From contig CAMKQK010000004.1 in the NCBI GenBank assembly GCA_946414915.1, forward strand, positions 1 through 44,013: a DNA stretch of 44,013 nucleotides, given 5' to 3'. The stretch is from an uncultured Bacillales bacterium (lineage in GTDB: Bacteria; Bacillota_I; Bacilli_A; RFN20; CAG-826). The first letter of the stretch is position 1. Every line of letters begins with the position of its first letter. The position numbers were made by a program, and so were the translations under genes. This document shows positions 1 through 44,013 of the stretch, one piece after another. The notes under the pieces were generated by a model, which was given only the letters and a program-made list of their open reading frames with translations, ran no database searches and had not been told where the DNA came from.

Positions 1-71
1 CAGTATTCACGGATTTGGTTACGGTCAAATTCTAGAATATAGTTTCCGCAATACCTTCTAACTCTTGCCAT
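1..71 (-). CDS. 5' fragment of a hypothetical protein running off the window (MARVRRYCGNYILEFDRNQIREY...)
   Basis: ATG at 71, 2 nt after the stop of the upstream ORF; the frame is open to the window edge. Confidence 0.45.
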   Translation of the reverse strand, partial: MARVRRYCGNYILEFDRNQIREY

Positions 72-73
72 AT

Positions 74-574
74 TTAGTTAGAGGAGGCTTCAGCGGCTCT
101 TTGGTCAGTGATGTTATCGATAGCGATAACGAAAGCGACGAAGAACGCTAAATCTTGATCGTCATCAAGAGTTAAGACGAAGGAATCTCTTAATGAGATT
201 TTTCTTGAAACGTGACCGATTTCTTTACCGTTTAATTTAATTTGATAATTGAAACCTAAGATATTGCCACAGATTTCTAAATCGCCTAATGATGATTCGA
301 CGAAGTAACGATCGTGTAAGGACCAGAATTTTCTTCTAATCTTCGCAATCATATTGCCATCCTTATCATAGACCATGGCTTTATGAACGAAGAATGTCCA
401 GAATTTGTTTCTCACAGTGTATAAGAGTTTGCCTTCCATATCTTGGACAAATTTCTTTCTTGTGAATGTCCAGAATTTGCCTTTGACATAAAGAACGTCT
501 TTTTCGTCCATGTCTTTGACTTTGGAACCACCTCTTAAAGAGATCCATTTGTTTCTAATACTTACTTGTTGCAT
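74..574 (-). CDS. LURP-one-related / Tubby-C-like (scramblase-like) protein
   Basis: 166 aa with repeated K(F/W)xS/T units, C-terminal 'VIAID' helix and 'ISLRDSFVL'; SD GAGGTG. Confidence 0.8.
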   Translation of the reverse strand: MQQVSIRNKWISLRGGSKVKDMDEKDVLYVKGKFWTFTRKKFVQDMEGKLLYTVRNKFWTFFVHKAMVYDKDGNMIAKIRRKFWSLHDRYFVESSLGDLEICGNILGFNYQIKLNGKEIGHVSRKISLRDSFVLTLDDDQDLAFFVAFVIAIDNITDQRAAEASSN

Positions 575-796
575 ATAAACACCTCACTTGTAAGGTCATA
601 GAAAATTGGTTGCTAAAACCAATAGTTATGACATTTCTTAAAATCTTTACCTAGTTATATTTTAATATAAATAAGGATTTATAGAAACTATTATTTTTGC
701 GACTGATTTTGTATTTATCGCAGGGGTTTACTTTAAACTATTATATAGAATAAAACAATAAGAATTTTGCGTATTTAAAAAGGAACTGCTTGTCCC

Positions 797-3046
797 CTAT
801 TTAATTAACTCTTTAGCGAGATTGTATTCCCCGTTTTCAATACGGCCCATTAATTCCTCGTAGGTGAGTGGTTTACCGTATAAATAACCTTGGAGTCTAC
901 CACAGCTAGCTTCTTCTAAGAAGGCAGCTTGTTCAGCGGTTTCAACACCTTCACATAGTGTCTTCATACCAATTTGATCCGCCATCGCGATGACTGATCT
1001 AATTAATGATTTAGCCTTTTCGTTACCGTTAAAGCCCATCAAGAATTTCATGTCGAGTTTTAAGACATCAAATTCATAGTCTTTCAAAACGTTGAAAGAA
1101 GAATAACCACTACCGAAGTCATCGAGCCATGTGGCAAAGCCTTTTTCATGGAGACGATTAATCGTGTTCTTTAAGATATCTTCTTCATCAGTTAAAGCGC
1201 TTTCAGTGATTTCGATATGGAGTAAATCATGAGGGATGTTATATTGTTTGACTGTTTCATCAACGACTTGGACGATATCAATAACACCAAAGTCCGCTCT
1301 AGAGAAGTTGATGGAAACTGGTAAGACTGGTAAGCCTTTATCAAGATTCTTACGAATGTCTTGGCAAACAAGTCTCAAGATTTCTCTATCTAACTTATAA
1401 ATAAGTTGTGAGCTTTCTAAAACAGGAACAAACTTACCTGGAGAAAGGAATCCATATTTAGGATCAATCCATCTCGCTAATGCCTCAACGCCACATAAGG
1501 TTCTACCTTTAGACCAGACTACTGGTTGATAGTAAGCTTTTAAGTAACCATTCTTAATCGCCTCATCAATATGAGTGACGATATATTGGGCCATTAAGTA
1601 GTTATCATGCATTTCATCATCGTAGTAATCAAAGACGTGATTACCAACGAGTTGTTTTAAATTGCCGTAGGCATATCTCGCTCTTTCCACACAAATACGG
1701 ACACGTTCATCAGGATTTGTGGTGATATAGATACCCGCTTTCATGCCAATACGGACATCTGGGTCTCTTGCCTCGAGCATTTCGTTAATTTTATTAATCT
1801 TTTCTTCTAAATTCTCATTTTTGGTGAATACCACAAAGTGGTCGTCAGATTGACGAGTGATCAAGGAATCTGGGAACACTTCAGTAATTATTTGACCTGT
1901 TTCTTTTAAGAAAAGGTTGCCTCTTTCAAAACCTTTTTGGTCGTTGTAAATCTTGAAACCTGTGAGGTTTAAGAAGAGATAAGCACCACCACCTTGACCT
2001 AAGTCACTTTGGTGCATTTTATCTCTGCCTAGAATGCAGAAATATTCAAACGATAATAAGCCAGAAATCTTATCTTTCGTGGCTAACTCTTCGAGTTCTT
2101 CATCTTTTTTAGCTTCACTAATACGTTGGTTAAAGATGGAAATACAGACCATGGTTAAGGAGATGAAGAATGTGATGTAGTTAATCTTGTCACCTTCTGG
2201 CACCACTCTGCCACCGAAACCAGCGACACGGTTAATAGCGAAATAGAAGCCAAGGAACAACGTTCCTAAAATACCAATTGAGATTAATGGATTCCAAATT
2301 AATAAGCAACCGATATAGATGGTAAACATTAAGAAACAAATTATTTGTTTGTTTTTATCATCATTTATCAATACATTGGCGGTTTTACCGTTTAAATCAA
2401 CATCTGTGTAAACTCTAGAACTAATAAAATCTCCATAGGAGACCATCACACCAAACATCAAACAAACAAGCGCAAATAAGGAAATGATTAAAACAGAACC
2501 TAAATTAGCGTTTCTGCCACCTTTATAACGATAGACGTTAGCGATAATAATGCCAACGTCAAACAAGAAAACAGAGACATAGAATAGTAATCTAAATACA
2601 CCGCGGATGACTTTAGCCTTACTAGGGTCCGCAAAGTTGATTGACCCATATTTAAATTCCAACGGTAATAAGCAACACAAAGCAATAGATAATCCCGCAG
2701 CGACGATTGAGACAATCATCTTTCGAAGCGATTTTCTTTGACTCACGTATTGAGCGGAATAAACTAGCATTGCTAGGCCAAAGAACATCATCAAGAAATA
2801 AAGCGATGTGTTAGAGAACACTACTCTAAACCAACTATAGGTATTATTTGGGTCCAAGAGTGTTGGAACGATATATTTATTTGTTTGTCTAATAACAAGC
2901 CAAACTTCAAGAACAAAAATAACGGAGGACATGAAGATCGCGGATCTCATGTTCGCTTCGTTCAAATAATTCTTTACATATTTGGAATTTTTGCGAATAC
3001 CAAAAATATCTAAAAAACCATTCCAAATTTTTGATAACGTTTTCAT
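797..3046 (-). CDS. Membrane-bound GGDEF(degenerate)-EAL c-di-GMP phosphodiesterase
   Basis: Multiple N-terminal TM helices; GGDEF site reads SDDHF; EAL motifs intact (YYQP, EALARW, DDFGSGYSS, KLD, EGVE, QGY). Start is ATG 3046 or GTG 3052. Confidence 0.9.
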   Translation of the reverse strand: MKTLSKIWNGFLDIFGIRKNSKYVKNYLNEANMRSAIFMSSVIFVLEVWLVIRQTNKYIVPTLLDPNNTYSWFRVVFSNTSLYFLMMFFGLAMLVYSAQYVSQRKSLRKMIVSIVAAGLSIALCCLLPLEFKYGSINFADPSKAKVIRGVFRLLFYVSVFLFDVGIIIANVYRYKGGRNANLGSVLIISLFALVCLMFGVMVSYGDFISSRVYTDVDLNGKTANVLINDDKNKQIICFLMFTIYIGCLLIWNPLISIGILGTLFLGFYFAINRVAGFGGRVVPEGDKINYITFFISLTMVCISIFNQRISEAKKDEELEELATKDKISGLLSFEYFCILGRDKMHQSDLGQGGGAYLFLNLTGFKIYNDQKGFERGNLFLKETGQIITEVFPDSLITRQSDDHFVVFTKNENLEEKINKINEMLEARDPDVRIGMKAGIYITTNPDERVRICVERARYAYGNLKQLVGNHVFDYYDDEMHDNYLMAQYIVTHIDEAIKNGYLKAYYQPVVWSKGRTLCGVEALARWIDPKYGFLSPGKFVPVLESSQLIYKLDREILRLVCQDIRKNLDKGLPVLPVSINFSRADFGVIDIVQVVDETVKQYNIPHDLLHIEITESALTDEEDILKNTINRLHEKGFATWLDDFGSGYSSFNVLKDYEFDVLKLDMKFLMGFNGNEKAKSLIRSVIAMADQIGMKTLCEGVETAEQAAFLEEASCGRLQGYLYGKPLTYEELMGRIENGEYNLAKELIK

Positions 3047-3132
3047 CTGCACTTTCAGTATATCGTATTTCGCATGTTACACCTACACATTTTTGTATCG
3101 CAAATGAGCGTTTTTCCATCAGAAATAAAAGA

Positions 3133-3158
3133 AAACCCACATCGCTGCGGGCTTTTTT
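3133..3158. terminator. Intrinsic terminator downstream of the lipoprotein pair
   Basis: AAAGCCCGCAGCGATGTGGGTTTT hairpin on the minus strand, with T-runs on both strands. Confidence 0.65.
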
Positions 3159-3172
3159 GTTTTTGGATTATT

Positions 3173-4540
3173 TTATTGTTGAATGGTTCTAAATCTAACT
3201 ACGAATATTCCGTTTGGGAACATCCCTTGTTCAAATTCACCAAGATATAGCTTCGGATAAAAGTAGAATTGAACAAGATAGTATTTAGAATCAATGGTGA
3301 TTTCATAATACCAGTTCACATAGCCTAACTCTTTTAAGTCGCCTTTCTCATCAGTTAAGTCTGATAAGGCAAAACCATATTGTTCTAAGGATTCGCGATA
3401 AGAAGCAACTTGATCACCGATTAAGTAATCTTTGTAAGTGATATCAACAGGTTCACCTTTTAAAGACATGATTTCTGAATCGTGAGCGTAGCTTGCACCA
3501 CTTGGAGCAGGAACATCATCACCAAACATAATGTGTAAGGCATCTTTTACATCCTTAGGGAAATCATTAGTGCTCACTAATGGAGTGGCTTCCGCTAAGA
3601 ATTGTTCGACAAGTGGATTGGTGGTTGTACCTAAATCCTTAACAAATAAGGTGGAAGTATAAGTGCCGTAACCATCTGTGACTAATACACAAGTAAATGT
3701 CGCACTTTTAGCGTCTGGAGCAACTGTTAAAGTGTTTGTGTATGATTTTGCGACTTCGGTATAAATACCTTGACCCGCTAAAACAGTAATTGTTTCGCCT
3801 AAAGAAGCATTTCTTGAAGTGAAGACAAAATCTTCATTTGTAGCAGACCATTTATCAGCGTCTAAGCATAAATCATAAGCGGTAATGAAAAACTCAGTAA
3901 TCTTTGTGTCTTTATTTAGAGTTTGACAGTTTGTAACCTCAATATTTCCTTCTTTGATTGTGTAGTCATACATACCTTGATCAAGATAGACAAAGTGTCC
4001 TTCATCATCATAGTATTCTGTAAATCTTCCTAAGTAATGTTCACAAAGAATTTCATCACTAATCATTTTTTCTTCAAGATAGTCCTCTACCACGAATGTA
4101 GAGTTCTTAAGGGCCAAATCATTATGGAAAGTATTGAAAGCCTCAAGGGAGGAGAGTTTTCCATCCCCTCCTTGAGAACTACTACTTGATGATGAACTAG
4201 AGGAGCTTGTTGAGCTACTAGTAGATGAGGAAGTACTACTTGAAGTAGATGAGCTAGAACTGCTACTGCTACTAGAAGATGTACTGCTTGGAATAGATGT
4301 ACTTGAAGTAGAAGTTATGCTAGATGAACTAGAGCTTGAGCTACTAGTAGATGATGAGGTTACGCTGGTTGAACTTATCACACTGGTAGATGTTGTGGAT
4401 GAATTATCCGCTATCGAAGTAGTTGATTCTTGGCTTGATGAAATCACTGGTTCAGATGAAACGCTAGAAGTAACGCTAGTAGCAGTACCTGAACAAGCAG
4501 AGATTAATAAAGCAAAGAGAAGTGATAAGTGTTTTTTCAT
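3173..4540 (-). CDS. Ser/Thr-rich lipoprotein of unknown function
   Basis: Lipobox LISAC, ~100-aa Ser/Thr linker, then an acidic globular region. Confidence 0.8.
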   Translation of the reverse strand: MKKHLSLLFALLISACSGTATSVTSSVSSEPVISSSQESTTSIADNSSTTSTSVISSTSVTSSSTSSSSSSSSSITSTSSTSIPSSTSSSSSSSSSSSTSSSTSSSTSSSTSSSSSSSSSSSQGGDGKLSSLEAFNTFHNDLALKNSTFVVEDYLEEKMISDEILCEHYLGRFTEYYDDEGHFVYLDQGMYDYTIKEGNIEVTNCQTLNKDTKITEFFITAYDLCLDADKWSATNEDFVFTSRNASLGETITVLAGQGIYTEVAKSYTNTLTVAPDAKSATFTCVLVTDGYGTYTSTLFVKDLGTTTNPLVEQFLAEATPLVSTNDFPKDVKDALHIMFGDDVPAPSGASYAHDSEIMSLKGEPVDITYKDYLIGDQVASYRESLEQYGFALSDLTDEKGDLKELGYVNWYYEITIDSKYYLVQFYFYPKLYLGEFEQGMFPNGIFVVRFRTIQQ

Positions 4541-4542
4541 AA

Positions 4543-7380
4543 TTAAACATTTGCCTTATACATAACAGAGAATACTGAATCGGTTGTTCCAACTGTTAAT
4601 CTCATATCACCTATATCAATATAGCAACTGTTAACGTTCTTTGGATTTTGCGTGAAACCATTAGCCACACAAGCAGCACTAATAGCGGCGCGATATTCAT
4701 TTGTGAAACTGCCGCTTGCTAATTTTACCGCTTTTGTTGTCGCTGTATTGAAGTGAAGAGTAAACTTGCCACTATAGGCAACATCATAGACGTAAGGAAC
4801 TAACGCAGCATTGTCTTCGCCAACCATAGAAATAATTCTGTTGTAGAATTCTGGCAATTCTTCAGCCCAAGTTGTTGGATGTGGAGCTTCTTTTAATGTT
4901 GGTAAAACTTCTAATAATTTTTTCTCAAAAGAACTATTTAAGGTTGTTGAGCCATACATGAAGTTGCTTGTGTATTCTGTAGCAGTTGGAGCACTGTCAT
5001 ACTTGTATGTAATACCAGTGATATGGCCACCACTAACTTTTAAAGTGATTGTATTATCTTGTGCGTATTTGTTATAAGAGAATTCATTGAATAAACCATA
5101 ACCAGCGTTCATAACGCCTTCTTTGAAGACAATGTTGCCATCGACATCAAATGTCATGGTTTCTGGAGCAACATTGAAGCCTAATAAAGAAGCAAATGTT
5201 TGTCCTTCTTCAAGTTCAACGTCGCCTTCAAATCTAGCATTAACTTCACCGCTTTCATCTTTGGCAGAGAATTTGAAAACGCTGCCATCGCTTAATTTGT
5301 GGTAACCATGATATCCATCGAGTTTACTATCCTTGTATTCTTGGACAAGAATTGTATCAGATGTAACCTTGATGTTTTTCCAGTTCTTTGTATTGGCATA
5401 ATCACCCATGAATAGTGTGAAGTTGGCGTCTTTGCCTTGGATTTCATCTAAGTAAGCACCGATTCTTACTGTATCAGCATCTGCTTCAAATGGTTTTGGA
5501 TCTTCGATTTTTTCATATGGTAAAACTTCGATTTCCATGACGAGTTTTCTATAAACATACTCTGGAGTTTCAGCATCTGGATCAGAAATATCCACTAACA
5601 TATTGGCGGTTTCACATGTGAAAGAAGTAATTTTGCCATCTTTTTCGTGAGCGGTAATATAAGCGATTTGATTATCGCCAACACTCGCCCAGGCTAAATT
5701 ACAAGCTACACTATGTGATTGAAATCCTAAGTAGGAATATGCATGTTCGCCAGTTTGTCTAAATTGGTTGGTATCCAAAGTAGCAAATGGGAAAGTGAAT
5801 GAATCCCATTCTCCATAAGAGGTTGTCACAACTTGGTTATCTGGACCAATACCAATGTATTTGGCATCGCCATTATCGTTTGTGTAGAAGTTATGGATTA
5901 TTTGATTGCTTTTAATAACGTTTTTGTCTTCGATTAAATATTTTTCATCGAAGTTATATTCACTAGTACCTAATAATTCTTCATTTTCACCAGTGATTGT
6001 TTTAATTGTGGCTTTAATGTGACCTTCTCTGAGCATGAATGAAGAAGCGACTTCTTCGCTCATGCCTGTACTTCCAACAGTCACTTTGTTAAAAGCATCG
6101 TCCACTACTGGAGCTTTTGTTTGACCGACATTTGTGTAAACTAAATCGCCAAACATGGAAGTAGAAGTATAGTCAATGTTACCATCTAGACCTGCGTATA
6201 AAAGGTTGGCAACTAATTCGTATTTATCATTAAATGAGTATTGGATTGCACTGGCAAAATAAGCTAAGTCTACACCAATAACGTTGGCCATAAAGCCAAT
6301 CAAATCTTCGTTATCTGTGACGAAGTGGCCGTCATGTTCTTCAAATTCCACCTTGTCAATGTCGATGAAGTATAAGCCATCAACGTCATAAAGGTCAGTA
6401 GCGATTACGAGATCATCATCGATGTTATAGACGACATCGTTACCAATGACCAATTCGTCACCCACTAATTTGATATAGTGCGCAACTTTTTCGTATGGTT
6501 GATTTGGAATGATGTTTGTGAATAAACCCATACCTTCATTGAATAAAGTATGGAATGAGTAATTTGGAGTTCTATAGAAATCCGCTGAAGAAACGTTACT
6601 TCTAATTTGTAATGTGTAGTTTTGGCCTTCTTTTAATGTTTTAAGAGCGGCTTTGACTTTAGCTTCTGTTTGAGCGAAAGCAACACTGATGGTGATTGTA
6701 CCATCATTGTAACGACCTTCTTTTGTACCTGTAACAACATAGGTACCTTCTTTACTAGCGGTGAACACACCGTTTTCAATTGTGGCGCCTTCAGTTGTGG
6801 TTAATGTGACACCTTCAACGTTAGAGTTAATGGTGACTGATTCATTTAAATCAAGATTTGTTTTTTCTGCTGTTAAGACGATGTCTTGTTTAGCTTCTAA
6901 AACAGTAATTTCTAATGTGCCATCGATGAAATCGCCATCTTTATGAGCAGTGATAACATAGTTACCATCTTTTGTGGCTTTGAAAACATTGTTTGTAATT
7001 GTAGCGCCTTCGCCTGTTGTGAATGTGACACCTTCAACATTAGAACTAATTAAAACTTCTTCATTAATTTCTAAAGTTGTTTTTGGAGCAGTTAAAGTAA
7101 TTTGTGTTTTAACCACGATACTAGGAGCACTGCTACTGCTGCTAGAAGATGATGATGGGGTTGTACTAGTTGAAGCACTTGAAGATGTGCTAGTTGAAGT
7201 ACTGGATGTTGTGCTTGTTGTAGCACTGGATGATGATGATGTTGTTTCAGAAGTAGTATTGCTAGAGGAATTACTACCTGAAACTTGGCTATCACTGCTG
7301 GTACTTCCTTCACCGAAGCAGCCTGTTAACATAGCGGCTGTGACAATACCAAGCACGATAGATTTGATGCTTTTTTTCAT
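4543..7380 (-). CDS. Large Ser/Thr-rich lipoprotein with two tandem Ig-like (Big_2-like) repeats
   Basis: SD AGGA before ATG 7380; lipobox MLTGC; Ser linker; two ~72-aa repeats containing SNVEGVT..T.EGATI..VF.A.K.G.YV. Confidence 0.8.
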   Translation of the reverse strand: MKKSIKSIVLGIVTAAMLTGCFGEGSTSSDSQVSGSNSSSNTTSETTSSSSSATTSTTSSTSTSTSSSASTSTTPSSSSSSSSSAPSIVVKTQITLTAPKTTLEINEEVLISSNVEGVTFTTGEGATITNNVFKATKDGNYVITAHKDGDFIDGTLEITVLEAKQDIVLTAEKTNLDLNESVTINSNVEGVTLTTTEGATIENGVFTASKEGTYVVTGTKEGRYNDGTITISVAFAQTEAKVKAALKTLKEGQNYTLQIRSNVSSADFYRTPNYSFHTLFNEGMGLFTNIIPNQPYEKVAHYIKLVGDELVIGNDVVYNIDDDLVIATDLYDVDGLYFIDIDKVEFEEHDGHFVTDNEDLIGFMANVIGVDLAYFASAIQYSFNDKYELVANLLYAGLDGNIDYTSTSMFGDLVYTNVGQTKAPVVDDAFNKVTVGSTGMSEEVASSFMLREGHIKATIKTITGENEELLGTSEYNFDEKYLIEDKNVIKSNQIIHNFYTNDNGDAKYIGIGPDNQVVTTSYGEWDSFTFPFATLDTNQFRQTGEHAYSYLGFQSHSVACNLAWASVGDNQIAYITAHEKDGKITSFTCETANMLVDISDPDAETPEYVYRKLVMEIEVLPYEKIEDPKPFEADADTVRIGAYLDEIQGKDANFTLFMGDYANTKNWKNIKVTSDTILVQEYKDSKLDGYHGYHKLSDGSVFKFSAKDESGEVNARFEGDVELEEGQTFASLLGFNVAPETMTFDVDGNIVFKEGVMNAGYGLFNEFSYNKYAQDNTITLKVSGGHITGITYKYDSAPTATEYTSNFMYGSTTLNSSFEKKLLEVLPTLKEAPHPTTWAEELPEFYNRIISMVGEDNAALVPYVYDVAYSGKFTLHFNTATTKAVKLASGSFTNEYRAAISAACVANGFTQNPKNVNSCYIDIGDMRLTVGTTDSVFSVMYKANV

Positions 7381-7537
7381 AGGATTTTTTCCTTTCTTCA
7401 ACAGTTAAAAACCTACTCATTTATTAAAGGTAAATCAAGCATTATTTATAAAATACTTAAATTTTATAATGAATAACAAAAATAGTTGCTAAAACCTTGG
7501 AATTTAAGGATTTTCATGTTATGATGAAATTTAAAAT

Positions 7538-7564
7538 AAAAACAACCAAATAAGGTTGTTTTTT
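7538..7564. terminator. Terminator of the ABC transporter operon
   Basis: AAAAACAACC-AAATAA-GGTTGTTTTT inverted repeat at the ATPase stop. Confidence 0.7.
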
Positions 7565-8345
7565 AATTTCCGCATTCGATTGAGATCTCGTTAAACGTTT
7601 TAAGGAGGTCTTCAATCTTGGTTTTTTCTTTATCTTCACCACTTTTATCGATGACGATTTTGCCTTGATTGAACATCAATAATCGGTCACCATATTCCAC
7701 TGCGTAACGGAGATTATGTGTCACCATCAATGTGGTGATTTTCTTTTCTTGAACGATGCGGTTAGTTAACTGCATTATTGCTTCACTTGTCTTTGGATCA
7801 AGCGCAGCGGTATGTTCATCAAGAAGTAATAAATCAATTGGTTGTAATGTCGCCATTAAAAGGGCTAAAGCTTGTCTTTGACCACCAGAGAGTTTCTTGA
7901 CTTTGGTGTTCATCTTTTCTTCTAAACCTAAGTTTAAAGACTTCAGCATTTCATGGTATCTTTCCACTTTCTTCTTATTTAAAGCAAAAGATAACCCATA
8001 CCCGTGTCCCTTATTTTCCGCTAAAGCAAGGTTTTCAGCGATGGTTAAATTAGGGGCTGTTCCTAAGGAAGGATCTTGATAGACACGACCAATTTTTCTC
8101 GCTCTACTATGTTCCTTTGCTTTAGTGATATTTTCTTCTTTTAAGTAGATTTCGCCGTTATCCAATGGAGCGGAGCCACTGACTAAATTCAGTAATGTTG
8201 TTTTACCAGAACCATTACTACCAACGATGGAGACAAACTCGCCTTCTTTGATATCTAAATTGAAATCAATGAATAAAGGCATTTCATCAATGGTGCCTGT
8301 GTTGAATGTTTTATAAATGTTTTTAAAGGATAGTAAATTAGGCAT
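7563..8345 (-). CDS. ABC transporter ATP-binding subunit (putative tryptophan/aromatic amino acid uptake)
   Basis: Walker A GSNGSGKT, signature LSGGQ, Walker B LLLDEHTAALD. Confidence 0.93.
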   Translation of the reverse strand: MPNLLSFKNIYKTFNTGTIDEMPLFIDFNLDIKEGEFVSIVGSNGSGKTTLLNLVSGSAPLDNGEIYLKEENITKAKEHSRARKIGRVYQDPSLGTAPNLTIAENLALAENKGHGYGLSFALNKKKVERYHEMLKSLNLGLEEKMNTKVKKLSGGQRQALALLMATLQPIDLLLLDEHTAALDPKTSEAIMQLTNRIVQEKKITTLMVTHNLRYAVEYGDRLLMFNQGKIVIDKSGEDKEKTKIEDLLKTFNEISIECGN

Positions 8346-9255
8346 GATTCACTCCTCCTTTTTTATTCTTCTTCTCTTTAGAGAAGACATAAGTGTTTAA
8401 GATTAAGATAATTAAGAATGCTCCCGCCATCACGAGTTTTAAATATAATGTTGGAGCACCTAAAGCAATAATCGCGTTTAATACTGCGGTATAAATAAGG
8501 GCACCAATAATCGCTGCGGTTGTACCTTTAATAACCTTGAGGTTCTTAAAGATTGCTGTACCGATAATGACACTAGCTAAAGCGATAACCACCATGCCTG
8601 TACCAGAAGTATTGTCATAGTAAGTCATGTATTGGCTATAGATAGCGCCCGCTAAAGCTACTAATCCATTAGCGAGACATAAACCAAGAATCTTATAAAA
8701 ACCACTATTGGAGCCTAAGGCAATGCTCATTTGTTCATTGTCCCCGACCGCTCTTAGCATATAGCCGCTTTTAGTCTTAAAGAATAAATCCATTAAGACC
8801 TTAATTAAGATTACGATTACTAACATTATGATGATGTTAGCGACGGCTAGTAATGTGAGGTCGTCACCAAATAATCTGGTGAAAGAGTTATTGAATAATG
8901 TTGTTTTATCACCATATGGAATAAGAACATTACCTTTAGCAATCGCAAAGTTAATGGATAATAAAGCTGTCATCGTGATAATGCCAGAAAGTAAGCCACT
9001 AATCTTAAATTTGACGTGAATAAAGCCAGTAATAAAGCCTGCTAAAGCACCAGCGGCAAATGCCGCAATAATCGCGATAACATATGGACATCCCACTTGA
9101 ATTAAGCTGAAGCAGACAATTCCACCAAGAGGAAAAGAGCTATCAACTGTTAAATCAGGGAAATTTAAAATCTTATAACTGATATAAACGCCTAATGCCA
9201 CGATGGCGTAGCATAGGCCTTGTTGCATGATGGTAAGTAAAACACTGACGAACAT
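8338..9255 (-). CDS. ABC transporter permease (BPD_transp_2 type)
   Basis: Hydrophobic; FPDLTVDSSF and LRAVGDN motifs typical of TrpXYZ-like permeases. Confidence 0.9.
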   Translation of the reverse strand: MFVSVLLTIMQQGLCYAIVALGVYISYKILNFPDLTVDSSFPLGGIVCFSLIQVGCPYVIAIIAAFAAGALAGFITGFIHVKFKISGLLSGIITMTALLSINFAIAKGNVLIPYGDKTTLFNNSFTRLFGDDLTLLAVANIIIMLVIVILIKVLMDLFFKTKSGYMLRAVGDNEQMSIALGSNSGFYKILGLCLANGLVALAGAIYSQYMTYYDNTSGTGMVVIALASVIIGTAIFKNLKVIKGTTAAIIGALIYTAVLNAIIALGAPTLYLKLVMAGAFLIILILNTYVFSKEKKNKKGGVNHA

Positions 9256-9256
9256 A

Positions 9257-10213
9257 TTAGTCCACGTTCTTCATATCCTTCACTTCTGGTAAAGTGATGC
9301 CTAATTGTGTAGCAACTTTAGCAGAGTAGCAGTTAAAACTATCTTCGATTTTGATAGCGATATCATTACTAGCAGTAGCTTCACCTTTTAAGATTTTAGC
9401 CATGATAGCGCCGGTTCTTTCTCCTAATGTCACATAGTCTAAAGAAGCACTGGCTAAGCAACCATTTTTAACTTGATCAATTTCACTACCAAAGACTGGA
9501 ATCTTTTTAGCGTTGGTTTTCGCTAAGATGATTTCTAAAGCACCCACTACTGTGTTATCAGTGAGGTTGGTTAAACAATCGACATTCTTATTTAAAAGAG
9601 TGTCTGTTGCGGTCGGAATCTCACTAGCATTAGTGATGGCTTGTCTGACGATTTCGATATTTAAAGCTTTAGCCTTTTCATCTAATGTTTCAATTTGGCT
9701 TAAGGAATTGGCTTCGCCAAGAGTGTACATAACACCGATTTTATCAACATCTGGAATAAACGACTTGATCAAGGATAATTGGCTATCAAAATCTAATAAG
9801 TCACTAGAACCAGTCACGTTTTTCATTTCAGTTAGGCCCGCTGATTTCGGATCGCTAACTGCACAGTAGACGACTGGGATAGAACCTTTAGCAGCACTAG
9901 CAGCGGCCATCGCACTTGGTGTAGCGATTGCGCCAATAATGCTTGTTCTCTTGCTCACAAAGCTGCTAGCTTGAGCGGCGCTTACTGCGGGATCAAAGTT
10001 ACTATTTTGACGGTCAATAACATAGTTATTAAATTCTTCTTTGAGTTCGTCTTCTAAACCTTTGATCATACCGTTATAGCAGTCATTTAATGATTCATGA
10101 GTGCCAAATTGAATGATACCAATGGTTTTCTTATTTGAGTTACAAGCGGTAAAAGAGAGTGAGCCCGCTAATAAAGCGGCTGACATAAATAATGTTTTAA
10201 ATAGTTTTTTCAT
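9257..10213 (-). CDS. ABC transporter substrate-binding lipoprotein (TrpX-like)
   Basis: Lipobox FTAC; motifs IIQF..HESL, AIATPSA, AVSDP, GEANS, TDNTV; downstream of a Trp T-box. Confidence 0.88.
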   Translation of the reverse strand: MKKLFKTLFMSAALLAGSLSFTACNSNKKTIGIIQFGTHESLNDCYNGMIKGLEDELKEEFNNYVIDRQNSNFDPAVSAAQASSFVSKRTSIIGAIATPSAMAAASAAKGSIPVVYCAVSDPKSAGLTEMKNVTGSSDLLDFDSQLSLIKSFIPDVDKIGVMYTLGEANSLSQIETLDEKAKALNIEIVRQAITNASEIPTATDTLLNKNVDCLTNLTDNTVVGALEIILAKTNAKKIPVFGSEIDQVKNGCLASASLDYVTLGERTGAIMAKILKGEATASNDIAIKIEDSFNCYSAKVATQLGITLPEVKDMKNVD

Positions 10214-10274
10214 TTTATAAATCCTTCTTTCTTAAAAATTGTTCACGAGTAAATAGACATAAGTCCCTATGTCT

Positions 10275-10310
10275 TCACCATCGTAATGTCATCTTTAAGA
10301 AATAAGTCAT
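10275..10310 (-). CDS. Putative Trp leader peptide MTYFLKMTLRW
   Basis: AGGAG SD 6 nt before ATG; last sense codon is TGG, then TGA; lies between the T-box terminator and the binding-protein gene. Confidence 0.65.
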   Translation of the reverse strand: MTYFLKMTLRW

Positions 10311-10325
10311 CTAATTCTCCTATTA

Positions 10326-10550
10326 AACAAAAAAGCTTTTTCCCAAAAGGATAAAAGCTTAAAAATCTTTTACTATGCCACCTTAATGGGTTTCGTGTAC
10401 TAACATACACTATCACATGGTTACGGAGTGATGCCGTCGAGTATTAGTCGCCCTCATTGGTCCATTCGCTTCCAAGCAATTATTCTGTTGCACCAACCCA
10501 GAACTCTCTATAAATTACTTTTGAAAGGTACTATTCCACTTCATCGGTTT
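10326..10550 (-). promoter_or_regulatory. T-box riboswitch, Trp-specific
   Basis: Stem I with AGUA, AGAGA and GGUUGGUG motifs; specifier GAA-UGG-A (UGG at 10464-10462); antiterminator AAGG-UGGCAUA-GUAAAAG...CUUUUAU-CCUU; overlapping terminator with U-tract. Confidence 0.9.
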
Positions 10551-10564
10551 GATATGTATAACTG

Positions 10565-10594
10565 ATTATCTCTACTTTTTATAGGAATTGTCAA
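10565..10594 (-). promoter_or_regulatory. SigA-type promoter of the T-box leader
   Basis: TTGACA-N18-GATAAT. Confidence 0.6.
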
Positions 10595-10606
10595 TATTTT
10601 AATGTT

Positions 10607-11539
10607 TTAGTTTTTATAGTAAAGAGCGTTATCCACTATGACGCTAATAACCATTTCGAGATTCTTAATGTTTATTTTGACATCATATTTGCCTTCTTTT
10701 TTGAAGGTAACTGTATACCATAATTCACATGTTCCTGAGTTTAGGTTAGTCTCAGTGTTATTTGTTTTATCTTTGTTAAAAGTTATTTCATAGGCATCAC
10801 TTTTCTCATAAGTAAGGCAATCGTTAGCGTAATCTGAGTCAAAAGTTAAAACGCCATTAAAAGAATACATTATGAATAAATCATTAGCTCTTTCAGTAGC
10901 GCAGACAAAGCGTTGTTCTTTTGTTTCTTGGTCGCCGACTGCCCACGAACCATTATTAACATTTTTAAAAACGGCACTACAAGAATGAGGATTAAATTCT
11001 TCATCTTTCCACACTAGCTGTGGTCTTTCTTTGTCAGTTAATACTGTCGCAGTTCTTCTATAATTTATGCCTTCCTTATAGGTAGTTGGATTATGCTGAC
11101 CATAAAACTCTTTGATAATTAAATAACCATCTTTTTCTCCTAAATAATAGGATTTGCCATTATCAGGAAGGAAATACTCAAGATAGGCATTTTTCTTAAT
11201 GTCAAAGAAAGCATAACCATGATAATACTGGGATTTATTTAAATAACGAAATTCAGTGCAGAAATCACGTCGTCCATCGCCGTTTACATCAGCGAGATAG
11301 AGAGAATCATAAATCTTAAAAGAACCAATATAAAAATAATCACCATGGCCTTTGACTTCTAAGCCTTCATAATCTTTGGTGTTAATAGTTAAAGATTTAT
11401 TAAAGTCAGGGGCTTCTTCATAGCCATTATAAATACACTCCGCTTCAACTAGTTTACCTTCATGATATTTATTACAAGCAGATAAACAAGGAATCATCGC
11501 GGCAATGGCAACAATTATTTTTAAATAATTCTTTTTCAT
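10607..11539 (-). CDS. Hypothetical lipoprotein
   Basis: MKKNYLKII...LSAC lipobox places the start at 11539; contains DVNGDGRRD. Confidence 0.75.
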   Translation of the reverse strand: MKKNYLKIIVAIAAMIPCLSACNKYHEGKLVEAECIYNGYEEAPDFNKSLTINTKDYEGLEVKGHGDYFYIGSFKIYDSLYLADVNGDGRRDFCTEFRYLNKSQYYHGYAFFDIKKNAYLEYFLPDNGKSYYLGEKDGYLIIKEFYGQHNPTTYKEGINYRRTATVLTDKERPQLVWKDEEFNPHSCSAVFKNVNNGSWAVGDQETKEQRFVCATERANDLFIMYSFNGVLTFDSDYANDCLTYEKSDAYEITFNKDKTNNTETNLNSGTCELWYTVTFKKEGKYDVKINIKNLEMVISVIVDNALYYKN

Positions 11540-11690
11540 AGTTTCTGCCTCTGGATTAAGGTAGCAAAAATACATATTTTTTTCAATAATAATCGAAGAA
11601 ATTTCAACCACTACAAATCATTGCTTAAAATAGTTGTGGTTAACTAGGTCAATAATTGAGTAAAATGATAATGATATAGGGAGAAATACC

Positions 11691-11993
11691 ATGGAAATCA
11701 TTAAGAAATTAGAAGGAAAACAACTTTCCATTGCTTTAGTTGGCGAATTAAATAGCATTACCGCACCTGCCTTTGATCAAGTGATTAGAGATAGCTTAAA
11801 AGATGTGACATCACTCGTTTTAGATTTTACTAAACTTGAATACTTATCTTCAGCGGGTTTAAGAGTCCTTTTAATGGCGCAGAAAATCATGAGCGCGCAA
11901 GGCGACATGGTCATTAAAAATGCTAATAAACAAATCCTCGATATCTTTGAGATGACAGGTTTTGCTAATATCTTAAACGTTGAACGTAATTAG
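11691..11993 (+). CDS. STAS-domain anti-sigma factor antagonist
   Basis: GELNSITAP, LDFTKLEYLSSAGLRVLL with the conserved phospho-Ser, and FEMTGF; SD GGGAG. Confidence 0.92.
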   Translation: MEIIKKLEGKQLSIALVGELNSITAPAFDQVIRDSLKDVTSLVLDFTKLEYLSSAGLRVLLMAQKIMSAQGDMVIKNANKQILDIFEMTGFANILNVERN

Positions 11994-12859
11994 ATTCTTT
12001 CAACCACTACTTTTTCTTGGGTAATGATGTGAGGGGTCACTCCGTTTACGGCTTTACGGCAATAGTCGAGAGTCTTCTGCATCTTAGAAGCCACAATTTT
12101 GATTTTTTCAAAGAGTTTGTCATCGTCTGTATGGACTTTCAAGATAAACTCTTTTTCTTTCACTTCTAAATCTCTAATGGCTTCATGTTTCATGAATTCC
12201 ACTAAATCAATTTCTTTAGTGATTTTATTAATGTCATAAGTAGATTGTAAGTTTCTTTGTGCGGTGACATCGATTTCATCAGCGAGTCTCACTAAAGCGG
12301 ATAAATACGGTAAGCAGATGGTGTTACCATTAGGTAATTTTAAAGCTTTTGGATATTCTTTTCCATCTTCTAAATCGGTTTTACGGTGCCCTCTAGAGAT
12401 TTGGACAACCGCAAACATGTGTTCCTTACTAGGGAAATCAAAAAACGCAGCGTATTTTTTAATTAATAAGCCAGAATACTCGTTATGGAATGCACGGATA
12501 ATATCTGGGCGGTTATTTCTGTCGTGTGTTTCAAAATAATCTTTGAAATCGATTTGTTTAGTGAATTCGTCATAGTCTCTTTCACTGATTCCCATACCAG
12601 TATCATGGAAATAGCAACCCATCAAAATAGCGTATATTTCATCAGCGTTTAAATTATCAATTTGTTTACCGATTAATTTATTACAGAACTCAATAACATT
12701 CAAAGAATGGAGCTCACTATGGTCAGTGAAATCAGGAAAGATTAACTTATAGTTAGAAAGGATTCTTTCCATAGCGAAAACTGTATCGCTAAACCTAGAA
12801 TGGAGATCCTTATCTAATTCTCTTAATCTTCCTTCAAGAAGGAAATCATATTTATCCAT
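11990..12859 (-). CDS. HD-domain metal-dependent phosphohydrolase
   Basis: FTDHSELHS...FHDTGM...H...GHR...LADEID metal-binding pattern. Confidence 0.82.
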   Translation of the reverse strand: MDKYDFLLEGRLRELDKDLHSRFSDTVFAMERILSNYKLIFPDFTDHSELHSLNVIEFCNKLIGKQIDNLNADEIYAILMGCYFHDTGMGISERDYDEFTKQIDFKDYFETHDRNNRPDIIRAFHNEYSGLLIKKYAAFFDFPSKEHMFAVVQISRGHRKTDLEDGKEYPKALKLPNGNTICLPYLSALVRLADEIDVTAQRNLQSTYDINKITKEIDLVEFMKHEAIRDLEVKEKEFILKVHTDDDKLFEKIKIVASKMQKTLDYCRKAVNGVTPHIITQEKVVVERI

Positions 12860-12914
12860 GTTAATTCCTTATAGATATATTTTACCTGAGTAAGAAAAAA
12901 AACGCTAAAAAAGA

Positions 12915-12947
12915 AAAAATTCTGACACTTTTTATCGTATCAGAATT
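12915..12947 (-). terminator. Terminator hairpin, identical 33-bp copy of the tRNA-Ser(GCT) downstream terminator
   Basis: AAAAATTCTGACACTTTTTATCGTATCAGAATT is identical at 14814-14846. Confidence 0.85.
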
Positions 12948-12958
12948 ATCTTCTTACG

Positions 12959-12988
12959 TGGGTCGAAAGCACCATTTTGATACAAAGT
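12959..12988 (-). repeat. 30-bp CCA-ending cassette-boundary motif, copy 1
   Basis: Minus strand ACTTTGTATCAAAATGGTGCTTTCGACCCA; 29/30 identical to 13551-13580. Confidence 0.9.
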
Positions 12989-13016
12989 GAGAACACTTGC
13001 ATACAATGCATACACT

Positions 13017-13487
13017 TTATTTTGATTTCATTATATGCTCCATGAATACTGATCTGGTTTTCATTCCCATTTTTTCATAGAACTTTAAAGCGGCGTTATT
13101 GCCTGGCCACACATTTAAAGTAACTTCATAGCAATTATTCTCTTTTGCGGTTTCCACTACTTTTTGATATAAAGCTTCGCCAATACCTTGTTTACGATAT
13201 TTTTCATCGACACATAAGTCATCTAAATGGAAAACCTTTATAGGATACATATTTGAGGTAGGTACTCTAATTTGACACATCGCATAGCCCACGACATAGT
13301 CATTTATAATAGCCACATATATTGGTTTAGTATCATTGTTAATCATTTCTTCAAGTTGTTCTTGATTATATTTGGTTGTTCCAGACATGAATAAATCTGG
13401 TCTTAATTTAGCGTGGATTTCTAAGACCTGAGAAAGTAATTCTAATAATCTAGCAATGTCTTCTTTTTTGGCTCTGCGAATTTCCAT
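13017..13487 (-). CDS. GNAT family N-acetyltransferase
   Basis: LDDLCVDEKYRKQGIG acetyl-CoA motif and N..ALKFYEKMG. Confidence 0.93.
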   Translation of the reverse strand: MEIRRAKKEDIARLLELLSQVLEIHAKLRPDLFMSGTTKYNQEQLEEMINNDTKPIYVAIINDYVVGYAMCQIRVPTSNMYPIKVFHLDDLCVDEKYRKQGIGEALYQKVVETAKENNCYEVTLNVWPGNNAALKFYEKMGMKTRSVFMEHIMKSK

Positions 13488-13517
13488 TTGCTTTATTCTA
13501 CAAAAAATAAAAGAAAA

Positions 13518-13539
13518 ACGGTACTGAATTCAATACCGT
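13518..13539 (-). terminator. Terminator hairpin following boundary motif copy 2
   Basis: ACGGTATTGAATTCAGTACCGT near-palindrome followed by a T-run on the minus strand. Confidence 0.8.
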
Positions 13540-13550
13540 ATTTTTTCTAA

Positions 13551-13580
13551 TGGGTTGAAAGCACCATTTTGATACAAAGT
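13551..13580 (-). repeat. 30-bp CCA-ending cassette-boundary motif, copy 2
   Basis: Minus strand ACTTTGTATCAAAATGGTGCTTTCAACCCA. Confidence 0.9.
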
Positions 13581-13607
13581 TCGTACAGTTCGTACAACTT
13601 TCGTTTA

Positions 13608-14648
13608 TTAATACCAATAGAAATATGTTTTTAAAAAGCGACGCATTTCTTTTAATTTAAACTCATAAGTAGCACTTTCAAGACTACCTTCATAAGAAAT
13701 ACAATCAAGGTCAAAATCATAAAAATATAAGTAAACTATTGTGTTTTTAGAATCGTTAAATCCCACCATCATAAACGATTTGACAGTTGGAAAGCCTTCT
13801 CCATCTTTATTTACCCAATATGTTAAATCAGGGACGATTCGTAAATCGTATCCTTTATAATCAAATTCAAAAAGCATAAAATCCGATCTTTCTTTATCTA
13901 GGTAAAGAGTTTCATATTTTTCATTTGTTAATTCTTTTTGTGATTCATAGTTATCTCCATAAAAAGCGAACAAAGAAATGGAATGATTCTCAAAACTCAT
14001 GAGGAGCGATTGAACTTGATGCTGATAGGCAAAATAAACACTATCATAATCACCTAACTCAGATAATCGAGGCATCACTACACTTGCATTCTCAGTTGTA
14101 TCAAGGCGATTGTTATAGTGGCTAGTGTTTTTATCTAAAGTCCAAATAGTTGGGGCAGCAATTGTATTACAAGCGATATCTCTAACTATAGTCAATCCGA
14201 CAATAATAAATGGGGACATTACAACGGTGATTATGGAAACAAATCCAGCGGTAACATAAGGGGCTCTCTTTTGCCTTCTTACAGCAGAATTATTTATACC
14301 ATTTATAAAATTTGATTTGGACGGGGAACAAAATAATAGAATTGAAAGGAAAACAATTCCAACAACAGTGAAAGATATTAAGCACAATAATTTTGGCGCT
14401 CCAATATCATTTAATCTTCTCGAGCATAAAGAAAGGAACTGTGCAAAAAACAAAACAAGCAAAGCAATTGCCAATATGATAGAAAAAGGGCTGAAATAGG
14501 CTTGAAAGCGGTTTAGAAAAAAGAATATAAGAATGTTTACAAAAAACAATAGCAAAGAATCAGAGGTAAATACCTTATTTGAATCTTCGCTTTTGTAATC
14601 AAATAGTTTTGGAAAAAGGCGAATATATGGGATGTCTTTAGCTTTCAT
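13608..14648 (-). CDS. DUF805-like membrane protein with a C-terminal soluble domain
   Basis: TM helices around SLCSRRLNDIG (DUF805 RRLHD-like), a further TM, then a ~190-aa hydrophilic domain. Confidence 0.7.
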   Translation of the reverse strand: MKAKDIPYIRLFPKLFDYKSEDSNKVFTSDSLLLFFVNILIFFFLNRFQAYFSPFSIILAIALLVLFFAQFLSLCSRRLNDIGAPKLLCLISFTVVGIVFLSILLFCSPSKSNFINGINNSAVRRQKRAPYVTAGFVSIITVVMSPFIIVGLTIVRDIACNTIAAPTIWTLDKNTSHYNNRLDTTENASVVMPRLSELGDYDSVYFAYQHQVQSLLMSFENHSISLFAFYGDNYESQKELTNEKYETLYLDKERSDFMLFEFDYKGYDLRIVPDLTYWVNKDGEGFPTVKSFMMVGFNDSKNTIVYLYFYDFDLDCISYEGSLESATYEFKLKEMRRFLKTYFYWY

Positions 14649-14813
14649 AAAACAATATTACCATATTAGCGCATTTTTATACCTTTCGTTTTTTGGCGTT
14701 TTCAATCGTTTTCACTTTTTAAGCAAAAACAAAAAGAGCCGATAAAAACAGCTTCAATTAACACACATAAACCTTAATTTATAGTAAATACTGCTAAAAA
14801 TGCCCTAAAAATG

Positions 14814-14846
14814 AAAAATTCTGACACTTTTTATCGTATCAGAATT
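14814..14846 (-). terminator. Terminator of tRNA-Ser(GCT)
   Basis: AATTCTGATAC...GTGTCAGAATT plus T-run, 12 nt after CCA. Confidence 0.85.
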
Positions 14847-14858
14847 GTTCTTCTCTAA

Positions 14859-14950
14859 TGGCGGAGTAGGAGAGACTCGAACTCTCGCACCAGTTAACCC
14901 GATCTACTTCCTTAGCAGGGAAGCCCCTTCACCAACTTGGGTACTACTCC
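14859..14950 (-). tRNA. tRNA-Ser(GCT)
   Basis: Acceptor GGAGTAG/CTACTCC-GCCA; anticodon arm CTTCC-CTGCTAA-GGAAG; long variable arm; GTTCGA T-loop. Confidence 0.97.
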
Positions 14951-15008
14951 AGTGCGCCCCTTATCTTAACATAAAGGGCGATTAGAATTAAATAAGAATT
15001 TTAAGAAA

Positions 15009-16448
15009 TTAATAGGCCTTCGCAAATAAAACAACTTTTTTTGCCTTTTTACCGCATACTGGGCATGTGTCTGCGAACGCGATTTGGTTAAATGGCATGC
15101 AGCGTGCGGTCGCGGTTGTTAATTCTTTAATCTTGTTTTCACAAGCTTCGTCACCACACCACATCATCTTAGCGTAACCGCCTTTATCTAAAGCGGCATC
15201 TAAGTCCTTAAGGTCAGTTACTTCAGTCACGTGTTCTAATAAGTATTGGCTGGCCTTTTCATACATTTCTTGATGGATTTGTTTGAATAATTGAATGACG
15301 GTGTCCACCATTTCTTCTTTCTTAACGGTAAGTTTACGGCCATCGTGACGTACAGCAATTGTGACCACACCAGCTTCGATGTCTCTTGGACCGATTTCAA
15401 TACGGACTGGGACACCTTTCATTTCGTATTCAGAATATTTCCAACCTGGTGTTTTATCAGATTCATCACATTTGACTCTGACACCAGCGTCTTTTAACAT
15501 CTTTTCTAATTCTCTTGCAGCTGGGATAACACCTGGCTTTTGTTGCGCAACAGGAATGACCACGGCTTGGATTGGAGCGACGTATGGTGGTAAGGATAAG
15601 CCATTATCATCACCATGTACCATAATAATCGCGCCTAATAAACGTGTAGAGACACCCCATGATGTTTGATGAGGATTGTATAACTTACCATCTCTACCTT
15701 GGAATTTGATGCCAAATGCTTCGGCGAAGCCTGTGCCGAAGTAATGGGTTGTACCACTTTGTAAGGCTTTACCATCTGGCATTAAAGCTTCGATGGAATA
15801 GGTTTCTAAAGCACCAGCGAATTTTTCTTTATCAGTTTTTCTACCTTTGGTGAATGGAATCGCTAAGATGTCACGACCTAAGTCATCGTAGATTTCAAGC
15901 ATTTTTAATGCTTCTGTACGAGCTTCTTCTTCGGTTTCGTGCATTGTGTGGCCTTCTTGCCATAAGAATTCTGCACCTCTTAAGAAAGGACGTGTGGTCT
16001 TTTCCCATCTCACAACAGAACACCATTGGTTATAAAGTTTTGGTAAATCACGATATGAAGAAATAATCTTTGCGTAGTGTTCGCAGAATAATGTTTCACT
16101 GGTTGGTCTAATGATTAATGGGTCATCAATCTTTTGACCACCACCGATATCGGCGATTAAACATTCTGGAGCAAAGCCTTCAATGTGATCTTTTTCTTTT
16201 TGTAATAAAGATTCTGGGATCACAGTTGGCATGTAAACGTTTTGATGTCCTGTTTCCTTAAATCTTTTATTTAAATAGTTTTGGATTTCTTCCCAAATAG
16301 CGTAGCCATAAGGACGGTAAATGATAAATCCTTTAACGGAAGAATAATCCATTAATTCTGCCTTACGACAGACGTCAGTATACCACTGGGCAAAATCGTC
16401 TTCTTGACGAGTAATTGCATCATTTTTTACTTGGTTATTTTGAGCCAT
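15009..16448 (-). CDS. proS: Proline--tRNA ligase (archaeal/eukaryote-like type)
   Basis: DFAQWYTDV, IRPTSET, QWCSVVRWE, EFLWQEGHT, C-terminal Zn Cys and FAKAY end; SD GAGGA before 16448. Confidence 0.97.
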   Translation of the reverse strand: MAQNNQVKNDAITRQEDDFAQWYTDVCRKAELMDYSSVKGFIIYRPYGYAIWEEIQNYLNKRFKETGHQNVYMPTVIPESLLQKEKDHIEGFAPECLIADIGGGQKIDDPLIIRPTSETLFCEHYAKIISSYRDLPKLYNQWCSVVRWEKTTRPFLRGAEFLWQEGHTMHETEEEARTEALKMLEIYDDLGRDILAIPFTKGRKTDKEKFAGALETYSIEALMPDGKALQSGTTHYFGTGFAEAFGIKFQGRDGKLYNPHQTSWGVSTRLLGAIIMVHGDDNGLSLPPYVAPIQAVVIPVAQQKPGVIPAARELEKMLKDAGVRVKCDESDKTPGWKYSEYEMKGVPVRIEIGPRDIEAGVVTIAVRHDGRKLTVKKEEMVDTVIQLFKQIHQEMYEKASQYLLEHVTEVTDLKDLDAALDKGGYAKMMWCGDEACENKIKELTTATARCMPFNQIAFADTCPVCGKKAKKVVLFAKAY

Positions 16449-16452
16449 AATT

Positions 16453-18219
16453 TTATCCTCTCTGATGATTTGAATCATCCATAGTTATAAGTTTTTCAAT
16501 CTTCTTCTTTTCTAATGGTAAGAGCATATCGTTACTGGAAGAGATTGTTTCAGAAGAAACGATACTCACACCTGATTTAATAATCAGTTCTATTGATTGC
16601 CAGCCTTCTAAATCGGTGGCGATAATAGGTCGATGGTACTTAAGCAATGATTCGATAAGAGAGTGAATGGATAATCGTACACGATTATTCTTCTTAATTT
16701 CACCAATCATCATCGAACCAGCGACGAAGTAGTCAAAGTTGTAATAAACACTTGGATCTAAGAGCAAGTTTTTATCCTTCATTAACATCGCAAGTTCAAA
16801 GTGGCCGCTTCTTAATTTCTTTAATGAATCATTAAGCAATTCAAGGTTAGAAGCGTTCTCGTTAATTTCTTGCTCGTTGAACACTAAGACTAAGTGAATT
16901 AATTTTGATTGAGGAATTTGTGAAAGAATCTCGTACATATGTTCAATGTCTTGTAAAGAGACAAGCATGAATAGTCTTAAGTCATCAGATTGCTTTTCAC
17001 TGGCGAACTTAGGAATGACGTAACGAGAAATCATCGCAAAGAACTGTTTATTCATATCCACCTTTGCCGCATATTTACTCATTTCTGCAAATGAGGCAAA
17101 TGGGGAATCATAAGCTTTAATGTATTCGAAGTAACCGATAGTCTTACGTCTATTGACATCAAAGATTGGTCTAAATAAGTAACGTAAGCTATTTGGTTTC
17201 ATGAGGTTTTCCACCTCTTCACGATAGCGATCAAGTTCAATAAGTGGCGCAGCTTGCTTTTGATAAAGCAAAATTTCTTGTCCGTTATGTTGCGCGGACA
17301 TACAAGCTTCTTGAGCTTTGACCACCATAGAATCAAAGTCTTGATAGTATTGAGCGTTTTCTACAACACCAATGGAGAAGTTAATTGAATCAGAGAAACC
17401 GTTAACACCAATACACTTTTTAATGTTATGGGCCATCGATGTCGCTAAAACCATCGCTTCATCACGAGAAGCAATTCTTAAATCAAACATTAATAATTCG
17501 TTTTCACCACCATCAATGATTTGACGAGACACTCTTGGATTAGAGGCATATGGATAAATGACATTCTTTAATGTCACGATCATATAGCGTTCAATCTTAT
17601 CGTTTGATAAGAATTTTTGTCTAATGTAATAGAAACGGATAGCGAAAGTGAAACCCTTTAAACTCTTTTCTTTAAGGATTAAGGATTCCATTGTGCTTCT
17701 TTTAACCACACCGATAAATGGAGATTTTTTCTTCTTTTTAGAGGTGGAGTTATTTGGAGTGATGTATTTAAGAATGAAGGATTCTAAGTGGATGATACCT
17801 TCATTTGGATCGTACTTTTGCAGTTTTAATAAAGAGAAATATGTACTACGTCCATGGTTAATGACCACGTCTGCTTCTAAATAGTTATCAGCGTTTTTAT
17901 AGTCAGTACAAATACTGAAGACCCAGGATTTGATTTTATCAACATCATTAACGTGGAAGTGAGAATAGAAAGCGGTCATGTCTATTTCTTTCTTGCCCTT
18001 TAAATCAGAACGATTGAAATAGGTAACCTTGTTATTCTTTACATCAATGATGTAAATTCTTAGCGTTGTGGATTCCGCTTTGATGCGTTTATCGTAGCTT
18101 TGATCCCTTCTGCCAAAAAGGATGTAAGTGAGCACTAAAAATGTGATAAATAAAAGCACCAACATCATTATGATGAAGAAGGCTTTAAATGGTGTGTTGT
18201 TAAAATTGAACCATTCCAT
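16453..18219 (-). CDS. Membrane-anchored degenerate GGDEF-EAL domain protein
   Basis: N-terminal TM; GGDEF-like fold with GGENE and FSIGV; EAL-like 'YLFRPIFD' but catalytic motifs are lost. Confidence 0.65.
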   Translation of the reverse strand: MEWFNFNNTPFKAFFIIMMLVLLFITFLVLTYILFGRRDQSYDKRIKAESTTLRIYIIDVKNNKVTYFNRSDLKGKKEIDMTAFYSHFHVNDVDKIKSWVFSICTDYKNADNYLEADVVINHGRSTYFSLLKLQKYDPNEGIIHLESFILKYITPNNSTSKKKKKSPFIGVVKRSTMESLILKEKSLKGFTFAIRFYYIRQKFLSNDKIERYMIVTLKNVIYPYASNPRVSRQIIDGGENELLMFDLRIASRDEAMVLATSMAHNIKKCIGVNGFSDSINFSIGVVENAQYYQDFDSMVVKAQEACMSAQHNGQEILLYQKQAAPLIELDRYREEVENLMKPNSLRYLFRPIFDVNRRKTIGYFEYIKAYDSPFASFAEMSKYAAKVDMNKQFFAMISRYVIPKFASEKQSDDLRLFMLVSLQDIEHMYEILSQIPQSKLIHLVLVFNEQEINENASNLELLNDSLKKLRSGHFELAMLMKDKNLLLDPSVYYNFDYFVAGSMMIGEIKKNNRVRLSIHSLIESLLKYHRPIIATDLEGWQSIELIIKSGVSIVSSETISSSNDMLLPLEKKKIEKLITMDDSNHQRG

Positions 18220-18318
18220 ACCAGTCTATTATACTTTGTCCGCATGAATTTGACTAGATGTCCAAATTCAATTTAATAAAGTTCCAATTAGCCGAATAAA
18301 TGCTATAATAACTTGCAC

Positions 18319-18409
18319 GGAGGAATACCCAAGTGGTTGAAGGGGGCGGTTTCGAAAACCGTTAGAAGGTGCAAGCCTTGCCAGGGTTCGAATCCCTGTT
18401 CTTCCGCCA
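18319..18409 (+). tRNA. tRNA-Ser(CGA)
   Basis: Acceptor GGAGGAA/TTCTTCC-GCCA; anticodon loop TTCGAAA; variable arm; TGcTATAAT promoter upstream. Confidence 0.96.
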
Positions 18410-18420
18410 AAAGCAAACAA

Positions 18421-18448
18421 AAAAGCCTAGCGAACTAACTAGGCTTTT
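18421..18448. terminator. Bidirectional terminator between tRNA-Ser(CGA) and yitT
   Basis: AAAAGCCTAG...CTAGGCTTTT. Confidence 0.75.
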
Positions 18449-18465
18449 ATCTTTTTTGAGGTTAA

Positions 18466-19488
18466 TTATTCAAGTGGCTTGATATAGAAGTTACCGTACA
18501 CTTGCTTTAACGAAGTAACACCGATGAAGACGTGTTCATCAACCTTCTTAGCGACGTTAACAACTTTACGCACTTCAGAAGAGGAGACCGCCATCCAAAG
18601 AATGATCTTATCAGCGCCAGAATAAGCACCATGTCCATTAATTATTGTTGCAGAGTGTGGGAAGTTAGCAATAATGATTTCTGGCATATGGACTTTGCTA
18701 GTAATGATTTGGACAAGCATTTTCTTATTTCTTAAGTTGATCGCATCAATAATGAGGCCGACTTCAAATAAATAAATAATAGAGAAGATAATAGAATATA
18801 AGGAATAAATAAAGTTGAAATTGTTATCGATAGCTTTTAAGAAACCGTAGGTTATAACAATCACACCATTAATCATCACGCCATATCTACCGATTTGTGT
18901 AGACTTTCTCGCACCGATATAGCACGCGATAACATCAATGCCGCCACAAGAAATACCGCCTAAAAATGCGAACGCACTGGCAAGGCCTGTGGTAATACCT
19001 CCGAATACGACACGCACAATCACAGGTTCGAGTGGTTGAGCGCCATCTGGGAAAGTAAAATTTGCAACTTGTTCGCCTACGTGTGCGGTAGAGAATAAAG
19101 AGATAAACACTGATGAAAGTACAACATTAACTAATGTGAAGATGGTAAAACGTTTACCAAGTTTGAAAAAGCTAAAGATTAGTAATGGGACATTCAATAA
19201 TGTGTAACCAATAGATTGAATTAAGTTGTTACCAACTGGTTCACCACGTATTGTTTCAATAATCCATGCAATGATTTGAGAAACACCAGATACACCACCA
19301 GTGGCTAAAACAAAGCCACCTTTTGTAGAAGGTGAAATAAAGCAAGAGAAACCAAAAGCGAACACTACCGCGGCAATAGTGGCAATAAAGAAACCACGTA
19401 TGTATTCAAGTACGGTTTTGATAATGTAATGATCGAACAAGAAGTTGTCGATTTGTTTTTTAAAACGAGTCCACTTAGATTTAATCAC
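18466..19488 (-). CDS. YitT family (DUF161/DUF2179) membrane protein
   Basis: ATGGVSG, NVPL, GGIDVI and the C-terminal G.GAYSG...VDEHVF domain. Confidence 0.9.
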   Translation of the reverse strand: MIKSKWTRFKKQIDNFLFDHYIIKTVLEYIRGFFIATIAAVVFAFGFSCFISPSTKGGFVLATGGVSGVSQIIAWIIETIRGEPVGNNLIQSIGYTLLNVPLLIFSFFKLGKRFTIFTLVNVVLSSVFISLFSTAHVGEQVANFTFPDGAQPLEPVIVRVVFGGITTGLASAFAFLGGISCGGIDVIACYIGARKSTQIGRYGVMINGVIVITYGFLKAIDNNFNFIYSLYSIIFSIIYLFEVGLIIDAINLRNKKMLVQIITSKVHMPEIIIANFPHSATIINGHGAYSGADKIILWMAVSSSEVRKVVNVAKKVDEHVFIGVTSLKQVYGNFYIKPLE

Positions 19489-19681
19489 GGCATTATTGTA
19501 TACCTTGTTTTACAAAAAACAACAAAATATGATTGTTTAGAAGTTTTTTTCTAGTATAATGAGAAACGTTGCTCGTCTCGGATGGGCGTATGTAAGATAC
19601 AATTGGTACAATTGTTATTGAATTTAAAATTTTCAAGTGGTAAGATTATCACGCTATATGTAAATATAGGAGGCTTAAAAC

Positions 19682-20542
19682 ATGGTAGTATTAAGAGCAA
19701 TCGGTGGATTTTTTGCGAGAATCGGCCGTTGGATTAAAGAAACAGCATGGATTCAACCTTTGTTGATCGTCGGTGCTATCTTCGCAGTTATCTTTGCTAT
19801 CCCACACATCATTGATGGTGTTAAGGGTTGGTTCGATTCCAGCGATGACGCAAATAAATATTTCGCTAAGAGTCAATTAAGTTTAAAGAACGCTAATAAA
19901 TTCGATTCCAATAATGCTGGTTCCGAAGTTGACAAGTTCTTCACATATATCGAAAACGGCGATGTTGAAAAACTCAAAGCCGATAAGAGAGGCGAAAGAT
20001 TCTTCGTTGCCTTCGTTAAAGATGACAGCAGCTGCAACGATTTATATGGCGGCTTAAAGACATTCCAAGAAAAATGGAAAAACAACGATAAAGAATTCGT
20101 TGGTGATAAGAAAGATGCTTTAGCAGGTGACTTCAAACTCTGGACTATCTACACAGATACAAAAGAAAAAATCGATAACGAAGAAGTCAACTTATTCGAT
20201 AAGGTTTGGTTAAACCACTACAGTTTATTTGAAAACTTAGTTGATGGTACATACTTACCAAAAACCTACTACGCTATGAACAAGAACTACAGCGTCAGCA
20301 ACTATGAAAGCAATTTCACATCTGATAGCTTAGATACTTGCCCAATCAACACACCATTACTTATGTACTTCGACTTCACTGCTGATTGCGAAAAGAACGG
20401 TATCGCTCTTGCCAATCAAAAAGTTAAAGGCTTAAGTGATGTCATCTTCACAGTCGATGGTTCTTCCGATTTAGAAAGAGCCCGTACATTGAAGAAATGT
20501 TGGTCACACACCGATTTATTCGGTAAAGTGCTTAAGAACTAA
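19682..20542 (+). CDS. Membrane-anchored hypothetical protein, possible thioredoxin-like fold
   Basis: SD AGGAGG; single TM (WIQPLLIVG...); FFVAF..DSSC and TPLLMYF motifs. Confidence 0.7.
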   Translation: MVVLRAIGGFFARIGRWIKETAWIQPLLIVGAIFAVIFAIPHIIDGVKGWFDSSDDANKYFAKSQLSLKNANKFDSNNAGSEVDKFFTYIENGDVEKLKADKRGERFFVAFVKDDSSCNDLYGGLKTFQEKWKNNDKEFVGDKKDALAGDFKLWTIYTDTKEKIDNEEVNLFDKVWLNHYSLFENLVDGTYLPKTYYAMNKNYSVSNYESNFTSDSLDTCPINTPLLMYFDFTADCEKNGIALANQKVKGLSDVIFTVDGSSDLERARTLKKCWSHTDLFGKVLKN

Positions 20543-20560
20543 CCGCTGATGCGGTTTTTT
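20541..20560 (+). terminator. Intrinsic terminator
   Basis: AACCGC-TGAT-GCGGTT-TTTT. Confidence 0.75.
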
Positions 20561-20583
20561 CTTTTCTCTGATATCATTGATGT

Positions 20584-21297
20584 ATGTATATTAGTTTTCC
20601 TCTTAGTCAAAAGTGTTTAAGCATTACCACCACTACTAAATTAGGTAATCTTGCATATCAAGTAGATAACGGTGAAGGTGTTAAAGAAAGACGCTTACAT
20701 TTAGCGAGTCTTCTTAATCAACCTATCGAACGCTTTACTTATGTCCATCAACATCATAGCGATAAAGTAATGTATGTTTCTTTAGAAGAAATGGGTAAAG
20801 GTAAAGATAGCTTTGAAGATGGTTTAGACTGTGATGCCTTATATACATATGAAAGAAATATTCCTCTATGCATTTTCCATGCTGATTGTGTCCCTATCTT
20901 CTTTATTAATGAAAGAGTAAATCTCGTCGGTATTATTCACGCAGGATTTAAGGGCACAATGAGGCACGTTGCTTATAAAGTTATTAATGAAATTCTTAAT
21001 AAAGAACAATTAGATATTAAAGATTTTAAATTCTATATTGGTCCGTTCCGTCAAAAAGAGTCTTTTAAGATTGATGAAGAAACTAGACAAACCATCTTAG
21101 AGGCAGGCTTTAAAGACGCGATTAAAGATGAAGAATTTGATAATGGCTACGCCAATAGAATGGATCTCTATTCTTTAGGTGCAGACGATTCACAAATCAA
21201 AGACGACCATCTCGATACATTTACTGACGAGAGATTTTATTCAGCCTATAAGAAAACACCAGTGGGAAGACTGGTGTCATTAATCTACTTAAAATAA
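20584..21297 (+). CDS. pgeF: PgeF/YlmD (laccase-like purine nucleoside phosphorylase) family protein
   Basis: QHHS, DALYT, ADCVPI, HAGFKG, IGP motifs. Confidence 0.88.
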   Translation: MYISFPLSQKCLSITTTTKLGNLAYQVDNGEGVKERRLHLASLLNQPIERFTYVHQHHSDKVMYVSLEEMGKGKDSFEDGLDCDALYTYERNIPLCIFHADCVPIFFINERVNLVGIIHAGFKGTMRHVAYKVINEILNKEQLDIKDFKFYIGPFRQKESFKIDEETRQTILEAGFKDAIKDEEFDNGYANRMDLYSLGADDSQIKDDHLDTFTDERFYSAYKKTPVGRLVSLIYLK

Positions 21298-21298
21298 C

Positions 21299-21763
21299 TT
21301 ATTTTAATCTTTTGATAACAGACGCTGGAACAAGGCTAGAAACATCAACACCACTTTGATATAGTTCCATGATCATCGAGGAATTGATGAAAGACTTTTC
21401 CGCTTTGCTCGTTAAGAAGACCGTATCGATTGATGAATCAATGAAATCATTAGCGGACGCTAAGGAGAATTCATATTCAAAATCAGTCACCGCTCTTAGA
21501 CCACGGATTAAGTGTTGTGCATTATGGTTTTTTGCATATTCAACGGTTAAACCGTCATAGCTGTCAACCGTAACACGTGGATCACCTTCAACGGCTTCCT
21601 TAATCATCGCCACTCTTTCTTCGACTGAAAAGCGTGATTTCTTAGCGTCGTTAACAGCGACAAGCATAATCACTTTATCAAAGATATTAAGGGCTCTTTT
21701 TAAGATTTCTAAGTGTCCGTTGGTAATTGGATCGAAGCTTCCTGGGTAGATGGCGATTTTCAT
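21299..21763 (-). CDS. coaD: Pantetheine-phosphate adenylyltransferase
   Basis: YPGSFDPITNGH, RGLRAVTDFEYE. Confidence 0.97.
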   Translation of the reverse strand: MKIAIYPGSFDPITNGHLEILKRALNIFDKVIMLVAVNDAKKSRFSVEERVAMIKEAVEGDPRVTVDSYDGLTVEYAKNHNAQHLIRGLRAVTDFEYEFSLASANDFIDSSIDTVFLTSKAEKSFINSSMIMELYQSGVDVSSLVPASVIKRLK

Positions 21764-21766
21764 TTG

Positions 21767-22312
21767 TTACCTCCAATAGATGAAGACTTTGATTTCTCCA
21801 TAATGGTAGTCTTTCTTCTTTATATATTCAATATTTTCTAAGTTCACATCACGGTTGGCCTCAATAACGATAACCGCATGTTCGTTTAATAATTCTTTAC
21901 TAATTAATAAATCAACGATTTGTTGATATTGACCTTGTTCATAAGGTGGATCAAGGAAAACTAAATCAAACTTTTCATTAAGAGTTTTGAATCTCTCTAA
22001 CGCGTTTATATCTTTATCCTTAATTAATATATATTGTTCTGGAGTAATCTTAAGATTATCAAGATTGCCTTTTGTGGTTTTAATGGCAATTGGAGAAACA
22101 TCGACGAAGGCACATTTATTCGCTCCTCTTGAAAGTGCTTCTAAGCCCATTGCCCCACTTCCAGCGTATAAATCTAAAGCGTGAAAATCAGTGATATCGC
22201 CTAACGCAGAAAAGATGGCTTCTCTAATCCTATCTTTCGTTGGTCTAGTATGTTCCATATCATCGGGATAAGTGATTAAACGATGACGGTATTTTCCTCC
22301 GACGATACGCAT
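21767..22312 (-). CDS. rsmD: 16S rRNA m2G966 methyltransferase
   Basis: MRIVGG, TRPT.DRIREAIF, DLYAGSG, DPPY. Confidence 0.95.
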   Translation of the reverse strand: MRIVGGKYRHRLITYPDDMEHTRPTKDRIREAIFSALGDITDFHALDLYAGSGAMGLEALSRGANKCAFVDVSPIAIKTTKGNLDNLKITPEQYILIKDKDINALERFKTLNEKFDLVFLDPPYEQGQYQQIVDLLISKELLNEHAVIVIEANRDVNLENIEYIKKKDYHYGEIKVFIYWR

Positions 22313-22677
22313 TATTTGTGCCCCTTTTCTTTTAAATGTAAAGACAAGTCTTTAAATAGTATCTCATTAAGCTCAAACATTAAGTCACGAACTTCACTAT
22401 AAGCTTTAAGATAAGACCTCACTAATGGATGGTTGTCTAAGGCTTCTTTTTTGAGGTGTAATTCACGTTGATATTTCTTTAATTCTTCACTATCTTTTGC
22501 GTAGTGATTTAAAGCGTCGCTATAAGAAGAAACAGCGACATCTTTTTGATAGGAAAGAGCCATCACTTCTTCGTTATTATCGAGTTCTTTTTCGAGTTTA
22601 TTTAAAAGGATAATTCTTTCGTCATTATCCAGCATTTCTTTTAATTCACTAGCGAGATAATAAATGTCATTTGCCAT
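22312..22677 (-). CDS. ylbF: YlbF family regulator
   Basis: Helical protein with HPLVRSY motif, in conserved synteny with rsmD-coaD; start revised to the ATG 6 nt after TATAAT. Confidence 0.75.
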   Translation of the reverse strand: MANDIYYLASELKEMLDNDERIILLNKLEKELDNNEEVMALSYQKDVAVSSYSDALNHYAKDSEELKKYQRELHLKKEALDNHPLVRSYLKAYSEVRDLMFELNEILFKDLSLHLKEKGHK

Positions 22678-22748
22678 GCTTTGATTATACACAATTTTTC
22701 ATTTGACATAAACTTTATTTATGTCGATAAATGTGATAGTATATGCTC

Positions 22749-23291
22749 ATGAAGCTCAGAATTGTTAAAGACAGTAACCCAATTATGAAGAAAAAGTCTC
22801 TCCCAGTAGAGCTTCCATTAAGTAAGGAAGATAAAGAGACTTTAGATGCGATGCTTGAATACTTAAAGTTATCGCAAGATGAAGAATACGCGATTAAGCA
22901 TAATATCAGAGCTGGTATTGGTTTAGCGGCTATTCAAATCGGATTACTCAAAAGAATGTTTGTTATTTATTATGGAGAAGGTGAAGATCTTGTCCAATAT
23001 CAATTAGTGAATCCAAAAATTATTGAGTACTCCGTCCGTAAGTGTGCTTTAAAAGACGGGGAAGGCTGTTTAAGCGTGGACGAAGAACATAGAGGCTACG
23101 CCCACCGCTACTACAAGATCAAAATGCAGGCTTATGACGCTCTTAGAGATAAGGATGTCGTTATCACTGCTAGAGGCTTCGATGCCATCGTATTACAACA
23201 TGAGTATGACCATTTAGATGGTCTCTTCTTCTATGACCGTATTGATAAAAATAAACCAAATACGCAGCTCATGAATGAAGAACTTATATAA
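22749..23291 (+). CDS. def: Peptide deformylase
   Basis: GIGLAAIQ, EGCLS, QHEYDH; start 22749 (alternative 22743). Confidence 0.96.
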   Translation: MKLRIVKDSNPIMKKKSLPVELPLSKEDKETLDAMLEYLKLSQDEEYAIKHNIRAGIGLAAIQIGLLKRMFVIYYGEGEDLVQYQLVNPKIIEYSVRKCALKDGEGCLSVDEEHRGYAHRYYKIKMQAYDALRDKDVVITARGFDAIVLQHEYDHLDGLFFYDRIDKNKPNTQLMNEELI

Positions 23292-23351
23292 TTTATTAAT
23301 TTTTGCTATAATTAATAAAGAATTCTCACATAAATAATGAAAGGAGACACT

Positions 23352-25022
23352 ATGGCTAATACACTTTCTATGCCCATTTCTGTTTATGCCCTCGGTGGTT
23401 TAGGCGAGGTTGGTAAAAACATGTACTGCATCGAAAACGAAGAAACAATCGTCATCATTGACTGTGGCGTACGTTTTCCTGGTGTTGAATTTCCTGGTAT
23501 CGACTATGTCGTCCCAGATTTTACACATTTAAAAAATAACCGTAATAAAGTAAAGGCTTTATTTATCACACATGGTCACGAAGACCATATCGGTGGTATT
23601 CCTTTCTTAATTCAAAGTTTAAATATTCCAGTGATTTACGCACCTAGACTAGCAGCAGCTTTAATCAGAAACAAAATGGAAGAAAACCGCATGTCTGATC
23701 GTTTACCACTTATTGAATATACTGATGATACTGTTGTTAAAGTCGATTCATTCAAGATTAGCTTCTTTAGAGTGACCCATTCCATCCCAGATTCCTTTGG
23801 TGTGGTTGTTGATACTCCTGAAGGTAGAATCGTTTCCACTGGTGACTTTAAAGTGGACTTAACACCAATTGGTCCAGATATCAACTTAACCAAGATGGCT
23901 AAATTAGGCCAAGAGGGTGTTGATTTATTACTTAGTGACTCCACTAACGCGGAAAACGAAGGCTATACACCAAGTGAAAAGAACGTTTTAGACGCTATTG
24001 ATGATGTTTTCTCTAAAGCCGCTGGTCGATTAATCGTTTCCACATTCTCTTCCAATATTTCTCGTATTCAACAAATCTGCGAAGTCGCGGCTAAATACGA
24101 ACGTAAAATCGTTATTATTGGTCGTTCCATGGAGAAAGCCATGGATATCTCACGTGGATATGGTTATATCAAGATTAAAGATGACATGATTATTAATCCT
24201 GAAGAAATTAAGAACTTCAAGAGTAATCAAATCGTTATTATTTGTACCGGTTCACAAGGTGAACCAATGGCCGCGTTAAGTAGAATTGCTAACGGGGAAC
24301 ATAAAGATGTTCACATCTCTCCAGGAGACACTGTCGTCTTCTCTAGTTCAGCAATTCCAGGGAATGGCATTATGATTGACCACGTTGTTAACCAATTAAC
24401 ACGTTGCGGTGCGGATGTTGTCACTAATTCCATTCTTAATGACATCCACTCCTCTGGTCACCCATCAAAACAAGAATTAAGACTCGTCTTAAAACTATTT
24501 AAACCTAAATATTTCATGCCAATGCATGGTGAATATAGAATGCTTTTAATCCACGCGAAGATTGCTAGCGAAGTTGGTGTTCCAGCGGAAAACTGCTTTG
24601 TTTTAGATAACGGGGACTGTTTAACTCTTTCTAGAGGTAAGATTTCTCGAGGCTTCCAAGTGGAACACGGTAACACCTATATCGATGGTAAAGACATTAA
24701 AGGTTTAGCTGACGCTGTTATGGCGGACCGTCGTATCTTAACTGATGATGGTATGGTCGTGGTCACTATCACTATTGATTCACACAATAACCAACTCATT
24801 GATACACCAGTCTTTGTCCTTAAGGGTGTTGTGGCTTCTCATAGTAAACGTAATGTGAACGCTTGTATTAAACTTGTTGAAAAGGGTGTTAAAGAAAAAC
24901 TCTTAACCAAGACAAGCTTTGCCGAACTTAAAGCAATCATTAAAGATATTACTGGTAACTTCTTATACGAACTCACACGTTCTCATCCAATGGTTATCCC
25001 AGTAATTCTTACAAAGAATTAA
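23352..25022 (+). CDS. rnj: Ribonuclease J
   Basis: GGLGEVGKN, THGHEDHIGG, GSQGEP, HSSGH; SD AAGGAG before 23352. Confidence 0.96.
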   Translation: MANTLSMPISVYALGGLGEVGKNMYCIENEETIVIIDCGVRFPGVEFPGIDYVVPDFTHLKNNRNKVKALFITHGHEDHIGGIPFLIQSLNIPVIYAPRLAAALIRNKMEENRMSDRLPLIEYTDDTVVKVDSFKISFFRVTHSIPDSFGVVVDTPEGRIVSTGDFKVDLTPIGPDINLTKMAKLGQEGVDLLLSDSTNAENEGYTPSEKNVLDAIDDVFSKAAGRLIVSTFSSNISRIQQICEVAAKYERKIVIIGRSMEKAMDISRGYGYIKIKDDMIINPEEIKNFKSNQIVIICTGSQGEPMAALSRIANGEHKDVHISPGDTVVFSSSAIPGNGIMIDHVVNQLTRCGADVVTNSILNDIHSSGHPSKQELRLVLKLFKPKYFMPMHGEYRMLLIHAKIASEVGVPAENCFVLDNGDCLTLSRGKISRGFQVEHGNTYIDGKDIKGLADAVMADRRILTDDGMVVVTITIDSHNNQLIDTPVFVLKGVVASHSKRNVNACIKLVEKGVKEKLLTKTSFAELKAIIKDITGNFLYELTRSHPMVIPVILTKN

Positions 25023-25023
25023 G

Positions 25024-25593
25024 ATGATTATTTTAGCGAGTGCATCACCAAGAAGAAAAGAATTAATGAAAAAGGAGATTTCCTCTTCTTTTTCTATTAT
25101 CGTCAGTGATATTGATGAATCTTTATCTTTTAAGAAATATAGCGATGTGAAAGATATCGTTAAAGACATCTCTTTACGTAAATGTTTAGCGGTCTCCGAT
25201 AACCATCAAGATGATTTAGTCATCGCCGCAGACACAGTTGTGGTTTTAGGAAATGAAATAATTGGCAAACCAAAAGATCCAAAAGATGCTTATCGTATCT
25301 TAAAAGAATTATCTAATAAAGAACACTATGTCTACACTGGTTACGCTTTAAAAAGAGGCGATAAATTAGTGCAAGGTATTGTGAAAAGCACTGTTTATTT
25401 TAATGAATTAAATGATGAATTAATTAACGCCTATATCGCTTCTGGTTCGCCATTAGATAAAGCGGGAGCGTATGGTCTACAAGATAACGATAAATTCCCA
25501 ATTGTGAAAAAAATCAGTGGTTCCATGAATAACATTATTGGATTCCCCACTGATGAGATTAAACAAGATTTAATTAAGTATTTTAATTATTAA
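25024..25593 (+). CDS. maf: Maf nucleoside triphosphate pyrophosphatase
   Basis: ILASASPRR, ADTVV, GKP, DKAGAYG. Confidence 0.95.
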   Translation: MIILASASPRRKELMKKEISSSFSIIVSDIDESLSFKKYSDVKDIVKDISLRKCLAVSDNHQDDLVIAADTVVVLGNEIIGKPKDPKDAYRILKELSNKEHYVYTGYALKRGDKLVQGIVKSTVYFNELNDELINAYIASGSPLDKAGAYGLQDNDKFPIVKKISGSMNNIIGFPTDEIKQDLIKYFNY

Positions 25594-25957
25594 GGCCGTC
25601 ATTTATCGCTTTAGCGATATCTTCAGCGTTATTCTCAATAACTAATGTTACTTTATTAGACATGACTAGGACACTTTTAACTCCTAGTTCTTTTAAATTA
25701 TCCTTATTAATCTTTTCTTTATCTTTTAAGACAAGATTGATTCTTGAACCGACTTGAGCGACGCTTTCAATGTTTTCTTTTCCGCCTAAGTTATCAATCC
25801 ATAAAGAGTTATCGACTTTCACAACTTTCTTCTTTTTAAGGAAGATAATAATGACCACGACTGTGGCGATCATTAAGATACCCGTGGCCACGAATAAAGC
25901 GATTAAATACCATGGGAGTTGAGTGTTTTCTACTAATAAAGGTAAATTTAATTTCAT
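25583..25957 (-). CDS. Membrane-anchored PTS EIIB-like domain protein lacking the catalytic Cys
   Basis: LGGKENIESV..VGSRINLVLKD matches the glucose-family EIIB pattern; one N-terminal TM. Confidence 0.75.
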   Translation of the reverse strand: MKLNLPLLVENTQLPWYLIALFVATGILMIATVVVIIIFLKKKKVVKVDNSLWIDNLGGKENIESVAQVGSRINLVLKDKEKINKDNLKELGVKSVLVMSNKVTLVIENNAEDIAKAINDGLNN

Positions 25958-25995
25958 AGCATATGTTATAATAATTCAGTTATTGGAAAAAATCT

Positions 25996-26598
25996 ATGGC
26001 TAAAACAAATAAAGAATATGAAACACGAATAATGTTAGATGAGGAGAGATATTTTTTCATCGTCACTTATTACATGAATATTTATCCAAGTAAACATTTC
26101 TTACAAAACGCGAACTATTATTTCGATACTGATGACCTCTATTTAAGAAGCCAACATATGACCTTAAGAGTGAGAGTTATTAATGATGTGAAAAGTGAAC
26201 TCACTTTAAAGATTAAGGGCGAAGACGGAGATGAAGAAATCAATGATGGCTTAACTCCAAGAGAATCTGAGCTTTTGGTTAATGAAGGTATCTTCCCTTA
26301 TGGACAAGTCAGAAATAGATTAATGCTTCTACCCTACTCATTAGATAAATATCATAAAATTACTGTTTTATATAACCGTCGATTAGAAATTGAATTTGAT
26401 GACTATCTTTTAGTGATTGATAAGAATACATATGGCGACCATCTTGATTACAATTTAGAGATTGAATCTAAACTTGGCATTAATCACGCTAAAGCCATGA
26501 TGAAAGAATATATTGAGAAATTTAACTTAACTGTTTCTAAAGAAAAATACGTCGGAAAAGCCCGACGCGCGATTGACGCTGCTAGAAAGAATAATTAG
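25996..26598 (+). CDS. CYTH domain protein (YjbK-like)
   Basis: EYETR, NYYFDT, LRVR, ELTLK, LEIE. Confidence 0.88.
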   Translation: MAKTNKEYETRIMLDEERYFFIVTYYMNIYPSKHFLQNANYYFDTDDLYLRSQHMTLRVRVINDVKSELTLKIKGEDGDEEINDGLTPRESELLVNEGIFPYGQVRNRLMLLPYSLDKYHKITVLYNRRLEIEFDDYLLVIDKNTYGDHLDYNLEIESKLGINHAKAMMKEYIEKFNLTVSKEKYVGKARRAIDAARKNN

Positions 26599-27038
26599 TT
26601 ATTAGCAGTTTCTTTTAAGTCAGAGTGACCACAGTGATCATACTCTGGACAGTTATTGTTTTTACATGCCCATTCCGCGAGACGACGAGCGTGTGGAATG
26701 AAGGATCTAATATCATCAGGGTTATAACCCACTTGAATGCGATGGTCATCAACAATGATTGGGCGTTTTAAGATGGATGGATTGTCCTTAATAAAGGCCA
26801 CTAATTGTTTAACGGTCATAGAGTCGATATCAAGGTTAGATTCCTTGATGATCTTACTCTTCGTGGAAATGATGTCTTCGGTACCATTTTCACTCTTCAT
26901 TAATATATCGGTTAATTCCTTCTCATTTAAGGTCGCAACAAAGATGTTCTTTTCAATGAATGGGATATTCTGATCCAAGAACCATTTCTTAACTTTGCGA
27001 CATGAACTACAAGAAGGTGAAGTATAAATTTTTATCAT
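26595..27038 (-). CDS. spx: Spx/MgsR family RNA polymerase-binding regulator
   Basis: IYTSPSCSSCRK, ENGTEDII, LKRPII, QVGYN. Confidence 0.92.
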   Translation of the reverse strand: MIKIYTSPSCSSCRKVKKWFLDQNIPFIEKNIFVATLNEKELTDILMKSENGTEDIISTKSKIIKESNLDIDSMTVKQLVAFIKDNPSILKRPIIVDDHRIQVGYNPDDIRSFIPHARRLAEWACKNNNCPEYDHCGHSDLKETANN

Positions 27039-27124
27039 ATACCTGTAGTATAAACCACAAAGCCATTATCTAGCAATTGAAATTAGTCTCGTAAAAGACT
27101 AAACTAAAACACGAGGCAAAACAT

Positions 27125-28108
27125 ATGGCAGAACGTATTTTAACTGGTATCAAACCAACAGGACAATTAACATTAGGCAATTACATTGCGGTTTTAAAGA
27201 ATTTAAAAAACATGAATGATCGCGGTGAATGTTTCATTTTTATCGCGGATTTACATGCATTAACTCTTCCAATTGATCCTGAAGTATTAAGACAAAATTC
27301 TATCGACTTAGCCGCTTTCTATTTAGCCGCAGGTCTTGATCCAAAGAAGAATGCGTTATTCCTTCAAAGCAGCGTTTCCGCTCACGCAGAATTAAACGCT
27401 ATTATGCAAAACTACTTATACATGGGTGAGTTATCTCGTATGACTCAGTTCAAAGATAAGTCCGCTAAATTAAAAGAAAACGCTATTGGTTTAGGCTTGT
27501 TTGCTTATCCTGTCTTAATGGCGTGCGATATCGTTTTATACGATGCCACTACTATTCCAGTTGGTGAAGACCAAGTTCAACACATTGAATTAACACGTGA
27601 CTTAGTTAACCGTATTAACAATAGATATGGTGAAATCTTAACCATGCCAAAAGCGGAACTCCGTAAGGTTGGTAAAAGAATCATGTCTTTAAGTGATCCA
27701 ACTGTGAAGATGAGTAAATCTGATCCAAAAGGTGACATCTTCTTAAAAGATGAACCAGCGGTCATCCGTAAAAAGATTATGTCCGCGGTTACTGATATGG
27801 GCTGTGAAGTTAAATACGATGAAGAGAATAAACCAGGTATCTCTAACTTATTACAAATCTATTGCTGCATGAAAGACATCTCTATTGAAGAAGCAGAAAA
27901 AAGATTTGAAGGCTATCGTTATGGCGATTTCAAAAAAGCGGTCGCAGACGCAGTCATTGAAGAACTCGAACCGTTCCAAGCTAGATATAGAGAAATCGTC
28001 GCTAATAAGAGTTACGAAGAAGCGCTTAAAGAAGGCGCGGAAAAGGCTAGCAAGATTGCTAATCAAACACTCAAGAGAGTGCAAAAAGCTGTCGGCTTAT
28101 TACAATAA
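27125..28108 (+). CDS. trpS: Tryptophan--tRNA ligase
   Basis: GIKPTGQLTLGNY, YPVLMA.D, VGEDQ, KMSKS. Confidence 0.97.
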   Translation: MAERILTGIKPTGQLTLGNYIAVLKNLKNMNDRGECFIFIADLHALTLPIDPEVLRQNSIDLAAFYLAAGLDPKKNALFLQSSVSAHAELNAIMQNYLYMGELSRMTQFKDKSAKLKENAIGLGLFAYPVLMACDIVLYDATTIPVGEDQVQHIELTRDLVNRINNRYGEILTMPKAELRKVGKRIMSLSDPTVKMSKSDPKGDIFLKDEPAVIRKKIMSAVTDMGCEVKYDEENKPGISNLLQIYCCMKDISIEEAEKRFEGYRYGDFKKAVADAVIEELEPFQARYREIVANKSYEEALKEGAEKASKIANQTLKRVQKAVGLLQ

Positions 28109-28125
28109 TTTATTAATTATTAATA

Positions 28126-28152
28126 AAAAGCAAGGTTTGATGCCTTGCTTTT
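28126..28152. terminator. Bidirectional terminator between trpS and pgm
   Basis: AAAAGCAAGG...CCTTGCTTTT. Confidence 0.8.
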
Positions 28153-28155
28153 ATT

Positions 28156-29856
28156 CTATAAATGAAGTACTTCTTTGATGCCTTTATAAAGGGCTTCTGG
28201 GAAGGAATTATCAAGAGGCTTTTCTTTTAGCTTGGTGCCGATATAGAATTTTACTTTTGGTTCTGTACCAGATGGTCTCACAGTGACGATGCTACCATCT
28301 TCCAAATAGAGTTTCACAACATTAGATTTTGGTAAATTGATTGGGGATGTGCTTTGTTTTGTTAAACGCACACTCTTTTCAATGTCATCTACTTGCACCA
28401 CTTTTAAGCCGTTGATTTCAATGAATGGATCATTATGAAGAGCGTTCATTAAGTTTTCCATTTTGGCTTGACCTTCACTACCGAAGAATTCCATGGAATA
28501 TGTGAGGTCTTGATGATAACCAAATCTCTTACTTAAATCATCCCAGGCTTCATCAAGTCTCATGCCTTTTAAGAAATAATATAACGCCATTTCGCAGTAC
28601 ATTAAGATAGCTTGGCAGCCATCTTTGTCTCTTGCAAATGGAGCGATTAAACAACCATAGCTTTCTTCATAGCCAAATTCAAACTTTGGACCATGACCAA
28701 GTTTTTCATAGTAATCAATTCTATTACCGATAAATTTGAAACCAGTTAAGAATTCTTCGACTTTCACACCATAGTGTTCTGCGATATCTCTTCCCAAGGA
28801 AGAAGTAACGATTGTGTAGTACATGACACCATTATCTGAAAGAGTGCCTTTAGCTTTCTTTTGAGCGAAGATATAGTCCATTAATAAGGCTGCACTTTGG
28901 TTACCGGTTAATGTTTGATAACTACCATCTTTGGCTTTATAGCCTAAACCCACACGGTCACCATCTGGGTCAGTCATGACAATTAAATCCGCATCAATCT
29001 CTTTAGCGAGTTTAATTGGTTCAATATACGCTCTTGGATCTTCTGGGTTAGGAGATAATGTACCAGAGAAATCTGGATCAGGGTCAACTTGACTCATCAC
29101 TGGATAAATCTTATAGCCTAAATCATTAAAGATACGCATGGAATTAACGTAGGATGTACCATGATTTGGGGTAAAGACTACTTTAAAGTTAGATTTATCT
29201 AAATCCCTATTAATGGCGATAGATTCCACTAAACGGACATATTCATCATCGACTTTATTATCTAAGAGAATATTTTCTCCTCTTTGTTTAGCGACTTCGT
29301 ATTCGACTTCTAATTCATTTGGAAGTTCATCAATGAGTTCTAATAAGCGTTTGATTTTATCAGGGACTAATTGGCAACCCGTTTCATCATAAACTTTATA
29401 GCCATTATATTGTTTTGGGTTATGGCTTGCGGTAATCATAATACCAGCACACGCTTTAAGATAACGGACCGCGAATGATAATTCTGGTGTTGGTCTTAAA
29501 GAATCAAAGATATATGTTTTAATACCAAAGTCATTTAATGTTTCAGCGCTTAAAAGAGTAAATTCACGCGACATGTGACGGTTATCATGAGAAATAACCA
29601 CCCCTTCTTCTTTGGCTTTTGGGAATAGCTCTAATAAGTATTTAGCAAACGCCACAGTGGCTTTTTTCACTGTGAAGTTATTCATTCTATTTGTGCCTGG
29701 ACCGAGAACACCTCTCATACCAGCGGTACCAAATTCCACATCTTTAAAGAAAGCATCATCAATTTGTTCTTGATTCATGTTTCTTAAGATTTCTTTGTCT
29801 TGTGCACTGACGCGATTAGAATTCAGCCAACGTAAATAATTCTCTTTTGTGCTCAT
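28156..29856 (-). CDS. pgm: Phosphoglucomutase / phospho-sugar mutase
   Basis: FGTAGMRG, TASHNP, DPDGDR, RPSGTEPK. Confidence 0.93.
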   Translation of the reverse strand: MSTKENYLRWLNSNRVSAQDKEILRNMNQEQIDDAFFKDVEFGTAGMRGVLGPGTNRMNNFTVKKATVAFAKYLLELFPKAKEEGVVISHDNRHMSREFTLLSAETLNDFGIKTYIFDSLRPTPELSFAVRYLKACAGIMITASHNPKQYNGYKVYDETGCQLVPDKIKRLLELIDELPNELEVEYEVAKQRGENILLDNKVDDEYVRLVESIAINRDLDKSNFKVVFTPNHGTSYVNSMRIFNDLGYKIYPVMSQVDPDPDFSGTLSPNPEDPRAYIEPIKLAKEIDADLIVMTDPDGDRVGLGYKAKDGSYQTLTGNQSAALLMDYIFAQKKAKGTLSDNGVMYYTIVTSSLGRDIAEHYGVKVEEFLTGFKFIGNRIDYYEKLGHGPKFEFGYEESYGCLIAPFARDKDGCQAILMYCEMALYYFLKGMRLDEAWDDLSKRFGYHQDLTYSMEFFGSEGQAKMENLMNALHNDPFIEINGLKVVQVDDIEKSVRLTKQSTSPINLPKSNVVKLYLEDGSIVTVRPSGTEPKVKFYIGTKLKEKPLDNSFPEALYKGIKEVLHL

Positions 29857-29869
29857 AAATAAATCTCCC

Positions 29870-30847
29870 TCATTTATTATTGTCTAACATAGTTAGGATA
29901 TTTGCAATTTCTTCTCTTGGTTCAGCGGTAAATTCTTTTCTACTTAAATTAGTTAATGGTTTTGGTAAATCACCAAAGCCAATCTTATAAGCGTGTAAGA
30001 ACTGCTTATTAAAACCATACTTTTGTTTAAAGACACGGTTAGCTTGGAAATCACCGTATTTTTCATCCCCGATGATTGGATGATTAATATAGGCAAGATG
30101 AACACGGATTTGATGGGTTCTACCCGTTAAAAGCGTGACATCTAATAAAGAATATTCTTCATAGTTTTTAATGACCTTGTAGACTGTTTTTGCGGTTTTA
30201 CCACCTTTTTCTATAGAGGCTACTGTCACAGTGTTAGTCTTTTCATCTTTTCTTAAAGGCGCATTAATGGTGTCTTTTTCTTTTTCCATTTTACCCACGA
30301 CTAAAGCAAGGTAATGTTTATTAATCAAATCGTGATTTTTGAATAGTTTAAATAATAGTTCTAAAGCATCATGGTTCTTACCAAAGACCACAATACCTGA
30401 TGTATTTCTATCTAATCTATGCGCTGGACCTGGTTTGAACGCTAGTTCTTTAGAAGGATCGTATTCACCTTTATAAATGAGATATTCGATGACCATTTGG
30501 TCTAAGGATTCATCTTGAGGAGCGCTTTTTTGCACCAATAAGCCACGTGGTTTATTAACGAATAAAACATTATCATCTTCATAAACAATCCAGTCTTGGA
30601 TTTGATTATTTGGTTGATAGGCTTTTTCTTTTAAAAATTCTTCGAATTGCTCTTCTTTAACATAGATAGAGACTTCATCATTTTCTTTAATAATGAACTT
30701 ACGGTCTTCATGATGACCGTTCACTTTGACATCTTTTTTTCTAAATAATTTATAAATAAAAGAGTTAGGAGCACCCACGAGAAGTTTTTGAGTATACTTC
30801 TCCAATGTTTGTCCTTCTTCGCTCTTTTGAATGATATATTTACGCAT
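29870..30847 (-). CDS. RluA-family pseudouridine synthase (S4 domain, RluC/D-like)
   Basis: NKPRGL, HRLDRNTSG, GRTHQIRVH; start revised to MRKYII. Confidence 0.93.
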   Translation of the reverse strand: MRKYIIQKSEEGQTLEKYTQKLLVGAPNSFIYKLFRKKDVKVNGHHEDRKFIIKENDEVSIYVKEEQFEEFLKEKAYQPNNQIQDWIVYEDDNVLFVNKPRGLLVQKSAPQDESLDQMVIEYLIYKGEYDPSKELAFKPGPAHRLDRNTSGIVVFGKNHDALELLFKLFKNHDLINKHYLALVVGKMEKEKDTINAPLRKDEKTNTVTVASIEKGGKTAKTVYKVIKNYEEYSLLDVTLLTGRTHQIRVHLAYINHPIIGDEKYGDFQANRVFKQKYGFNKQFLHAYKIGFGDLPKPLTNLSRKEFTAEPREEIANILTMLDNNK

Positions 30848-30946
30848 AACATTATTGTATAAATAAATATTTATCAAATAAAGAGTGCATAATTAAAAAT
30901 TTTTGTTATAATACTATTCGCACGTTCAAATATTGTTCAGCCATAC

Positions 30947-31037
30947 GGAGGAATACCCAAGAGGCTGAAGGGGCGGGCTTGGAAAGCTCGTAGACATGTA
31001 ACAGTGTGCGAGGGTTCAAATCCCTCTTCCTCCGCCA
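30947..31037 (+). tRNA. tRNA-Ser(GGA)
   Basis: Acceptor GGAGGAA/TTCCTCC-GCCA; anticodon loop TTGGAAA; variable arm. Confidence 0.96.
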
Positions 31038-31046
31038 AACAGTAAC

Positions 31047-31071
31047 TAACACGTCAATAGACGTGTTTTTT
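31047..31071. terminator. Terminator after tRNA-Ser(GGA), probably also serving the convergent GT2 gene
   Basis: AACACGTC-AATA-GACGTGTT-TTTT. Confidence 0.75.
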
Positions 31072-32371
31072 ATTTCCCGTGTGGGATCTTTTTCCATTTC
31101 ACTTGCTTCTTAAATAAAGTAACTATATCGATTGGAAATTGTAGCGCAAGGAACAACGGGAAGAAAAGAAATCCTAATATCTTTTTACTTAAAGGATAGT
31201 CCTTAAATTTTGCGTTAGCGGATAATCTCACTAATAAGGCAGTTATATAACTAGAAATAATGAAGAACACTACTCCTTTAATAAATGAGAATAAATAGCC
31301 GGTGTTTAAAGAAAAGAACATATTATGGAACCAGCTTTCATTAGTGTTCCAATATAAAAATGCATCATATAAAGAAACGTTAAATAATGGGGAGAATAAA
31401 AGGGCCACTACTTGTAGGACCGTTAAAAACGATATCACTATCGTAACATAAGAATGGAAAGTTAGGCTCACAAATAGCGAAACCTTATTTTTATTCTTTC
31501 TAGAAAACAAAGCCACGAATAATTTAGGGAAACAGCGTTTGCTAATGATATGCTGGCCCTTGCTCCAACGTAAGCGTTGATTCCACATGGTTTTGAAATT
31601 CTTTGGCTGTTCATCATAAAATGTTGCGTTATAGCAAAAACGGATTTTCTTCCCTTTTAAAACAGCGTTTGCACTATATTCGATATCTTCGGTAATGCTG
31701 GTAAATTCCCAGCCATTCTCTAATTGTTCGGAAGGGATCACAAAGCCACATCCGGTCACTCTTCCAGACACGTTAAGATTGTTTCTACCAGAAAAGGTCA
31801 ACATACAGGATGTACCAAAATAATAACCATATAACGAAGGTAATACACCATCATTAGCGTTTAACAAACTACGGAATGATGAAATAGCGACCTTTTTGTT
31901 GTAATAAACAAAAGCGTCATTAAGCTTATCAAAATAGTCTTTAGCGACAGTATTATCCGCGTTAAAGAAAATGAATCCATCATAGGATGGAATGTTATCT
32001 ATATGACTAAAAGCGTACTTATAAGCTTGACCTAATGTGTTTTCTTCTTTGTTATTATCAACGATGACAAATGCCCCTAATGATTTAGCGATTTCTCCAG
32101 TTCTATCTGAGCAGTTATGAGCAATGACATAGATATCTAATTTATCTTGAGGATAGTCTGCGCTTCTAATGCTATTAATCACTCTTGCGATAACGTTTTC
32201 TTCATCTTTCGCAGAGATGATAATACCATATCGACATTTTTCTTCCACTTTTGGATAGTGTTTCTTATGAAAGGTGCCACTAATGGCAAAAAAGATAAAA
32301 TGGAATAAGTAGATACTGAATGCTACTCCGATAATAAGAAAAACAAGATTAATGATATTAACGTAATTCAT
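31070..32371 (-). CDS. Processive-type glycosyltransferase family 2
   Basis: AKDEE, NADN (DxD variant), TED, QRLRW and C-terminal TM helices. Confidence 0.9.
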   Translation of the reverse strand: MNYVNIINLVFLIIGVAFSIYLFHFIFFAISGTFHKKHYPKVEEKCRYGIIISAKDEENVIARVINSIRSADYPQDKLDIYVIAHNCSDRTGEIAKSLGAFVIVDNNKEENTLGQAYKYAFSHIDNIPSYDGFIFFNADNTVAKDYFDKLNDAFVYYNKKVAISSFRSLLNANDGVLPSLYGYYFGTSCMLTFSGRNNLNVSGRVTGCGFVIPSEQLENGWEFTSITEDIEYSANAVLKGKKIRFCYNATFYDEQPKNFKTMWNQRLRWSKGQHIISKRCFPKLFVALFSRKNKNKVSLFVSLTFHSYVTIVISFLTVLQVVALLFSPLFNVSLYDAFLYWNTNESWFHNMFFSLNTGYLFSFIKGVVFFIISSYITALLVRLSANAKFKDYPLSKKILGFLFFPLFLALQFPIDIVTLFKKQVKWKKIPHGK

Positions 32372-32455
32372 ACATATTTTTATTGTACAACTTTCGTCCA
32401 ATGGGTTAAAAGTTGAATATTTGTATAAGCAGATTAAAAGTATGTTAAACTATGA

Positions 32456-33376
32456 ATGATGAAAGAACATAGAAAAGTCGCTATTACCAACGCTAGAACA
32501 ATTAACAAAATGCGCTGCATTGTTGGTTTAATTATATGTTCAATTGTGGTGATGTTAACCATTATCGCATTAGTGCTTAATATCATTAATTTCTTTAATG
32601 AAAGTACACCTGAAGCGGGTCTAGGAACATTGAGAATGTTCACCACTATTTCTAATATCATCGCAGCTTTAGCCGCGGCTATTTGTATACCTTTCCAAAT
32701 TGATGGATTAAGAAAAAATAAATATAAGTTTCCTAAATGGATTGTGGAAGTCATGTATATCGGTTCTGTTGGCTCATTATTAACCATGACTATTGCGCTT
32801 GCTTTAATCGGTCCTACAACTGGTTTCGCCTATGCAATGTTTGGTAACTCTAACGTCTTTATGCATACGCTTAATCCGATCTTTGTCTTTATGTTATTCA
32901 CTATTGCGGTTTCTGATGGTCGAATTAGATTTAGCCACTCATTCATCGCGATCATTCCAACCTTTATTTATTCCTTAATGTATTTTATCTTGGCGTTTGT
33001 CACACATATCTGGAGAGATCATTATCATTTAGCGGATTATATGCCTTGGCCAGTTGCCTTCATTTCAATCATGGCCGCCGCGTATCTACTTTCCTTATTA
33101 TTAAGACTTTTACATAATCTCACTAATAAGCATGTGACTAGAGGTATTGAAAAGTACTATAAGGAATCTGATGATTATAAGTTCGATAGAATTGGTGACG
33201 CAATTGCTCACCTCGCGGAAGTCGAATCAAAATTCTATCATGAAGGTGATGATATCTACGTCCCTGTTGATATTGTTAAGTTATTATCTGAAAGATATCA
33301 CGCTGAAGAATTAGCGTTAGATATCCAATATGATATTTATTTAGAAAGTTATTTGAAGAATATCCATAAAAAATAA
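32456..33376 (+). CDS. Integral membrane protein (Pr6Pr-like) with a C-terminal soluble tail
   Basis: About 6 TM helices; FTTISN and HTLNP motifs. Confidence 0.7.
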   Translation: MMKEHRKVAITNARTINKMRCIVGLIICSIVVMLTIIALVLNIINFFNESTPEAGLGTLRMFTTISNIIAALAAAICIPFQIDGLRKNKYKFPKWIVEVMYIGSVGSLLTMTIALALIGPTTGFAYAMFGNSNVFMHTLNPIFVFMLFTIAVSDGRIRFSHSFIAIIPTFIYSLMYFILAFVTHIWRDHYHLADYMPWPVAFISIMAAAYLLSLLLRLLHNLTNKHVTRGIEKYYKESDDYKFDRIGDAIAHLAEVESKFYHEGDDIYVPVDIVKLLSERYHAEELALDIQYDIYLESYLKNIHKK

Positions 33377-33417
33377 AAGAGCCTTTCGGCTCTAATATTT
33401 GAATTGTTTTGGAAGGT

Positions 33418-33792
33418 TTATTCCGCTGGTTTTGCTTCAACGACTTCTGGTTGTTGTTCGTCAACAACTTTTTCATCTTTCTTTAAAGCATTAAGACGGG
33501 CACTTCTACGTTGTTCTCTTTCACTAGCGCGGTCGAATGTCTTCGCATAGAAGAGCATGACTACGACACCTGCAACAGCACCGATAGCGACAATGATTAA
33601 GCCCCAGAAGTAGAGGTTTAAACCAAATGTCTTTTTGAAGTTAGCATCAAAATCGATTAAGGCAGTAATGTTGTTGTATTTAGTGACTAAACCGAGAACA
33701 ACATATGTTAAACCCCATAAGATCACTAATGCACAGATGGGATACCAGACGAGTTCAAAGATTGATACTGGCAATTTATTCTTTTTAGCCAT
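33418..33792 (-). CDS. Hypothetical two-TM membrane protein
   Basis: SD AGGAG; two TM helices and a charged tail. Confidence 0.75.
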   Translation of the reverse strand: MAKKNKLPVSIFELVWYPICALVILWGLTYVVLGLVTKYNNITALIDFDANFKKTFGLNLYFWGLIIVAIGAVAGVVVMLFYAKTFDRASEREQRRSARLNALKKDEKVVDEQQPEVVEAKPAE

Positions 33793-33806
33793 AAATTAAT
33801 TCTCCT

Positions 33807-34652
33807 TTAGTTAGCGGATTCCGCTGGTTTTTGTTGTTGGGAAGCTTTGGTAACTTCGTTAACGACTTCTTGATATGTGGCTTTCCAAGCAGCTTCATCT
33901 TTAGCAGTCGCTTCATTGAGTTTTTTGTTTAAGTCCTCAAAGATTTCTTTGAAACCTTTGTTGTCTGGGCGTTGTCTTCTACCTTCGGTCATTTCGAGAA
34001 CACGTAATGTTTCATCTAATAAATCGAGTGTTTCGTTATCAGTGCAGTGAACGTGTTGACGTGAGAAGCGTAAGAAACCAGTTAACTTAGCAAGTTCATT
34101 TTGGACAATGAAGTTACTTTGTGGTGTTGGTTTACCTTGGCTTTCATTCATGACTTTTTGGAATTCAGCGAATGATTCTTCAAATACTCTCATCGCAAGC
34201 ATTGATAAGACGATACGATACATTCTTTCGTCTTGATCCACTAACTTGATGAGTAATTGGTCAATTTCATTGTTCTTAATACCATAGCTCACATATTGGA
34301 ACACGATATCACGCATTGTTTCGGTTAAACCAACTGTCATATCGAACAATGTGACGAGTTGCGCGGTATCAACACGGACTTGGTCGCCGGATGGCATTAA
34401 AATTGTACTTTCTTCTGAATATAATTCAGTTAAGAATTGGTTAATCTTTTCTCTGATTTTATCACCAGCTTCACCATTGTTCTTTAAGAAATCACCGAAA
34501 GGTGTACCTTCGTTTAAATTGTCTTCAAGAATTTTCTTACGGTTGTTGTAGACTTCGATTGAATGGTCTCTCTTGATGGAGTATTCAAGGGTGTCACGGA
34601 TTGTGAGCAAGTAGTGATAAAGTCTAAAGGTGTATAAACTAAAGTTATTCAT
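33807..34652 (-). CDS. Hypothetical helical protein
   Basis: 281-aa ORF with SD AGGAG, overlapping the HAD stop. Confidence 0.8.
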   Translation of the reverse strand: MNNFSLYTFRLYHYLLTIRDTLEYSIKRDHSIEVYNNRKKILEDNLNEGTPFGDFLKNNGEAGDKIREKINQFLTELYSEESTILMPSGDQVRVDTAQLVTLFDMTVGLTETMRDIVFQYVSYGIKNNEIDQLLIKLVDQDERMYRIVLSMLAMRVFEESFAEFQKVMNESQGKPTPQSNFIVQNELAKLTGFLRFSRQHVHCTDNETLDLLDETLRVLEMTEGRRQRPDNKGFKEIFEDLNKKLNEATAKDEAAWKATYQEVVNEVTKASQQQKPAESAN

Positions 34653-35496
34653 GATTTTCTCCTTCCAAAATAAGATTTTCTAATTTGTAGACCCTGGAAA
34701 TAATATGCTTAGCGTATTTCCTCGCACTTGGATGGCCACGCTTCATGCAATAACTATGTTCGTAATACTTACTAAACATAGTGATATCATTACCGGAATC
34801 ACCAACAACATAGACATCTTCTGGTTTGATGCCAGTTAATTGGCAGTATCTTTCAACACCATTTCCTTTATTGCAACCCTCAGGGGTTAACTCATTGACT
34901 TGTACAGTCCAAGAAGATTCAATTTCTGGGAATTTTTGACGGAATTCCTTATTGAGTTCTTTCGCGATTTGCGCTTTTTTCTTCTTAAGACCGATAAAGA
35001 TCATAATCTTAAAGATTCTCGCTGTTTCTAACTCTTTAATGAATAATTCATCATCGGCGACGAATGGTTCGCGATATGCGAATTGGAACCACCACCAGAT
35101 TTTGTAAAACCATCTAAAGATGAACGAGACTTTACGACTAGTTTTAATAATACATGGATGATTGTCAGTTGTCATCAATAAAGCGATTGGTTCGTACGCT
35201 TTTTCAATTGTTTCGACAATTTCTTTAATTTCTCGATTTGGCATTGCCTTATCGTAGATGAGTTTATCGTTCGCAATAATTTGACTAGAACAGCACGTAA
35301 TAAAGTCCACTGGTCTTTTGATTTCACCTTTCAAACGATCGGTGAATTGTGTAGAACGAGATGTGACTAAAACTAATTTATTACCGGCATCAATCCATCT
35401 ACGTAAAAACTTTACATTCTTGCGAGGAATGCAGCGTTTAATGTTTTTTGGATAAAATAATGTTCCGTCTAAATCAATAGCTAGTAATTTTGCCAT
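34645..35496 (-). CDS. Cof-type HAD-IIB hydrolase
   Basis: DLDGTL, TSR, KGNG, GDSGNDITM. Confidence 0.92.
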   Translation of the reverse strand: MAKLLAIDLDGTLFYPKNIKRCIPRKNVKFLRRWIDAGNKLVLVTSRSTQFTDRLKGEIKRPVDFITCCSSQIIANDKLIYDKAMPNREIKEIVETIEKAYEPIALLMTTDNHPCIIKTSRKVSFIFRWFYKIWWWFQFAYREPFVADDELFIKELETARIFKIMIFIGLKKKKAQIAKELNKEFRQKFPEIESSWTVQVNELTPEGCNKGNGVERYCQLTGIKPEDVYVVGDSGNDITMFSKYYEHSYCMKRGHPSARKYAKHIISRVYKLENLILEGENHE

Positions 35497-35563
35497 GCCC
35501 CTATATTATACACGCGTGGAAACGAATGTCACATGTTTTTTATTATGCGTCGGATAAATAAAA

Positions 35564-35587
35564 AAAGCGGGTAAACCCGCTTCTTTT
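35564..35587. terminator. Terminator downstream of hpf
   Basis: AAGCGGG-TAAA-CCCGCTT with flanking A/T runs. Confidence 0.8.
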
Positions 35588-35601
35588 GTAATTTTGTTAG
35601 A

Positions 35602-36156
35602 TTAGGCGATAGGATTTTCCGCTTGGATGACACCATATCCACCATCACGACGGATATAAACGACACTGATACGGTCATCTTCTTCATCAAGATAGACGAA
35701 GAAATCATGTCCTAACGCTTCCATTCTAAGAATGGCTTCATCAATTTTCATTGGTGTTAAATAATATGATTTAGCTCTAACGACGACATCTTCTTCTTTG
35801 TCGTCTGCTGCTTGTTCAAGAGATTCTTGGAATTGGACTGCGTCAATAAACGATGCGCGGCCACGAGAACGATCCATTCTGGTTTTAACTTTACGCATTT
35901 GACCGACGAGTTTGTCGATTGCTAAGTCGATAGCAGCATATAAGTCTTGATCTTCGACTTCAGCACGTAAAGGCATTTGAGGTAAGAAAATTGTGATTTC
36001 TACCCTCTGAGTTTCGCCATGCACACTGACGACAGCGCGGCACTCGACATCATCGTTAATAAGAAAAAATTTATCCATTTTAGACAACTTTTTCTCAATC
36101 GCCGAAGCAATGCCGTCTGTAACCTGGATGTTTTTGCCGATAATTTGGTATTTCAT
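35602..36156 (-). CDS. hpf: Ribosome hibernation promoting factor, long form
   Basis: GKNIQVT, DLYAAID and the C-terminal EAILRMEALGHDFF...YG domain. Confidence 0.93.
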   Translation of the reverse strand: MKYQIIGKNIQVTDGIASAIEKKLSKMDKFFLINDDVECRAVVSVHGETQRVEITIFLPQMPLRAEVEDQDLYAAIDLAIDKLVGQMRKVKTRMDRSRGRASFIDAVQFQESLEQAADDKEEDVVVRAKSYYLTPMKIDEAILRMEALGHDFFVYLDEEDDRISVVYIRRDGGYGVIQAENPIA

Positions 36157-36241
36157 ATGTTGTAACCTCCTTCCAAATTATGAAACAGAAGTTCTATCAA
36201 CTTAATTATACCATTACATTTCGGCTTTATGTATAAAAGTC

Positions 36242-37411
36242 TTAGTTATTTAGCAACTTTTTGATTTGTTCAACTTTATCGAGCTTTTCCCATGGTAAAT
36301 CGAGGTCAGGTCTACCGAAATGGCCATAGTTTGTTAATTCATGATATTTGAAACTTGGTTCAGTTAAACTGAAGTTTTTAATAATCATACCAGGACGGCA
36401 GTCAAAGACTTCTCTCACAATGGAGAGGATTTTATCATCGCTGTAGCTGGATGTTTTATATGTTCTCACGTTAATGGATAATGGTTGGTTAACACCGATA
36501 GCATAGCTAAGTTGCACTCTTAAGCGTTTAGCGACACCCGCAGCGCATAAGTTTTTAGCGATGTATCTAGCCATATATGCAGCAGATCTATCAACTTTAG
36601 TTGGGTCTTTACCAGAGAAAGCGCCACCACCGTGCTCACATGTGCCACCATATGTATCAACAATAATCTTACGTCCGGTCACGCCTGTGTCACCTGTAGG
36701 ACCACCAATGACGAATTTACCAGTTGGGTTAAAGTAGACTTTAAAGTCAGTATTTAAGCCAAATGATTTGGCAACTTTCTTCATGATGTTTTCCACAACA
36801 TAGTTCTTAAACTCATTTAAATCAATATTGTCATCGTGTTGGATAGACATGAGGATGGTATCAATACGAATATTGTCTGGGTCGGTATAATCGATAGTCA
36901 CTTGTGACTTCATATCAGGACGAGCGTGTTTGAAAACACCAGCCTTTCTTTGAGCGGTTGCTTCTCTCACTAACTTATGAGCGATTGAGATCGCTAAAGG
37001 CATATATCCTTCGGTTTCATTTGAGGCATAACCAAACATAATACCTTGGTCGCCCGCACCAATATCTTCTGGTCTTTTTTGACTGACACCGATGGAAATA
37101 TCGTGGGATTGTTCTTTAACCTTCACCACTACTTCAACATCGTGATAGTCGGTACCGAGTTCTGGTCTATCGTAACCAATATCTTTTAAGACATCCTTGA
37201 CAATTTGGACGTAATTTGGTTGGACCTTGCATGTGATTTCTCCACCAATTAAGACAAAATTGTTACTGGCAAAAACTTCACAAGCCACTCTTGCGTTTTT
37301 ATCCTCTTTTAAGCAAGCATCTAAAATAGCGTCTGCGATTTGATCGCACACTTTATCAGGGTGTCCTTCACTCACTGATTCTGAGGTAAATAAGATCTTT
37401 TCTTTATTCAT
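36242..37411 (-). CDS. metK: S-adenosylmethionine synthetase
   Basis: FTSESVSEGHPDK, GAGDQG, GGGAFSGKD; SD GGAGG before 37411. Confidence 0.97.
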   Translation of the reverse strand: MNKEKILFTSESVSEGHPDKVCDQIADAILDACLKEDKNARVACEVFASNNFVLIGGEITCKVQPNYVQIVKDVLKDIGYDRPELGTDYHDVEVVVKVKEQSHDISIGVSQKRPEDIGAGDQGIMFGYASNETEGYMPLAISIAHKLVREATAQRKAGVFKHARPDMKSQVTIDYTDPDNIRIDTILMSIQHDDNIDLNEFKNYVVENIMKKVAKSFGLNTDFKVYFNPTGKFVIGGPTGDTGVTGRKIIVDTYGGTCEHGGGAFSGKDPTKVDRSAAYMARYIAKNLCAAGVAKRLRVQLSYAIGVNQPLSINVRTYKTSSYSDDKILSIVREVFDCRPGMIIKNFSLTEPSFKYHELTNYGHFGRPDLDLPWEKLDKVEQIKKLLNN

Positions 37412-37425
37412 AAGACCCTCCATAT

Positions 37426-37456
37426 AAACAAAGCCCTCCCACATTCATGGAAGGGC
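37426..37456 (-). terminator. Riboswitch-controlled terminator
   Basis: GCCCTTCCA-TGAATG-TGGGAGGGC-TTTGTTT. Confidence 0.8.
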
Positions 37457-37473
37457 ATTCTTTTTTCCTTCAA

Positions 37474-37576
37474 CTTATCGCTCAAGGTTGTGGGAACCTT
37501 GCTAGAAGAGAGCACTTACTCGACGGGAGAGTTGCTATCGCGTTATTTCATCTTCTGTTACGCGATTCTTGATAAG
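37474..37576 (-). promoter_or_regulatory. SAM-I class (S-box) riboswitch
   Basis: P1 CUUAUC/GAUAAG, AAGA junction, P2 AUCGCGU/ACGCGAU, P3 AGCAAC..GUGCU, pseudoknot AGAAGA/UCUUCU; upstream of metK. Confidence 0.85.
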
Positions 37577-37627
37577 CACGATTATTATAGGCTATTTATA
37601 CAAAATAGCAAATGAAACGATAAATAA

Positions 37628-37882
37628 TTATCTATTTGCTTCAAGGCCAAGGGCTAATTGATCTGGGCAAGATGTTTCCCCTGTTCTTGAACCACGGCAC
37701 TTTATACCTTTTAATTTATTAATCACGTCTTCAATCTTCATGCCCTCGATTAAACGACACAAGCCTTGTGTGTTACCCATGCATCCACCTACGATGGTCG
37801 CGTGCATAACCACACCATTCTCGTGTTCAATAATCATTTCTCTCGAACAGACACCATTTGGTTTGAATGTGATTTTTTCCAT
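37628..37882 (-). CDS. TSCPD domain protein (TIGR03905 family)
   Basis: GVCSR, GGCMGN, GIKC, TSCPDQL. Confidence 0.9.
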   Translation of the reverse strand: MEKITFKPNGVCSREMIIEHENGVVMHATIVGGCMGNTQGLCRLIEGMKIEDVINKLKGIKCRGSRTGETSCPDQLALGLEANR

Positions 37883-37884
37883 AA

Positions 37885-38457
37885 TTACTTAATTAATTTA
37901 CCGTAAACTGTACCAGCACAGCCTGCTGCATTGCTTTCATCGGTATCGATGTGAGCGGCTAAAGCGAAGTCATCTCTAACACGAACGACGACATCACCGA
38001 AGACTAAGCTTCTACCTGGGCAGTTAACTTCTAATTTAACGATTTGACCGTTTTCAACGCCGAATTCAGCAGCATCCGCTGGTGTCATATGAATATGACG
38101 TTTGGCAACGATGCAGCCTTCAGCTAATTCGAGTTCACCAGCAGGACCAACTAATTTGATACCTGGAGTGCCGGCTAAATCACCAGATTCTCTAATGACG
38201 GCTGGAACGCCCAATGTTCTAGCATCAGTAGCACTGACTTCGACTTGACCCGCTTTTCTGAAAGGTCCGAGGATGGAGACATTAGCGATTGTCTTCTTTG
38301 GACCAACGATGTCTAAACGGGAAAAGGAAACGAATTGACCTGGTTGGGATAATGGCGCTCTAACTTCTAACTTAGCATCAGCGCCAAATAATATTTTGAA
38401 TTGTTCTTCAGTCACGTGAATGTGACGAGCACTTGTTTCTACTAAAATTTCTTTCAT
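37885..38457 (-). CDS. pduL: Phosphate propanoyltransferase / PduL-type phosphotransacylase
   Basis: SARHIH, LSQPGQF, RESGD, AKRHIHM, HIDTDE. Confidence 0.93.
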   Translation of the reverse strand: MKEILVETSARHIHVTEEQFKILFGADAKLEVRAPLSQPGQFVSFSRLDIVGPKKTIANVSILGPFRKAGQVEVSATDARTLGVPAVIRESGDLAGTPGIKLVGPAGELELAEGCIVAKRHIHMTPADAAEFGVENGQIVKLEVNCPGRSLVFGDVVVRVRDDFALAAHIDTDESNAAGCAGTVYGKLIK

Positions 38458-38586
38458 GAAATTGCCTTCTTTCTTGCGAATAGTATTCTATCAAAGTTCT
38501 TATTATTATTCATTAAAAATGAAATTAAATTTATTTTTTGTTGCAATAATGATATTTGTGTGCAAAATTAAGGCGAGGAAATTTTC

Positions 38587-40035
38587 ATGGAAGAAATCGT
38601 TGAAGAATTATTAACTGATCGCATACTTACCGCTGTTAAGAATCGCAACGCTAAGGAATTAAAAGAAATTTTCGAAGTAACGCCAAACATCGATATTGCG
38701 GAAGCATTAGACAAAGTTGATGACGCTGCTGTTTTCCTTTATATCTTTAGAACAGTTAATAGTGAATACACTAGTGATTTCTTCACAGAATTAACAAACG
38801 AGCAACAAGAGATGATCATCAATGCTTTCACCGATAAGCAATTGATTGAATTATTAGAGAACTCATTCGCTGACGATATCGTTGATGCATTGGAAGAAAT
38901 GCCTGCTAATGTCGTCGCAAGAGTGCTCAAAGCCTGCCCTGCTGATTTAAGAAAAGACGTCAATAACCTTTTAAACTACAAAGATAACACTGCTGGTTCA
39001 GTAATGACCACTGAGTATCTTGATATGAAAGATACCTTAACTGTTAAGGAAGCTTTAAAGATTATTCGTCAACGTGGTAAAGACGCAGAAACCGTTTATA
39101 CAGTTTTCGTGAGAGACTCCAAACGTAATCTTATGGGCACCATTAACTTGGATGATTTAATCTTTGCTAAAGATGATGAAGTTTTAAGTGACGTCATGGA
39201 TCGTGACTTTGTCACATGTAATGTTAACGATGACCAAGAAGAAGTCGCTAACATGTTCAAACGTTACGACCTTAACGCTATGGCGGTTGTGAACAATGAA
39301 AACAAAATCATTGGTATCATCACCATCGATGACGTGGTCGACATCATCGTTGAAGAAGCGACTGAAGATATCGCTCACTTAAATCAAATCTCTAACATGG
39401 ATGAACCTTATTTAAGGACTCCCGTTTATAAGTTAGTGATGAAGTGTGTGCCTTGGATTATCGTTTTGATTGTCTTACAAATGTTCTCCACTTTAATCAT
39501 TTCTAAATTTGAAGGAGCGATTGCCTCGTTAACACTCTTATCATTCTTCATGTCATTAGTGACTGACGCAGGTGGTAATGCTGGTGGCCAAACCACTACA
39601 CTTATCGTTCGTTCCATTTCTTTGGACGAATTTGGAAAGGGTGATTTCAAACGTGTTCTTTGGAAAGAATTACGTGTTGCTTTGTGCATTGCCGGTATAG
39701 TTGGCGTGTTTGCCTTTGGCTGGATTTTATTTGAAACAAGCGTGGGTATCGCTAACGTCCAAGAATCAATTGATAAAGTTAAAGAGACATTAGGTCTATC
39801 GCTATCCGCAATGAGCGTTAAATTAGTGGTCTCTGGTTTAATTGCTTCGACATTATTTGTGGCTATGATTGTTTCCCGTATGGTCGCATGTATGCTTCCA
39901 TTCTTAGCGAAAGCTGTGAGATTAGATCCAGCTGTTGTGTGTGGTCCTTTCACCACAACACTCGTTGATGTAATTACATTACTTACTTACTTCTTACTCT
40001 GGACATTATTGTTCGGACCAATGTTAGGACTTTAA
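38587..40035 (+). CDS. mgtE: Magnesium transporter
   Basis: MgtE_N domain, CBS pair (AGSVMT), GGNAGGQ, GPFTTTLVD. Confidence 0.95.
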   Translation: MEEIVEELLTDRILTAVKNRNAKELKEIFEVTPNIDIAEALDKVDDAAVFLYIFRTVNSEYTSDFFTELTNEQQEMIINAFTDKQLIELLENSFADDIVDALEEMPANVVARVLKACPADLRKDVNNLLNYKDNTAGSVMTTEYLDMKDTLTVKEALKIIRQRGKDAETVYTVFVRDSKRNLMGTINLDDLIFAKDDEVLSDVMDRDFVTCNVNDDQEEVANMFKRYDLNAMAVVNNENKIIGIITIDDVVDIIVEEATEDIAHLNQISNMDEPYLRTPVYKLVMKCVPWIIVLIVLQMFSTLIISKFEGAIASLTLLSFFMSLVTDAGGNAGGQTTTLIVRSISLDEFGKGDFKRVLWKELRVALCIAGIVGVFAFGWILFETSVGIANVQESIDKVKETLGLSLSAMSVKLVVSGLIASTLFVAMIVSRMVACMLPFLAKAVRLDPAVVCGPFTTTLVDVITLLTYFLLWTLLFGPMLGL

Positions 40036-40038
40036 TTT

Positions 40039-40536
40039 ATGAGCAAAAAAGAAAATACATGGGAACTAATCAAGTTCCTTATTACTGGTTTGGTATGCGC
40101 TGCAGCGGACTTTTTAACAACATCATTGTTCTTAAAAGTCTTCGCCTTTTTACCAGGTGCCGCTCAATCCGCTACCGCATTATTATTAGGATTTATCGTT
40201 GGTGTGTTTTTAAACTACATTTTATCAACATATTGGGTGTTTAAAGGCAAACAAGATAGCAAGGTGACTAAATCCGTAGGTTTTATTATCGCCTTTGTTA
40301 TTTTAAGTATTATTGCCTATGGTTTAAGTTATGGCACATATGAATTGTGCCGTATCATTATTAGCAATGGTCTTGGCTTAAATATTAATGAGGCTAATAT
40401 CGGTTATATCTTCCAACCAAAGCATTGGTTAGAAGCTTTATTCTGGTTATTCATCTTAGCGTTCTTCCTTAAGACTTTAGTGGGTCTTATTTGGAACTAT
40501 TTCACCAGAAAATATATCCTTTACCGTCGTAAATAA
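40039..40536 (+). CDS. GtrA family flippase-like protein
   Basis: IKFLITG, NYILSTYWVF, WNYFTRK. Confidence 0.85.
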   Translation: MSKKENTWELIKFLITGLVCAAADFLTTSLFLKVFAFLPGAAQSATALLLGFIVGVFLNYILSTYWVFKGKQDSKVTKSVGFIIAFVILSIIAYGLSYGTYELCRIIISNGLGLNINEANIGYIFQPKHWLEALFWLFILAFFLKTLVGLIWNYFTRKYILYRRK

Positions 40537-40558
40537 GGGCAATCATAAAAGTGAAATT

Positions 40559-40581
40559 CCGCGATTAATTCGCGGTTTTTT
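40559..40581 (+). terminator. Intrinsic terminator
   Basis: CCGCGA-TTAAT-TCGCGG-TTTTTT. Confidence 0.8.
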
Positions 40582-40645
40582 ATTTTTTTAGTGTCTTTAA
40601 CTTGTATTTAAGGTACATTTTAGGTTTTCATATTAATATCGAAAT

Positions 40646-41686
40646 ATGAAATTAAGAGTGGCCCTTGTTCCATCGTATGAACCAGATTTTAATCTACTCG
40701 AGGTCGCTAAAGAATTACTCGAGAATAATTTTAGTGTGGTTGTCGTTAATGATGGAAGCGAAGAAAAATATAATGAAGTATTTAATCAGCTTCCTAAAGA
40801 AGTCCATCTTTTGGCATACACCACGAACGGTGGTAAAGGCTATGCCTTAAAGCATGGTATGAAATATATTAAAGAACATTTTGAAGACTGCACAGTTGTG
40901 ACTATGGATTCAGATGGTCAGCACAAAGTAAAAGACGCCATTCGTATTTGTGAAGAATGTGAGAGCGTTGAGAAGTCGTCTTTAATTCTTGGTAGCCGTC
41001 ATTTTGATAAGAAAGCTCCTTTTAAAAGCCGATTTGGTAACTTCATGGCAAGAACATCGTTCTTAATCTCCACTCGTCATAAAATTTATGATACCCAAAC
41101 TGGTCTTAGAGCGTTTAATTCTGATCTATTAGATATGATGATTGGAATTAAAGGCGACCGTTATGAATATGAGATGAATGTTCTTTTAGAAACGATTAGA
41201 CGTGGTATCTCTATTAAAGAAGTAAGAATTGAAACAATTTATTTAAATAACAACGCTGGCACCCACTACAATCCTTTCAAGGATACGATGAAGATCTTCA
41301 AAGAAGTAATCAAGTTCTCTGCTTCATCATTAATTGGTTTTGGTGTGGACTATGCAGCGTATTCACTATTAACCCTTATTCCTACTGAATGGCCATATTG
41401 GTTAATTATGTGTAACATCATCGCTAGAATCATCAGTGCTTCTATTAATTTCACCATTAACTATAAGCTCGTGTTTAAGAGCAAGAGTAACGTCTTCCTC
41501 GCTATTGTTAAATATGCCTGTTTAGCCCTATTCATCTTAGGATGCGGAACATTATTCCTCTGGTTACTCGTAGATAAAGGCGGCATGAATAAATACCTTG
41601 CTAAAATCATTGTCGAGGTTACAATGTTTATTATCAGTTGGCTTATACAAAGACTATTTGTCTTTAGAAGAGGAAAGAAAGAGTGA
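40646..41686 (+). CDS. Bifunctional GT2 (Dol-P-Man synthase-like) / GtrA protein
   Basis: PSYEP, NDGS, GKGYALK, DSDGQH, DTQTGLR and a C-terminal GtrA domain. Confidence 0.92.
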   Translation: MKLRVALVPSYEPDFNLLEVAKELLENNFSVVVVNDGSEEKYNEVFNQLPKEVHLLAYTTNGGKGYALKHGMKYIKEHFEDCTVVTMDSDGQHKVKDAIRICEECESVEKSSLILGSRHFDKKAPFKSRFGNFMARTSFLISTRHKIYDTQTGLRAFNSDLLDMMIGIKGDRYEYEMNVLLETIRRGISIKEVRIETIYLNNNAGTHYNPFKDTMKIFKEVIKFSASSLIGFGVDYAAYSLLTLIPTEWPYWLIMCNIIARIISASINFTINYKLVFKSKSNVFLAIVKYACLALFILGCGTLFLWLLVDKGGMNKYLAKIIVEVTMFIISWLIQRLFVFRRGKKE

Positions 41687-42831
41687 AAAAGTTTATTTTA
41701 CCTATCGTTGCCACTTTAGTCGGTACGTGCTTTGTCACTTACTCTTTTCTTGATACTTTTGTCATCCCTAAAAATGGGCAAAAGATGAGTTTTAATAATA
41801 GCGCGATCGATATTCCTTTATGGTCCGTTCCTACTACTTCTAGTAGTTCTAAAAACACCACTAGCCAGTCTAGTAGCTCAAATAATACACAATCAACAAG
41901 TTCTAACTCATCTAACTTCTCAAGCATCATTCAACAACCATTACAAGCAGGTGAATACTACGAAGACAAAACCATCGAACAAATAGCCGCCTTATACACT
42001 CCGACAAAAGAGTTTGTTGAAAGAAAACATTATTCTGATCCCGATATTTATATCGATATCACCACTCATAGAGATAAAGACGACACTACTACATATTATG
42101 TAGCGGATATTAGAATTAAAAACTTAGGTTACTATAGAACCGCTTTAGCGCAAGATACATTTGGCAGAAACTACAACGAAAGAACAAGTGATCTTTGTAA
42201 CCGTAAAAAAGGCATTTTAGCGATTGATGGAGATACTTATGGTTCCCAAGAAGGTGGCTATGTCATTAGAAATGGCGTTGAGTATCGTTCCACTAAAAAG
42301 TTAGATAAACGCACTAACACAGGGAAAGCGGAAGATTTATTAATTAAGCGTGATGGCACATTTGAAATAATTGATGAACACGATACATCATTTGAAGAAG
42401 TGAGTGCCAAAAACCCTCTTCATGTTTTCTCTTTTGGTCCTGCCTTAGTCAAAGGACATCAAGTCAGTGTTGTTGAAGATGAAGAAGTTGGTACCGCTTT
42501 AGGCGGTAATAAAAACCAAAGATGCTGTATGGGTATCATTGCTCCTGGCCATTATGTTTTTGTGGTCTCAGATGGTAGAACAAGAGAAAGCTATGGTTTA
42601 TCACTTCTTTCACTTGCGGAGATCATGCAAGAATTACACTGTGAGACTGCTTATAACCTTGATGGAGGTGGCTCTGCCACTATGTACTTAGAAGATGGTA
42701 CAGGTAACGCGACTGGCTTAGGCCATTTAGTTAACTATCCTCATCAAAATACATCTGGTAGTTTACCAAGCAATCCACGTATGCAACAAAGGGAGGTGAG
42801 TGACATTGTTTACATCGGAAAAAATCTCTAA
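41683..42831 (+). CDS. Phosphodiester glycosidase (NAGPA) family exported protein
   Basis: FLDTFVIP, Ser linker, FSFGPALV, SDGR, AYNLDGGGSA, REVSDI. Confidence 0.88.
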   Translation: MKKFILPIVATLVGTCFVTYSFLDTFVIPKNGQKMSFNNSAIDIPLWSVPTTSSSSKNTTSQSSSSNNTQSTSSNSSNFSSIIQQPLQAGEYYEDKTIEQIAALYTPTKEFVERKHYSDPDIYIDITTHRDKDDTTTYYVADIRIKNLGYYRTALAQDTFGRNYNERTSDLCNRKKGILAIDGDTYGSQEGGYVIRNGVEYRSTKKLDKRTNTGKAEDLLIKRDGTFEIIDEHDTSFEEVSAKNPLHVFSFGPALVKGHQVSVVEDEEVGTALGGNKNQRCCMGIIAPGHYVFVVSDGRTRESYGLSLLSLAEIMQELHCETAYNLDGGGSATMYLEDGTGNATGLGHLVNYPHQNTSGSLPSNPRMQQREVSDIVYIGKNL

Positions 42832-43246
42832 AAATGTCATGCGCACCTTATTCACCTATATTGGTGTGACTTTGTTCATTATTTTGTTCTCCACTATTTA
42901 TGAATTAAATAGCCATAACGTTTATAGCGCTTATATGGTTTTTGCATTCCTCTATCCTTTAATCTTTGGAGTGGGAATGTACACCTTATTACGCTTAATT
43001 CCAATCGCAAAAGTGCCAGGAATGGTTCCATCCACTATTTATAATTTTGGTGTCGCTATGTTAACAGTGCGTAGCATTTTCATTGGTGTTTTAGATATTT
43101 ATGGCACCACTAATAAAATGATGGTTACTATTTATACCGTCTTAGCGTTAGCATTCATAATTATCGGATTTGGTCTATATTTATTTATTATTATTAAAGG
43201 AATAATAGAAAAACATCGAAAATCAAAAGGGCTAAGGATCGAATAA
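42800..43246 (+). CDS. Hypothetical four-TM membrane protein
   Basis: YELNSHNVYS..M and IYGTT; start uncertain. Confidence 0.75.
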   Translation: MTLFTSEKISKNVMRTLFTYIGVTLFIILFSTIYELNSHNVYSAYMVFAFLYPLIFGVGMYTLLRLIPIAKVPGMVPSTIYNFGVAMLTVRSIFIGVLDIYGTTNKMMVTIYTVLALAFIIIGFGLYLFIIIKGIIEKHRKSKGLRIE

Positions 43247-43251
43247 AAACT

Positions 43252-43272
43252 GCACTTTGAAGTGCTTTTTTT
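43252..43272 (+). terminator. Intrinsic terminator
   Basis: GCACTT-TG-AAGTGC inverted repeat plus T-run. Confidence 0.6.
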
Positions 43273-43329
43273 ATTTATTTTGAAAAACTTGTGACCTAAA
43301 ATAAAAGTGTATAAAGGAAGGTATATATA

Positions 43330-43851
43330 ATGAAAAAAGTTCTTCAATTTGCAGGGCTAATTTCTTTAGCCTTAGCAGCAGTTGCTTTTGTTTTAATGAT
43401 GGCTACACCTGCTGTCATCCAACCAGTCATTGGTGACACACAAACAGTTTATGCCGGTACAACAGCAATCTTTGGTAAAACCACATCAGCTGATGTCGTT
43501 ATTGGTACTTTAACAAATACCACAAAACCATCGGTCTTAGCTTTAATTGGTTGGATTCTCATTTTAGTTGCAATGATTATTCTTGCATTAGGTGTTATCC
43601 TCCCATTATTAAAAGTTAAAGCATTGGAAAAATTCTCTGGCGTCTTAGAAATCGCTGCATGCGCCGCTTTAGTCGTAGCAGGTATCTTCATGTTCTTAGT
43701 CGTTCCATCATTCTATGGTGCTAATGGCTGGGATGTCGGTGATAAGACACAAATCGGTGCTGGTTGGGTCATCGGCGGTATCGTTTCCATCGTTGCTGGT
43801 GCATTTGCCATTTTACCAGCCTGTGCAAACTTCTTTGGTAAAAAGAAATAA
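43330..43851 (+). CDS. Hypothetical four-TM membrane protein
   Basis: 173-aa hydrophobic ORF with an AAGG SD. Confidence 0.75.
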   Translation: MKKVLQFAGLISLALAAVAFVLMMATPAVIQPVIGDTQTVYAGTTAIFGKTTSADVVIGTLTNTTKPSVLALIGWILILVAMIILALGVILPLLKVKALEKFSGVLEIAACAALVVAGIFMFLVVPSFYGANGWDVGDKTQIGAGWVIGGIVSIVAGAFAILPACANFFGKKK

Positions 43852-43875
43852 TTAATTATTAAATTAATAGCAATT

Positions 43876-43900
43876 AGGGGGCTTTATAAGCCCTCTTTTT
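43876..43900 (+). terminator. Intrinsic terminator
   Basis: AGGGGGCTT-TAT-AAGCCCTCT-TTTT. Confidence 0.75.
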
Positions 43901-43965
43901 GTATCTTCTAGAAATAGTTCTTGTTTTTTATCGTGCGATTTCTTACAATAATCAAGCAGTTCGAT

Positions 43966-44013
43966 GCGCGAGTGGCGGAACTGGTAGACGCGTACGTTTG
44001 AGGGGCGTATAGG
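43966..44013 (+). tRNA. tRNA-Leu(GAG), truncated by the window end
   Basis: GCGCGAG-TGGCGGAACTGGTAGACGCG D-arm; anticodon arm TACGT-TTGAGGG-GCGTA. Confidence 0.9.

Follow-up and report, generated by a model that had tools for sequence, protein, structure and literature searches.

In a 44,013-nucleotide stretch of bacterial DNA, hereafter the window, we find a short upstream open reading frame (uORF) placed between a Trp T-box and a TrpX-like ABC transporter operon, and in all 25 readable orthologous loci this frame keeps its Shine-Dalgarno sequence (SD), its start codon and a CGA-UGG codon pair. We propose that, as in the B. subtilis rtpA operon, the T-box is followed by a second sensor: the uORF would be the sensing part of an ermC-like translational attenuator that reads the supply of charged tRNA-Trp. 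We judge this reading somewhat likelier to be right than wrong. The promoter, T-box, terminator, uORF and the genes for the binding protein, permease and ATPase form one transcription unit with the following features.

10594-10589 and 10570-10565, minus strand: sigma-70-type promoter, TTGACA and GATAAT with an 18-nt spacer; consensus scan, 11 of 12 positions matched
10344-10553, minus strand: Trp T-box leader by the RF00230 model, with specifier UGG at 10464-10462 and bulge UGGC at 10380-10377
10360-10326, minus strand: T-box terminator, AU-rich hairpin 10360-10333 (-10.6 kcal/mol, then UUUUUUGUU) and U-tract 10332-10326
10317-10321, minus strand: uORF Shine-Dalgarno AGGAG, six bases 5' of the ATG
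10275-10310, minus strand: uORF of 11 codons, MTYFLKMTLRW plus TGA; sequence reading, conserved in 25 of 25 orthologous loci
10278-10283, minus strand: rare Arg codon CGA (10283-10281) and Trp codon UGG (10280-10278), the proposed stall site; 27 of 27 pre-TGG Arg codons are CGA
10218-10313, minus strand: long imperfect hairpin predicted by folding; z -4.28 and -4.95
10299-10291, 10278-10250 and 10239-10231, minus strand: parts of that hairpin in the folds, namely the 5' core CUUAAAGAU (inside the uORF), an apical stem-loop and the 3' core AUUUUUAAG
10222-10227, minus strand: binding-protein Shine-Dalgarno GAAGGA; four of six bases paired in the minimum-energy fold
9257-10213, minus strand: TrpX-like ABC substrate-binding lipoprotein, 318 aa; PF04392, 195.8 bits; no Trp
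8338-9255, minus strand: ABC permease, 305 aa; PF02653; no Trp
7563-8345, minus strand: ABC ATPase, 260 aa; PF00005; no Trp

The Trp T-box operon and its tryptophan context

A T-box lets RNA polymerase pass a terminator when the cognate tRNA is uncharged. The T-box of this unit matches the full RF00230 model (1-219) at 10553-10344 with an E-value of 6.4e-20, and because its score of 88.2 bits lies just under the gathering threshold of 93, the default Rfam scan missed it; orthologous leaders score 72.8-93.5 bits, with one of 19 reaching the gathering score. The specifier, GAA-UGG-A at 10466-10461, aligns to the specifier region of the model and has a purine after the codon, and GAAUGGA is present in six of seven aligned genus leaders as well as in wider loci, the stretch being absent from L010. 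The T-box sequence GGUGGCAUA includes the UGGC bulge, and both promoter hexamers are retained across the seven aligned genus orthologues. A simple terminator scan of 10100-10700 flagged no site, the T-box terminator itself being passed over. The genome assembly comprises 1.29 Mb in 103 contigs at 36% G+C and is 71% complete, and a tRNA-Trp was not found among its 29 tRNAs. Three other T-boxes in this genome precede apparent valS, ileS and alaS genes, and at each of them the terminator is directly followed by an SD and ATG, with no uORF after it. Because these three T-boxes run straight into SD-ATG, the insert of about 120 nt is special to the Trp T-box leader.

The binding-protein gene starts with an ATG at 10213, and the sole NCBIfam match of its product is NF041285 (ABC_SBP_TrpX), at 202.1 bits against a cut-off of 390 that none of the 301 Bacilli genomes searched reached. 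Since the score is below the cut-off, we use the name TrpX-like, and the Trp assignment is taken from the T-box specifier. Where the genome's own usage would predict 7.2 Trp residues, the three operon proteins, 883 aa in all, have none, so that the UGG of the uORF is the only UGG codon of the whole unit. Trp is likewise absent from 24 of 24 orthologues of the binding protein and from every complete orthologue of the permease except that of L058, which has one Trp. Within the genus, the seven operon-bearing genomes, two of which are 92% and 94% complete, are exactly the seven in which trpB was not found, and trpB scored over the cut-off in 15 of the other 16; as the seven are kin and maybe one clade, this pattern counts as one observation, not seven. 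It fits an uptake system that would serve as the cell's Trp supply.

The leader is also present in contigs assembled from RNA libraries. A sheep-gut contig, identical to the window over 10209-10538, reaches from the T-box across the uORF as far as the trpX ATG, and a contig of nearly identical span in a second study carries a variant like that of L009. Contigs of these two studies end at 10205-10209, just after the hairpin, which is a weak hint that a stable leader-length RNA could exist. The material consists of contigs from four RNA-library runs, in which RNA starts, ends and strand are unreadable and uncovered parts are uninformative; such a contig speaks for presence at most, DNA carry-over being possible.

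A short reading frame with a constant CGA-UGG codon pair

The preliminary description of this leader had read AGGAG-N6-ATG and the peptide MTYFLKMTLRW directly after the T-box terminator, and the minus strand bears this out: AGGAG (10321-10317) and six bases are followed by ATG (10310-10308) and ACT TAT TTC TTA AAG ATG ACA TTA CGA TGG TGA. The uORF starts 15 nt past the terminator U-tract, and its stop codon (10277-10275) lies 47 nt before the binding-protein SD at 10227. It is single-copy in the genome, which rules out a repeat or mobile element. Because the genome is small and has 36% G+C, we examined whether TGA could encode Trp (code 4), in which case the uORF would be a 31-codon frame with a WW, ending 1 nt before the trpX ATG. 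This was ruled out by the presence of RF2 (prfB; 478 bits, above cut-off), by ORF statistics, reading through TGA giving no greater gain in ORF length than reading through TAG, and by the termination of 57 of 675 long ORFs at TGA. As TGA is a stop, the peptide ends after its Trp. Coupling to trpX by UGA read-through was likewise rejected, the extended frame being open only in the window and in L009-type leaders and closing after 4-12 codons in L008, L010, L011 and L071.

The comparison set comprises six same-genus genomes with orthologues at 79-88% protein identity, together with loci from public contigs, both genomic and metagenomic, at 62-88% identity and a single locus at 42%; the labels of the related records name rumen or gut MAGs of Bacilli, Erysipelotrichaceae, Clostridia, Christensenella and Bacillota. 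All 25 readable loci, which hold 22 distinct nucleotide sequences and 21 peptides, have an SD-like motif 6-10 nt 5' of an ATG and an open frame from there to CGA-TGG, with 24-33 nt between ATG and CGA-TGG and 8-12 codons in that interval (L053 being counted from its third in-frame ATG); the remaining codons are free to vary. The uORF and its Trp codon, whose conservation the preliminary description had put forward as the point to check, are thus kept in every locus, and the tandem arrangement with a Trp T-box that it had described recurs in 19 of 20 loci scanned, the exception being L010, which carries a 55-nt deletion. Its statement that the sensor would use a single Trp codon holds for the window and has to be widened for the relatives, which have one Trp codon, two adjacent ones (WW) or two split by CGA (RWRW).

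Outside the T-box, the leaders fall into four types that are unalignable with one another. The first, M-x8-[LF]RW-stop, is that of the genus, where two variants continue past the W; the second comprises ..FRWY.., ..FRWR.. and ..FRWW.., the third ..YRWRWRV and ..FRWRKQ, and the fourth ..SRWRG... In the window and in 8 of the 22 distinct uORFs, UGG is immediately followed by the stop codon, 47 nt upstream of the SD, and the distance from the uORF stop to the trpX ATG is 21 nt in L058, 34 nt in L012 and 36 nt in L041.

Across these unalignable leaders, the arginine codon immediately 5' of TGG is CGA in 27 of 27 cases (25 loci, 22 distinct uORFs), and the two remaining pre-Trp codons are the first TGG of a WW. 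This constancy is an addition to the preliminary description, which had overlooked it. Arginines elsewhere in the same uORFs (n = 26) are encoded by AGA (12), CGC (5), CGA (4), CGT (2), CGG (2) and AGG (1), and in the RWRWRV group the third Arg codon is CGC, CGT or CGA, both pre-Trp codons always being CGA. The codon is rare: it accounts for 2.8% of the genome's Arg codons and 0.96 per 1000 codons in 675 long ORFs, and the binding-protein genes of the loci compared use it for 3 of their 51 arginines. The residue before this Arg is F or Y in 19 of the 22 distinct sequences (TTT, TTC or TAT, with synonymous TTT/TTC variation), L in two and S in one, and the codon 3' of UGG is YGN in 27 of 29 cases. 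Genome-wide, an SD and an in-frame ATG 6-13 codons upstream accompany 2 of 522 CGATGG sites. Compared in this way, the uORF is, on sequence evidence, a conserved coding unit with codon-specific conservation.

The tRNA-Arg anticodons found are ACG, CCG, CCT and TCT; a UCG isoacceptor was not found among the 29 tRNAs of the 71%-complete assembly, and TadA is present at 173 bits. Given tRNA-Arg(ACG) and TadA, and with no UCG isoacceptor in this incomplete genome, CGA would be decoded by inosine. An I34:A3 pair is possible but inefficient according to the available text of PMC3711424, and CGA read by this wobble would probably lengthen a pause at the sensor codon.

Beyond this set, the L079 locus (48% identity, with a Trp T-box) has a Trp-containing uORF with GGC instead of CGA before UGG, and there the uORF stop and the start codon share bases in TAATG. 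A uORF of this kind is absent from another nine homologous loci that have a Trp T-box. Among the best 30 PF04392/NF041285 loci of 301 Bacilli genomes, ten carry 13 T-box matches, whose specifiers, read as GAA-NNN-A, are mostly Phe or Tyr, with UGG in two (L105 and L115) and one match being the leader of an adjacent alaS; a CGA-UGG uORF occurs at none of these T-box loci.

Predicted pairing between the uORF and the trpX start region

The long hairpin that the preliminary description had placed at 10306-10224 folds at -24.7 kcal/mol (z -4.95), with none of 200 shuffles as good; its 5' arm is formed by uORF nt 2-20, and its 3' arm ends over the binding-protein SD. The wider segment it had pointed to, 10325-10200, folds at -27.4 kcal/mol (z -4.28), so that the hairpin stands as described. 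It is followed by GGAUUUAUAAAAUG and not by a U-run. A known RNA family over the hairpin was considered and dropped, Rfam returning chance-level matches only (MIR478, E 4.8; PyrR, E 5.1), and the CGAUGG motif is without a constant pairing partner in the predicted folds.

Within the genus group, the core helix CUUAAARAU/AUUUUUAAG is nearly invariant across 14 sequences. RNAalifold on these sequences yields 16 consensus pairs, one of which shows a two-sided compensatory change, the others being invariant or affected by A-to-G changes that yield G.U pairs; the covariation that the preliminary description had looked to is thus nearly absent within the genus. As the core helix hardly varies, structure is inseparable from sequence conservation here, and across lineages register shifts deprive a single alignment of meaning. 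The extension of the helix over the SD draws on uORF bases that differ by species (UUUC plus CUU, UUCUU or UCC). The spacing between the core arm and CGA is a constant 7 nt in 14 of 14 genus-group sequences, even where ATG-to-CGA measures 24 rather than 27 nt. With CGA in the P site, the core arm is placed at -16 to -8, and the mRNA path of the ribosome runs from roughly -15 to +16.

Pairing of the uORF 5' region with trpX -32 to +3 beats 500 shuffles in the genus group, with z-scores of -2.6 to -5.2 (-1.9 in L067), and reaches -3.0 to -3.8 in L042, L043 and L054; by the same test over the same target, significant pairing was not found in L038, L040, L041, L053, L058, L072 and L074. In L040 and L072, it is a different arm, immediately 3' of the two Trp codons, that pairs with the trpX spacer and AUG, a fraction of 0.017 of shuffles being as good. 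When the target is narrowed to trpX -22 to +3, the genus-group duplex is no better than shuffles (z +0.3 to -1.6), and the 0.02 level is reached by 3 of 23 distinct sequences only. Blocking a ribosome footprint in the folding raises SD accessibility in the window from 0.34 to 0.50 and lowers it in L008 (0.41 to 0.01) and L012 (0.53 to 0.06), because a weak local hairpin forms in these two; the SD is 97% unpaired in the L058 fold.

The hairpin mechanism of the preliminary description, in which an opened helix would free the SD, thus stands in part: the fold itself and the complementarity to -32 to +3 within the genus support it, but the narrowed SD target pairs no better than shuffles and the structure differs or is missing outside the genus. 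True occlusion of the SD is, in these folding models, only partly supported. What the comparisons identify as the conserved part is the putative sensor, SD-ATG...CGA-UGG, with a link to the downstream start region that is lineage-specific.

A proposed second reading of tRNA-Trp charging

From these parts, their conservation and their folding energies, we infer that the uORF is translated, that ribosomes stall on it and in which direction the response runs, as follows. Stage 1 would be the Trp T-box, at which uncharged tRNA-Trp lets polymerase pass the terminator, and stage 2 a translated mini-gene of 10-11 codons, present only on read-through transcripts, whose 5' half pairs just upstream of, and partly over, the binding-protein ribosome-binding site. 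Each translating ribosome would melt the helix, and the time for which it is open would be set by the dwell with CGA in the P site and UGG in the A site, during which the core 5' arm would lie within the ribosome's mRNA channel. A shortage of charged tRNA-Trp would prolong the dwell, so that the start site would stay open and transporter would be made; with ample supply, the ribosome would end at the next codon, UGA, and leave, and the helix would re-close.

Against the attenuator it must be said that any uORF ribosome opens the helix, starved or not, and that, measured against classical leaders, one Trp codon makes a poor sensor. One answer to the latter point, which we put forward tentatively and regard as rather doubtful, is that the CGA 5' of every sensor UGG acts as a sensitiser, the I:A wobble in the P site slowing the decoding of UGG in the A site so that one Trp codon suffices. 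If true, minimal leader peptides would follow a design rule at the level of the codon pair that is not known to have been described for bacterial attenuators, and the coupling to the T-box would serve here as a check on leaky read-through.

The same two objections lend themselves to another account, in which translation of the uORF opens the start region constitutively, the Trp codon carries no information and the T-box does all of the Trp sensing. The 5' arm would be melted by whichever ribosome translates the uORF, one Trp codon senses only weakly, and the footprint-constrained folds shift SD accessibility little, yet this account fails to explain the UGG in 25 of 25 loci, the codon before it, which the genome uses for 2.8% of its arginines, and the avoidance of Trp by the operon proteins, and we hold it to be quite improbable. 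It is unlikely, if less so, that the uORF senses Trp-tRNA with an output other than hairpin opening, whether because a terminating ribosome covers the downstream SD, because termination is coupled to reinitiation or because a stalled ribosome shields the mRNA. The closeness of the uORF stop to the trpX ATG in L058, L012 and L041 (21, 34 and 36 nt) and the stop/start overlap of L079 would suit such an output, as would the failure of the hairpin to be kept across lineages and, as a weak hint, the ends of the RNA contigs at 10205-10209 in two studies. In the window and in 8 of 22 uORFs, however, the stop lies 47 nt upstream of the SD, too far for occlusion or coupling, and the strong genus-group hairpin (z -4.95) would be left without a role.

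A different kind of stalling would arise if [F/Y/L]-R-W were a nascent-peptide arrest motif near the peptidyl-transferase centre, perhaps responsive to free Trp like TnaC. Antibiotic-sensing leaders provide a precedent in short arrest peptides of about 10 residues, and in 19 of 22 distinct uORFs the Arg follows F or Y. Were the peptide itself selected, synonymous Arg codons would be tolerated, yet the pre-Trp CGA is invariant while other Arg codons vary; in addition, the hallmarks of TnaC are absent, and on an uptake operon a leader induced by free Trp would work against the T-box. We hold arrest of this kind to be every bit as improbable as constitutive opening. That invariance at the nucleotide level, wobble base included, is what one would expect of an RNA-only element, with CGAUGG and the hairpin forming a site for a protein, an RNase or an mRNA stabiliser and the frame incidental; the YGN codon after UGG in 27 of 29 cases and, weakly, the ends of RNA contigs just past the hairpin in two studies agree with it. 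An incidental frame is hard to reconcile with an SD-like motif and in-frame ATG 24-33 nt upstream in 25 of 25 loci, spread over at least four sequence-unrelated leader types, when the same configuration accompanies 2 of 522 CGATGG sites genome-wide. Since CGAUGG also lacks a constant pairing partner in the folds and Rfam places no family over the region (best E 4.8 and 5.1), we consider an RNA-only element very improbable.

The attenuator that we favour over these accounts has a close relative in the control of the anti-TRAP protein AT of B. subtilis, which, in the available text of PMC4027176 and PMC10327191, involves a T-box and tRNA-dependent ribosome stalling, a precedent (T-box plus Trp leader peptide) that the preliminary description had correctly named. 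In both cases a Trp T-box would act on transcription and a short Trp-codon leader ORF on the translation of the next gene, so that charging is read twice; here, the leader ORF would be tied to the start region by a hairpin, the UGG follows an invariant rare CGA, and the regulated gene encodes a transporter rather than anti-TRAP. For the B. subtilis at (rtpA/yczA-ycbK) operon, Chen and Yanofsky reportedly described in 2003 and 2004 a leader peptide, rtpLP, with three Trp codons, the ribosome that terminates on it covering the rtpA SD. As with rtpLP, a short ORF with its own SD lies between a Trp T-box terminator and the regulated gene; the three Trp codons of rtpLP, said to be consecutive, compare with one UGG here and one or two in relatives, and its stop, reportedly near the SD, with one 47 nt away in the window; L058, whose stop precedes the ATG by 21 nt, comes nearer.

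One operon has thus provided the principle of joining a T-box to a leader peptide, and the present leaders add a further form of it with a distinctive CGA-UGG codon-pair signature. In the searchable papers, tandem sensing of charging by T-box and leader peptide is found only for the B. subtilis anti-TRAP operon, and no Trp leader peptide between a Trp T-box and trpX is described in the searchable literature, including the texts of PMC9382623 and PMC2494555 (subscription papers and supplements lying outside this body). If the proposal is true, the present leaders would form a second, independent and fairly widespread tandem case, this one on an uptake system, with no trpB found in the genomes concerned. 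They would also represent a minimal one-Trp-codon leader with a testable signature, in that CGA-UGG is kept while other Arg codons drift, and a compact natural system for studying how a single hungry codon could gate initiation and whether a P-site I:A wobble tunes A-site decoding in bacteria. Leader ORFs as short as this could escape annotation, and T-box regulons may hide more of them.

Other attenuators share single elements with this arrangement. In ermC and cat leaders, the signal comes from an antibiotic bound in the exit tunnel, acting jointly with a particular nascent peptide. The predicted folds of the present leader resemble theirs in geometry: the leader ORF supplies the 5' arm of a hairpin, the 3' arm extends to the next ribosome-binding site, and a late pause would keep the hairpin open; the signal proposed here is aminoacyl-tRNA supply instead of an antibiotic. 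A trpL-type leader has in common with our proposal that a Trp-codon peptide senses charged tRNA-Trp through ribosome position, but here no terminator was flagged after the uORF (by a scan that also missed the T-box terminator), no U-run follows the hairpin, the output would be translation initiation, and there is one Trp codon and not a tandem pair. TnaC has as its hallmarks W12, D16 and P24 in a peptide of 24 residues. It shares with the present uORF a short Trp-containing leader peptide, a UGA stop and a tryptophan-related operon, but MTYFLKMTLRW is without Asp and Pro and has 11 codons as against 24 residues. As given in the available text of PMC8429421, TnaC senses free L-Trp and blocks termination.

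The nearest transporter is trpXYZ of S. suis, which has a Trp T-box with specifier UGG and bulge UGGC according to the main text of PMC9382623; the terms 'leader peptide', 'uORF' and 'upstream open reading' do not occur in that main text. The window's binding protein differs in falling below the NCBIfam TrpX cut-off, and as far as that text describes the S. suis system, the two share the binding-protein family, the ABC uptake operon, the UGG specifier and the UGGC bulge.

Tryptophan supply and the trpX operon

Across the genomes of the genus (G000-G022), the distributions of the trpX operon and trpB are perfectly complementary, in that the seven genomes that carry the operon are the seven in which no trpB was found. 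Among the other 16 genomes trpB is present in 15, and the binding-protein genes of these 15 are solely distant paralogues of about 35% identity. The proteins of the operon themselves avoid tryptophan: the binding protein, permease and ATPase encoded at 7563-10213 (minus strand) contain no Trp in 883 residues, against 7.2 expected, and orthologues of the binding protein are Trp-free in 24 of 24 cases. The tryptophanyl-tRNA synthetase gene trpS also falls within the window, 17 kb from the trpX leader. At trpS there was no T-box match at or above the gathering score, and in a whole-genome search with the Rfam T-box model RF00230 (E 0.01) the trpX leader was the sole match on its contig. Two neighbours of the operon gave no family assignment.

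27128-28099, plus strand: trpS
10607-11611, minus strand: protein of 334 aa, lipoprotein-type signal sequence, no Pfam match
4543-7401, minus strand: 952-aa ORF, no significant family

A leader with a shortened T-box and RNA contigs over the leader

In the leader of one trpX orthologue (L010, on contig G009:C6), approximately 55 nt of the T-box are gone, including the specifier, and an Rfam search at E 1e-5 gave no match. The rest of this locus is intact: uORF (peptide MIQNLKKEFRW), hairpin and trpX gene. Either the uORF acts here as the sole regulator, or the operon is in decay, or the assembly is in error.

In two or three studies, the RNA-library contigs share boundaries at approximately window positions 10205-10209, just within the trpX start, and 10538-10540, about 15 nt into the T-box. 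A stable RNA of leader length may exist, but contigs do not reveal the ends of an RNA.

Leaders of other binding-protein genes

In wider Bacilli genomes, paralogous PF04392 binding-protein genes lie downstream of T-boxes at seven loci (L092, L098, L100, L106, L107, L109 and L113), with specifiers assigned by eye to Phe (TTC) or Tyr (TAC) and with two T-boxes in some tandem operons; a uORF is absent from all seven T-box leaders. The PF04392 family looks like a set of importers for aromatic amino acids, divided up according to the specifier of the T-box. At three further loci (L089, L099 and L108), a match to RF02863, 'Enterococcus sRNA 2410' (59-76 bits), stands immediately 5' of PF04392 binding-protein genes, and this RNA may be a cis leader of the transporters at these loci.

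Two other loci combine a Trp T-box with a Trp-codon frame. At L079, where a binding-protein gene of 48% identity follows a Trp T-box scoring 94.4 bits, a different uORF of 27 codons (490-573, plus strand; MKRGWRKPS...) places its Trp codon in GGC-UGG-CGA and ends in a stop that shares bases with the gene start (TAATG); this uORF is possibly an independent Trp leader acting by coupling. At L115 (G238:C12), a frame that has an SD and an ATG and contains a single Trp codon (..HAWQK..) begins past the terminator of a Trp-specifier T-box and crosses the binding-protein gene start out of frame with the gene, which could reflect chance or another variant.

What the first reader, a model, noticed from the sequence alone, without database searches (positions are those of the whole stretch)
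12905..14950. Integrase-less, integron-like array of single-gene cassettes stacked at the CCA end of tRNA-Ser(GCT)
Seen, minus strand: tRNA-Ser...CCA, 12 nt, terminator, promoter, DUF805 gene, 27 nt, 30-bp motif ending CCA, 11 nt, terminator, promoter, GNAT gene, 28 nt, the same motif (29/30) ending CCA, 11 nt, terminator, HD gene. All three CCA junctions share this geometry. The flank after motif copy 2 (TTAGAAAAA) resembles the tRNA flank (TTAGAGAAG). The flank after copy 1 repeats the tRNA terminator exactly. Unlike a classic attR, the tRNA 3' arm is not duplicated; only CCA is shared. Inference: the modules 13551-14858 and 12959-13550 are small mobile cassettes (terminator-promoter-gene-att) inserted one after another at the tRNA CCA by a recombinase acting in trans. 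This would be a gene-capture system distinct from attC integrons.
Basis: partly seen in the sequence, partly recalled or inferred. Interest (0 to 1): 0.85.

Follow-up and report, generated by a model that had tools for sequence, protein, structure and literature searches.

The report
Recombinase-less gene cassettes behind tRNA genes
Two small self-contained gene modules sit directly behind a serine tRNA gene and look like hitch-hikers that borrow a phage-type serine recombinase to move, and the same layout is common across a whole order of gut bacteria.

Summary
On the minus strand, tRNA-Ser(GCT) is followed by two modules, each made of terminator, gene and a ~57-nt right end (RE) finishing in CCA. 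A third terminator then repeats the first.

The modules are real, discrete and shuffled. The GNAT module recurs at 90-95% identity in at least 8 contexts. Homology always breaks right after the CA. The same left ends abut Ser(GCT), Ser(TGA) and Leu(TAG) tRNAs.

The ends have a fixed geometry: GTAT(C/T)A-N17-CA | N17-TGATAC. This is a ~48-bp dyad centred on the CA of CCA.

Tandem large serine recombinase (LSR) genes sit just upstream of such REs in 8 elements, including a Heliusvirales phage record. One LSR element's outer flank is 92/92 identical to the "empty" tRNA-Ser(GCT) flank of two related genomes.

The dyad occurs 148 times in 83 of 201 genomes of the order, against 11 control hits. It is often in arrays and lies behind several tRNA types.

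Best reading: these are LSR-less cassettes mobilised in trans, like psi-SCC or CIME accretion rather than an attC integron.

Gaps: no LSR in this 71%-complete genome, no genome-level LSR co-occurrence, and no circles seen.

The parts
14859..14950 (-). tRNA-Ser(GCT). Its encoded 3' CCA (14859-14861) is the left junction of the array, a B-type half-site in the proposed model.
   Evidence: ARAGORN; Rfam tRNA 58.5 bits. The same tRNA is followed by 13 different flanks in 16 same-genus genomes.
13551..14858 (-). Cassette 1: T1-type left end, a 346-aa membrane-type ORF (DUF805 N-terminus) and right end RE1.
   Evidence: The same T1 + DUF805 module follows variant right ends instead of a tRNA in G012 (L009) and in contigs L034/L040.
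14817..14846 (-). T1 terminator hairpin inside the left end of cassette 1. Its 5' arm carries TGATAC at 14836-14841, which is +18..23 after the CA.
   Evidence: Terminator scan. Position statistics of TGATAC. The ~170-185-nt T1 left end is conserved in front of different cargo genes.
14676..14705 (-). Promoter-like element TTGAAA-18 nt-TATAAA in the conserved T1 left end (inferred).
   Evidence: Read by eye. It is conserved in other T1 left ends. The consensus scan did not call it.
13608..14648 (-). Cargo ORF of cassette 1 (346 aa; DUF805 at residues 33-112).
   Evidence: No NCBIfam or PADLOC hit.
13551..13600 (-). RE1: two TGTACGAA direct repeats, then box GTATCA (13570-13575), N17 and CA (13551-13552).
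   Evidence: Other strains carry a third 9-nt repeat here (insertion at 13577 in runs X2 and X3).
12959..13550 (-). Cassette 2: T2-type left end, a 156-aa GNAT acetyltransferase and right end RE2.
   Evidence: It lies directly behind tRNA-Ser(GCT) in G008 and G014, and behind four other kinds of right end elsewhere.
13518..13539 (-). T2 terminator hairpin in the left end of cassette 2.
   Evidence: T2-type hairpins precede the GNAT gene in G008, G009, G014, L024 and L039.
13017..13487 (-). GNAT cargo gene.
   Evidence: Pfam Acetyltransf_1, 76.9 bits. All NCBIfam hits are far below their cut-offs; the best are RimI at 62 bits against 86.4 and an AAC(6') group at 53 against 140. The substrate is therefore unknown.
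12959..13019 (-). RE2: TGTATGCA x2 and TGTTCTCA repeats, then box GTATCA (12978-12983), N17 and CA (12959-12960).
   Evidence: RE2 and T1' together match the dyad pattern (G000:C4:12937-12983).
12896..12958 (-). T1' left-end-type flank (hairpin 12918-12947, TGATAC at 12937-12942). It marks the start of a third unit that has no right end.
11990..12859 (-). HD-CE domain ORF behind T1'. It is either a decayed third cassette or the resident flank.
   Evidence: Pfam HD-CE, 128.9 bits. No RE follows it, and its stop overlaps the convergent STAS gene 11691-11993.

Best explanation
The locus is a stack of two small non-autonomous integrative cassettes, possibly with the remnant of a third. They are inserted exactly after the CA of the encoded CCA of tRNA-Ser(GCT).

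Anatomy of a cassette:
- A left end: ~17 nt, then TGATAC, built into a terminator hairpin. In the T1 type a conserved leader with a promoter-like element follows.
- One cargo gene.
- A right end (RE): 2-3 degenerate 8-9-nt direct repeats, a GTAT(C/T)A box, 17 nt, then CA.

Where a right end abuts the next left end, the two form a ~48-bp dyad centred on CA. This looks like the attP of a large serine recombinase (LSR).

Proposed mechanism (inferred):
- A tandem pair of LSRs, carried by a related autonomous element or prophage, acts in trans.
- The pair cuts at the CA dinucleotide.
- It excises a cassette, or several together, as a circle whose joint is RE-CA-left end.
- It re-inserts the circle at a tRNA CCA/terminator site or at an existing cassette junction. 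The cassette always ends up co-oriented with the tRNA, because CA is not palindromic.
- The tRNA stays intact, because the cut lies at its last two bases.

This genome assembly has no such LSR, so its array is most likely resting.

Shown: modularity, sharp junctions, the end geometry, LSR genes next to right ends, and one occupied/empty site pair.

Inferred: that the LSR binds these ends, the position of the cut, circle formation and present-day activity.
For: (1) Modularity.
- The GNAT cassette is found at 90-95% nt identity in G003, G008, G009 and G017, at about 81% in G012 (an alignment that also spans part of the DUF805 gene), and in contigs L024, L027 and L039.
- Its downstream flank is different each time, diverging right after CCA.
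- It is better conserved than the neighbouring core DNA. G008: 94.1% against 89.8% and 80.0%. G003: 95% against 82%. G017: 89.8% against 83%.

(2) Different anchors.
- One left-end type follows Ser(GCT) in G009 and Ser(TGA) in L033.
- T1-type left ends follow Ser(GCT), Ser(TGA) and Leu(TAG).
- Arrays of up to 3 cassettes occur (L026/L028).

(3) Geometry.
- In all 5 variant right ends found independently of the box, GTAT(C/T)A lies exactly 17 nt before the terminal CA. The same holds in the G002 and G005 variants.
- TGATAC (<=1 mismatch) starts at +17..19 in 17 of 34 unique right-end flanks.
- It does so in 10 of 15 unique Ser/Leu tRNA flanks, against 1 of 12 other-tRNA flanks.

(4) Recombinase.
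- Full LSRs (Resolvase + Recombinase + Zn_ribbon_recom, YARVST motif) end ~30 nt before a full RE in L032. The same holds in G011 and in G002.
- LSR pairs lie 0.3-3.2 kb upstream of the first dyad in G128, G220, G230 and G115.

(5) Occupied/empty pair. The 92 nt after the RE of the L032 LSR element are 92/92 identical to the 92 nt after tRNA-Ser(GCT)-CCA in G001 and G017.

(6) Phage record PV036447.1 (Anaeroplasmataceae phage, Ca. Heliusvirales, tandem LSRs at its end).
- It ends with three direct repeats, GTATTA, N17 and CA.
- It begins with CACCA followed by TGATAC at +18 inside a terminator hairpin.

(7) Order-wide spread.
- The dyad pattern gives 148 matches in 83 of 201 genomes, against 11 for the reversed control.
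- There are often 2-4 on one contig, 1-4 kb apart.
- 4 of 30 fetched loci have a co-oriented tRNA (Thr, Pro, Gly, His) about 1 kb upstream. 3 of those 4 tRNA flanks carry TGATAC at +18.

(8) Population variation. One contig of run X1 joins 12958 directly to 14859, that is tRNA CCA to the T1' flank, with 3 ambiguous bases.
Against: - No LSR is found in this genome: Pfam Resolvase and Recombinase searches, a protein search and tblastn were all negative. The assembly is only 71% complete.
- At genome level the dyad and the LSR Recombinase domain do not co-occur. My hand tally gives 40 both, 43 dyad only, 52 LSR only and 66 neither (odds ratio about 1.2).
- Of the 7 same-genus genomes with the main RE, only G011 has a close LSR relative (82% identity). 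G009 and G012 have distant ones, and 4 have none.
- Half of the right-end flanks lack TGATAC. This includes the 'F' type left end, which has nevertheless moved between two tRNAs.
- Most LSR genes in the genus have no RE-like site downstream. Of 13 examined, 1 was clear, 1 was a near match with CG instead of CA, 4 are the first gene of a pair and 7 had none.
- Only 1 of 6 phage records examined shows the architecture.
- The resemblance to the phage is at motif level only. nhmmer and BLAST find no homology.
- If the phage record is a circle, its left arm has N22 rather than N17.
- Canonical serine integrases recombine attP only with attB. Arrays with attP-like internal junctions need a relaxed enzyme, as in Ccr or the transposon-type LSRs TnpX and TndX (recalled).
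- The function of the 8-9-nt direct repeats is unexplained.
Confidence: 0.6

Rival explanations
1. Fossil accretion. The modules are decayed stumps of repeated integrations of LSR prophages or islands at the same tRNA, analogous to CIMEs. They are now shuffled only by homologous recombination between the conserved left and right ends and by transfer of whole loci between species. There is no cassette-level site-specific mobility today.
For: No LSR in G000, and none found in 3 further RE-bearing genus genomes (G003, G008, G017). A decayed junction occurs in G012, where RE1 is fused into the T2 loop. G014's GNAT cassette lacks a recognisable RE. The HD-CE unit lacks an RE. The ~57-nt right ends and ~180-nt T1 left ends offer homology for RecA-type exchange. 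No circle joints were seen.
Against: Break points fall exactly at the CA in every comparison, not at variable places inside the shared ends. The same cassette sits behind different tRNAs whose flanks share no homology. Single-gene modules with intact ends are numerous and diverse; about 15 cargo sets appear. Run X1 has a precise CCA-to-CCA skip.
Confidence: 0.15
2. A new, still unidentified recombinase or transposase moves the cassettes. The LSR genes next to right ends would be just another cargo, or unrelated neighbours.
For: There is no genome-level co-occurrence of LSR and dyad. The direct 8-9-nt repeats next to the box are not a known feature of serine-integrase sites, to my recollection. 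A 78-aa HTH + zinc-ribbon protein sits right before one RE subtype in 4 contigs. Half of the flanks lack the right-arm motif.
Against: LSR pairs are the only recombinase seen beside right ends. This holds in 8 independent elements across several families of the order. The dyad size (~48 bp), the 2-bp shared core and the lack of target duplication fit serine integrases. No other transposase family was seen among the roughly 60 cassette and flank ORFs scanned.
Confidence: 0.12
3. A tyrosine recombinase does it: the host XerC/XerD (as for IMEX or pdif modules), or an integron- or phage-type integrase with arm-type sites formed by the direct repeats.
For: G000 encodes XerC- and XerD-like proteins. 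tRNA 3' ends are the classic targets of tyrosine integrases. Direct repeats beside a core resemble arm-type sites.
Against: There is no duplicated tRNA segment and only 2-3 shared bases at the junctions. The two conserved motifs are 36 bp apart, which is too far for a tyrosine-recombinase core. No dif-like palindrome is present. No tyrosine recombinase lies next to any array or right end examined. The RE is not an attC-like hairpin.
Confidence: 0.05
4. Single-strand HUH transposition of the IS200/IS605 or IS91 type. Insertion would occur 3' of a short target (CA), guided by the left-end hairpin.
For: The cassettes have no inverted terminal repeats and no target duplication. Insertion is orientation-specific and 3' of a short sequence. 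A hairpin lies near the left end. A Y1 transposase fragment sits at a contig end in G000.
Against: The right end has no matching hairpin. Left-end hairpins vary freely in sequence. The IS200-like left end in G000 is unrelated. No Y1 or Y2 gene lies beside any array.
Confidence: 0.03

Closest known systems
SCC composite islands with ccr-less pseudo-SCC elements in staphylococci and enterococci. Papers seen as search listing and abstracts only: 10.1101/336396, PMC13739063, PMC6222049.
   Same: Arrays of cassettes sit at the 3' end of one housekeeping gene. Many cassettes lack a recombinase and are bounded by repeated att sequences. The recombinases are large serine recombinases, often a pair of a shorter and a longer protein, acting in trans.
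   Different: The target here is the CCA end of tRNA genes, not rlmH. The LSRs are not Ccr: NCBIfam CcrA/B/C scores are 54.7-140 bits against cut-offs of 700-900. The cassettes are mostly single genes of 0.5-3 kb, each with its own terminator. The att arms carry 8-9-nt direct repeats.
CIMEs and site-specific accretion at tRNA genes. Passages read in the IME review PMC5704250.
   Same: Integrase-less elements keep their att sites and pile up in tandem behind a tRNA gene. A related element can mobilise them.
   Different: Described CIMEs depend on tyrosine integrases and are flanked by a repeated tRNA 3' segment. Here only CA/CCA is shared. The same review states that serine-recombinase elements usually insert inside genes.
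Integrons (IntI, attI, attC cassettes)
   Same: Co-oriented arrays of mostly single-gene cassettes. Each ends in a recombination site of variable sequence but fixed architecture. The recombinase is not inside the cassette.
   Different: There is no IntI and no attI/Pc platform. The right ends are not attC hairpins. The cassettes carry their own terminator and apparently their own promoter. The anchor is a tRNA end. The candidate enzyme is a serine recombinase, not a tyrosine one.
Tycheposons of Prochlorococcus. Passages read in 10.1101/2020.12.28.424599.
   Same: Cargo elements stack at a handful of tRNA genes and build flexible islands. A minority (27 of 937) use large serine recombinases.
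   Different: Tycheposons carry their own integrase and often replication genes, and are flanked by partial tRNA copies. The elements here carry neither.
Temperate Ca. Heliusvirales gut phages with tandem LSRs. Record PV036447.1 was read. The main text of PMC11283538 was searched for integrase, tRNA, att and integration site, with 0 occurrences.
   Same: 43-45% identical LSR pairs lie at the genome end. One record shows the same right-end and left-end architecture.
   Different: These are full phages of 47-75 kb. The cassettes have only the two ends and one cargo gene.

Membership tests
Integron | IntI-type tyrosine recombinase with attI and Pc next to the array | tested here: not met
   Upstream of the array are ProRS and an EAL-domain gene. 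The genome's only Phage_integrase hits are XerD- and XerC-like. Their integron-integrase model scores are 143 and 120 bits against a cut-off of 265.
Integron | attC: an imperfect palindrome that folds as a single-stranded hairpin | tested here: not met
   DNA folds of RE1 and RE2 on either strand give z = -0.97 to -1.91, with no long hairpin.
Integron | Mostly promoterless cassettes read from a common promoter | tested here: not met
   Each cassette starts with an intrinsic terminator, so read-through from upstream is unlikely. Own promoters are inferred only.
Large-serine-recombinase integrative elements | LSR gene (Resolvase + Recombinase + zinc ribbon) beside the att arm in autonomous members | tested here: met
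   L032, G011, G002, G128, G220, G230, G115 and phage PV036447.1.
Large-serine-recombinase integrative elements | An att site of ~40-50 bp with dyad symmetry around a 2-bp crossover, and no long identity between partner sites | tested here: met
   GTAT(C/T)A-N17-CA-N17-TGATAC. Only CA is common to all junctions. The cut position itself is not testable here.
Large-serine-recombinase integrative elements | A cognate LSR present in the host that carries the cassettes | tested here: not met
   None in G000 (71% complete). Genome-level odds ratio is about 1.2.
Large-serine-recombinase integrative elements | Excision to a circle and re-integration | not testable with these tools
   Only assembled contigs of public runs were available. 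They gave one precise skip joint in run X1 and no circle joints.
SCC / pseudo-SCC | CcrA/CcrB or CcrC family recombinase and an rlmH target | tested here: not met
   NCBIfam Ccr models score 54.7-140 bits against cut-offs of 700-900. The target is a tRNA.
CIME (cis-mobilisable element) | Flanked by attL/attR that repeat the 3' part of the target gene, and derived from a tyrosine-integrase ICE or IME | tested here: not met
   No tRNA segment is repeated.
Tycheposon | Own integrase (and often a replication module) inside the element, with partial tRNA repeats | tested here: not met
   The cassettes hold one cargo gene and no integrase.
IS200/IS605 | Y1 transposase and subterminal hairpins at both ends | tested here: not met
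   No hairpin in the RE. The Y1 fragment in G000 lies on another contig and has an unrelated end.

The most novel reading that the evidence does not exclude
An order-wide, integron-like gene-cassette economy run by serine recombinases. Hundreds of single-gene cassettes, each insulated by its own terminator and promoter, would parasitise the tandem LSRs of Heliusvirales-type prophages and islands. They would stack behind the CCA of many different tRNA genes and be exchanged between species. The variable 8-9-nt direct repeats would be a second recognition layer, for the second LSR or for a directionality factor, that matches each cassette family to its helper.
Probability: 0.35. Interest if true: 0.8.

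Novelty: new variant of a known kind. Interest (0 to 1): 0.62.

Why it matters
If LSRs do move these cassettes, it shows three things.
- Serine integrases can target the last two bases of tRNA genes without damaging them.
- They can support arrays of recombinase-less single-gene cassettes. That role is usually credited to integrons or to SCC elements.
- This is a main route of gene flux in small-genome gut and rumen Bacilli.

Cargo seen here includes acetyltransferases, membrane proteins, regulators, a mechanosensitive channel and restriction-type defence genes.

The compact ~48-bp sites and their matching LSR pairs would be a natural library of orthogonal integrase/site pairs aimed at conserved tRNA ends. 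The att architecture could also be used to find prophage and island borders in these uncultured lineages.

Tried and rejected
- Rfam scan of 11500-15500: only the tRNA passes. The RE regions give sub-threshold noise.
- tRNA-like or PBS-like reading of the RE: I found no acceptor-stem partner by eye, and the idea was dropped.
- Bridge-RNA/IS110, Tn7-like, IS91 and retro-element readings were considered from recall. They were dropped because there are no inverted ends, no target duplication and no such genes next to the arrays. No dedicated family search was run for IS110, Tn7 or reverse transcriptase.
- Viral contig scans for the RE motif and for the triple repeat: 0 hits each.
- IMG/VR relatives of the LSR (43-44% identity, 10 loci): no RE-like site after the stop.
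- BLAST of the RE+T1' joint against the phage collection: no match. nhmmer with the RE profile on phage and LSR loci: no hit.
- Five further Heliusvirales records (H2, H3, H4, H11, H5): no matching ends.
- G006 prophage with an LSR pair: no tRNA at its ends within the contig. The site after its LSR has CG in place of CA.
- PADLOC on 10 cargo proteins: only the AAA_14/DUF4143 protein of G009 hits a candidate system, PDC-S01.
- Depth differences between the cassettes in runs X2-X4, and parts without cover, are not used as evidence.
- A 14/15 match to the RE box behind tRNA-Arg(TCT) on contig C65 could not be followed, because the contig ends.
- The literature searches returned nothing describing LSR-less cassettes at tRNA CCA ends. 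Subscription journals and supplements were not visible.

Full report
**1. The observation**

On the minus strand the layout is as follows:
- tRNA-Ser(GCT) at 14859-14950.
- 12 nt, then an 11-bp-stem terminator T1 at 14817-14846.
- A 346-aa ORF with a weak DUF805 hit at 13608-14648.
- 27 nt, then the 30-nt motif ending in CCA at 13551-13580.
- 11 nt, then terminator T2 at 13518-13539.
- A GNAT gene at 13017-13487.
- 28 nt, then the motif again at 12959-12988 (29/30 identical).
- 11 nt, then T1' at 12918-12947. Its hairpin is identical to T1.
- An HD-CE domain gene at 11990-12859.

The motif pair is not chance: 0 of 100 shuffles gave any match. Four terminator-like sites were found against 0.9 expected.

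Two points need correction. Promoter-like sites are no more frequent than in shuffles, at 9 against 10.1. The layout of CCA, about 11 nt and a terminator is also generic. In my reading's listing, the genome's 29 tRNA genes end in an encoded CCA, and most are followed by a hairpin plus T-run within ~10-15 nt.

**2. The modules are discrete and shuffled**

The window's genome is a 1.29-Mb MAG, 71% complete. It holds the motif only at these two places.

Distribution of the motif:
- With up to 3 mismatches it occurs in 6 of 22 other genomes of the genus. It occurs in 0 of 38 genomes from other genera of the order sampled.
- A scan of one genome per species gave 8 hits. Seven are rumen or gut 'Bacilli/Erysipelotrichaceae' MAGs. 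One is a chance match inside an Anaerolineae coding region.
- A metagenome scan gave 19 contigs.
- A profile of the ~60 nt ending in CCA finds 34 copies in these 27 sequences.

Evidence for modularity:
- The GNAT module (T2, gene, right end) recurs at 90-95% nt identity in G003, G008, G009 and G017. It recurs at about 81% in G012, in an alignment that also spans part of the DUF805 gene. In every case the sequence after CCA is unrelated.
- In G008 and G014 the GNAT module lies directly behind tRNA-Ser(GCT), with no DUF805 module.
- In G017/L024, G009 and L039 it follows other right ends.
- The T1 + DUF805 module follows the tRNA in the window, but follows variant right ends in G012 and L034/L040.
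- One left-end type follows Ser(GCT) in G009 and Ser(TGA) in L033.
- T1-type left ends abut Ser(GCT), Ser(TGA) and Leu(TAG).
- L026/L028 carry three cassettes in a row.
- All cassette genes are co-oriented with the tRNA.
- The GNAT module is better conserved than the core DNA beside it. This fits horizontal spread.
- Sixteen genomes of the genus show 13 different sequences directly after the same tRNA.

**3. Anatomy of the ends**

The right end (RE) has four parts in order:
- two or three 8-9-nt direct repeats, such as TGTACGAA, TGTATGCA or TGTTTTCA;
- a box GTAT(C/T)A;
- 17 nt;
- CA.

I found five variant right ends by looking upstream of recognisable left ends, not by searching for the box. 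In all five the box lies exactly 17 nt before the terminal CA, and the ends read CCA, TCA, ACA or CTA. The same holds in G002 and G005. In L025 the homology to the RE starts only 27 nt before the junction, which is the size of one half-site.

On the other side of the junction, TGATAC (<=1 mismatch) starts at +17..19 as follows:
- 17 of 34 unique right-end flanks;
- 10 of 15 unique Ser/Leu tRNA flanks;
- 1 of 12 other-tRNA flanks.

It sits in the 5' arm or loop of otherwise unrelated terminator hairpins. An RE joined to such a left end is therefore a ~48-bp dyad, GTATCA-N17-CA-N17-TGATAC, centred on the CA of CCA. RE2 + T1' in the window is one such dyad.

The RE does not fold like an attC. The T1 left end is conserved for ~170-185 nt in front of different cargo genes. 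It includes a second hairpin and a promoter-like element.

**4. A candidate recombinase**

*LSR genes beside right ends.*
- In contig L032 two tandem large serine recombinase genes end about 30 nt before a full RE. The complete one is 555 aa, has all three Pfam domains and carries a YARVST motif.
- The ORF before the RE of G011 is 82% identical to it.
- In G002 an LSR pair is followed at once by a variant RE. A one-gene cassette and a second RE come next.

*An occupied/empty site pair.* The 92 nt after the L032 RE are 92/92 identical to the 92 nt after tRNA-Ser(GCT)-CCA in G001 and G017. The break is at the same base.

*The nearest phage relatives.* The closest LSRs in the phage collection (43-45% identity) are tandem LSRs of Ca. 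Heliusvirales gut phages. One record, PV036447.1, is from an Anaeroplasmataceae host.
- It ends with three direct repeats, GTATTA, N17 and CA.
- It begins with CACCA, followed by TGATAC at +18 in a terminator hairpin.

*More distant genomes.* In four more distant genomes of the order (G128, G220, G230, G115), pairs of a short (~440-510 aa) and a long (~530 aa) LSR lie 0.3-3.2 kb upstream of the first dyad on the same strand.

*Other recombinases in this genome.* The window genome's own tyrosine recombinases are XerC/XerD-like.

**5. Spread**

- The dyad pattern gives 148 matches in 83 of 201 genomes of the order. Matches occur in six of the eight families. The reversed control pattern gives 11 (totals summed by hand).
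- Matches fall into sequence families. They often lie 2-4 on a contig, 1-4 kb apart and on one strand.
- Of 30 fetched loci, 4 show a co-oriented tRNA (Thr, Pro, Gly, His) about 1 kb upstream, and none shows an opposed one. 3 of those 4 tRNA flanks carry TGATAC at +18.
- The window's own genome has a second array on contig C28. tRNA-Glu(CTC) is followed by a 3.25-kb cassette with an EcoRI-type methylase and a GmrSD/HNH nuclease, then a variant RE.

**6. What speaks against the model, and the gaps**

- No LSR is found in this genome.
- Across the 201 genomes the dyad and the LSR domain do not co-occur. My hand tally gives 40/43/52/66, an odds ratio of about 1.2.
- Only G011 among the seven genus genomes with the main RE has a close LSR relative.
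- Half of the flanks lack TGATAC. These include a left-end type that has clearly moved.
- Most LSR genes of the genus have no such site downstream.
- Five of six phage records examined do not show the ends.
- The likeness to the one that does is at motif level only.
- If that record is a circle, its left arm is 5 nt longer.
- Only assembled contigs of public runs could be laid. They gave one contig in run X1 (depth 4, 27 nt on the short side) that joins tRNA CCA directly to the T1' flank. They gave a 9-nt repeat-number variant in RE1 and no circle joints.
- The direct repeats have no explanation.

**7. Most likely mechanism**

Shown:
- Cassettes are discrete.
- They end at CA.
- They have dyad-forming ends.
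- They sit behind tRNA CCA ends.
- LSR pairs lie beside such ends in autonomous relatives.

Inferred:
- An LSR pair binds the box motifs on both sides and cuts at the CA dinucleotide.
- It releases one or several cassettes as a circle with an RE-CA-left-end joint.
- It inserts circles at tRNA CCA/terminator sites or at existing joints.
- The non-palindromic CA fixes the orientation, and the tRNA stays whole.
- The left-end terminator then ends the upstream tRNA or cassette transcript, and the cassette's own promoter drives its gene.

Internal junctions look like attP. The enzyme must therefore be less strict than classical phage integrases, as Ccr, TnpX and TndX are (recalled, and partly from PMC5704250). 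I put this reading at about 0.6.

**8. Comparison with known systems**

In working principle the closest match is SCC composite islands with ccr-less pseudo-SCC elements, and CIME accretion. The likeness to integrons is one of layout only. The locus fails the defining tests for integrons, SCC, CIMEs, tycheposons and IS200/IS605 (see the membership table). It meets the sequence-level tests for LSR att sites.

I found no description of LSR-less cassettes at tRNA CCA ends in the searches. The main text of the Heliusvirales paper has no mention of integrase, tRNA or att sites. Supplements and subscription journals were not visible.

**9. Verdict**

- The feature is real.
- The mechanism is most likely a known enzyme class used in an undescribed way, and it is widespread.
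- Novelty: a new variant of a known kind.
- Interest: 0.62.

Noticed in passing
G000 contig C28 (L152: 187-3537); not in the window: A second array in the same genome. tRNA-Glu(CTC) is followed by a 3.25-kb cassette with a 103-aa ORF, an EcoRI-type adenine methylase (394 bits) and a GmrSD_N + HNH nuclease. It ends in a variant right end plus a T1-like flank.
   Followed up: partly
G000 contigs C53:247-294, C65:4967-5000 and C44:1-189: A further dyad site lies near a contig start (C53). TGATAC sits at +18 behind tRNA-Arg(TCT), inside a palindrome (C65). A T1-like hairpin follows tRNA-Glu(TTC) (C44). All three lie at contig ends, so these may be more arrays that broke the assembly.
   Followed up: partly
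L011:4719-4955 (G009); also L029, L033, L037: A 78-aa HTH + C-terminal zinc-ribbon protein, followed by its own terminator, sits directly before one right-end subtype in four contigs with different cargo. It could be an accessory or directionality factor, or just linked cargo.
   Followed up: partly
window 13577 (RE1), runs X2 and X3: Other strains carry one more 9-nt repeat unit in RE1. The number of direct repeats therefore varies within populations.
   Followed up: no
L009 (G012), junction between the DUF805 and GNAT genes: The RE1/T2 junction is deleted from inside the RE to inside the T2 loop. This fuses two cassettes into one fixed unit.
   Followed up: no
L028:2390-3870 versus L026:2867-2912: An insertion sequence with two ORFs (169 and 222 aa) sits in the loop of the terminator behind the last cassette in L028. 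It is absent from the otherwise identical L026.
   Followed up: no
window 11990-11993: The HD-CE gene (minus strand) and a STAS-domain gene (plus strand, 11691-11993) converge, and their ends overlap by 4 bases.
   Followed up: no
G000 contig C40:8-73 (L044): The start of an IS200/IS605 Y1 transposase gene lies at a contig end. Its upstream hairpin is unrelated to the cassette ends.
   Followed up: yes
L070 (G002:C2), L151 (G115:C5), L149 (G230:C1): Genes lying between the LSR pair and the right end, or in the next cassette, include a GmrSD-like nuclease, DUF6273 surface-repeat proteins and a MuF_C-domain protein. The att-proximal slot seems to collect accessory or defence genes.
   Followed up: partly
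L101 (phage PV036416.1), just after the LSR stop: A Heliusvirales phage from a different host carries four direct repeats of an unrelated 8-mer right after its LSR gene. Direct repeats behind the LSR gene may therefore be a general feature of this LSR clade.
   Followed up: no
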